32,602 nucleotides of DNA from Chloroflexota bacterium (GTDB lineage Bacteria; Chloroflexota; UBA6077; JACQUR01): assembly GCA_016210245.1 (NCBI GenBank), contig JACQUR010000108.1:1-32602 (forward strand). Direction: 5' to 3'. A program made the translations under genes and the position numbers. Below, one piece after another: positions 1 to 32,602 of the stretch (its first letter is position 1; each line of letters starts with the position of its first letter). The notes under the pieces are model-generated. The model was not told the origin of the DNA and did no database searches. It saw only the letters and a list, made by a program, of their open reading frames with translations.

Positions 1-105
1 CCGGTGCCCACCCGCGTGCCGCCCGAGATCAAGGCGCGCATGGACCCGGGTGACTACGTCCGCCCGCTGAGCGACGAGGACGCAGCGTTCTTGCGAGGGG
101 AGTGA
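1..105 (+). CDS. 3' end of a UbiD-family decarboxylase ('type A' paralog), truncated by the window edge
   Basis: Frame 1 reads PVPTRVPPEIKARMDPGDYVRPLSDEDAAFLRGE*, matching the C-terminus of 8071..9582 (PAPTRVPPEVSARMDPGEYVGPLNDRVLRYVRGE*), with the same GAGGGGAGTGA junction to the next gene. Confidence 0.85.
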   Translation, partial: PVPTRVPPEIKARMDPGDYVRPLSDEDAAFLRGE

Positions 106-107
106 CC

Positions 108-1586
108 ATGGCCGTCCAAGCCACGGCTGAGCTAGCCAGAGCGACGAAACCTCAGTGGCGCGACCTGCGCGAGTGGCTGCAGTTGGTCGAGGCCATCGGC
201 GAGCTGAAGACGGTGCGCGGGGCCACCTCGGAGGCGGACATCGGCGCGATCACCGAGATGTGCGAGCACGCCGACCAGAGCCCGTGCCTGCTGTTCGACG
301 ACATCCCGGGCTTTCAGCGCGGCTTCCGGGTGATGTCGAACGGCATGGGCACCCGCCGCCGCCAGGCGATCACCCTCGGCCTCGACCCCGCGGAGGCCTC
401 CCACGAGCGGCTGCTTGAGTTCTGGCGCGGGCTGCTGCGCGGCTTCACGCCCATTCCCGCGGTCACCGTTGGGCAGGGGCCGATCCAGGAGAACATCCTG
501 CGGGGCGAGGACGTGGACTTGGGCCGCCTCCCAGCCCCGATCTGGCACCCGCTCGACGGCGGGCGCTTCATCGGCACCGCCAGCGTGAACATCGTGCGCG
601 ACCCGGATACCGGGGTAGTCAACGCCGGCACCTACCGCAACCAGATCTTCGACCGCAACAGCGTCGGCATCCGGGTGGCCCCGCCGCACCACGGCGGGAT
701 CATCAAGGAGAAGTACCTGAAGCGCGGCGAGCCCTGCCCCGTGGTGGTGGTGGTGGGCTGCGACCCGCTGCTGTTCATGGCCTCGTGCGTGGAAGGCATT
801 CCCTTTGGCCTGAGCGAGTTCGACTGGGCCGGGGGGGTGCGCGGCCGGCCGATCGAGATGATCCAGGGCGAGGTGACCGGGCTGCCCATCCCGGCCTATG
901 CCGAGATCGCGCTGGAGGGCTTCGTCGTCCCGGACGAGTTCCACAAGGAAGGGCCGTACGGCGAGTGGATGGGCTACTACCAGGACGGGTACCAGCGCGA
1001 CCAGGTGGTGCGGGTCCACCGCATCTACCACCGCGACAACCCGGTCATCCTGGGCTGTCCCCAGGGCAAGCCGCCCCACGAGGACAACCGCTTCCTGGCC
1101 TACCTGCGCTCCGGCATGATCTGGGACCAACTGGAGAAGGCCGGCGTGCCAGGGGTGGTGGGGGTCTGGTCCCCGCCGGAGGGTGGCAACCGGCTGATGA
1201 CCGTGGTGGCGATCAAGCAGCAGTACCCCGGCCACGCCAAGCAGGCGGCGCTCATCGCCTCCCAATGCGCGGGCTCAGTGGAGATGTGCCGTCTGGTGGT
1301 CGTGGTCGACGACTACGTGGACGTGACCAACCTGCAGGACGTGATGTGGGCGATCCTGGCCCGCTCCGACCCGGCCCGCGACGTGGAGATCATCACCCGC
1401 ACCAAGGGCAGCCGGATCGATATCGGCATGGGCCCCGATGAGCGCGAGCTGAAGATGATGTCGCGCATGATCATCGATGCTACCACGCCCTACGAGTGGC
1501 TGAACCACCCGCTGGCGGGCGAGCCGATCTGCACGCCGGAGCGCACCCGGGCCACGCTGGAGAAGTGGGGCTGGATCCTGAGTTGA
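108..1586 (+). CDS. UbiD-family prFMN-dependent (de)carboxylase ('type B', copy 1)
   Basis: UbiD motifs DLREWL, DGGRFI, NAGTYR, EIALEG, EGPYGEW, WAILARSDP, IIDAT. ATG 108 follows GAGGGGAG; GTG 102 is an alternative start. Confidence 0.9.
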   Translation: MAVQATAELARATKPQWRDLREWLQLVEAIGELKTVRGATSEADIGAITEMCEHADQSPCLLFDDIPGFQRGFRVMSNGMGTRRRQAITLGLDPAEASHERLLEFWRGLLRGFTPIPAVTVGQGPIQENILRGEDVDLGRLPAPIWHPLDGGRFIGTASVNIVRDPDTGVVNAGTYRNQIFDRNSVGIRVAPPHHGGIIKEKYLKRGEPCPVVVVVGCDPLLFMASCVEGIPFGLSEFDWAGGVRGRPIEMIQGEVTGLPIPAYAEIALEGFVVPDEFHKEGPYGEWMGYYQDGYQRDQVVRVHRIYHRDNPVILGCPQGKPPHEDNRFLAYLRSGMIWDQLEKAGVPGVVGVWSPPEGGNRLMTVVAIKQQYPGHAKQAALIASQCAGSVEMCRLVVVVDDYVDVTNLQDVMWAILARSDPARDVEIITRTKGSRIDIGMGPDERELKMMSRMIIDATTPYEWLNHPLAGEPICTPERTRATLEKWGWILS

Positions 1587-1674
1587 GATTTCGGATTTCG
1601 GATTTCGGATTTCGGATTGAGGAGGCGTGAGGCCCGGTCCCCAATCCGAAATCCGAAATCCGAAATCCGAAATC
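1587..1674. repeat. Inverted heptamer array (GATTTCG)4 ... (CGAAATC)4 forming a 33-bp stem
   Basis: Arms 1587-1619 and 1642-1674 are reverse complements; AAGGAG RBS follows at 1676. Confidence 0.95.
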
Positions 1675-1686
1675 CAAGGAGTGGAC

Positions 1687-3969
1687 ATGGCGATAGGACA
1701 GGCGGTCCCGATGGTGGACTGGTGGTCGCGCGTGACCGGAGAGGTGGCCTACGCCCTCAACCTGAAGCTGCCGGGCATGCTGCACGCGCGCGTCTTGCAC
1801 AGCCCGCACGCTCACGCGCGGCTGGTGCGGGTGGACACCTCGAGGGCCGAGCGGCTGCCGGGGGTCGCGGCGGCCATCAGCCGCAACGACCTGCTCGGGC
1901 AGGACCAGTTCTCCCCGTACTACGGCCCGGTCATCCGCGACCAGACGCCGCTGGCGCTGGACCGGGTGCGCTACGTGGGCGAGCCGGTGGCGGCGGTCGC
2001 CGCGGTCGACGAGGACACCGCGGCCGAGGCGCTGGACCTGATCGAGGTGGAGTACGAGGAACTGCCGGCTGTCTTCGATCCGGAGGCCGCGCTGGCGCCC
2101 GGGGCGCCGCTGCTGCACGAGGGGCCGCGGCGGGTCATTCCCGCCCGACTCGAGGTGCGGGCGCGGTCGAAGGAAGGGACGAACATCATCCACCTGTTCA
2201 CCCAGCGCAAGGGCGACGTGGAGCAGGGGTTCCGCGAGGCGGACCTCATCATCGAAAACGTGTACACCAGCCCGCCGGTGGCGCACGTGCCGATGGAGCC
2301 CCACAACGCCATCGCCCAGGTGCGGGACGGCCGGATCACCATCTGGACATCGAACCAGAGCCCGCACCTGGTCCAGATGCAGATCGCGGACATCTTCCGC
2401 TTGCCGACGGCCGACGTGCGGGTGATCGTCTCCACCCTCGGTGGCGGCTATGGCGGCAAGATCAACGCCAGGATCGAGCCCATGGCCGCGCTGCTGGCCT
2501 GGAAGGCGCGGCGGCCGGTGCGGCTGGCGCTGCGGCGCAACGAGGAGTTCCTGGTCTACACCCAGCACGCCGTGAAGGTCCGGCTCAAGACGGGGGTGAA
2601 GCGCGATGGGACGCTGGTGGCCCACGAGGCTACCTGCTACTACAACGGCGGCCCCTTCGCCGACAGCTCGCCCAACCTGATCCAGCGAGCCTACGCGTCC
2701 ACCGGACCGTACCGGGTACCCAACCTCAAGACGGACTCCTACGGCGTCTACACTAACGCCCTGCCGGCAGGAGCCTTCCGCGGCTACGGGATCACCCAGG
2801 TCGCCTGGGCGCACGAGCTCCAGATGGACCTCATTGCCGACCAGCTCGGGATCGACCCGCTCGAGCTGCGGCGCAAGAACGTGCTGCACGAAGGTGAGCC
2901 CTTCACCACGGGCGAGCCGTTCCCCGAGTGCCACTACCCCGAACTACTGGAGGAAGCGGCTCGACGGATCGGCTGGGGCGAGGGGCCGCTGGTGGTGCGC
3001 GAGGGCACCAGGATCCGCGCCAAGGGCCTGAGCTGCATCGTCAAGGGCGCCGCGACCGTGCCGTCCTCGGCGATCGTCAAGCTGAACGGCGACGGCAGCC
3101 TGAACGTGCTGGTCAGCAGCGTGGAGATGGGCCAGGGGGCGCAGACGGTGCTGGGCCAGATCGCGGCCGACGAAGCCGGGCTGCCGTTCGAGCGAGTCCG
3201 GGTGTCCGAGCCCGACACGGCCGTCACCCCCTTCGACCACATGACCGCCGCGAGCCGCACGACCTTCACCATGGGCACGGCCGTGCGCTACGCCGTCCAG
3301 GATGTGAAGCGGCAACTGCTGGAGCTCGGGGCCGACCTGCTGGAGGTGTCCAGAGACGACGTGGTGCTGGAGGATGGGCGGGTGAAAGTGCGCGGCGCGC
3401 CCGATCGCTCGCTCGGCTACGGCGACGTGGTCCGCCGGGCGCTGCGCGGCAACCTGCTGGGCCACGGCTACTTCGGGCCGACGACGCACCTGGACCTGGA
3501 GACCGGCCAGGGAAAGGGATCGGCGCAGTGGCACCCGGCGGTGGTGACGTGCGAGGTGGAGGTCGACACGGAAACGGGCAAGGTGGAGGTGACGCGCCTG
3601 CACGCCTGCCTGTACGTCGGGCGGGCCATCAACCCGCGCTTCTGCGAGCTGCAGGTCGAGGGCAGCGCCCTGTTCGGACTGGGCCAGGCGCTGTTCGAGG
3701 AAGTGGTCCTGGACACCGACGGTCGCATCGCCAATCCCAACCTGAGCGACTACATGATCCCGTCGTTCGAAGACGTGCCCCACGAGTTGACGACGTACGT
3801 CCTCGAGTCGGCACATACCAAGGAGGTCCACGGGATCGGCGAGACCGCGGTCCCACCGATTCGGCCGGCCATCGGCAACGCGGTCAACCGAGCGCTGGGC
3901 ACGCGCATCTTCGATCTGCCGCTTACCCCGGAGAGGGTGCTGCGGGCGCTGCAGGAGCAGCGTGGCTAG
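1687..3969 (+). CDS. Xanthine dehydrogenase-family molybdopterin-binding large subunit (copy 1)
   Basis: Motifs SPHAHA, VRYVGEPVAAV, HVPMEPH, LGGGYGGK, GAFRGYG, VEMGQG, TAASRT, HGIGE. ATG 1687 has an AAGGAG RBS; the ORF-track N-terminus from 1627 is translated repeat. Confidence 0.92.
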   Translation: MAIGQAVPMVDWWSRVTGEVAYALNLKLPGMLHARVLHSPHAHARLVRVDTSRAERLPGVAAAISRNDLLGQDQFSPYYGPVIRDQTPLALDRVRYVGEPVAAVAAVDEDTAAEALDLIEVEYEELPAVFDPEAALAPGAPLLHEGPRRVIPARLEVRARSKEGTNIIHLFTQRKGDVEQGFREADLIIENVYTSPPVAHVPMEPHNAIAQVRDGRITIWTSNQSPHLVQMQIADIFRLPTADVRVIVSTLGGGYGGKINARIEPMAALLAWKARRPVRLALRRNEEFLVYTQHAVKVRLKTGVKRDGTLVAHEATCYYNGGPFADSSPNLIQRAYASTGPYRVPNLKTDSYGVYTNALPAGAFRGYGITQVAWAHELQMDLIADQLGIDPLELRRKNVLHEGEPFTTGEPFPECHYPELLEEAARRIGWGEGPLVVREGTRIRAKGLSCIVKGAATVPSSAIVKLNGDGSLNVLVSSVEMGQGAQTVLGQIAADEAGLPFERVRVSEPDTAVTPFDHMTAASRTTFTMGTAVRYAVQDVKRQLLELGADLLEVSRDDVVLEDGRVKVRGAPDRSLGYGDVVRRALRGNLLGHGYFGPTTHLDLETGQGKGSAQWHPAVVTCEVEVDTETGKVEVTRLHACLYVGRAINPRFCELQVEGSALFGLGQALFEEVVLDTDGRIANPNLSDYMIPSFEDVPHELTTYVLESAHTKEVHGIGETAVPPIRPAIGNAVNRALGTRIFDLPLTPERVLRALQEQRG

Positions 3970-3993
3970 TGGCGAGTGCCGAGTGATGCGTGG
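3962..3993. repeat. Degenerate heptamer run (GTGGCTA GTGGCGA GTGCCGA GTGATGC) over the stop codon
   Basis: 7-nt periodicity of GTG seen directly. Confidence 0.5.
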
Positions 3994-4028
3994 TCGGTCA
4001 ATCAAGGTGTGCGGGAAGGAAGGGGGTT

Positions 4029-4096
4029 ATCCGAGCCGCGACCGTGAGGGAGCGCGGACCCCGGGGGCCGCGCGCCCTCACGGTCGCGGCTCGGAT
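4029..4096. repeat. REP-like palindrome with 22-bp arms
   Basis: 4029-4050 (ATCCGAGCCGCGACCGTGAGGG) and 4075-4096 are exact reverse complements. Confidence 0.9.
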
Positions 4097-4126
4097 GGAA
4101 GCTTGGCAACGGAGGTCAAGCTGCTC

Positions 4127-5335
4127 ATGAAGGTATTCCCAGCTCGGCTCCTGACGCTGCTGGCGGCGCTGCTCCTCGCGGCCTGCGCGCCCGCGGCGGC
4201 GCCCAGCCCCACCGTAGCGCCTGCCAGGCCCGCGCCGACGGCCGCGCCCGCGCAACTGACGGCCGCTCCGGCCAGGCCGACCGAGAAGCCGGCCGCGACG
4301 GCGGCCGCGGAGAAGCCGGCGGCCAAGCCGACCGAGAAGCCGGCTGCCAAGCCCGCCTTCGATGAGCAGGCGGTGGCCGACTTCTACCGGGGCAAGACCG
4401 TCAAGATCATCGTCACCTTCCCGCCGGGCGGGAGCTTCGACGTCAACTCGCGCCTGATGGCCAAGTACATGTCGAAGCTCATCCCTGGCAACCCCACGAT
4501 CATCGTTGAGAACATGCCGGGCGCGGCTGGCCTGCTGGGCACGAACCACGTGTACAACGTGGCGCCTCAGGATGGCACCGTCATCGGCGTCACCAACGGC
4601 AGCGCGACGGTGCTGGAGCAGCTCTTCGGCGGGCAGGCCGTCCAGTACGACGCCAGGAAGCTGCTGTACCTCGGCGCTCCGTTTCCATTCAGCTACGTGC
4701 TCATCGTGGGCAAGGCTTCCGGCTTCAAGCAGTTCGACCAGGTCCTGGGCCCGAGCGCCAGGCAGATTGTCCTGGGCGGCAGCGCCCCGGGCTCGGCCAC
4801 CTACGACGCGCCCATCCTGGTCCGTGAGATGCTGGGCGGCAACGTGAAGCTGGTTCCGGGCTATCCGGGCGTGCCCGAGCGCGCCCTGGCGATCGAGCGA
4901 GGCGAGATCGACGGCGCCTTCGAGGTCTGGGAAGGCGCCAAGGTAGCGATTCTGCCGAAGCTGCAGGGCGGAGAGCTGCTACTGCTGGCCCAGTTCACCG
5001 ACGCCCCGCTCAAGGACCTGCCGAACACTCCGACCGTGCTGAGCTTCGCCAGGAGCGAGGAACAGCGCCAACTGCTGCGCCTGGGTATCGTCGTGCCCGG
5101 CCAGTTCTCGGTCCAGTATTTCCTTGCCCCCGGCGTGCCCGGGGACCGCGTGCAGGCGCTGAAAGCCGCCTGGGCGAAGACCACGCTCGACCAGGAGTAC
5201 CTGGCCGAGGCGAAGAAGGCCAATCTGGAGATTCAGCCGCTCAGCGGCGAGCAGCTCCAGAAGCTGGTCCTGGAGTTCCTGGACATGCCGGCCGACCTGA
5301 AGACGAAGTTGAAGAACGCGATGCGTCCAAGTTGA
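4127..5335 (+). CDS. Tripartite tricarboxylate transporter substrate-binding lipoprotein (TctC/Bug family)
   Basis: Lipobox LAAC, Pro/Ala/Lys linker, then FYRGKTVKIIV-PPGGSFD, IIVENMPGAAG, APQDGT, AIERGEIDG. GGAGG precedes ATG 4127. Confidence 0.88.
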   Translation: MKVFPARLLTLLAALLLAACAPAAAPSPTVAPARPAPTAAPAQLTAAPARPTEKPAATAAAEKPAAKPTEKPAAKPAFDEQAVADFYRGKTVKIIVTFPPGGSFDVNSRLMAKYMSKLIPGNPTIIVENMPGAAGLLGTNHVYNVAPQDGTVIGVTNGSATVLEQLFGGQAVQYDARKLLYLGAPFPFSYVLIVGKASGFKQFDQVLGPSARQIVLGGSAPGSATYDAPILVREMLGGNVKLVPGYPGVPERALAIERGEIDGAFEVWEGAKVAILPKLQGGELLLLAQFTDAPLKDLPNTPTVLSFARSEEQRQLLRLGIVVPGQFSVQYFLAPGVPGDRVQALKAAWAKTTLDQEYLAEAKKANLEIQPLSGEQLQKLVLEFLDMPADLKTKLKNAMRPS

Positions 5336-5360
5336 GGTTCGGGATGCTCGAACGGTGGGC

Positions 5361-5417
5361 TTTCTGGCGATGCCGGCAGATATCAAGTCCAGGCTGCAGC
5401 GGGTGATGCGCCCGTGA
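5361..5417 (+). pseudogene. Remnant 3' end of a second TctC/Bug paralog
   Basis: Reads FLAMPADIKSRLQRVMRP*, versus FLDMPADLKTKLKNAMRPS* at the end of 4127..5335. Its TGA overlaps the next GTG (GTGA). Confidence 0.65.
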
Positions 5418-7897
5418 AGCAGGCGCTGGCCAATCGGGATGGGGGAAGGGCGTCCTTCGACAGGCTCAGGACGAGCGTGGGGCCGGTCGGGCAGAGCGTG
5501 CCGGTGGTCGACGCCTACGAGCGCGTCACGGGGCAGGTGGGCTATGTGCTCAACGTCGAGCTGCCCGGCATGCTGGCCGGGCGGATCCTGCGCAGCCCGC
5601 ACCCCCACGCCCGAGTGCTCCGCGTCGACGCCTCGCGCGCCGAGCGCCTGCCGGGCGTCGTGGCTGTCCTGACCCGGGCGGACCTGGAGCACCCGGAGGC
5701 CCTCACTCCCCGCTACGGGCGGATGCTCTGCGACCAGACCATCGTGGCGGTAGACCGGGTGCGCTTCGTCGGCGACCCGGTGGCGGCGGTAGCGGCCGTG
5801 GACGAGGAGGTGGCCGACGAAGCGCTCGACCTGATCGAGGTCGACTACGAGCCGCTGCCAGCCGTGTTCGAGGTGGACGAGGCGCTGCGGCCGGACGCGC
5901 CGCTGCTCCACGAGCCCCGGCCGGAGGTGCAACCCGGGCTCGGGCACCTGGCCGGGGCCGTCGCCGGAGCGAACAACCTGTGCGGCCACTTCAAACTGCG
6001 CCGAGGCGATGTGGAGCAGGGCTTCGCCCAGGCGGACTTCGTCTTCGAGGACACCTTTCGCTCCCCCGCCGTGCAGCACGTGTCGCTCGAGCCGCACGTC
6101 ACCGTTGCCCAGTACGAGGGCGGCCGGCTCACCCTCTGGTCCTCTACCCAGATGCCCCACGCGATCCGAGCCCAGATGGCGACGATGTTCCACCTGCCGC
6201 AGTCGAAGGTGCGGGTCATCGTCCACACCCTGGGCGGCGGGTATGGCGCCAAGGGCTCGCTCCGACTCGAGCCGATCGCCAGCCTGCTGGCCTGGAAGGC
6301 GCGGCGGCCGGTCAAGATCGTCCTGCGGCGTGCGGAGGAGTTCGTCACGGTCACCAAGCACGCCGCGACTGTCCACGTGAAGACCGGGGTGATGCGGGAT
6401 GGGACCCTCGTGGCGCGACAGATGGCTACCTACTTCAACACCGGCGCCTACGCCGACATCGGGCCGCTCGTCGCCCGCAACGGCGGCCTGGCCATGGTCG
6501 GCCCATACCGGGTCCCGCACGTGAAGATCGACTCGTACGCGGTCTGGACCAACCTCGTTCCAGCCGGGGCGTTTCGCGGCTTTGGCGTGCCGCAGGCGGC
6601 CTGGGCGTACGAGAGCCAGATGGACATGATCGCCGAGCGGTTGGGCATGGACCCGCTCGAGCTGCGGCGCCGGAACGTGGTCCACGACGGCGATCGCCAC
6701 CCGAGCGGCCAGGAGCTCGAGGACCTGCACTTCGACGAGCTGATCGAGGGTGCGGTGGCGTCCGTCGCCTGGCAGCCGGGCGACGCCTGGTGGCTGAGGC
6801 AGGCCGCGGCGGGTGGGCAGGATGAGAGCAGGTCTCGGCAGGCCCGCCCTTCAGGGCGGCAGCCCAGAGAGGCCGCCGCCCTGAAGGGCGGGCCTGGGAG
6901 CGCCGCGGAGCCGGGTGGGCAGGGCGGGCGAGAGACCAGCAAGCGCCGGGGGAAGGCCGTGACCGTCATCATGAAGTCCACGCTCACGCCGTCGACCTCC
7001 ACCGCCTCGGCCAAGCTGAATGAAGACGGCAGCCTGGACGTGGCCACCAGCAGCGTCGAGATGGGGCAGGGCGCCACGACGGCGCTGGCCCAGCTCGCCG
7101 CCGAGGCCGCGGAGCTGCCTTACCAGCGCGTGCGGGTGTCCGAGCCCGACACCGACGTGACCCCTTACGACCAGCAGACCAGTTCCAGTCGCACCACCTT
7201 CTCGATGGGCACGGCCGTAGCCCAGGCGGCCCGGGAGGTCAAGCGCCAGGTCCTGGAGCTGGCGGCGGGGCTGCTGGAGGTCGGGGTGGACGACCTGGTG
7301 GCGCGCAACGGCAGGGTGGAGGTCCGCGGGGCACCCGAGCGCGGACTCGACTACGGCGAGGTGGTGCGCAAGGGCCGGCGGGGCAACCTGCTCGGCCAGG
7401 GCGCCTGCGTCACGAAGGGCGGCCTGGACCCCGAGACAGGACAGGGCTTCGCCTCCGTCCACTGGCACCAGGCCACAGCCGCGTGCGAAGTCGAGGTCGA
7501 CACCGAGACCGGGAAGATCGAGGTGCTCAAGTTCGACTCCGGGGCGTTCGCGGGTAGGATGGTGAATCCCCGGCTGTGCGAGCTGCAGACCGAGGGGAAC
7601 ACCCTGTTTGGCCTGGGGCAGGCGCTCTTCGAGGAGATGCGGTACGAAGACGGCCAGGTGGTGAACCAGAACCTGGCCGACTACATGATCCCGTCCTTCA
7701 AGGACGTGCCTGGCGACCTGGTCAGCTCGATCCTGGAACGGGCGGAGAGGGGCGAGGTCCACGGCATCGGCGAAACCTCGCTCCCCCCAGTGATGGCGGC
7801 GATCGCGAACGCCGTCTACAACGCAGTAGGAGTGCGCATCACAGACCTGCCGCTCACGGCGGAGAAGGTGTTAGCAGTGCTGAGTGCTGAGTCCTGA
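5414..7897 (+). CDS. Xanthine dehydrogenase-family molybdopterin-binding large subunit (copy 2), with an in-frame repeat-derived insertion
   Basis: Motifs SPHPHA, VRFVGDPVAAV, HVSLEPH, LGGGYGAK, GAFRGFG, VEMGQG, SSSRT, HGIGE; clear paralog of 1687..3969. Start is GTG 5414 (GTGA overlap) or GTG 5477. Confidence 0.92.
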   Translation: MKQALANRDGGRASFDRLRTSVGPVGQSVPVVDAYERVTGQVGYVLNVELPGMLAGRILRSPHPHARVLRVDASRAERLPGVVAVLTRADLEHPEALTPRYGRMLCDQTIVAVDRVRFVGDPVAAVAAVDEEVADEALDLIEVDYEPLPAVFEVDEALRPDAPLLHEPRPEVQPGLGHLAGAVAGANNLCGHFKLRRGDVEQGFAQADFVFEDTFRSPAVQHVSLEPHVTVAQYEGGRLTLWSSTQMPHAIRAQMATMFHLPQSKVRVIVHTLGGGYGAKGSLRLEPIASLLAWKARRPVKIVLRRAEEFVTVTKHAATVHVKTGVMRDGTLVARQMATYFNTGAYADIGPLVARNGGLAMVGPYRVPHVKIDSYAVWTNLVPAGAFRGFGVPQAAWAYESQMDMIAERLGMDPLELRRRNVVHDGDRHPSGQELEDLHFDELIEGAVASVAWQPGDAWWLRQAAAGGQDESRSRQARPSGRQPREAAALKGGPGSAAEPGGQGGRETSKRRGKAVTVIMKSTLTPSTSTASAKLNEDGSLDVATSSVEMGQGATTALAQLAAEAAELPYQRVRVSEPDTDVTPYDQQTSSSRTTFSMGTAVAQAAREVKRQVLELAAGLLEVGVDDLVARNGRVEVRGAPERGLDYGEVVRKGRRGNLLGQGACVTKGGLDPETGQGFASVHWHQATAACEVEVDTETGKIEVLKFDSGAFAGRMVNPRLCELQTEGNTLFGLGQALFEEMRYEDGQVVNQNLADYMIPSFKDVPGDLVSSILERAERGEVHGIGETSLPPVMAAIANAVYNAVGVRITDLPLTAEKVLAVLSAES
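6839..6896. repeat. Intragenic REP-like palindrome with 22-bp arms
   Basis: 6839-6860 (CAGGCCCGCCCTTCAGGGCGGC) and 6875-6896 are exact reverse complements; same family as 16906-16971 and 30366-30570. Confidence 0.9.
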
Positions 7898-8060
7898 GTC
7901 CTGAGTCAGGGACGAGCACTCAGCACTCAGCACTCAGCACTCAGCACTCAAGACTCAAGACTCAGCACTCAGGACTCAGGACTCAGCACTCAGGACTCAA
8001 GACTCAAGACTCAGCACTCAGGACTCAGCACTCAAGACTCAGGACTCAGGACTCAGCACT
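7876..8060. repeat. Asymmetric inverted heptamer array: 4 x AGT(G/C)CTG, then 21 units of CAGCACT/CAAGACT/CAGGACT type
   Basis: Counted directly: short arm 7876-7906, long arm 7914-8060 (first unit GAGCACT); GGAGGAGG RBS starts at 8061. Confidence 0.95.
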
Positions 8061-8070
8061 GGAGGAGGCC

Positions 8071-9582
8071 GTGGCACAGCACGACACGCTGGCGCAGGTG
8101 GCGGACGCCGCAGAGGCGCGGGGCGAGGGGGCGAGCACGGGGGCGGAGGACCTGCGCACGTTCCTGAGGCGGCTGCTGGAGCATGACCCGGAGCAACTCA
8201 TGGTGGTGGACCGGGCGGTCGACCCGGTTTTCGAGGCCACGGCCATCGTGGACCGCATGCGCCTGGACCCGCGCTACCCGAAGTACCCGGCCGTGCTGTT
8301 CAAGAACGTCCGGGGCTCCCGCATGCCGCTGCTCATCAACCTGCACGGCACCTACGAGCGCCTGGCCCTGAGCATCGACTCGACCGTGCAGGGCATGGTG
8401 GAGGCGTTCCGTCGGCGCGAGAGCCAGCCGCTGCCGGTCAGGCGGGTCGAGCGGAGCGAGGCGCCGGTCAAGGAGGTGATCTGGACCGGGGAAGAGGCCG
8501 ACCTGAGCAGGCTCCCACTCCTCCAGCACCAGGAGCTGGACGCGGGCAAGTTCGTGACCTCGGACGTGGCGATCGTCCGCGACCCGAAGACCGGGGCGCT
8601 GAACGCCGGAACCTACCGCGCCCAGGTCCACGGCACCAAAGAGCTGGGGTTCATGGCTGGCAGCACGCAGAACGCGCGCTATGTCATGCTCCAGTACCGC
8701 GAGCGCGGGGAGTTGATGCCGATGGCGATGGCCATCGGACACCACCCGGCCCTGCTGCTGGCCGCCAGCACCAAGCCGCCGGGCGTCGGGGGCGAGCTGG
8801 AGGTGGCGGGCGGCCTGCTGCGGCAGCCGCTGGAGGTGGTGCGTGCGGAGACGGTCGACCTGGACGTGCCCGCCCGGGCCGAGATCGTGATCGAGGGCTT
8901 CGTGGACCCGAACCCCGAGTCCTTCCGCCAGGAGGGGCCGTTCGGCGAGTACCCGCGCTACTACACCGGCACGGGGCCGCAGCCGGTATTCGCCATCACG
9001 GCCATCACCACGCGCCGCAACCCGATCTACGTCGACGTGTTCAACGCCAGCCCCGAGCACCTGGCCGTCGGCGGCCTGGCGCGCGTGGGCTACCTGTCGA
9101 ACCGGGTGCGCGACGTCTGTCCCAACGTGACCAGCGTCCATCTGCCGCTCTCCGCCAGCGCCCGCCTGCACGCCTACATCTCGATGAAGAAGCACGCCGA
9201 TGGCGAGCCCCACCTGGCCGCCTTCGCGGCCTTCGCCTGCAACCCGACCCTCAAGCTGGTGGTTGTGGTGGACGACGACATCGACGTGACCAACGAGGCG
9301 GAGGTGCTCTGGGCGCTGTCCACCCGCTTCCAGGCGGACAAGGACATGACCCTCATCCCCAACTCGGTCGGTGGCTTCCTGAACCCGCCCACCTACGCCT
9401 ATCGTCGGGACCAGAAGGGCAGTATGGAAACCAAGCTGATCTTCGACTGCACCCGCCCGGCCCCGCCGGCCAGGTTCCCGGCCCCCACCCGCGTGCCGCC
9501 CGAAGTCAGCGCGCGCATGGACCCGGGTGAGTACGTGGGGCCACTGAACGATCGAGTGCTGCGGTACGTGCGAGGGGAGTGA
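8071..9582 (+). CDS. UbiD-family prFMN-dependent (de)carboxylase ('type A')
   Basis: DLRTFL, PAVLFKNV, DAGKF, NAGTYR, EIVIEG, EGPFGEY, VVVDDDID, WALSTRFQA, IFDCT; strong GGAGGAGG RBS. Confidence 0.92.
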   Translation: MAQHDTLAQVADAAEARGEGASTGAEDLRTFLRRLLEHDPEQLMVVDRAVDPVFEATAIVDRMRLDPRYPKYPAVLFKNVRGSRMPLLINLHGTYERLALSIDSTVQGMVEAFRRRESQPLPVRRVERSEAPVKEVIWTGEEADLSRLPLLQHQELDAGKFVTSDVAIVRDPKTGALNAGTYRAQVHGTKELGFMAGSTQNARYVMLQYRERGELMPMAMAIGHHPALLLAASTKPPGVGGELEVAGGLLRQPLEVVRAETVDLDVPARAEIVIEGFVDPNPESFRQEGPFGEYPRYYTGTGPQPVFAITAITTRRNPIYVDVFNASPEHLAVGGLARVGYLSNRVRDVCPNVTSVHLPLSASARLHAYISMKKHADGEPHLAAFAAFACNPTLKLVVVVDDDIDVTNEAEVLWALSTRFQADKDMTLIPNSVGGFLNPPTYAYRRDQKGSMETKLIFDCTRPAPPARFPAPTRVPPEVSARMDPGEYVGPLNDRVLRYVRGE

Positions 9583-9584
9583 CG

Positions 9585-11096
9585 ATGGCCATCCAAGCCA
9601 GGCACGAGCTAGCGGGAGCCAGGAAACCCCTCTGGCGCGACTTGCGTGAGTGGCTCCTGTTGGTGGATGCCATCGGCGAGCTGAAAACGGTGCGTAGGGC
9701 CAGTTCCGAGGCGGACATCGGCGCTATCGCCGAGATGCTGGACCATGCCGAAGAGAGCCCGTGCGTCGTCTTCGACGACATCCCGGGCTTCGAGCCTGGC
9801 TACCGGGTGATGGTGAACGGTATGGGGACCCGGCGCCGCCAGGCGATCACCCTGGGCCTCGATCCCGAAGAGGCCACCCACGAGCGGCTGCTGGAGTTCT
9901 GGCGCGGGCTGCTGCGCGGCTTCACGCCCATCCCGCCGATCACGGTCGGGAAAGGGGCGATCCAGGAGAACGTGCTGCGGGGCGAGGAGGTGAACCTGGC
10001 GCGCTTCCCAGCCCCCATCTGGCACCCGCTCGATGGGGGCCGCTTCATCGGGACCGCGAGCATCAACATCATGCGCGATCCCGACAGCGGCGCAATCAAT
10101 GCCGGCACGTACCGCAACCAGGTCTTCGATCGAAACAGCATTGGCATTCGGGTCGTGCCCCCCCACCACGGCGGCATCATCAAAGCGAAGTACCTGCAGC
10201 GCGGGGAGCCCTGCCCGATCGTGACGGTGGTGGGGGCTGACCCACTGCTGTTCATGGCCTCGTGCGTGGAAGGGCCTGGCTTTGGGCAGAGCGAGCTGGA
10301 TTGGGCCGGGGGCGTGCGAGGCCAGCCGCTGGAGGTGATCGAAGGCGAGGTGACGGGGCTGCCGATCCCAGCCCACGCCGAGATCGCGCTCGAGGGCTTC
10401 GTCACGACCGACGAGTGGCACAAGGAAGGGCCGTACGGCGAGTGGACCGGCTACTACCAGGACGGGTACGCCCGCGACCAAGTGGTGCGGGTCCACCGGG
10501 TCTACCACAGAAACAACCCGGTCCTCCTGGGCTGCCCGCAGGGCAAGCCCCCCCACGAGGACAACCGCTTCCTGGCCTACCTGCGCGCGGGGATGATCTG
10601 GGACCAACTGGAGAAGGCCGGCGTGCCGGGCGTGCGCGGTGTCTGGAGCCCGCCCGAGGGCGCGAACCGGCTGATGACCGTGGTGGCGATCGAGCAACAG
10701 TACCCCGGGCACGCCAGGCAGGCAGCGCTCATCGCCTCTGAGTGTGCGGCTGCCGTCGACACCGGCCGCATGGTCGTGGTCGTCGACCACCACGTGGACG
10801 TCACTAACCTGCAGGATGTGGTGTGGGCGATCCTGACCCGCTGCGATCCAGCCCGTGACGTGGAGATCATCACTCGGACCCGGTCCGTTCGGACTGACAT
10901 GGCGATCGATCCCGACAAGCGGGAACTGAAGATGAACTCGCGCCTGATCGTCGATGCCACTACGCCGTTCGAGTGGAAGGACCACCCGTTGGCCGGGGAG
11001 ATCATCGCTACGCCTGAGCGAGCCCGGGCCACACGCGAGCGGTGGGGATGGATCCTGGGACAGGCACGCGGGTCGCGTGTCGCTGAATCAGACTGA
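9585..11096 (+). CDS. UbiD-family prFMN-dependent (de)carboxylase ('type B', copy 2)
   Basis: Close paralog of 108..1586 with identical stretches such as GMGTRRRQAITLGLDP and GCPQGKPPHEDNRFLAYLR; EGPYGEW motif. GTG 9579 is an alternative start. Confidence 0.9.
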   Translation: MAIQARHELAGARKPLWRDLREWLLLVDAIGELKTVRRASSEADIGAIAEMLDHAEESPCVVFDDIPGFEPGYRVMVNGMGTRRRQAITLGLDPEEATHERLLEFWRGLLRGFTPIPPITVGKGAIQENVLRGEEVNLARFPAPIWHPLDGGRFIGTASINIMRDPDSGAINAGTYRNQVFDRNSIGIRVVPPHHGGIIKAKYLQRGEPCPIVTVVGADPLLFMASCVEGPGFGQSELDWAGGVRGQPLEVIEGEVTGLPIPAHAEIALEGFVTTDEWHKEGPYGEWTGYYQDGYARDQVVRVHRVYHRNNPVLLGCPQGKPPHEDNRFLAYLRAGMIWDQLEKAGVPGVRGVWSPPEGANRLMTVVAIEQQYPGHARQAALIASECAAAVDTGRMVVVVDHHVDVTNLQDVVWAILTRCDPARDVEIITRTRSVRTDMAIDPDKRELKMNSRLIVDATTPFEWKDHPLAGEIIATPERARATRERWGWILGQARGSRVAESD

Positions 11097-11134
11097 GGGC
11101 TCAACTCTATCTTCGAAGGCCGGGAGGGAAAGAC

Positions 11135-12307
11135 ATGCACCGCTTGTGGCCAGGCATCGTCGCACTGTCGCTGCTCGCAGCCGTAGCCTGCGCGCCAACC
11201 GCACCACCGAGCCCTGCAGCCGCGCCACCCAGGCCGACGGAGAAGCCAGCCGCTGCCGCTGCGCCCGCGCAGCCGACCCCGCAGCCGGCGGCTAAACCGA
11301 CTGAGAAGCCCGCGGCTAAACCGACCGAGAAGCCCGCCGCCAAGCCGACCGAGAAGCCCGCCGCCAGGCCGGAAGACATCAAGGTGCCGAAGCCGAGCGG
11401 CAACCTGGCTATCAAGGCCGGCCATCCGTCGAGCATCTCGTTCTACGAGGCGCCCCAGATGATGACGCACGAGCGCCTCAACAAGGACGGCTGGAAGATC
11501 GAGGACGTGCTCTTCACTCGCACCGATCTGGGCGCCATCGCGCTCAACGAGGGGAAGATCGACCTCTATATTTCCGTGCCCCTGGACCCGCTCCGGGCTA
11601 TCCAGAAGGGCGGCAAGCTCCGCTGGCTCACAGAGAACAATCCTGGCGAGTTCGTGTTGATCGCCAAGACATCGATCGCCAGGTGCGAGGACTTGAATGG
11701 CAAGCGGCTCGCCCTGCACAACGAGGTCGGCAACACCACCCTGCTGACGAAGCAGTGGATCTTGAGCACCTGCAAGGCGACGCCAAACTACCTCATCATT
11801 CCCGGTGGAGAGAACCGGGTGGTGGCGCTCATGAACGATCAGGTCGACGCCACGTACGTCCAGTTGGGAGATTGGCTCGGCCTTGACGCCCAGGCACCGG
11901 GCAAGTTTCACGTGCTGACAAGCGGCGAGGCGTACAAGATCAGCGGCTCTGGCTTCTGGGCGAACACCGAATGGCTGCAGAAGAATGCAGACGTGGCAAC
12001 CGCCTACGTCGCAGAACTGCTCAAGACCTACCGCATGATCGCCGCCAATCCCAAGCTGCTCGAGGAGGTCGTCCCAAAATACGTGCCGGACCTCGATCGG
12101 AAGGTGCTGCCCACGACGATCAAGGCCTACCTCGACATAGGAAGTTTCCCGGCCAACGGGGGCGACCTGTCGATGCTCGAAGGGGGGATCAGGTTCTTTC
12201 AGGAACAAGGTGAGCTGCAACCAGGTCTGGAGGCTGGGAAGATCGCCGACAGCACAGTCCTCCAGAACGCCTTGAAGATCATCGGCAAGGTGCCGGGCCA
12301 ACGTTAG
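11135..12307 (+). CDS. ABC transporter substrate-binding lipoprotein, SsuA/TauA/THI5-like (paralog 1)
   Basis: Lipobox AVAC, PTEKPAAK linker, DLNGKRLA, RVVALMNDQVDA; paralogous to three downstream proteins. Confidence 0.82.
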   Translation: MHRLWPGIVALSLLAAVACAPTAPPSPAAAPPRPTEKPAAAAAPAQPTPQPAAKPTEKPAAKPTEKPAAKPTEKPAARPEDIKVPKPSGNLAIKAGHPSSISFYEAPQMMTHERLNKDGWKIEDVLFTRTDLGAIALNEGKIDLYISVPLDPLRAIQKGGKLRWLTENNPGEFVLIAKTSIARCEDLNGKRLALHNEVGNTTLLTKQWILSTCKATPNYLIIPGGENRVVALMNDQVDATYVQLGDWLGLDAQAPGKFHVLTSGEAYKISGSGFWANTEWLQKNADVATAYVAELLKTYRMIAANPKLLEEVVPKYVPDLDRKVLPTTIKAYLDIGSFPANGGDLSMLEGGIRFFQEQGELQPGLEAGKIADSTVLQNALKIIGKVPGQR

Positions 12308-12310
12308 GGA

Positions 12311-12402
12311 GATTTCGGGTTTCAGGTTGCAGATTTGAGACCCAGGGGTCAGAATCTGCAGTCCGCAGCCAATCTGCGATCTCAACTCTGAACTCTGCAA
12401 TC
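12311..12402. repeat. Degenerate inverted heptamer array (GATTTCG/GATTTGA ... AATCTGC/ACTCTGC)
   Basis: 7-nt periodicity on both sides with an imperfect stem; ends at the AAGGAGGAGG RBS. Confidence 0.65.
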
Positions 12403-12423
12403 AAGAAGGAGGAGGCAACCTCG

Positions 12424-13599
12424 ATGCACCCAAGGTGGCTTGCCATTGCAGTCGTGTCCCTGTTCGTGGTCGGCACTGCTTGCGCGCCAGCGGCGGCGCC
12501 CAGCCCGACGGCCGCTCCGGCGAAGCCGGCGGCGACGACCGCGCCGGCCCAGCCGGCGCCAACCGCGGCACCGGCCAAGCCGGCGGCAACCGCAGCGCCC
12601 GCCAAGCCGGCGGCGACGGCCGCGCCGGCCAAGCCGGCCGAGAAGCCCGCGACCAAGCCTGAGGACATCAAGATCCCCAAGCCGAGCGGCAACCTGAACC
12701 TCAAGATCGGCCACCCGTCCAGCATCTCCTTCTACGACGTGCCGACTCAGGTCACCCACGAGCGGCTCAAGAAGGATGGCTGGACCATCGAGAGCGTCCA
12801 GTTCACCCGCACCGACCTCAACACCCAGGCGCTCAGCCAGGGCACGGTCCAGATCTCCATCTCCCAGATCCTCGATCCGCTGCGGGTCTTCGAGAAGGGC
12901 GGCAAGGTTTCCTGGCTCATGGAGCACAACGGCGGCGAGTTCGTGATGATCGCCAAGAACGAGATCAAGACCTGCAAGGACATGGACGGCACGAAGTTCG
13001 CCATCCACGGCGACACCGCGACGACATCTGTAGCCAGCAGGGACTGGCTGCTCAACCAGTGCAAGGTCAAGCCAAACATCCTGGTGATTCCCGGCGGAGA
13101 GAACCGCATCGTCGCCCTGGCGAACAACCAGATCGACGGCACGCAGGTCCAGTTGGCCGACTGGATCAACCTGGACGCCAAGGCGCCGGGCAAGTTCCAC
13201 GTCATCGACACCGGCGGGCTCTACAACATCAGCGGGGCCGGGCTCTGGGCCAACAACGAGTGGCTGGAGAAGAACCAGGACGTGGGCATCGCCTACATCG
13301 CCGAGACGCTCAAGACGTTCCGGATGATCCACGCCAACCCGAAGATCATCGAGGACGCCGTGCTGAAGTACGTGCCGGACACGCCGAAGGACGCGGTCGC
13401 CCCCTCCGTCAAGGCCTACCTGGACATCGTGAAGGCCTGGCCGCAGAACGGCGGCGACACGGCCATGCTGGAGGACACGATCAAGTTCTTCACCCCGCTG
13501 GGTGAGCTGCAGCCGGGCATGGACGCCAAGAAGCTGATCAACACCCGCGTGCTCGAGGAGGCGTTGAAGCTTGTCGGCAAGGTGCCAGGCGCGCGCTAG
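12424..13599 (+). CDS. ABC transporter substrate-binding lipoprotein, SsuA/TauA/THI5-like (paralog 2)
   Basis: Lipobox GTAC, (PAKPAATAA)n linker, KIGHPSSISFYD, GGENRIVAL. Confidence 0.82.
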   Translation: MHPRWLAIAVVSLFVVGTACAPAAAPSPTAAPAKPAATTAPAQPAPTAAPAKPAATAAPAKPAATAAPAKPAEKPATKPEDIKIPKPSGNLNLKIGHPSSISFYDVPTQVTHERLKKDGWTIESVQFTRTDLNTQALSQGTVQISISQILDPLRVFEKGGKVSWLMEHNGGEFVMIAKNEIKTCKDMDGTKFAIHGDTATTSVASRDWLLNQCKVKPNILVIPGGENRIVALANNQIDGTQVQLADWINLDAKAPGKFHVIDTGGLYNISGAGLWANNEWLEKNQDVGIAYIAETLKTFRMIHANPKIIEDAVLKYVPDTPKDAVAPSVKAYLDIVKAWPQNGGDTAMLEDTIKFFTPLGELQPGMDAKKLINTRVLEEALKLVGKVPGAR

Positions 13600-13612
13600 T
13601 GTTCCGAGCGGT

Positions 13613-13644
13613 TGTAGGGGCAGACCTGCGTGTCCGCCCCTACA
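13613..13644. repeat. GTAG-type REP palindrome
   Basis: TGTAGGGGCAGACCTGCGTGTCCGCCCCTACA; nearly identical to 24613-24640. Confidence 0.85.
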
Positions 13645-13695
13645 GGTGAGTGGAATGCGGTTCGGAGAATCCGCTTCAGGAGACGGCGAGCAGAG

Positions 13696-14652
13696 ATGTC
13701 CCTGCAACTGAGCATGACTTGCGGCTCATACGACCGCAATCAGGCGCTGCTCGACGGCCGGGTCAAGCCCGAAGGGATCGACCTGTACATCCACGTCAAC
13801 TCGCACGATCCCAGCCGCCAGGCTCAGGCCCGCGCGGGCAAGTTCGACGTGTGCGAGTTCTACACAGGCATCTACCTCGCCGACGTGCCTTACCAAACGC
13901 TCGGGTTCACCGCGATACCGATCTTCGTCAAGCGTATGTTTCGGCACTCCTACATCTATGTCAATAAGCGGGCTGGCATCCGGTCGCCTGCCGACCTCAA
14001 CGGCAAGCGGGTCAGCGTCCAGACATGGTTCACCACCACGGCACTCTGGGCGCGCGGCATTCTGGAGGACGAGTATGGGGTGGACCTGAAGTCGATCACC
14101 TGGGTGGCTGAGCGCCCGGCGCGCGTGGGTGATTGGCGGCCACCTTCCTGGCTCAAGCTGGAGGCGGCACCCAGTGGCGCGACCGCCCACGAGATGCTAG
14201 CCGCGGGCGCGCTCGACGCGGCTATCACCACCGGCACATGGGCACCCGACGGACACCCGGACATCGACTTCCTGTTCCCGAACTACGCGGAGCTGGAGCG
14301 GGACTATTTCCGACGAACCGGCTTCTTCCCGATCATGCACACGCTGCTCATCCGGACAGCAGTGCTGGAGCGCCACCCCTGGGTGGCGATGAGCATGTTC
14401 AACGCCTGGCAGGAGTCCAAGCAACTGTGCTACAAGTGGCTGGAATGGCAGCGGGTTCACCAGACGTCGATGTGGTTCCGAGCGCTGTGGGAAGAAGAAC
14501 GGTCCGCGGCAGGCGCGGACCTCTACCCCTGGGGCTTGCGCAAGACGCGCCCGGAAGTGGCCAGGATACTGGAGTATGCCTACCGGCAGGGTCTCACCCC
14601 GCGCGAGCTCGAGCCGGAGGAACTGTTCCATTCAAGCACACTCGCCACGTGA
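13696..14652 (+). CDS. 4,5-dihydroxyphthalate decarboxylase-like protein (substrate-binding-protein fold, no signal peptide)
   Basis: Family-typical segments YDRNQALLDGRVKPEGID, FDVCE, AIPIFVKRMFRHS, DLNGKRV, WARGIL, YFRRTGFFPIMH, YPWG. Start moved to ATG 13696 because the upstream ORF part is REP-derived. Confidence 0.8.
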   Translation: MSLQLSMTCGSYDRNQALLDGRVKPEGIDLYIHVNSHDPSRQAQARAGKFDVCEFYTGIYLADVPYQTLGFTAIPIFVKRMFRHSYIYVNKRAGIRSPADLNGKRVSVQTWFTTTALWARGILEDEYGVDLKSITWVAERPARVGDWRPPSWLKLEAAPSGATAHEMLAAGALDAAITTGTWAPDGHPDIDFLFPNYAELERDYFRRTGFFPIMHTLLIRTAVLERHPWVAMSMFNAWQESKQLCYKWLEWQRVHQTSMWFRALWEEERSAAGADLYPWGLRKTRPEVARILEYAYRQGLTPRELEPEELFHSSTLAT

Positions 14653-14653
14653 G

Positions 14654-14690
14654 GCAGTAGACAGCAGGCAGAAAGCAGAGGGCAGGAAGA
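14654..14690. repeat. Degenerate heptamer run (GCAGTAG ACAGCAG GCAGAAA GCAGAGG)
   Basis: 7-nt periodicity of CAG directly after the stop codon. Confidence 0.5.
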
Positions 14691-14840
14691 AGCGGCGACC
14701 GGCTGGGCTGGAAGCGCGAGGGACTGTCGTTCTGCAGTGAAGGCACAAGCGTACCGGCGCACAGGGTCATAGGTCACGGTCCAGGGCTACCAGGGGCATT
14801 CGCTTCACCGTCGTGAATGAAATGCTGGGGGGGAAACCCG

Positions 14841-16010
14841 ATGAGCGGTTTGTGGCCCACCTTGCTCGTGGCGTTCATGCTTGCGTTCTCGGCCATCGCC
14901 TGCGCGCCAGCCGCGCCGCCGAGCCCTACGGCGGCGCCACTGAAGCCAACCGAGAAGCCGGCGGCCACCGCTGCGCCCGCCAAGCCGGCGGAGAAGCCGG
15001 CCGCGAAGCCGGCGGCCACGGCTGCGCCCGCCAAGCCGGCCGAGAAGCCGACCGAGCAGCCGGCCATCAGGCCGGAAGACCTCAAGATCCCGAAGCCGAG
15101 CGGCAACCTCAGCCTCAAGGTGGGCCATCCGTCCACCATCTCCTTCTACGACGTGCCCACCCAGATCACGCACGAGCGGCTCAAGAAAGACGGCTGGTCG
15201 ATCGAGAGCGTCCAGTTCACCCGAACGGACCTCAACACGCAGGCGCTGGCCCAGGGAACGGTCCAGGTCTCCATTGCCCTGAGCGTCGACCCGCTGCGGG
15301 TGGTCGAGAAGGGCGGCAAGATCAAGTGGCTCACGGAGAACACGCCGGGCGAGTTCGTCATGATTGCCAGGAAGGACATCGCCCGCTGTGAGGACCTATC
15401 TGGCAAGAAGTTCGCCATCCACGGGGAGACCTCTGGCACGTCCCTGTCGGCCATGAAGTGGATCAAGGACGTGTGCAAGGCCTCGCCCACCATCATCGTC
15501 GTGCCCGGCGGTGAAAACCGCATCGTCGCCCTCAGGAACGAGCAGATCGATGCCACGCTGGTCCAGTTGGCGGACTGGCTCAACCTGGAGGCGCAGGCGC
15601 CCGGCAAGTTCCACGTGATCGTCTCGGGCGGGCCGTTCAATATCAGCGGATCGGGCTTCTGGGTGAACGTGGACTGGCTGGAGAAGAACCGCGAGCTGGC
15701 CACGGCCTACGTGGCCGAGACGCTCAAGACGTACCGCATGATCTACGCAACGCCGAAACTGCTCGAGGACGTCGTGGTAAAGTACGTGCCAGACACCAAG
15801 CCCGAGGTGGTGCCCGCGACGGTGAAGGCTTACCTGGGCATCGGCGCCTGGCCGCGGAATGGCGGCGATACCTCGATGCTCAAGGAGACGATCCAGTTCT
15901 TCACCGAACGCGACGAGCTGAAGCCAGGTATGGAAGCAAGCAAGCTCGTCGAGTCCAGCGTCCTCGAGAACGCGCTGAAGATAGTCGGCAAGGTGGCGGG
16001 AGTGCGGTAG
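14841..16010 (+). CDS. ABC transporter substrate-binding lipoprotein, SsuA/TauA/THI5-like (paralog 3)
   Basis: Lipobox AIAC, Pro/Ala/Lys linker, HERLKKDGWSIESVQFTRTDL nearly identical to paralog 2. Confidence 0.82.
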   Translation: MSGLWPTLLVAFMLAFSAIACAPAAPPSPTAAPLKPTEKPAATAAPAKPAEKPAAKPAATAAPAKPAEKPTEQPAIRPEDLKIPKPSGNLSLKVGHPSTISFYDVPTQITHERLKKDGWSIESVQFTRTDLNTQALAQGTVQVSIALSVDPLRVVEKGGKIKWLTENTPGEFVMIARKDIARCEDLSGKKFAIHGETSGTSLSAMKWIKDVCKASPTIIVVPGGENRIVALRNEQIDATLVQLADWLNLEAQAPGKFHVIVSGGPFNISGSGFWVNVDWLEKNRELATAYVAETLKTYRMIYATPKLLEDVVVKYVPDTKPEVVPATVKAYLGIGAWPRNGGDTSMLKETIQFFTERDELKPGMEASKLVESSVLENALKIVGKVAGVR

Positions 16011-16013
16011 CAC

Positions 16014-16076
16014 TCAGTGGTCAGTGGTCAGTAGTCAGTTGACTGCTGACCACTGACCACTGGCCACTGACCACTG
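16014..16076. repeat. Inverted heptamer array (TCAGTGG)n ... (TGACCAC)n
   Basis: Arms 16014-16039 and 16040-16076; runs into the GGAGG RBS. Confidence 0.88.
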
Positions 16077-16085
16077 GAGGCAGGC

Positions 16086-16886
16086 ATGAAGGCAGCAGCG
16101 GCGGCGCGCAAGAGCAGGCGAGAGGAGGCCATCGCGGCCTGGAGACTCCGCATCGTGGTCTTCGCCCTTTTCGTGGCAGTGTGGGAGCTGTCGGCCAGGC
16201 GCATGGAGAACCTGCTCATCCCGACCTTTACCGAGATGGTCGGGGGCTTCGTCCGGCTCGTGTTCGTGACCGGCAGGGTCTGGGAGCCGCTGCTGATCAG
16301 CAACCAGGCGCTGGTGCTCGGCTACCTCCTCTCGGTGGTGATGGGCATTCCCCTGGGCCTGGCCGCGGGGCGGAGCCGCTGGATCAACCGGCTGATGAAT
16401 CCCTACATCGGCCTCGTGCTTGCGGTGCCGGTGGCGCCGCTCATCCCCATCCTGATCACCGCGCTGGGCCTGGGGCTGGCCTCGCGGGTCGTGCTGGTCG
16501 TGCTGTTCGCCTTCATCTTCATCACGGTCAACACCCGCGCCGGTGTGCGGAACGTCGACCCGTCGTTGATCGAGATGGCCCAATCCTTTGGGGCCAACGA
16601 GGGGCAGATCTGGCGAAAGATCGTGATCCCGGGCGCCGTGCCTGCGATCTTCGCCGGCCTGCGCATCGGGCTCGGACGAGCGATCGCGGGCATGGTCATC
16701 GTCGAATTGCTCCTGGTAGCGACCGGCGTGGGCCGCCTGCTGCTGGAGTTCGCCGGACGCCTCCAGGCGGACCTCGTGTTCGCCACCGTGTTCGCCATCA
16801 TCGTCGAGGCGGTGGTGCTCGTGACGGCGATGCAGGTGGTGGAGCGGAAGGTGGCGCCCTGGGCGCACGACGTGGCGCTGGGCTGA
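16086..16886 (+). CDS. ABC transporter permease, SsuC/TauC-like (type P1, copy 1)
   Basis: Multiple TM helices, EAA loop (LIEMAQSFGA), AIFAGLRIGLG. Confidence 0.9.
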   Translation: MKAAAAARKSRREEAIAAWRLRIVVFALFVAVWELSARRMENLLIPTFTEMVGGFVRLVFVTGRVWEPLLISNQALVLGYLLSVVMGIPLGLAAGRSRWINRLMNPYIGLVLAVPVAPLIPILITALGLGLASRVVLVVLFAFIFITVNTRAGVRNVDPSLIEMAQSFGANEGQIWRKIVIPGAVPAIFAGLRIGLGRAIAGMVIVELLLVATGVGRLLLEFAGRLQADLVFATVFAIIVEAVVLVTAMQVVERKVAPWAHDVALG

Positions 16887-16905
16887 ACCGATCAGAAGGT
16901 GGATC

Positions 16906-16971
16906 GGGCTGCCGTCCTGAAGGGCGGACCTGGGGAGACCAGACAAGGTCCGCTCTTCAGGACGGCAGCCC
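16906..16971. repeat. REP-like palindrome of the CCTGAAGGGCGG family
   Basis: 16906-16931 and 16946-16971 are reverse complements with one mismatch. Confidence 0.88.
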
Positions 16972-17020
16972 AGGGACCTGGCAGATCAGCAGGTTGACCT
17001 GCTGGGCGGAGAGGGACACC

Positions 17021-17827
17021 ATGGCGGGGGCTACGGCTGAGGTCTTGAAGGTTCGACGGGTGAGCCGGCCGCGCGCGCTCTGGCGGCCGCTCCGGGAAAA
17101 CGCCATCGAGGGACTGGCGTTGCTCGGAGGCGTGCTCCTCTGGGAGGCGTGCGGCTGGCTGCTGCCGCTGCCCTGGCTGCCGCCGTTCTCGCACGTCGTG
17201 GCAGCGCTTGCCCAGTTCATTGAAAGCGGCGTGATCGGCGCGAACGTGGCCGTGAGCTTGCAAGGACTGGCCATCGGGTTCGGGTTCTCGCTGGTGGTCG
17301 GGCTGACGGTCGGCGCGCTCATGGGTCGCTATCGACGCGTGGAGCAGGCGCTGGACGTGTACGTCTACGCCATGTTGCTCTCGCCGTCGATGGTCTTTGC
17401 GCCCATCTTCTTCGCCATCTTTGGTCTGTCGGACATGGCGCGCATCGCCGTGATCGTCATGTACGCCCTGTTCGTCATCATCATCAACACCAGCACCGGA
17501 GTGCGCACTGTCGATCCTGCGCTGGTCGAGATGGCCCGCTCCTTTGGCGCCGGCGAGCGGCAGCTCTTCCTGCGCATCCTGCTGCCCGCCTCCTTGCCGC
17601 TCGTCTTTGCCGGGATTCGACTGGGCATGGGCCGGGCGGTCAAGGGCATGATCAACGGCGAGATGTTCATCGCCCTGGTGGGGCTGGGCGCCCTGGCGCA
17701 GAAGTACGGCAGCCAGTTCGAGGCCTCGAAGGTGTTCGCCATCGCGCTGGTCGTCCTGATCGTGGCCCTGTTCGCGAACTGGATTGTGCAAATCATCGAG
17801 CAACGGCTTACGCGCTGGGCCGACTGA
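17021..17827 (+). CDS. ABC transporter permease, SsuC/TauC-like (type P2, copy 1)
   Basis: TM helices, EAA loop (LVEMARSFGA), FAGIRLGMGRAVKG. ATG 17021 follows GGAGAGG and matches the start of paralog 20318..21124. Confidence 0.9.
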   Translation: MAGATAEVLKVRRVSRPRALWRPLRENAIEGLALLGGVLLWEACGWLLPLPWLPPFSHVVAALAQFIESGVIGANVAVSLQGLAIGFGFSLVVGLTVGALMGRYRRVEQALDVYVYAMLLSPSMVFAPIFFAIFGLSDMARIAVIVMYALFVIIINTSTGVRTVDPALVEMARSFGAGERQLFLRILLPASLPLVFAGIRLGMGRAVKGMINGEMFIALVGLGALAQKYGSQFEASKVFAIALVVLIVALFANWIVQIIEQRLTRWAD

Positions 17828-17833
17828 TGGCTC

Positions 17834-17881
17834 GTCAGTGGTCAGGGGTCAGGGGGTCAGTGGTCAGCAGCCACTGACCAC
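17834..17881. repeat. Heptamer array (GTCAGTG/GTCAGGG)n with a short inverted CCACTGACCA arm
   Basis: Same unit family as 16014-16076. Confidence 0.7.
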
Positions 17882-17915
17882 GATGCCATTCCATAACAAC
17901 AGCGGAGGAGAACGC

Positions 17916-19046
17916 ATGAACCGCCTGTGGCTAAGCATTGTCGCGACGTTCCTGCTCACCGCCAGCGCCTGCGCGCCGGCCGCGGCCCCCAGCCCTACGG
18001 CGGCGCCTGCCAGGCCGACCGAGAAGCCGGCAGCCAAGGCGGAGCCGACGGCTGCCGCGCCCGCCAAGCCGGCGGCCACGGCGGCGCCGGCGGCCAAGCC
18101 GGCCGAGGTCAAGGTTCCCAAGCCTGCCGGCAGCCTGGCCATCAAGGTGGGTGAAACCGCGGGCCTGTCCTATAGTCGCATTCCATCCCGCGTTACTCTG
18201 GAGCGCCTCAACAAAGACGGCTGGAAGCTCGAGCTGGTCGAGTTGAAGGGCACCGACCTGATCGCCGAGGCCGTCTCCAGCGGCGAGACCCCGCTGGCCA
18301 GGTTCCAGTTCCTGGACTCGCTCCGCACGGTCCAGGCGGGAGGCAAGCTCAAGCTGCTCATGGAGGACCGTCCTGAGGAGTTCGTCGTGATCGGCAAGAA
18401 GGAGATCACGAAGTGCCAGGACATGAACGGCAAGCGCTACGCGGTCCATAGCGAGGGCTCCCCCTACGCCACCATGTCGGCCAAGTGGATGAACGACTGC
18501 GGGGCTAAGCCCAACCGGCTGGTGATCTCCGGTGGGGAGAACCGCATCGTTGCCCTGATGAACGGGCAGATCGACGCCACCTTCGTGCAGTTGAGCGACT
18601 GGATCAACCTCGACACCCAGCGCCCGGGCGAGTTTCCGATCATCATGCGCTTCGCCGATGTGCTGCCCGGGCTGATGGGCGGCATCCTGGTCGCCAACTC
18701 GGCCTGGCTGGAGAAGAACCGAGAGGTGACCACGGCCTACATGGCAGAGTCGCTGCTGGACAACCGCCGGATCGCCAGCGATTCGAAGCCCGCGGAGGAG
18801 GCGGTCAAGAAGCTCATGACCGAGGCCGACGTGAAGGCCTTCGCCAAGACCTACCAGGCCTACCAGCGTGACCTGGGCGGCTTCCCCCAGAACGGCGGGC
18901 TGACCGCCGACCGCATCCAGCGCGGCATCAACCTGTTCACCGAGCTGGAGCTGGTCAAGCCCGGGCTGGCCCCGAACCAGGTCGCGGACCTGAGCCTGCT
19001 CGAGGGCGCGCTCAAGATAGTCGGGAGCGTAGCCGGGCAGCGGTAA
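17916..19046 (+). CDS. ABC transporter substrate-binding lipoprotein, SsuA/TauA/THI5-like (paralog 4, most divergent)
   Basis: GGAGGAG RBS, lipobox ASAC, linker, DMNGKRYA, GGENRIVALMNGQIDA. Confidence 0.82.
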   Translation: MNRLWLSIVATFLLTASACAPAAAPSPTAAPARPTEKPAAKAEPTAAAPAKPAATAAPAAKPAEVKVPKPAGSLAIKVGETAGLSYSRIPSRVTLERLNKDGWKLELVELKGTDLIAEAVSSGETPLARFQFLDSLRTVQAGGKLKLLMEDRPEEFVVIGKKEITKCQDMNGKRYAVHSEGSPYATMSAKWMNDCGAKPNRLVISGGENRIVALMNGQIDATFVQLSDWINLDTQRPGEFPIIMRFADVLPGLMGGILVANSAWLEKNREVTTAYMAESLLDNRRIASDSKPAEEAVKKLMTEADVKAFAKTYQAYQRDLGGFPQNGGLTADRIQRGINLFTELELVKPGLAPNQVADLSLLEGALKIVGSVAGQR

Positions 19047-19060
19047 AGCTGGTTGGAGGC

Positions 19061-19135
19061 GTAGCGCGGGGGCTTGTCCCCCGCCGTCTCCCGGGGTGCG
19101 CATGCACCGGAGCGGGGTACAAGCCCCCGCGCTAC
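19061..19135. repeat. Inverted pair of GTAG-type REPs (REPIN-like doublet)
   Basis: GTAGCGCGGGGGCTTGTCCCCCGC (19061-19084) pairs with 19112-19135 with one mismatch. Confidence 0.88.
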
Positions 19136-19154
19136 AGGTGGTCGTTCGGACATG

Positions 19155-19312
19155 TCGGGTGGAACGGATTGCTGTCAACGGATTCGGGGAACGGATTGGA
19201 ACAGATTGGAATGGAATTAGAACGGAATTGGAACGGATTGAGCGCTCGGCTGTCCGTTCCAATCCGTTCAATCCGTTCCCCGAATCCGTTGACAGCAATC
19301 CGTTCCACCCGA
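19155..19312. repeat. Large palindrome with 44-bp perfect arms built from AACGGATT/AATCCGTT units
   Basis: 19155-19198 and 19269-19312 are exact reverse complements; the interior holds further degenerate units. Confidence 0.92.
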
Positions 19313-19336
19313 GCCGCACGTGCAAGAGAGGCGTAG

Positions 19337-20134
19337 ATGGCAGTAGCAGCGGCGCGCAGACGACGGCAGGAGGAGCGGCTCTGGGCCTGGGGGCTCCCGC
19401 TGGGCGTGTTCGCCGTCGGAGCGGGGCTCTGGGAGCTGGCCACCATCAACTCGGAGAGCCTGATCATCCCGACCTTCAGCCAGACGATGGTCGGGCTCTA
19501 CCAGCTCCTGTTCCAGACCGGGCAGTTGTGGGGTCCGTTGCTGCTGAGCAACCAGGCGCTGGTGCTCGGGTACGTCCTGGCGGTCACCGTCGGCGTGGGG
19601 CTTGGCCTCGGAATGGCCAGGGCGCGGTGGCTGGAGAGCATCGCCGACCCCTACGTCCACATGATGCTGGCGATGCCAACTGCGCCCCTGATTCCGCTGG
19701 TCATGATGGCGCTGGGGTTGGGAATCGAGTCGCGGGTGCTCATCGTCTTCCTCTTCGCCTTCATCTACATCACCGTCAACACCCGCGCAGGAGTCCGCAA
19801 CGTCGACCCCGGGCTGATCGAGATGGCCAGGTCCTTCGGCGCCAGCGAGGCGGACGTCTGGCGCAGGATCCTGATCCCCGGCGCTGTGCCCGCGATCCTG
19901 GCCGGGCTGCGGATCGGGCTGGGTCGAGCGGTCAACGGCATGGTGGTCGCCGAGCTGCTCCTGGTGGCAACGGGCATTGGCAACCTGCTGCTGGAGTTCC
20001 GCGCCGCCTTCCACAGCGGGCTGTTGTTCGCAACAGTGCTGGCGGTCGCCCTGGAGGCGATCGTGCTGCTGGCTCTGATGCGCGTGCTCGAGGACCGGCT
20101 CGCCCCATGGGCGAGCAGCGTCGTGGGGGACTAG
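19337..20134 (+). CDS. ABC transporter permease (type P1, copy 2)
   Basis: Paralog of 16086..16886 (SNQALVLGY, ITVNTRAGVRNVDP, ELLLVATG). Confidence 0.9.
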   Translation: MAVAAARRRRQEERLWAWGLPLGVFAVGAGLWELATINSESLIIPTFSQTMVGLYQLLFQTGQLWGPLLLSNQALVLGYVLAVTVGVGLGLGMARARWLESIADPYVHMMLAMPTAPLIPLVMMALGLGIESRVLIVFLFAFIYITVNTRAGVRNVDPGLIEMARSFGASEADVWRRILIPGAVPAILAGLRIGLGRAVNGMVVAELLLVATGIGNLLLEFRAAFHSGLLFATVLAVALEAIVLLALMRVLEDRLAPWASSVVGD

Positions 20135-20155
20135 GTGTGCCTCGCGAAACCGCCG

Positions 20156-20280
20156 AGACGCGGGGTCCGGGGACGCGGGGACGCGGGGACGCGGGGACGC
20201 GGGGACGCGGAGACGGACGGGTCGCTCTCTCCGTCCCCGCGTCCCCGCGTCCCCGCGTCTGAGCACCCGGCGTCCCCGCG
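20156..20280. repeat. Inverted octamer array (GGGGACGC)n ... (GCGTCCCC)n
   Basis: About five forward units followed by three to four reverse-complement units. Confidence 0.9.
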
Positions 20281-20317
20281 GTTGGACAAGGTGTGCTGAG
20301 CGAGGTGGAGGCGAGCG

Positions 20318-21124
20318 ATGGCGAGCGTAGCGGCTGAAGCGGCCAGGGTCCGACGAGCGGGCGGGCCGCGCGCGCTCTGGCGTCCGCTGCGAGGCAGCGC
20401 CATGCAGGGGCTGGCCCTGCTGGGCGGAGTGGTGCTCTGGGAGGCGTTTGGCTGGCTACTGGCGCTCCCCTGGCTGCCGCCGTTCTCGAAGGTGGTCGCC
20501 GCCCTGGGCCAGCTCATCCAGAGCGGCGAGATCCTGGGCAACCTGGCGGTGAGCCTGCGCACGCTCGTGGTCGGCTTCAGTCTGTCGCTGGTGGTCGGGC
20601 TGGTGGTCGGCGCGCTGATGGGGCGCTACCGCCGCGTGGAGCAGGCGATCGGCATCTACGTCAACGCCCTGCTGTTCACGCCGTCCCTGGTCTTCGCCCC
20701 GATCTTCTTCGCGTTCTTCCATCTTTCGGACTGGACGCGCATCGCGGTGATCGTCAAGTACGTGGTGTTCATCCTCATCATCAACACCGCGACCGCCATC
20801 CGCACCACCGATCCCGCCCTGGTCGAGATGGCCCGCTCCTTCGGCGCCACCGAGCGGCAGATCTTCCTGCGCATCCTCCTGCCGGCCTCGCTGCTGATCG
20901 CCTTCGCCGGCATCCGGCTGGGGGTGGGCCGCGCGGTCAAGGGCATGATCACGGGCGAGATGTTCATCGCCTTCGTCGGGCTCGGCGGCGTGGTGCAGAA
21001 GTATGGCAGCCAGTTCGACGCCTCCAGGGTGCTGGCCATCTCGCTGGTCATCCTGGTGGTGGCGCTGGTGCTGGGCACAGCCGTCCAGGCGCTGGACCGC
21101 AGGCTGACCCGGTGGGCGGATTGA
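20318..21124 (+). CDS. ABC transporter permease (type P2, copy 2)
   Basis: Paralog of 17021..17827 (PRALWRPLR, LPWLPPFS, GRAVKGMI, RLTRWAD). Confidence 0.9.
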   Translation: MASVAAEAARVRRAGGPRALWRPLRGSAMQGLALLGGVVLWEAFGWLLALPWLPPFSKVVAALGQLIQSGEILGNLAVSLRTLVVGFSLSLVVGLVVGALMGRYRRVEQAIGIYVNALLFTPSLVFAPIFFAFFHLSDWTRIAVIVKYVVFILIINTATAIRTTDPALVEMARSFGATERQIFLRILLPASLLIAFAGIRLGVGRAVKGMITGEMFIAFVGLGGVVQKYGSQFDASRVLAISLVILVVALVLGTAVQALDRRLTRWAD

Positions 21125-21136
21125 GCGCCGAGGCCG

Positions 21137-22009
21137 ATGGACCCCAGGCTGGCCGCCGCCCTCGCCGCCCTGTGCCTGGGCGCGATGCCTATTCCCTTGA
21201 AGCGCGGCTTCAAGAGCGGCACCTCGTCCACCCAGCTTGCTGTCGTGGTCAGTTTGCTGGTTGGCCCGCCGCTCTATGTGCTCATGGCGCCCTTCGGCGG
21301 CGGCTTCCACCTGGAGCAACTCACTCCCACGGCGGTGGGAGCGTTTGTGGTGGGCGGGCTGATGGGTACCTACCTGGGTCGCTACCTGACCTATTCGGCG
21401 GTCCGCCACCTTGGCGCGGCGCGGGCGGCGGCGATCAAGAACTGCTCGCCGCTGGTGGCGACGCTGCTCGCCTTCGTGGTGCTGGGGGAGAACATCGGCC
21501 TGGAGCGCTGGCTGGCGATTGGCGCGATCGTGGGCGGCGTCCTGCTCATCGGACGCGAGGCGAGCGCGCCCGGCGCCGAGTCGGACCCGGTGGGCATCCT
21601 CTACGCCATCGGCGGTGCGGTGAGCTTCGGGCTACGCCCGGTCATCTTGAAGGCGGGCTTCCAGGAGGCGGACCTGCCGCTGACCGCGGCGATGATTGGC
21701 GCCTCGACCGCGCTGCTGCTCTACCTGGTGGAGATGGCGGCGCGCGGGAGACTGGGATCCATCTCCTGGCGCTCGCCTGGCCTGGGCTGGTTCGCCGCCA
21801 GCGGCCTGCTGCAGGCGCTGGCCTTCGTGCCGTTCAACATCGCCGTGGCTGGAGGCGAGCTGAGCGTGGTTTACCCTATTATGAACAGCGCGCCGCTGGC
21901 CACGCTGGCGCTCAGCCGCTGGCTGCTGCGCGAGGTGGAGCGCACGACGTGGCTGGACGTGGTGGCCGTGCTAGCCATCGTGGTGGGCGTCTCCGTGCTG
22001 GCCGCATAG
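21137..22009 (+). CDS. DMT/EamA-family transporter
   Basis: 290 aa, about 10 hydrophobic helices in two repeats, AVRHLGAARA and VLGE / LLRE signatures. Confidence 0.82.
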   Translation: MDPRLAAALAALCLGAMPIPLKRGFKSGTSSTQLAVVVSLLVGPPLYVLMAPFGGGFHLEQLTPTAVGAFVVGGLMGTYLGRYLTYSAVRHLGAARAAAIKNCSPLVATLLAFVVLGENIGLERWLAIGAIVGGVLLIGREASAPGAESDPVGILYAIGGAVSFGLRPVILKAGFQEADLPLTAAMIGASTALLLYLVEMAARGRLGSISWRSPGLGWFAASGLLQALAFVPFNIAVAGGELSVVYPIMNSAPLATLALSRWLLREVERTTWLDVVAVLAIVVGVSVLAA

Positions 22010-22027
22010 GTCGCCCGCCTCACCGGG

Positions 22028-22091
22028 CTGCACAGGTGAGCCGCCTGTGCCACCGAGTTCCTATGGTGGCACAGGCGGCTCGCCTGTGCAG
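22028..22091. repeat. REP-like palindrome (GGTGGCACAGGCGGCTCGCCTGTGC family)
   Basis: 22028-22054 and 22065-22091 are reverse complements with one mismatch; each arm is itself a small hairpin. Confidence 0.85.
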
Positions 22092-22186
22092 ACTTGCGTC
22101 GCCAGACGGCGCACGATCCAGCCTGCGCCAGCAAACTGCGATACCCCGCCGCGGAGCACTGAAATGGGTGACATAGGCAGGCAACG

Positions 22187-23404
22187 ATGGGAAGCAGCAT
22201 GGCCCGAACGCCGCTGATGGCCGAGCGGGTCGCGAACCCGCCCGGCTCGCCGTCCGGGCTGTTCTCACAGGCGTTCGTCTTCGTGTGCGTCACCACGTTC
22301 CTGGGGTACGCGCAGTACTCGCTGCTCACGCCGGTCCTGCCGCTCTTCATCAAGGACCACGGCGGCTCGGCCAGCCTGGTCGGCCTCGTCACCGCGGCGT
22401 TCAGCGTCACCTCCTTCGCGCTGCGCCCATTCATCGGGCGCGCGGTGGACACCTGGAGCGCCCGGGGCGTGATGGGCCTGGGCACGCTGGCGATGGGGCT
22501 GGCCAGCTTCGGCTACCTGTTCTACGACACCGTGCTGCTGCTGCTCGTCCGCTCCATCCACGGCACGGGCTGGGCGGCGTTCAACACCGGCGGCAAGGTG
22601 CTGCTCTCCACCTCCGCGCCCGCGGAGCGGCGCGGGGAGGCCTCGGGGTACTACTCGATGGCTCAGGGCGTCGCGACTGCCCTGGTGCCGGCCATCGCCC
22701 TGTGGGTCCTGGGCCTGGTGGACTATGCGGGCGTCTTCGCCCTCTCGGCGGTCGGGGGACTGATCGCTACCCTCACCAGCCTGGCCGTGCCCGCGCAGCC
22801 GCACCCGCAGTCGGATGGGCCGCGCGAGTCGTTCTGGGCTGGCCTGGTGGAGCGGTCCGCGCTGCTGCCTTCGGTGCTGGAGTTCCTCACCAAGCTGTCC
22901 CAGCCCGCGGCGGCGGTCTTCGTCCCGCTCTACGCCACCTCCCGAGGGCTGCCGGTCGAATCGCTGGTGTACTACTACCTGGGCTACGGGCTGGTCGGCA
23001 TTGCGGCGCGCGGCGTGCTGGGCAGCCTGTCTGACCGCATCGGGCGAGGCCGGACGATCGCCATGGGCACGACGCTGGGCGCCGTGTCGCTGCTGCTCAT
23101 GGCGCTGGCGCACGACATCTACCTTCTGACGCTGGGCGGGATGATCTTCGGGCTGGGCACGGCCGCCTTCGCGCCCTCGGTCATGGCCCTGGCGATCGAC
23201 CTCGCGCCGGCCAGGCGGCGCGGGGCGGCCATGGCGACCTACTCCATGGCCTTCCAGCTTGCGCAGGGGGCAGGGGGCCTCCTGTGCGGCGTGTTGATCG
23301 ACCTGGCCGGGTTCGAGGTCATGTACCTCACCATGGCAGTTGCTTCCCTCTCCGCACTGCTCGTGGTGTTCCAGTACCGAAGCACCCTGAGCCCCGAGCA
23401 CTGA
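22187..23404 (+). CDS. MFS transporter (copy 1)
   Basis: About 12 TM helices, motif A variants GRAVDTWSAR and GSLSDRIGR, RRGEA/RRGAA. Start could also be ATG 22199 or later. Confidence 0.88.
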   Translation: MGSSMARTPLMAERVANPPGSPSGLFSQAFVFVCVTTFLGYAQYSLLTPVLPLFIKDHGGSASLVGLVTAAFSVTSFALRPFIGRAVDTWSARGVMGLGTLAMGLASFGYLFYDTVLLLLVRSIHGTGWAAFNTGGKVLLSTSAPAERRGEASGYYSMAQGVATALVPAIALWVLGLVDYAGVFALSAVGGLIATLTSLAVPAQPHPQSDGPRESFWAGLVERSALLPSVLEFLTKLSQPAAAVFVPLYATSRGLPVESLVYYYLGYGLVGIAARGVLGSLSDRIGRGRTIAMGTTLGAVSLLLMALAHDIYLLTLGGMIFGLGTAAFAPSVMALAIDLAPARRRGAAMATYSMAFQLAQGAGGLLCGVLIDLAGFEVMYLTMAVASLSALLVVFQYRSTLSPEH

Positions 23405-23435
23405 CCACTGACTACCAACAACAGAGGAGGCACAC

Positions 23436-24599
23436 ATGTCTACCGAGGTGGAGAAGCACCACCACCACGGAGCCCGCCTGGGCGATCCGGAGATCAGCGG
23501 CGACAAGTGGTGGGCGAACGAAGGAGAGCGCCTGGTCCAGCTCTACCAGGCCGGCGCCGTCATGGCCAGCGGAGAGCGCGCCGCAGCCGAGCGGGAGCTG
23601 GCGACGCGCGAGCGGCGGCGGAAGACGCCGGTGGTGATCAAGCGGGAATCGATTCAGTTCGAGCCCTCGTCCTACAAGGGCGTCCACATCGGCTACATCG
23701 TCGCCCCGCACCGGGGCATCGAGGTGCGCAACATCCAGTTGGAGGTCCACCGGCTGCTGCCAGGGGCGCACACGGAGGCGCACCGGCACGGCGAGGCGGT
23801 CTGCCACGTGCTCAACGGCCACGGGCGCAGCCTCGTCGAGGGCAAGGAGTACGAGTGGGGGCCGCACGACTCGCTGCACATCCAGAAAGGGGCCTGGCAC
23901 CAGCACCTCAACGCCAGCGCAAGCGAGCCCGCCCATATCCTGGTGGGCAAGCCGGCGCCCATCCTGGAGCACCTCGCGCCCCACGCCATGGTCTACAAGG
24001 GCGACAGCTTCAGCGACATGCCCGACGACTTCATGCCCGAGCACCCCTTCACCCACGAGCGCGTGCCGGTGGGCTACGTGGGCGGCGAGAAGTGGATGAG
24101 CCACCTCCAGCTTGCCACCCACGAGCGCCTGGCCGAGCTGGAGCGGCGGCGGCGCGAGGCGCGGGTGCTGCTCAAGGCCAGCGAGGCGGTGATCGAGCGC
24201 TCCGAGCACAAGGGCGACTGGAAGGTGGGGCTGATCGACGAGTACCTGGGCTTCGACAACCGGATCCTGGCCATGTACATCCACCAGATGCCGCCCAGCA
24301 GCTACACCGAGACCCACAAGCACGGCGAGGCGATCGTGTACGTCTTGAGCGGGCGGGGCTACAGCATCGTCGAGGGCGAGCGCTACGACTGGCAGGCCGG
24401 CGACTGCATCTTCGTCCAGCCCGGGGTGTGGCACCAGCACTTCAACAGCCATCCCCAGCAGGTTTCGCAGCACCTGGCCCTGTACGTCGCGCCGCTGCGA
24501 GACCGCATCGTCCGCGGCGCGGAGTTCGTCGACTGGAAGACCGAGCCCGACTACCAGTCCCCAGCCGTGGAACTGCCCGCCGGCGAATGGTGGAAGTAG
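23436..24599 (+). CDS. Bicupin protein, gentisate 1,2-dioxygenase-like ring-cleavage candidate
   Basis: Two cupin motif sets: HRHGEA...GAWHQH and HKHGEA...GVWHQH; GAGGAGG RBS. Confidence 0.75.
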   Translation: MSTEVEKHHHHGARLGDPEISGDKWWANEGERLVQLYQAGAVMASGERAAAERELATRERRRKTPVVIKRESIQFEPSSYKGVHIGYIVAPHRGIEVRNIQLEVHRLLPGAHTEAHRHGEAVCHVLNGHGRSLVEGKEYEWGPHDSLHIQKGAWHQHLNASASEPAHILVGKPAPILEHLAPHAMVYKGDSFSDMPDDFMPEHPFTHERVPVGYVGGEKWMSHLQLATHERLAELERRRREARVLLKASEAVIERSEHKGDWKVGLIDEYLGFDNRILAMYIHQMPPSSYTETHKHGEAIVYVLSGRGYSIVEGERYDWQAGDCIFVQPGVWHQHFNSHPQQVSQHLALYVAPLRDRIVRGAEFVDWKTEPDYQSPAVELPAGEWWK

Positions 24600-24612
24600 C
24601 CGTGACCAGGGC

Positions 24613-24640
24613 TGTAGGGGCGGACCTGCGTGTCCGCCCC
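24613..24640. repeat. GTAG-type REP
   Basis: TGTAGGGGCGGACCTGCGTGTCCGCCCC; near-identical to 13613-13640. Confidence 0.85.
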
Positions 24641-24654
24641 GTCCCGCGCCTGCC

Positions 24655-24749
24655 GAGAGACGGGATGCACCACGGAGACACGGAGACACGGAGTTTTCTT
24701 ATGAGAACATCTCCGTGTCTCCGTGTCTCCGTGGTGCATCCCGTCTCTC
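24655..24749. repeat. Palindrome with 39-bp perfect arms containing (CACGGAGA)n octamers
   Basis: 24655-24693 and 24711-24749 are exact reverse complements. Confidence 0.92.
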
Positions 24750-24805
24750 CGTGCGGCGCGGGGATAGGACGGGGGGCGGACTCTTGAAGGCGCGGGGGTC
24801 CAATA

Positions 24806-25399
24806 GTGGCTAGTGATGCCGCCCAGGCGTATGCGCGGGCGTGCGTGGCCCAGGGCGAGGCCGAAGTGGAGCGCCTGCGGGCGGAGGTCCGCGCCAGCGC
24901 GGAGCGAGTGACGCAGCTCTCGGCCCAGTTGCGAGCGGCGAGCCGTGCCATCCACGCCGCCCGCACGCGCCTGGGTGCCCTGGAGGCGCTGCTGGCAACC
25001 GAGCAGGCGCGCTTCGAGCAGGAGTTCGAGCAGCTCGCCACGTTTCCAAAGGTGCGCGGCGTGGAGATGGACGGTGCGCTCATCCGCGTCCTGACCGACA
25101 CCATCTACCTCGACCACCTGGGCCGGCGCTATCGCATCGGGGAGTTCGCGCTCGAGCTGGACCTCGATCGGGGCATCCGCACGATCAACCTGAGCAACAC
25201 GGGCCAGAAGAGCGGATGGGACCACCCCCACGTCCAGGCGGGGCTGCCCTGCCTGGGCAACCTGCGCGACGGCTTCGAGAAGCTGCTGGGCGAGTACCAG
25301 GTCGTCCCGCTGGTTTCCATGCTCATCCAGTTCCTCGAGACCTTCAACCCGGACACCGCGTACGGCCCCATCGACCTCTGGGAGAAGGTGGCAACGTGA
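24806..25399 (+). CDS. Coiled-coil + prokaryotic E2 (ubiquitin-conjugating)-like domain protein
   Basis: N-terminal heptad-like helix of about 70 aa, then beta-strand-like segments and HPHVQAGLPCLGN, resembling the UBC HPN...C active-site signature, followed by helices. Stop overlaps the next start (GTGA). Confidence 0.62.
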   Translation: MASDAAQAYARACVAQGEAEVERLRAEVRASAERVTQLSAQLRAASRAIHAARTRLGALEALLATEQARFEQEFEQLATFPKVRGVEMDGALIRVLTDTIYLDHLGRRYRIGEFALELDLDRGIRTINLSNTGQKSGWDHPHVQAGLPCLGNLRDGFEKLLGEYQVVPLVSMLIQFLETFNPDTAYGPIDLWEKVAT

Positions 25400-25965
25400 T
25401 CTTCCAGCCTGCCGATGCGGGTGGGGACGAGCCCCCGCCCTACGAGCCCCACCTGGCCTTCACCGCGCCAGCCTGGCGCAAGCTGGTGCTCTACGTCCTC
25501 AACTGCCCGTTCGAGATCGGCGGCCTGGGCCTGGTGGAGGCGCGCGGCCAGGACTTCCTGGTCACCGATGTGCTGCTGGTGGAGCAGGACGTGAACGACA
25601 TCGCCACCCGGCTGGACAGCGGCGCGGTGAGCGCGCTCCTGCTCCAGTTGCTCGAGTCCGGGCGCGACCCCGGCGAGCTGAAGCTGTGGTGGCACAGCCA
25701 CGCCCACGAAGCGCCCTTCTGGAGTGGCGTGGACGAGCAGACCATCGAGCGCTTCCAGAACGACTTCATGCTCTCAGTGGTCAGCAACCACGAGCTGCGC
25801 TTCCTGGCCCGCCAGGACCACTACGCGCCGCGCCGGACGACCTGGGTCTGGGTGGACAAACCGTCCGACGGACTGGAGTCCAGTCCCGAGGAGGTCGAAG
25901 CGGTCCGCGCCGAGATCGCCGCCAGGACGCGGCACGTGCCACGCGATCGGACCCGGATCTTCTGA
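25396..25965 (+). CDS. JAB/JAMM (MPN+) zinc metallopeptidase
   Basis: Upstream Glu (FEIGGLG) and exact H-x-H-x7-S-x2-D spacing (WWHSHAHEAPFWSGVD). Start GTG 25396 overlaps the upstream TGA; 189 aa. Confidence 0.85.
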   Translation: MIFQPADAGGDEPPPYEPHLAFTAPAWRKLVLYVLNCPFEIGGLGLVEARGQDFLVTDVLLVEQDVNDIATRLDSGAVSALLLQLLESGRDPGELKLWWHSHAHEAPFWSGVDEQTIERFQNDFMLSVVSNHELRFLARQDHYAPRRTTWVWVDKPSDGLESSPEEVEAVRAEIAARTRHVPRDRTRIF

Positions 25966-25966
25966 C

Positions 25967-27187
25967 ATGGCGGCGCCCGCGCCAGGGACCAGGCCGGCCG
26001 GGGGCTCCAGAGCGGCGCGCGAGCCGCTCTGGAGCCCCCCGTTCCTGCTCATTTGCGGCTCGCAGTTCCTGAGCTACGCCAACAACGTGATGCTCCACCC
26101 GGTCTTGCCACTCTACCTGGCCAGCCTTGGCCAGACGCCCGCCTTCGTTGGCCTGACCGTGGCCGCTTTCAGCGTCACCTCCTTCGCTCCCCGCCCGCTG
26201 GTAGGCCAGGGCGTCGATCGCTGGAGCGCGCGCGGCGTGTACGTGCTCGGGGCGCTGGCGCTCGCTGCGTCCAGCTTCAGCTACCTGCTGCCCCTCGTGG
26301 CCCTGCTGCTGCTCATGCGCACCGTCCACGGCCTCGGCTGGGCCGCAGTCAACACGGCCGGCGTCACGATCGTCTCCGAGACGACGCCCGCCAGCCGCCG
26401 CGGCGAGGGCGTCGGGTACTTCGGCATGACGCGCGGCATCGCGACGGGCCTCCTGCCAGCGCTGGGCGTCTGGCTCGTCGCGGGCACAGGCTTCCCCTTG
26501 ATCTTCGTCCTGTCCGGCCTGTTCGGTCTCGGCGCGGCGTGTACCGCGGCCATGGTGCCGACCGCGCCGCGTGCGCGGCAGGCCGAGTCGGGCGGCGGCT
26601 TCTGGAGCAACCTGGTCGAGCCGCGGGTTGCCCTGCCGGCGACCCTGCGCGTCCTGCTCAACACCACCCACCCGATCACCACGGCCTTCGTCGCGCTCTA
26701 CGCCCGGGAGCGGGGCATCCAGATCGAGGACTTCTCGTTCTACTACCTGGCCAGCGGCTTCGCCATGGTCGGCGCCCAGTCCCTGGCCGGATTCTCCGAC
26801 CGCTGGGGACGGGCGCCGCTGATCGCCGTCGGCTTCACCGCCAGCACTCTTGGCCTGGCCAGCATGCTGTGGGCCTCGGCGCTCCTGCCGCTCGTGCTGG
26901 GCGGCGCGCTGTGGTCGGCCGGGGTGGGCCTGCTGGAGCCGGCGCTGCTGGCGCTGGCCATCGACAAGGCCCCGCCCAGCCACCGCGGCGCCAGCATGGC
27001 TACCTACACGGCCTCGTTCCAGGTCGGAACCACGATCGGCGGACTGGTGTGGGGAGTCGCCATCGAGCAGGTGGGCTACAGTGGGATGTTCCTCGGAGCG
27101 ATCGCGGTGCTCCTGGCCGGGCTGGTCCTGCTGGCCGCGAACTGGGAGTCGGCCGGCGGGCGGGGGCTCAGCCAAGGAAAGACGTAG
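25967..27187 (+). CDS. MFS transporter (copy 2)
   Basis: Paralog of 22187..23404 (AAFSVTSFA, HGxGWAAxNT, MATY); ATG lies 1 nt after the JAB stop. Confidence 0.88.
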   Translation: MAAPAPGTRPAGGSRAAREPLWSPPFLLICGSQFLSYANNVMLHPVLPLYLASLGQTPAFVGLTVAAFSVTSFAPRPLVGQGVDRWSARGVYVLGALALAASSFSYLLPLVALLLLMRTVHGLGWAAVNTAGVTIVSETTPASRRGEGVGYFGMTRGIATGLLPALGVWLVAGTGFPLIFVLSGLFGLGAACTAAMVPTAPRARQAESGGGFWSNLVEPRVALPATLRVLLNTTHPITTAFVALYARERGIQIEDFSFYYLASGFAMVGAQSLAGFSDRWGRAPLIAVGFTASTLGLASMLWASALLPLVLGGALWSAGVGLLEPALLALAIDKAPPSHRGASMATYTASFQVGTTIGGLVWGVAIEQVGYSGMFLGAIAVLLAGLVLLAANWESAGGRGLSQGKT

Positions 27188-27253
27188 AGCTGGACCCGCG
27201 TGTGCCGCCGTCTAATCTCGGTAGCGGGCACTCGCCCACCCGGGCGATGCGGA

Positions 27254-27538
27254 TCACTCCCACAGGCGCTCGCGGGCCACGAAGAGCAGGTCCGGCTGGA
27301 CCACCATGATCTCGCTGAGCAGCACGTCGCACGGCGCTATGAGCACCTTGCCCAACCGCTGCTGCCGCACGTGGCGATCCAGCCGGACCGCGAGATTCAA
27401 CACCACGCTCTGGTGGCCCGTGCTGGGAACCGGCGTTACTTCCAGCTCGCCTTCGAGCAACTCATACCGCTTGCCGTCGTCCGGAAGCTGGACGTAGTCC
27501 GCGTAGGTCAGGATGACCCGCTCCGGCTGGGTAGCCAC
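27254..27538 (-). pseudogene. Truncated Uma2-family (PD-(D/E)XK) endonuclease
   Basis: LTYADYVQLPDDGKRYELLEGEL...HQ...VVQPDLLFV is the typical Uma2 N-terminal half; it stops after 94 aa, before the PDLVVEILS segment. Confidence 0.75.
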
Positions 27539-27615
27539 CACACACCTCGCACCAAAGCGAAGCCAACGTGGGATCTGCATGACGTTGTGAGTGCCTGCTC
27601 GCGGAGAGGGACGTT

Positions 27616-27682
27616 CACCACGGAGCCACGGAGCCACGGAGCTTTTTCTCAGAAGACTCCGTGGCTCCGTGGCTCCGTGGTG
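27616..27682. repeat. Palindrome with 26-bp perfect arms containing (CACGGAGC)n octamers
   Basis: 27616-27641 and 27657-27682 are reverse complements; sister of 24655-24749. Confidence 0.9.
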
Positions 27683-27730
27683 CGCGTCTCCTCACGCGCG
27701 AAGCCATGAGGGTTTCACCCTGGCTTTAGT

Positions 27731-28039
27731 TTAGGGCACGGTCGCCACGAGTCGGAAGTTTCCTGGCCTGGCCTCGCTGCATAGAGCGGCGAGCTGGCGA
27801 ATCATCGCGGGTGTCCGAGGATCTGCCCGCATCGCCTGAATGGCTTCGAGACTCTTCCATGGTCCGAAGGAGTAGAACAACTGGGGGTCGTCCAGGCTCT
27901 GGACGAGCGTCCCTGGTGGTTCCGGAGGCTCGGGCAGACTCATGAAGAAGGCGCCCAATTCCTTCCAGGCGGCAACAAAGGCGGTCTCCTGCCCGGGCTT
28001 CACCCGCCACACCCCCAGCGTATAGACCTGGTTCTCCAT
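27731..28039 (-). CDS. Antibiotic biosynthesis monooxygenase (ABM)-like dimeric alpha/beta-barrel protein
   Basis: 102 aa, WRVKPGQETAFVAAW...FYSFGPWKSLEA; GGAGG RBS upstream of ATG 28039. Confidence 0.72.
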   Translation of the reverse strand: MENQVYTLGVWRVKPGQETAFVAAWKELGAFFMSLPEPPEPPGTLVQSLDDPQLFYSFGPWKSLEAIQAMRADPRTPAMIRQLAALCSEARPGNFRLVATVP

Positions 28040-28205
28040 TCCGATCCTCCCTGACACGGTGTCTCTGCCCCAGGCACGGACTTGCTGGGGCAAAACGGTA
28101 CTCCCTCGCACGCGCTGTGCCGGGCCCGCCGACCTCGCCGCACGGCCGAGCGGAAGCTGGCCGGCACGCGCTCTGCCGGAGTGAGGCCACCAGAGAGACA
28201 GAGAC

Positions 28206-28631
28206 ATGCGCATCGCCCAGATCGCCCCGCCCCACCAACCTACCCCACCCGACGGGTTCGGCGGGTCCGAGCTGGTGGCCAGCAACCTGACCGAGGAACT
28301 GGTGCGGCGTGGGCACCAGGTGGTGATCTTCGCGCACCCGGCCTCCTCGACCCGGGCTGAGCTGGTTCCCTTGCCGGAGACGCTTCAACCGCTCTCCTTC
28401 GATCAGAAGGAGTTGCTCCACGGTGGAGGCCAAGTCGGACTACCTGCGGTTCACGGAACGGGGCTATCGCGACGCCCGCCAGGAGCTGTAGGGGCAACGC
28501 CTGCGCCGGGCGGGGTAGCCGTGGCCAGGTCCCCGCGCGCCCGGCGCAGCACCAGGTCGATGAACAGCGCCGCCGACCAACTGAACCCGGCCGCGGCGCT
28601 GGGCGGCACCGCCCCGGTCTCGGGATCGTAG
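28206..28631 (+). pseudogene. N-terminal fragment of a GT4-family glycosyltransferase
   Basis: MRIAQIAP...PPDGFGGSELVASNLTEELVRRGHQVVIFA is a classic GT4 N-terminus. Similarity ends near 28420 and the frame runs antisense into the next gene. Confidence 0.75.
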
Positions 28632-30271
28632 TACTCGGCGATCTCCGGCTGGCTGGCCACCAGTTCCAGGGTGCGGTCGGCCAGCCGCCGGGCCAGCGCC
28701 GGTTGTCTGGCTGCCAGCAGCGCCTCCACCAGCAGGTAGTTGGCGTTGATCCACACCGGGCCGCGCCACATCTGCTGGGCATCGTAGGTCGGCTCGTCCG
28801 CGCTGACCGTTGCCACTGGAAAGGGACGCCACAGCCGCGCGGGATCGGCCAGTGCAGCCAGCAGCGGCGCCGCCTGGCCCTCAGCCAGCCGTCCGGTCCA
28901 CAGGGGGAGCAGGTTGAAGGGCGTGAGCACCCGCACGAGGGTGTCGCCCCGCCTCGGCCAGAAGAGCCCGGTGGCCGGGTCGTACAGGCGGGCCAGGAGC
29001 TGCGCGAACAGCCCCTCCGCCTCCTGCGCCCAGTCGTCCGCCTCCGCCCCACGGCCCAGCAGGCGGGCGATCGTCGCCAGAGACTGGGCCTGGACGCACA
29101 GATAGGCCCCCAGGTCCGGCGACTCCGCCGGCAGGCCGGCGTCCCAGAGCGGGCTGTCGTCCAGCCCGGACGAGTAGGCGTGCAGGTAGCGCGGCAGGCT
29201 GTCACCCTCGGCCGTGGTGGCCCACCAGCGGTGCCAGCGGACCAGCGGGCCATATACCTCCGCCAGGAAGCCCCGACCCGCGCCGGCCTCGAACAGGCGC
29301 AGCGTGGCCCAGCCGAGCAACGGCGGCTTGGTGATCGGCTGGCCGTCCGCGGCTCGCACGATGACCCCCACGTCGCGCACCACGTCCGGGATCATGCCGT
29401 CGGGCTGCTGGTGCTCGAGCAGCAGCCGCACCTGGTCCAGGGCCAGCGCCAGATCGGCGTGGCGGCAGCCCAGGGCGTGGAAGAGGGCATCCCAGTGCCA
29501 GACGCCGAGGTAGCGGAACTTGGATGGGGCGATCCCGTCGCGGGTCAGCGACCCACGCGCGCTCAGCACGTTGGCCCGCAGCAGGTACCAGGCGTAGTAG
29601 TAGGGGCGCCGATAGCGAACTGGCGGTGGAGGGGCCGCGGCAAACCACTGCGCCCACCGCCGCGCCGCCGCCTCCTGCACGGCCTCGATGAGCAGCCCAC
29701 GCTCTGGCAGCATGGGAGCTTCACCCATGGCCAGGGGCACGGTGGCAGGCCCCAGGGCAGCGTTGCAGAGCTCCACCCGGTGCGTCCCGTCCTGAGCGGT
29801 CGACTCCACCCGGAGTTGCGGCCCGGCCTGGAGAGCCAGACGACGCAGTCCCTCCCAGCGAACCACGCCTTCGCGCTGGGCGACGGAGGCGGCCTGGACC
29901 TCGAAGCCCAGGCCAGCGCCCGCCGGGAGGCCGACCGCCAGGCACTGCTCGTCCACGAAGCAGAGCAGGAAGTCGCCCCGCGCGGTCCGCAGGCGGAGCT
30001 GGTGGGGCCACGTGTCCACCTCGAAGTCCAGCGGGTGGCCGTCCTGGTCGAGAGGGCGGAGGTGGCCCAGAAAGGGGCGGGAGCGGTGGCTGCCCAGCCC
30101 GGGCTGGTCCGCCAACCACTCCTCCGCCAGGAAGATGGTCAGGCCCTCGCCGACAGGGGCGCGCATCACCAGCAGGCGCGACCCGCGCTCGGTGAAGGGC
30201 ACGGCGTGCAGGTTCAGTGCGTTCGCGAGCAGGTCCAGCGGAGCAAGCTCGGCGTGCTGGGGGGCATACAC
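28451..30271 (-). CDS. (alpha/alpha)6-barrel glycoside hydrolase, GH63/MGH1/trehalase-like
   Basis: Motifs GVWHWD, TKPP, SGLDDSP, MWRGPVW, EYYDP, FSWS. The start is uncertain. Confidence 0.82.
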   Translation of the reverse strand: MYAPQHAELAPLDLLANALNLHAVPFTERGSRLLVMRAPVGEGLTIFLAEEWLADQPGLGSHRSRPFLGHLRPLDQDGHPLDFEVDTWPHQLRLRTARGDFLLCFVDEQCLAVGLPAGAGLGFEVQAASVAQREGVVRWEGLRRLALQAGPQLRVESTAQDGTHRVELCNAALGPATVPLAMGEAPMLPERGLLIEAVQEAAARRWAQWFAAAPPPPVRYRRPYYYAWYLLRANVLSARGSLTRDGIAPSKFRYLGVWHWDALFHALGCRHADLALALDQVRLLLEHQQPDGMIPDVVRDVGVIVRAADGQPITKPPLLGWATLRLFEAGAGRGFLAEVYGPLVRWHRWWATTAEGDSLPRYLHAYSSGLDDSPLWDAGLPAESPDLGAYLCVQAQSLATIARLLGRGAEADDWAQEAEGLFAQLLARLYDPATGLFWPRRGDTLVRVLTPFNLLPLWTGRLAEGQAAPLLAALADPARLWRPFPVATVSADEPTYDAQQMWRGPVWINANYLLVEALLAARQPALARRLADRTLELVASQPEIAEYYDPETGAVPPSAAAGFSWSAALFIDLVLRRARGDLATATPPGAGVAPTAPGGRRDSPVP

Positions 30272-30365
30272 CGATGGCGGGATCCCGCGTAACCTCGCCG
30301 TGCCCGGGGAGCGGCGGCGGGCTGAGTATACCAGCCGCAGGTAGGCACGGCGACGGTTGGCGGGT

Positions 30366-30570
30366 CCGGGGTCATCGTCCTGAAGGGGGAAGTTGCCGCC
30401 CTGAAGGGCGGACCTGGGCGTGAGGCCCGCCCTTCAGGGCGGCAGCCCCAGCCCCGGCGGACCTGGGCGTTGGGCCCGCCCTTCAGGGCGGCAGTCCCAG
30501 CCCCGGCGGACCTGGGCGTTAGGTCCGCCCTTCAGGGCGGCAACTTCCCCCTTCAGGACGATGACCCCGG
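30366..30570. mobile_element. MITE/REPIN-like non-autonomous element, 205 bp with 50-bp perfect terminal inverted repeats and internal tandem REP units
   Basis: 30366-30415 and 30521-30570 are exact reverse complements; the interior has ~49-nt tandem units; no ORF. Mobility is inferred. Confidence 0.65.
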
Positions 30571-30611
30571 GTCCGCCTCCGCGCCTGCCTGCGCTCTACG
30601 GCGAGGATGCC

Positions 30612-30857
30612 CTACCGCCCGCCGGCCACGCCTGTCCGGCGGCGGGCGGCCATGGTCCAGAAGGCGTAGAGGTGCATCAGCGCCGACAGGCCCAGCAGCG
30701 CGTAGCCCAGAGGCCGCGCCTGCCGCGCCACACCTGGGTAGACCAGCAGTCCCAACCCGACTCCGCCCAGGGCATGGGCCACCTCCCGCTGGAGCGGCTT
30801 GTCCTCCCACATGAAGCCCGCCGTCTGGCGGTAGGCCGCCTCGATCTGTGTCAACAT
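30612..30857 (-). CDS. Small hypothetical membrane protein (81 aa, about 2 TM helices)
   Basis: GGAG 9 nt before ATG 30857; hydrophobic AHALGGVGLGLLV and GYALLGLSALMHLYAFW. The longer ORF upstream is REP-derived. Confidence 0.55.
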   Translation of the reverse strand: MLTQIEAAYRQTAGFMWEDKPLQREVAHALGGVGLGLLVYPGVARQARPLGYALLGLSALMHLYAFWTMAARRRTGVAGGR

Positions 30858-30974
30858 GATCCACTGCTCCAATCCGATGTCTGGCACTCCTGCTTGCCAG
30901 GCCTGCAAAGGGTATGCCGAGGTGATCGAGCCGGGCGACCAGGCAGGTGGTCGTGTCTTGCTGACCTTCGAGTC

Positions 30975-31154
30975 GCAGGGGGCGACGGCCCTGTCGCCCC
31001 GCCGGCCCCGTTCCGTAGGGGGCGACGGCCCTGTCGCCCCGCCGCGCAGAGCGCGGCAAAGGCCCCGGGGGTCGGAGGCCACAGAAGGTGGCCCCGGCTC
31101 GTGGGACCATTGCCGCCCTTCGGGCGGCGGGCAGACAGGGCCGTCTGCCCCTAC
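30975..31154. repeat. Cluster of GTAG-type REPs
   Basis: Two direct copies of G(C/T)AGGGGGCGACGGCCCTGTCGCCCC (30975, 31015) and an inverted variant ending CCCCTAC (31129-31154). Confidence 0.82.
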
Positions 31155-31271
31155 GGCTACGGCAGGGCGGCGGGCAGAAAGCGTCGTCCGTCCCGACGAT
31201 GGGTGACCTGCCGGCAGGTGGCGCAGGCCGCTGGCCTGCGCAGATCGCACGGCCCCGGCGAGAAGCCCGGG

Positions 31272-31523
31272 CTACACCAGGCTCATCACCTCGGTAATCT
31301 CGTCCGGGCCCAGGGTGATGCCCATGGCCGCGTGGCCCTGGCGCACCGCCTCGGCGCTGGCGGCTTCGGTCAGGCACCAGCCCCGCCCGTTCTGGGCGAC
31401 GAACACGTTCAGGGGTACCACTCCAAAGGCATCCGCCTGGCCCGCCTGTACCTGCGCGCGCATAGCCTGCACGGCCTCGGGCGGCAACTGAGGCATCGCA
31501 TGCTGATCCATGAACTTCGGCAT
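31272..31523 (-). CDS. DUF4242 (SCO4226-like) small metal-binding protein
   Basis: 83 aa, MPKFMDQH...WCLTEAASAEAVRQGH...DEITEV pattern; GAGGAG RBS. Confidence 0.72.
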   Translation of the reverse strand: MPKFMDQHAMPQLPPEAVQAMRAQVQAGQADAFGVVPLNVFVAQNGRGWCLTEAASAEAVRQGHAAMGITLGPDEITEVMSLV

Positions 31524-31684
31524 CTCTCTTGTGCTCCTCTCACGCCTCTTCTCGGGTTCTTCTATCCTGGCAGCATCTACGCTGAGCAGCGTCCCGACAG
31601 CCTGTCACGCTACGGCGACGGTCTCCTCCCCAAGCTGGATTGCGGATCGACCTCTCGGCCTGTCCGCGGCGGCGCGTGCTGCCC

Positions 31685-32140
31685 CTATGCGGCCGGAGCA
31701 GCCCAGGGGTCCGGGCCGGGGTCGCGGCCCTCGGCAGCGATGGCCAGGCGCGCCAGGTAGTGGCCCCAGCCTTCGGTGTGCTGCTCACGCTGGTCGACGG
31801 GCAGTCCCAGGTGGCGCAGGCGCACGATCGTGCCATCGCCATCCGGCACCAGGGAGATCTCGACGGTGCTGGAGCCCGGTGGAACGGGGCTGGCTTCGCC
31901 CTCCCAGCCCCAGGTGAAGACGACGCGGCGGTGGGGGGCGAGCTCGAGGTAGCTGCCGCGCGCGGCGTCACGCGGGTTGATGCTGACGCGGTAGAGTCCG
32001 CCGGGACGGGGGTCCAGGTCGGCGGCGACGCCCATCCAGCGCACCATTCTGGCCGGATCCACCAGGAAGGAGAACACGGTCTCCGGCCGCGCGGCGATCC
32101 TGATCTCCCGTTGCACCACGTCACGTTCGTTCGGTGCCAC
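31685..32140 (-). CDS. SRPBCC (AHSA1/CalC-like) domain protein
   Basis: EIRIAARPETVF...DPRPGG...RVVFTWGW...STVEISL...GW; overlaps the upstream ArsR gene. Confidence 0.88.
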   Translation of the reverse strand: MAPNERDVVQREIRIAARPETVFSFLVDPARMVRWMGVAADLDPRPGGLYRVSINPRDAARGSYLELAPHRRVVFTWGWEGEASPVPPGSSTVEISLVPDGDGTIVRLRHLGLPVDQREQHTEGWGHYLARLAIAAEGRDPGPDPWAAPAA

Positions 32141-32453
32141 CCTGCGAGGCCCTCCGTTCTTCAGCTTCGGCCGCCTGCTTGAGCAACCACAGGCGTCCCT
32201 CCCAGAACCCTTCGAGGAACTCTCTGAGCTCGGCCAGGCCCTCCGGTCGAGCGCGATACAGGCGCCGCGTCCCCTGGCGGCGCACGGACACGAGGCCTGC
32301 GTCGGCCAGCACCCGCAGGTGCTGGGAGATGGCCGGGCGCGTCACCTCGAAGTGCGAGGCGATAGCACCGGAGGTCAGCTCTGCGTCCCAGATCAGGCGT
32401 AGAATCTCCCTGCGCCGAGGCTCGGCGATCGCACGCAGCGCCAGGTCGACCAT
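32121..32453 (-). CDS. ArsR/SmtB-family transcriptional regulator
   Basis: AIAEPRRREIL...TRPAISQHLRVLADAGLV...GTRRLY winged HTH; the usual ArsR-SRPBCC pairing. Confidence 0.92.
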   Translation of the reverse strand: MVDLALRAIAEPRRREILRLIWDAELTSGAIASHFEVTRPAISQHLRVLADAGLVSVRRQGTRRLYRARPEGLAELREFLEGFWEGRLWLLKQAAEAEERRASQGGTERT

Positions 32454-32488
32454 GTTGCTATTGTAGTGATGGCTTACGAAAGTGTCAA
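32454..32488 (-). promoter_or_regulatory. Sigma70-type promoter for a leaderless arsR transcript
   Basis: Minus strand reads TTGACA (32488-32483), 17 nt, TACAAT (32465-32460), 6 nt, ATG; no SD sequence. Confidence 0.8.
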
Positions 32489-32543
32489 CTTACAGTCTTT
32501 CCCGGGCCGTCGTCCTCGAGGGGGAAGCAGTCGTCGTGCGGGG

Positions 32544-32602
32544 GCAGCCACAGGGGGCTGCCCCTACACGGAACCTCCGTAGGGGCAGCCCCCTGTGGCT
32601 GC
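32544..32602. repeat. Inverted GTAG-type REP doublet (runs off the window)
   Basis: 32544-32567 and 32579-32602 (GTAGGGGCAGCCCCCTGTGGCTGC) are exact reverse complements. Confidence 0.88.

Follow-up and report, generated by a model that had tools for sequence, protein, structure and literature searches.

In this study, we found that the neighboring genes encoding an E2-like protein (E2L, ORF1) and a JAB peptidase (ORF2) in a Chloroflexota genome are most probably what is left, in a truncated copy, of a cassette of Ubl, E1, E2, and JAB genes accompanied by a bicupin gene, with an MFS transporter gene at the position usually held by E1 and Ubl (probability of about 0.75). The window, namely the whole stretch of DNA that was analyzed, is a contig of 32,602 nucleotides. 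Its E1-less and Ubl-less state is a lineage-specific truncation rather than a new type of module, with the loss drawn by parsimony. The cassette itself is apparently undescribed: no operon type containing either a cupin or an E2 with a coiled coil was found in the available parts of PMC1779556, PMC11601596, and PMC10557695, whose supplementary operon tables may still contain one, or by full-text literature searches.

Gene organization of the locus

The features discussed below are as follows.

23436-24599, forward strand: bicupin with two Cupin_2 domains (Pfam Cupin_2, 6.7e-23), the conserved neighbor of the cassette
24655-24749, no strand: hairpin with perfect 39-nt arms, a REP-like repeat, dispersed in the genome, that lies after the bicupin gene and before E2L
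24806-25399, forward strand: E2-like protein (E2L, ORF1), GTG start, 197 aa, from the ORF call and motif
25396-25965, forward strand: JAMM/MPN+ (JAB) metallopeptidase (ORF2), GTG start, 189 aa
25967-27187, forward strand: MFS2 transporter (Pfam MFS_1, 3.2e-42), occupying the E1/Ubl position of the relatives
27592-27706, no strand: hairpin, a second copy of the REP-like family, downstream of MFS2

ORF1 and ORF2 overlap by 4 nt (GTGA, 25396-25399), and the JAB is probably translationally coupled to E2L through this overlap. The ATG of MFS2 at 25967 lies 1 nt past the JAB stop codon (25963-25965), and MFS2 is a paralog of MFS1 (22187-23404), with which it shares 42% identity. The overlap and the MFS paralog directly behind the JAB stop had both been pointed out in the original prediction and were confirmed here. 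The JAB-MFS2 junction was spanned without differences by independent Logan contigs from four runs (e.g., 25018-26236 in X2), all from a single groundwater study that possibly includes the source sample. Because these independent contigs bridge the junction, it is not an artefact of the assembly of the metagenome-assembled genome (MAG). The organism's depth in runs X1-X4 is about 14-18x. The hairpin arms have 86 matches across the genome. The window also carries three UbiD genes and, at 1627-3969 and 5414-7897, two molybdopterin-binding subunits of the XDH type. The bicupin has His/Glu metal motifs in both of its Cupin_2 domains, and its nearest solved relative is the gentisate 1,2-dioxygenase 3bu7 (1.1e-17, with a single domain covered).

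The E2-like protein

ORF1 reads WDHPHVQAGLPCLGN, that is, H140-P-H142-V followed by five residues and C149-L-G, which is the motif that had been noted behind a coiled coil. In the AlphaFold2 model (pLDDT of 95 for the full-length protein and 97 for the UBC-like domain alone), residues 2-78 form one long helix, and this N-terminal helix of about 78 residues is a probable coiled coil. The HPH(140-142)-x6-C149 motif directly precedes helix 151-162 of the model; the placement of C149 against the E2 active site was compared by secondary-structure order and not by residue-level superposition. All of 33 close E2L homologs have H140, P141, H142, C149, G151, and N152, and among 81 diverse relatives each of these residues is conserved to at least 90%. 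The conservation of the cysteine, on which the E2-like reading depended, thus holds.

The top plausible matches of ORF1 in the PDB by Foldseek were UBE2S, Ubc13, Ubc2b, and the UEV domain of Tsg101, with TM scores of 0.4-0.51. The best E-value was 0.06 for the full-length model and 0.2-1.1 for the domain alone, and none reached 1e-3 or lower. UQ_con and Prok-E2_A to E were absent at E ≤ 1 when ORF1 was compared with Pfam; the Pfam, NCBIfam, PADLOC, and PHROGs models gave coiled-coil noise only, and phmmer and profile searches of the PDB returned coiled coils only. Prok-E2_B (PF14461) sequences were found in none of 301 genomes of the phylum or 14 control genomes. The evidence for the E2 fold of ORF1 is weak statistically and strong in motif and gene context. 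Since the cysteine is conserved, the fold matches are to UBC/UEV proteins, and the relatives of ORF1 adjoin an E1, a GG-ending Ubl, and a JAB, the assignment of ORF1 as E2-like is supported, in agreement with the original prediction.

The E2L family comprises 1762 representative clusters at E ≤ 1e-3, long phage-encoded and long TM-bearing forms among them, and has no Pfam model, which makes it a sizeable annotation blind spot. A Pfam scan of 10 long members of the family gave nothing useful, and a search for longer homologs found none. Viral contigs scanned with the wider E2L-family alignment contained no relative, and tblastn of an E2L-family member against a phage collection and of ORF1 against a plasmid collection gave no match.

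The JAB peptidase

The residues of ORF2 fit the E...HxH-x7-S-x2-D zinc site, as E40, H100-S-H102, S110, and D113, and E40, the two His, S110, and D113 show no variation among 16 orthologs. This agreed with the earlier description of the site as intact. The match of ORF2 to Pfam Prok-JAB was below the cut-off (18.7 bits against 25; E 1.7e-3), and its phmmer matches in the PDB (CSN5, 0.012; Rpn11, about 0.1) were weak, all pointing to JAMM proteins. The identification of ORF2 as a JAMM peptidase is supported.

The complete cassette in relatives

Seventeen related loci, retrieved by E2L similarity and therefore all carrying the E2-like gene (17/17), were scanned locally with HMMs for E1, Ubl, and bicupin. 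The full cassette, found in related Chloroflexota, a Rubrobacter MAG, and unbinned metagenome contigs, consists of four genes encoding a Ubl, an E1, the coiled-coil E2-like protein, and the JAB. The E1 gene adjoins the E2L-JAB pair in 14 loci (L001, L003, L014-L018, L021-L025, L027, and L028), and in the other three the contig ends cut where E1 would lie. The Ubl gene was present in 12 of the 17, 11 of them by HMM and one, a GG-ending ORF in L015, spotted by eye. An E1 is thus found in every related locus with enough flank, which indicates that E2L and JAB are not a self-standing module type, and the idea of a free-standing E2-JAB module lacking E1 and Ubl was not borne out.

The cassette E1 is a protein of about 220 aa with a single ThiF-type domain and no extra domain (PF00899, 4e-23), and in the alignment its Gly loop reads GxGGxGS and its Cys, in the motif C-[TA]-A-[QR]-A, is invariant. 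In L001-type loci, it is a separate, divergently transcribed gene. The Ubl is a ThiS/SAMP-like beta-grasp protein of about 70 aa that ends in ...IP[RL]IKGG, and in seven of the nine complete sequences a tail of 2-26 residues follows the GG. Its Pfam matches were below threshold and were all to beta-grasp Ubls (Ub-Mut7C, 1e-3; ThiS, 7e-3; SAMP2, 0.03).

A bicupin ortholog is adjacent to the cassette in 7 of the 17 loci (L001, L003, L014, L016, L019, L025, and L027), in three different gene orders. The tightest partner of the pair is the bicupin, and not the molybdoenzymes whose proximity had first been considered notable. Where the flanks could be read (the window, L001, L003, L014, L016, L019, and L022), they hold catabolic or transport genes. 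The catabolic context, as recognized in the window, thus extends beyond one genome. The distribution of the cassette is patchy (5/401 genomes of the phylum). In L014, a PIN-domain gene adjoins the cassette.

Missing E1 and Ubl genes

The cassette HMMs for E1 and Ubl matched none of the six-frame window ORFs of at least 40 aa, and Pfam scans of 25 window ORFs contained no ThiF, CD-NTase, or Ubl. It was therefore confirmed that E1, Ubl, and CD-NTase are missing from the 32.6-kb contig, as the original prediction had stated. No E1 remnant inside or after MFS2 was found by tblastn or HMM, and a lone tblastn match at 25685-26044 turned out to be the JAB gene read in an alternative frame. In the 4.41-Mb assembled genome, neither tblastn nor HMM detected an ortholog of E1 or Ubl: the best HMM match for E1 reached 42 bits, against 340-420 for orthologs, and that for Ubl reached 21.6 bits, against 80-128. 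As this genome is 74.6% complete and lies in 547 contigs, E1 and Ubl may exist off-contig.

The two remaining genes look undecayed in their sequences, with the catalytic residues present. ORF1 deviates at 4 of 62 highly conserved columns, all conservatively, and most members of the family deviate at 0-9. In the E2L tree (16 rows), the loci around the window carry an E1, and the end branch of the window has the median length, 0.37. This tree is midpoint-rooted only and has an unresolved polytomy around the window, so that a derived loss is a matter of parsimony and not of proof. As E2L and JAB are fully intact, ongoing selection fits better than a dead relic. The earlier alternative of a reduced relic fits in that E1 and Ubl are missing in comparison with the cassettes of the relatives. 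Since E1 and Ubl are missing at the locus, the local module is incomplete and would be unable to start the cascade by itself.

It could be presumed that the cassette is complete in the organism, with a mini-E1 and a Ubl that are encoded in the quarter of the genome missing from the assembly and that act in trans with E2L and JAB. The incomplete and fragmented MAG, the intact catalytic residues of both proteins, the lack of excess changes at conserved columns, the ordinary end branch, and the separate E1 of L001-type loci are consistent with this explanation, but the 4.41 Mb hold no E1 or Ubl ortholog and E1 stands immediately beside the pair in 14 of the 14 loci where it was seen, and we consider it rather unlikely. 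It was also proposed that the orphan pair borrows a housekeeping E1 of the MoeB/ThiF type and a sulfur-carrier Ubl of the MoaD/CysO type. The genome does have a MoeB-like E1 (C347:4137-5351) and GG-ending beta-grasp proteins on contigs C277, C347, and C234, two of them with tails. However, the C347 E1 adjoins its own Ubl, and a Prok-JAB (73.8 bits) of the same set lies 1 kb away, so that no outside peptidase is needed; the HMM of the cassette Ubl gives these Ubls no more than 15-22 bits; and, wherever flanks are available, the related loci have an E1 and a Ubl of their own, which argues for specific pairing. No positive evidence for borrowing was obtained, and it appears very improbable. The truncation of a cassette that was once complete at this locus remains the preferred reading of the window.

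Possible function of the cassette

In the mechanism that we propose, the JAB would trim the tail of the Ubl and expose its GG, the E1 would adenylate the Ubl, and the Ubl would be handed as a thioester to Cys149 of E2L and conjugated to a target, for which the bicupin or a pathway enzyme is the leading candidate. The JAB could reverse the conjugation as well. The E2 chemistry, the conjugation target, and any remaining activity of the remnant are predicted here. Complex prediction of E2L with the bicupin gave a median score of 0.20 against a mark of 0.32, in a run without controls. A Cap2-style modification of the bicupin through its own C-terminus was rejected, as the C-termini of the bicupins do not end in Gly and show little conservation.

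We tentatively suggest, as a possibility well short of even odds, that the parent cassette is a genuine ubiquitination-like pathway for metabolism, tagging or regulating the ring-cleavage-type bicupin or other enzymes of heteroaromatic catabolism, and that selection has maintained E2L and JAB in the lineage of the window without linked E1 and Ubl. If this is true, their retention would point to a Ubl-independent role with the bicupin or to a trans-acting partner. Another explanation is that the parent cassette carries sulfur in the manner of QbsCDE or CysO/Mec+, and not for protein conjugation, supplying a thiocarboxylate for a small-molecule step in the neighboring pathway, with the Cys of ORF1 as a persulfide or acyl relay. 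The ThiS/SAMP-like Ubl, the minimal ThiF-type adenylation domain without rhodanese, and neighbors that are enzymes and transporters instead of defense genes agreed with this, as does the trimming of Ubl tails by a JAB, which is typical of such systems (QbsD, HcyD, and Mec+). On the other hand, to our knowledge, sulfur-carrier systems have no UBC-like partner, and the HPH-x6-C motif, lying just before the helix after the beta-meander, mimics the HPN..C site of E2 enzymes; we regard this explanation as unlikely. An anti-phage role like that of Bil or type II CBASS, with the metabolic neighbors incidental, appears less likely again. It would agree with the patchy distribution, the phage proteins in the wider E2L family, the PIN-domain gene of L014, and the fact that all characterized bacterial E1/E2/JAB systems serve defense, but the linkage to the bicupin recurs in three gene orders, the readable neighbors are catabolic or transport genes, the phage and plasmid collections gave no match, and the only PADLOC family match was to a generic JAB (E 0.02).

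Comparison with known systems

The characterized bacterial E1/E2/JAB systems (type II CBASS, Bil, and Bub) are all placed in anti-phage immunity in the available parts of PMC10557695 and PMC11601596. BilABCD (Type I, formerly "6D"; Type II, formerly "6C/CEHH") and the full cassette have four roles in common, namely a Ubl that has a conserved Gly terminus and a tail to be removed, an E1, an E2 with a Cys, and a JAB, and neither has an E3 gene. The Bil E1 is a multidomain IAD-AAD-CYS protein, whereas the cassette E1 is a single ThiF domain of about 220 aa, the smallest seen with a true E2-like partner, and the window has none; in contrast to Bil, the window copy also lacks the Ubl. According to the part of PMC10557695 available, the N-terminus of the Bil E2 is not a coiled coil, and this E2 uses a Cys with a downstream His, while E2L has HPH-x6-C. 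Bil is an anti-phage system, whereas the cassette stands beside a bicupin in catabolic clusters. The defense models of PADLOC 2.0.0, which may lack Bil models, gave a generic JAB match (E 0.024) and coiled-coil noise for ORF1.

Cap2/Cap3 of type II CBASS, with E2 and JAB activities and no free Ubl, superficially resemble the window. However, Cap2 is an E1-E2 fusion that conjugates the C-terminus of the CD-NTase, whereas ORF1 is a protein of 197 aa without an E1 domain, the window has neither CD-NTase nor E1, the C-terminus of the bicupin is not Gly-terminated, and the relatives have a free Ubl. Bub (6E/DUF6527) combines a Ser-based E2 with a DUF6527 protein, whereas ORF1 has an invariant Cys, and Pfam scans of the window and the related loci contained no DUF6527. 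With eukaryotic and archaeal UBC E2 enzymes such as UBE2S and Ubc13, the modeled E2L shares the topology of a helix, a four-stranded meander, an HP[N/H] loop, the Cys, and two helices; it differs from them in having HPH instead of HPN, a first helix of about 78 residues, TM scores of 0.4-0.5, and no sequence-profile match.

CysO-MoeZ-Mec+ and QbsCDE resemble the cassette in combining a beta-grasp GG protein, a ThiF-type E1, and a JAMM peptidase with metabolic neighbors, but unlike the cassette they have no E2-like protein. Sulfur-carrier E1 proteins usually have a rhodanese domain, as given in rows 4b-4c of Table 1 of Iyer 2006, and the cassette E1 has none. A separate CysO/Qbs-type set of E1, Ubl, and Prok-JAB is located on contig C347 of the genome. 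The archaeal SAMP/UbaA/HvJAMM1 system, like the cassette, has a small ThiS/MoaD-like GG Ubl, a minimal E1, and a JAMM protease, but SAMPylation proceeds without an E2, whereas the cassette always includes a dedicated UBC-like protein. The SAMP system has been tied to the regulation of a metabolic enzyme in the available part of PMC4443979. With its recurrent place next to a bicupin gene in Chloroflexota and in a Rubrobacter MAG, within clusters for catabolism and transport, the four-gene Ubl cascade would be a candidate for ubiquitin-like regulation of metabolism in bacteria.

The E2-like and JAB gene pair

The pair consists of ORF1, encoding the E2-like coiled-coil protein (E2L), and ORF2, encoding the JAMM/MPN+ peptidase (JAB), in the local order bicupin, hairpin, E2L, JAB and MFS2.

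Features of the locus
23436-24599, forward strand: bicupin gene, with an ortholog adjacent in 7 of the 17 related loci
24655-24749, no strand: hairpin copy 1, a REP-like palindrome with perfect 39-nt arms
24806-25399, forward strand: ORF1 (E2L), GTG start, 197 aa
25396-25965, forward strand: ORF2 (JAB), GTG start, 189 aa
25967 (start, 1 nt past the JAB stop), forward strand: MFS2, an MFS transporter (Pfam MFS_1 3.2e-42)
27592-27706, no strand: hairpin copy 2, a REP-like palindrome

The original prediction had described two genes overlapping at GTGA and followed by an MFS gene after 1 nt, with HPHV-x5-CLG in the first and an intact JAMM site in the second. The ORF coordinates bore this out, and ORF1 reads W-D-H140-P-H142-V-Q-A-G-L-P-C149-L-G-N while ORF2 carries E40, H100-S-H102, S110 and D113. 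The predicted absence of ThiF/E1, Ubl, CD-NTase and effector genes was also confirmed, as Pfam scans of the 25 window ORFs turned up neither ThiF nor Ubl, CD-NTase or a known effector, and HMMs of the E1 and Ubl found in relatives matched nothing anywhere in the window.

Upstream of the pair, positions 102-22176 hold a dense cluster of three UbiD paralogs, two XDH-type molybdopterin-binding large subunits, one TctC-like protein, five NMT1/SsuA-type binding proteins and two ABC permeases; among the ORFs scanned there, neither a small nor a medium XDH subunit was evident. The Pfam scans also gave two MFS transporters and one each of bicupin, Uma2 fragment, ABM protein and GH63-like hydrolase. 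The Uma2 fragment, a 127-aa ORF at 27254-27637 (reverse strand), matched the endonuclease profile over its first half only (2-81 of 172); it abuts the second hairpin and may be a truncated gene.

Against family libraries, ORF1 gave coiled-coil noise alone and no recognised family. The full-length AlphaFold2 model (33 homologs, pLDDT 95) showed a long helix (2-78), a beta-meander, the HPH loop, Cys149 and helices 151-162 and 166-177, in that order, and a domain-only model from 81 diverse relatives reached a pLDDT of 97. As to the UBC-like fold of the original prediction, UBC/UEV proteins were top among the Foldseek PDB matches with sensible geometry, including UBE2S (E 0.06, probability 0.91), Ubc13 (TMq 0.51), Ubc2b (TMq 0.50) and the Tsg101 UEV domain, but none reached E 1e-3. 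By themselves, these fold statistics are only suggestive of an E2. Conservation of the Cys held fully, since H140, P141, H142, C149, G151 and N152 are invariant in 33/33 close homologs and at least 90% conserved in the 81 relatives, with identity down to ~28%. We regard this motif conservation as much stronger evidence for a putative E2 than the fold statistics. We take HPH..C149 to occupy the place of the E2 HPN..C, going by known E2 sequences and secondary-structure order, not superposition.

ORF2 is a JAMM peptidase, and all five catalytic residues are invariant across 16 orthologs. Its Pfam Prok-JAB match (E 1.7e-3) was under the family cut-off, and its weak PDB matches all pointed toward CSN5 and Rpn11.

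The parent cassette in related loci

The close E2L family is small, with 37 proteins in a set of 5.8 billion. Related loci came from genome contigs (two from Chloroflexota MAGs, one from a Rubrobacter MAG), a genome search (three) and metagenome contigs (twelve); 17 were distinct, and the twin locus L002 was left out of further analysis. All-vs-all comparison of their six-frame ORFs gave two extra conserved genes, whose HMMs were then run on every locus. One encodes a ~220-aa ThiF-family protein, the E1 (PF00899 4e-23), with a G-[VA]-G-G-[IL]-G-S loop; the Cys of its C-[TA]-A-[QR]-A motif is invariant. The other encodes a ~70-aa Ubl with the terminus ...IP[RL]IKGG, a tail of 2-26 residues beyond GG in 7/9 complete copies, and sub-threshold Pfam matches to Ub-Mut7C, ThiS and SAMP2.

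The E1 adjoins the pair in 14 of the 17 loci, and in the other three (L019, L020 and L026) the contig edge falls at the expected E1 place. The Ubl was found by HMM in 11/17 loci, and L015 adds a divergent ORF that ends in GG; the contigs of the five loci without it stop too early. Bicupin orthologs occur in three distinct gene orders and orientations; L015 and L022 have none in their flanks, and another eight contigs are too short to judge. Because of these counts, we consider that the natural unit, as read from gene content, is Ubl, mini-E1, coiled-coil E2 and JAB, usually with a bicupin. The neighbourhood survey confirmed E1/Ubl co-occurrence and spoke against a standalone E2 and JAB module, one of the two alternatives in the original prediction.

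The cassette of L015 (G340:C16) is divergent: its E2L is a 430-aa tandem (6485-7795, reverse strand) in which HPH..C is kept by the C-terminal copy, whereas the N-terminal one is UEV-like, having no Cys. Next come JAB, E1 and a ~90-aa ORF (4881-5177, reverse strand) ending VVGG. In a bicupin subclade (L001 11557-12792, L019 1966-3099), the N-terminal cupin is without His ligands, HRHxE becoming IRDYE or ARENE, and the C-terminal site is invariant in 8/8 aligned bicupins. In one Chloroflexota genome, a PIN-domain gene (L014 6843-7274, forward strand; PF01850 2e-14) sits between bicupin and E2L.

State of the window locus

The genome search for E1 and Ubl foreseen in the original prediction gave no orthologs in the assembled genome: the best E1 matches scored 34-42 bits vs 340-420 for orthologs, and the best Ubl match 21.6 bits vs 80-128. 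These weak matches belong to other systems. One such set lies inside 3 kb:

G000:C347:4137-7067: MoeB-like E1, beta-grasp protein (Ubl ending AGGGVA) and Prok-JAB (73.8 bits)

Its make-up resembles that of a CysO/MoeZ/Mec+ sulfur-carrier cluster of housekeeping type. Elsewhere, a 429-aa protein (G000:C202:9732-11027; L007 1375-2664, reverse strand) joins an unrecognised ~160-aa N-terminal region to a ThiF domain (PF00899 8.8e-21) and adjoins a HEAT-repeat protein; it may be a component of another E1-based system.

The JAB-MFS2 junction is real, as Logan contigs from 4 runs (a single groundwater study, possibly the source sample) span it with zero differences. MFS2 is not a fresh duplicate of MFS1, the other MFS gene, because their identity is just 42%. 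Hairpin copies flank the E2L-JAB-MFS2 block on both sides; their arms are built from CACGGAGN repeats, with 86 arm matches over the 4.4-Mb genome, and Logan depth at the hairpins is ~1,900x vs ~15x.

Three states of the pair were considered, one being a recently orphaned remnant. ORF1 shows no sign of decay: it departs at 4/62 highly conserved columns, each time conservatively (other members at 0-9, one outlier at 27), and its end branch of 0.37 is the median of a 16-row tree. There it falls in an unresolved polytomy with E1-bearing loci. Loss of E1 and Ubl in the window's lineage is the parsimonious reading, though the tree has just a midpoint root. It is rather unlikely that the pair functions with E1 and Ubl encoded off-contig, though the window is a single full contig (C10) of a MAG of 547 contigs that is 74.6% complete. 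Borrowing of housekeeping parts seems highly improbable, as the MoeB-like E1 and its Ubl form a CysO/Mec+-type set with its own JAB. The first interpretation was thus partly supported, in that the window copy is truncated, but its relatives carry E1 and Ubl. The window holds a truncated member of an apparently undescribed bacterial Ubl-E1-E2-JAB variant tied to the bicupin and catabolic clusters.

Distribution and possible function

The cassette is rare and patchy, occurring in 5/401 sampled genomes of the phylum and 2/61 relative genomes, this MAG itself counted. The genes around it are of catabolic or transport type throughout: luciferase-like monooxygenase (L001, L003, L016), NMT1-type binding proteins with ABC permeases (window, L014, L016, L022), XDH-type Mo enzymes (window, L001, L022), UbiD (window, L001), Amidohydro_2 (L016, L019), isochorismatase-family hydrolase, alpha/beta hydrolase and SDR (L022), and ornithine cyclodeaminase-like proteins and asparaginase (L003). 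Going by family names, these surroundings resemble heteroaromatic-acid catabolism.

The wider E2-like domain family is without a Pfam model. Among 1.84 billion representatives, phmmer gave 1762 matches at E <= 1e-3, of which 448 reach E <= 1e-10. Many members are 400-850 aa with the domain C-terminal (P0047, P0061 and P0063 among the proteins listed) and unannotated, partly hydrophobic N-terminal regions, and Pfam gave no useful match on 10 of these long forms. Language-model neighbours and top BFVD fold matches were uncharacterised phage proteins of 420-490 aa.

For the complete cassette we infer a standard cascade. JAB would trim the Ubl tail, E1 would adenylate the GG terminus, possibly with a thioester on its invariant Cys, and the Ubl would pass to Cys149 of E2L and be joined to a target, with JAB doubling as eraser. 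The window locus is without the first two components. The long helix of E2L is probably an E2 dimerisation or targeting arm. Gene linkage makes the bicupin, whose C-terminus is not Ubl-like, the leading candidate for target or partner.

Comparison with known systems

Type II CBASS has no free Ubl, yet its E1 is fused to E2, and Bub is Ser-based, with a DUF6527 protein. Archaeal SAMPylation and CysO/Qbs sets are without E2, and we consider it unlikely that the whole cassette is a sulfur-carrier system. Operon types 6a-6e of Iyer et al. 2006 include no cupin or coiled-coil E2 in the available portion of that article, and full-text searches of the literature, supplementary operon tables aside, gave no paper joining these system terms.

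BilABCD is the closest known system, sharing four roles with the cassette. In the accessible parts of two papers, the Bil E1 has an IAD-AAD-CYS architecture and Bil biology is defence (PMC11601596, PMC10557695). A defence role for the whole cassette is quite doubtful, as PADLOC models gave the pair nothing past a generic JAB (E 0.02). The interest lies chiefly in the parent cassette reached from the window locus. As far as those parts describe Bil, the cassette differs from it in E1 architecture, E2 motif and Bil's defence biology, and among bacterial Ubl-E1-E2-JAB systems it seems to be a variant not described before.
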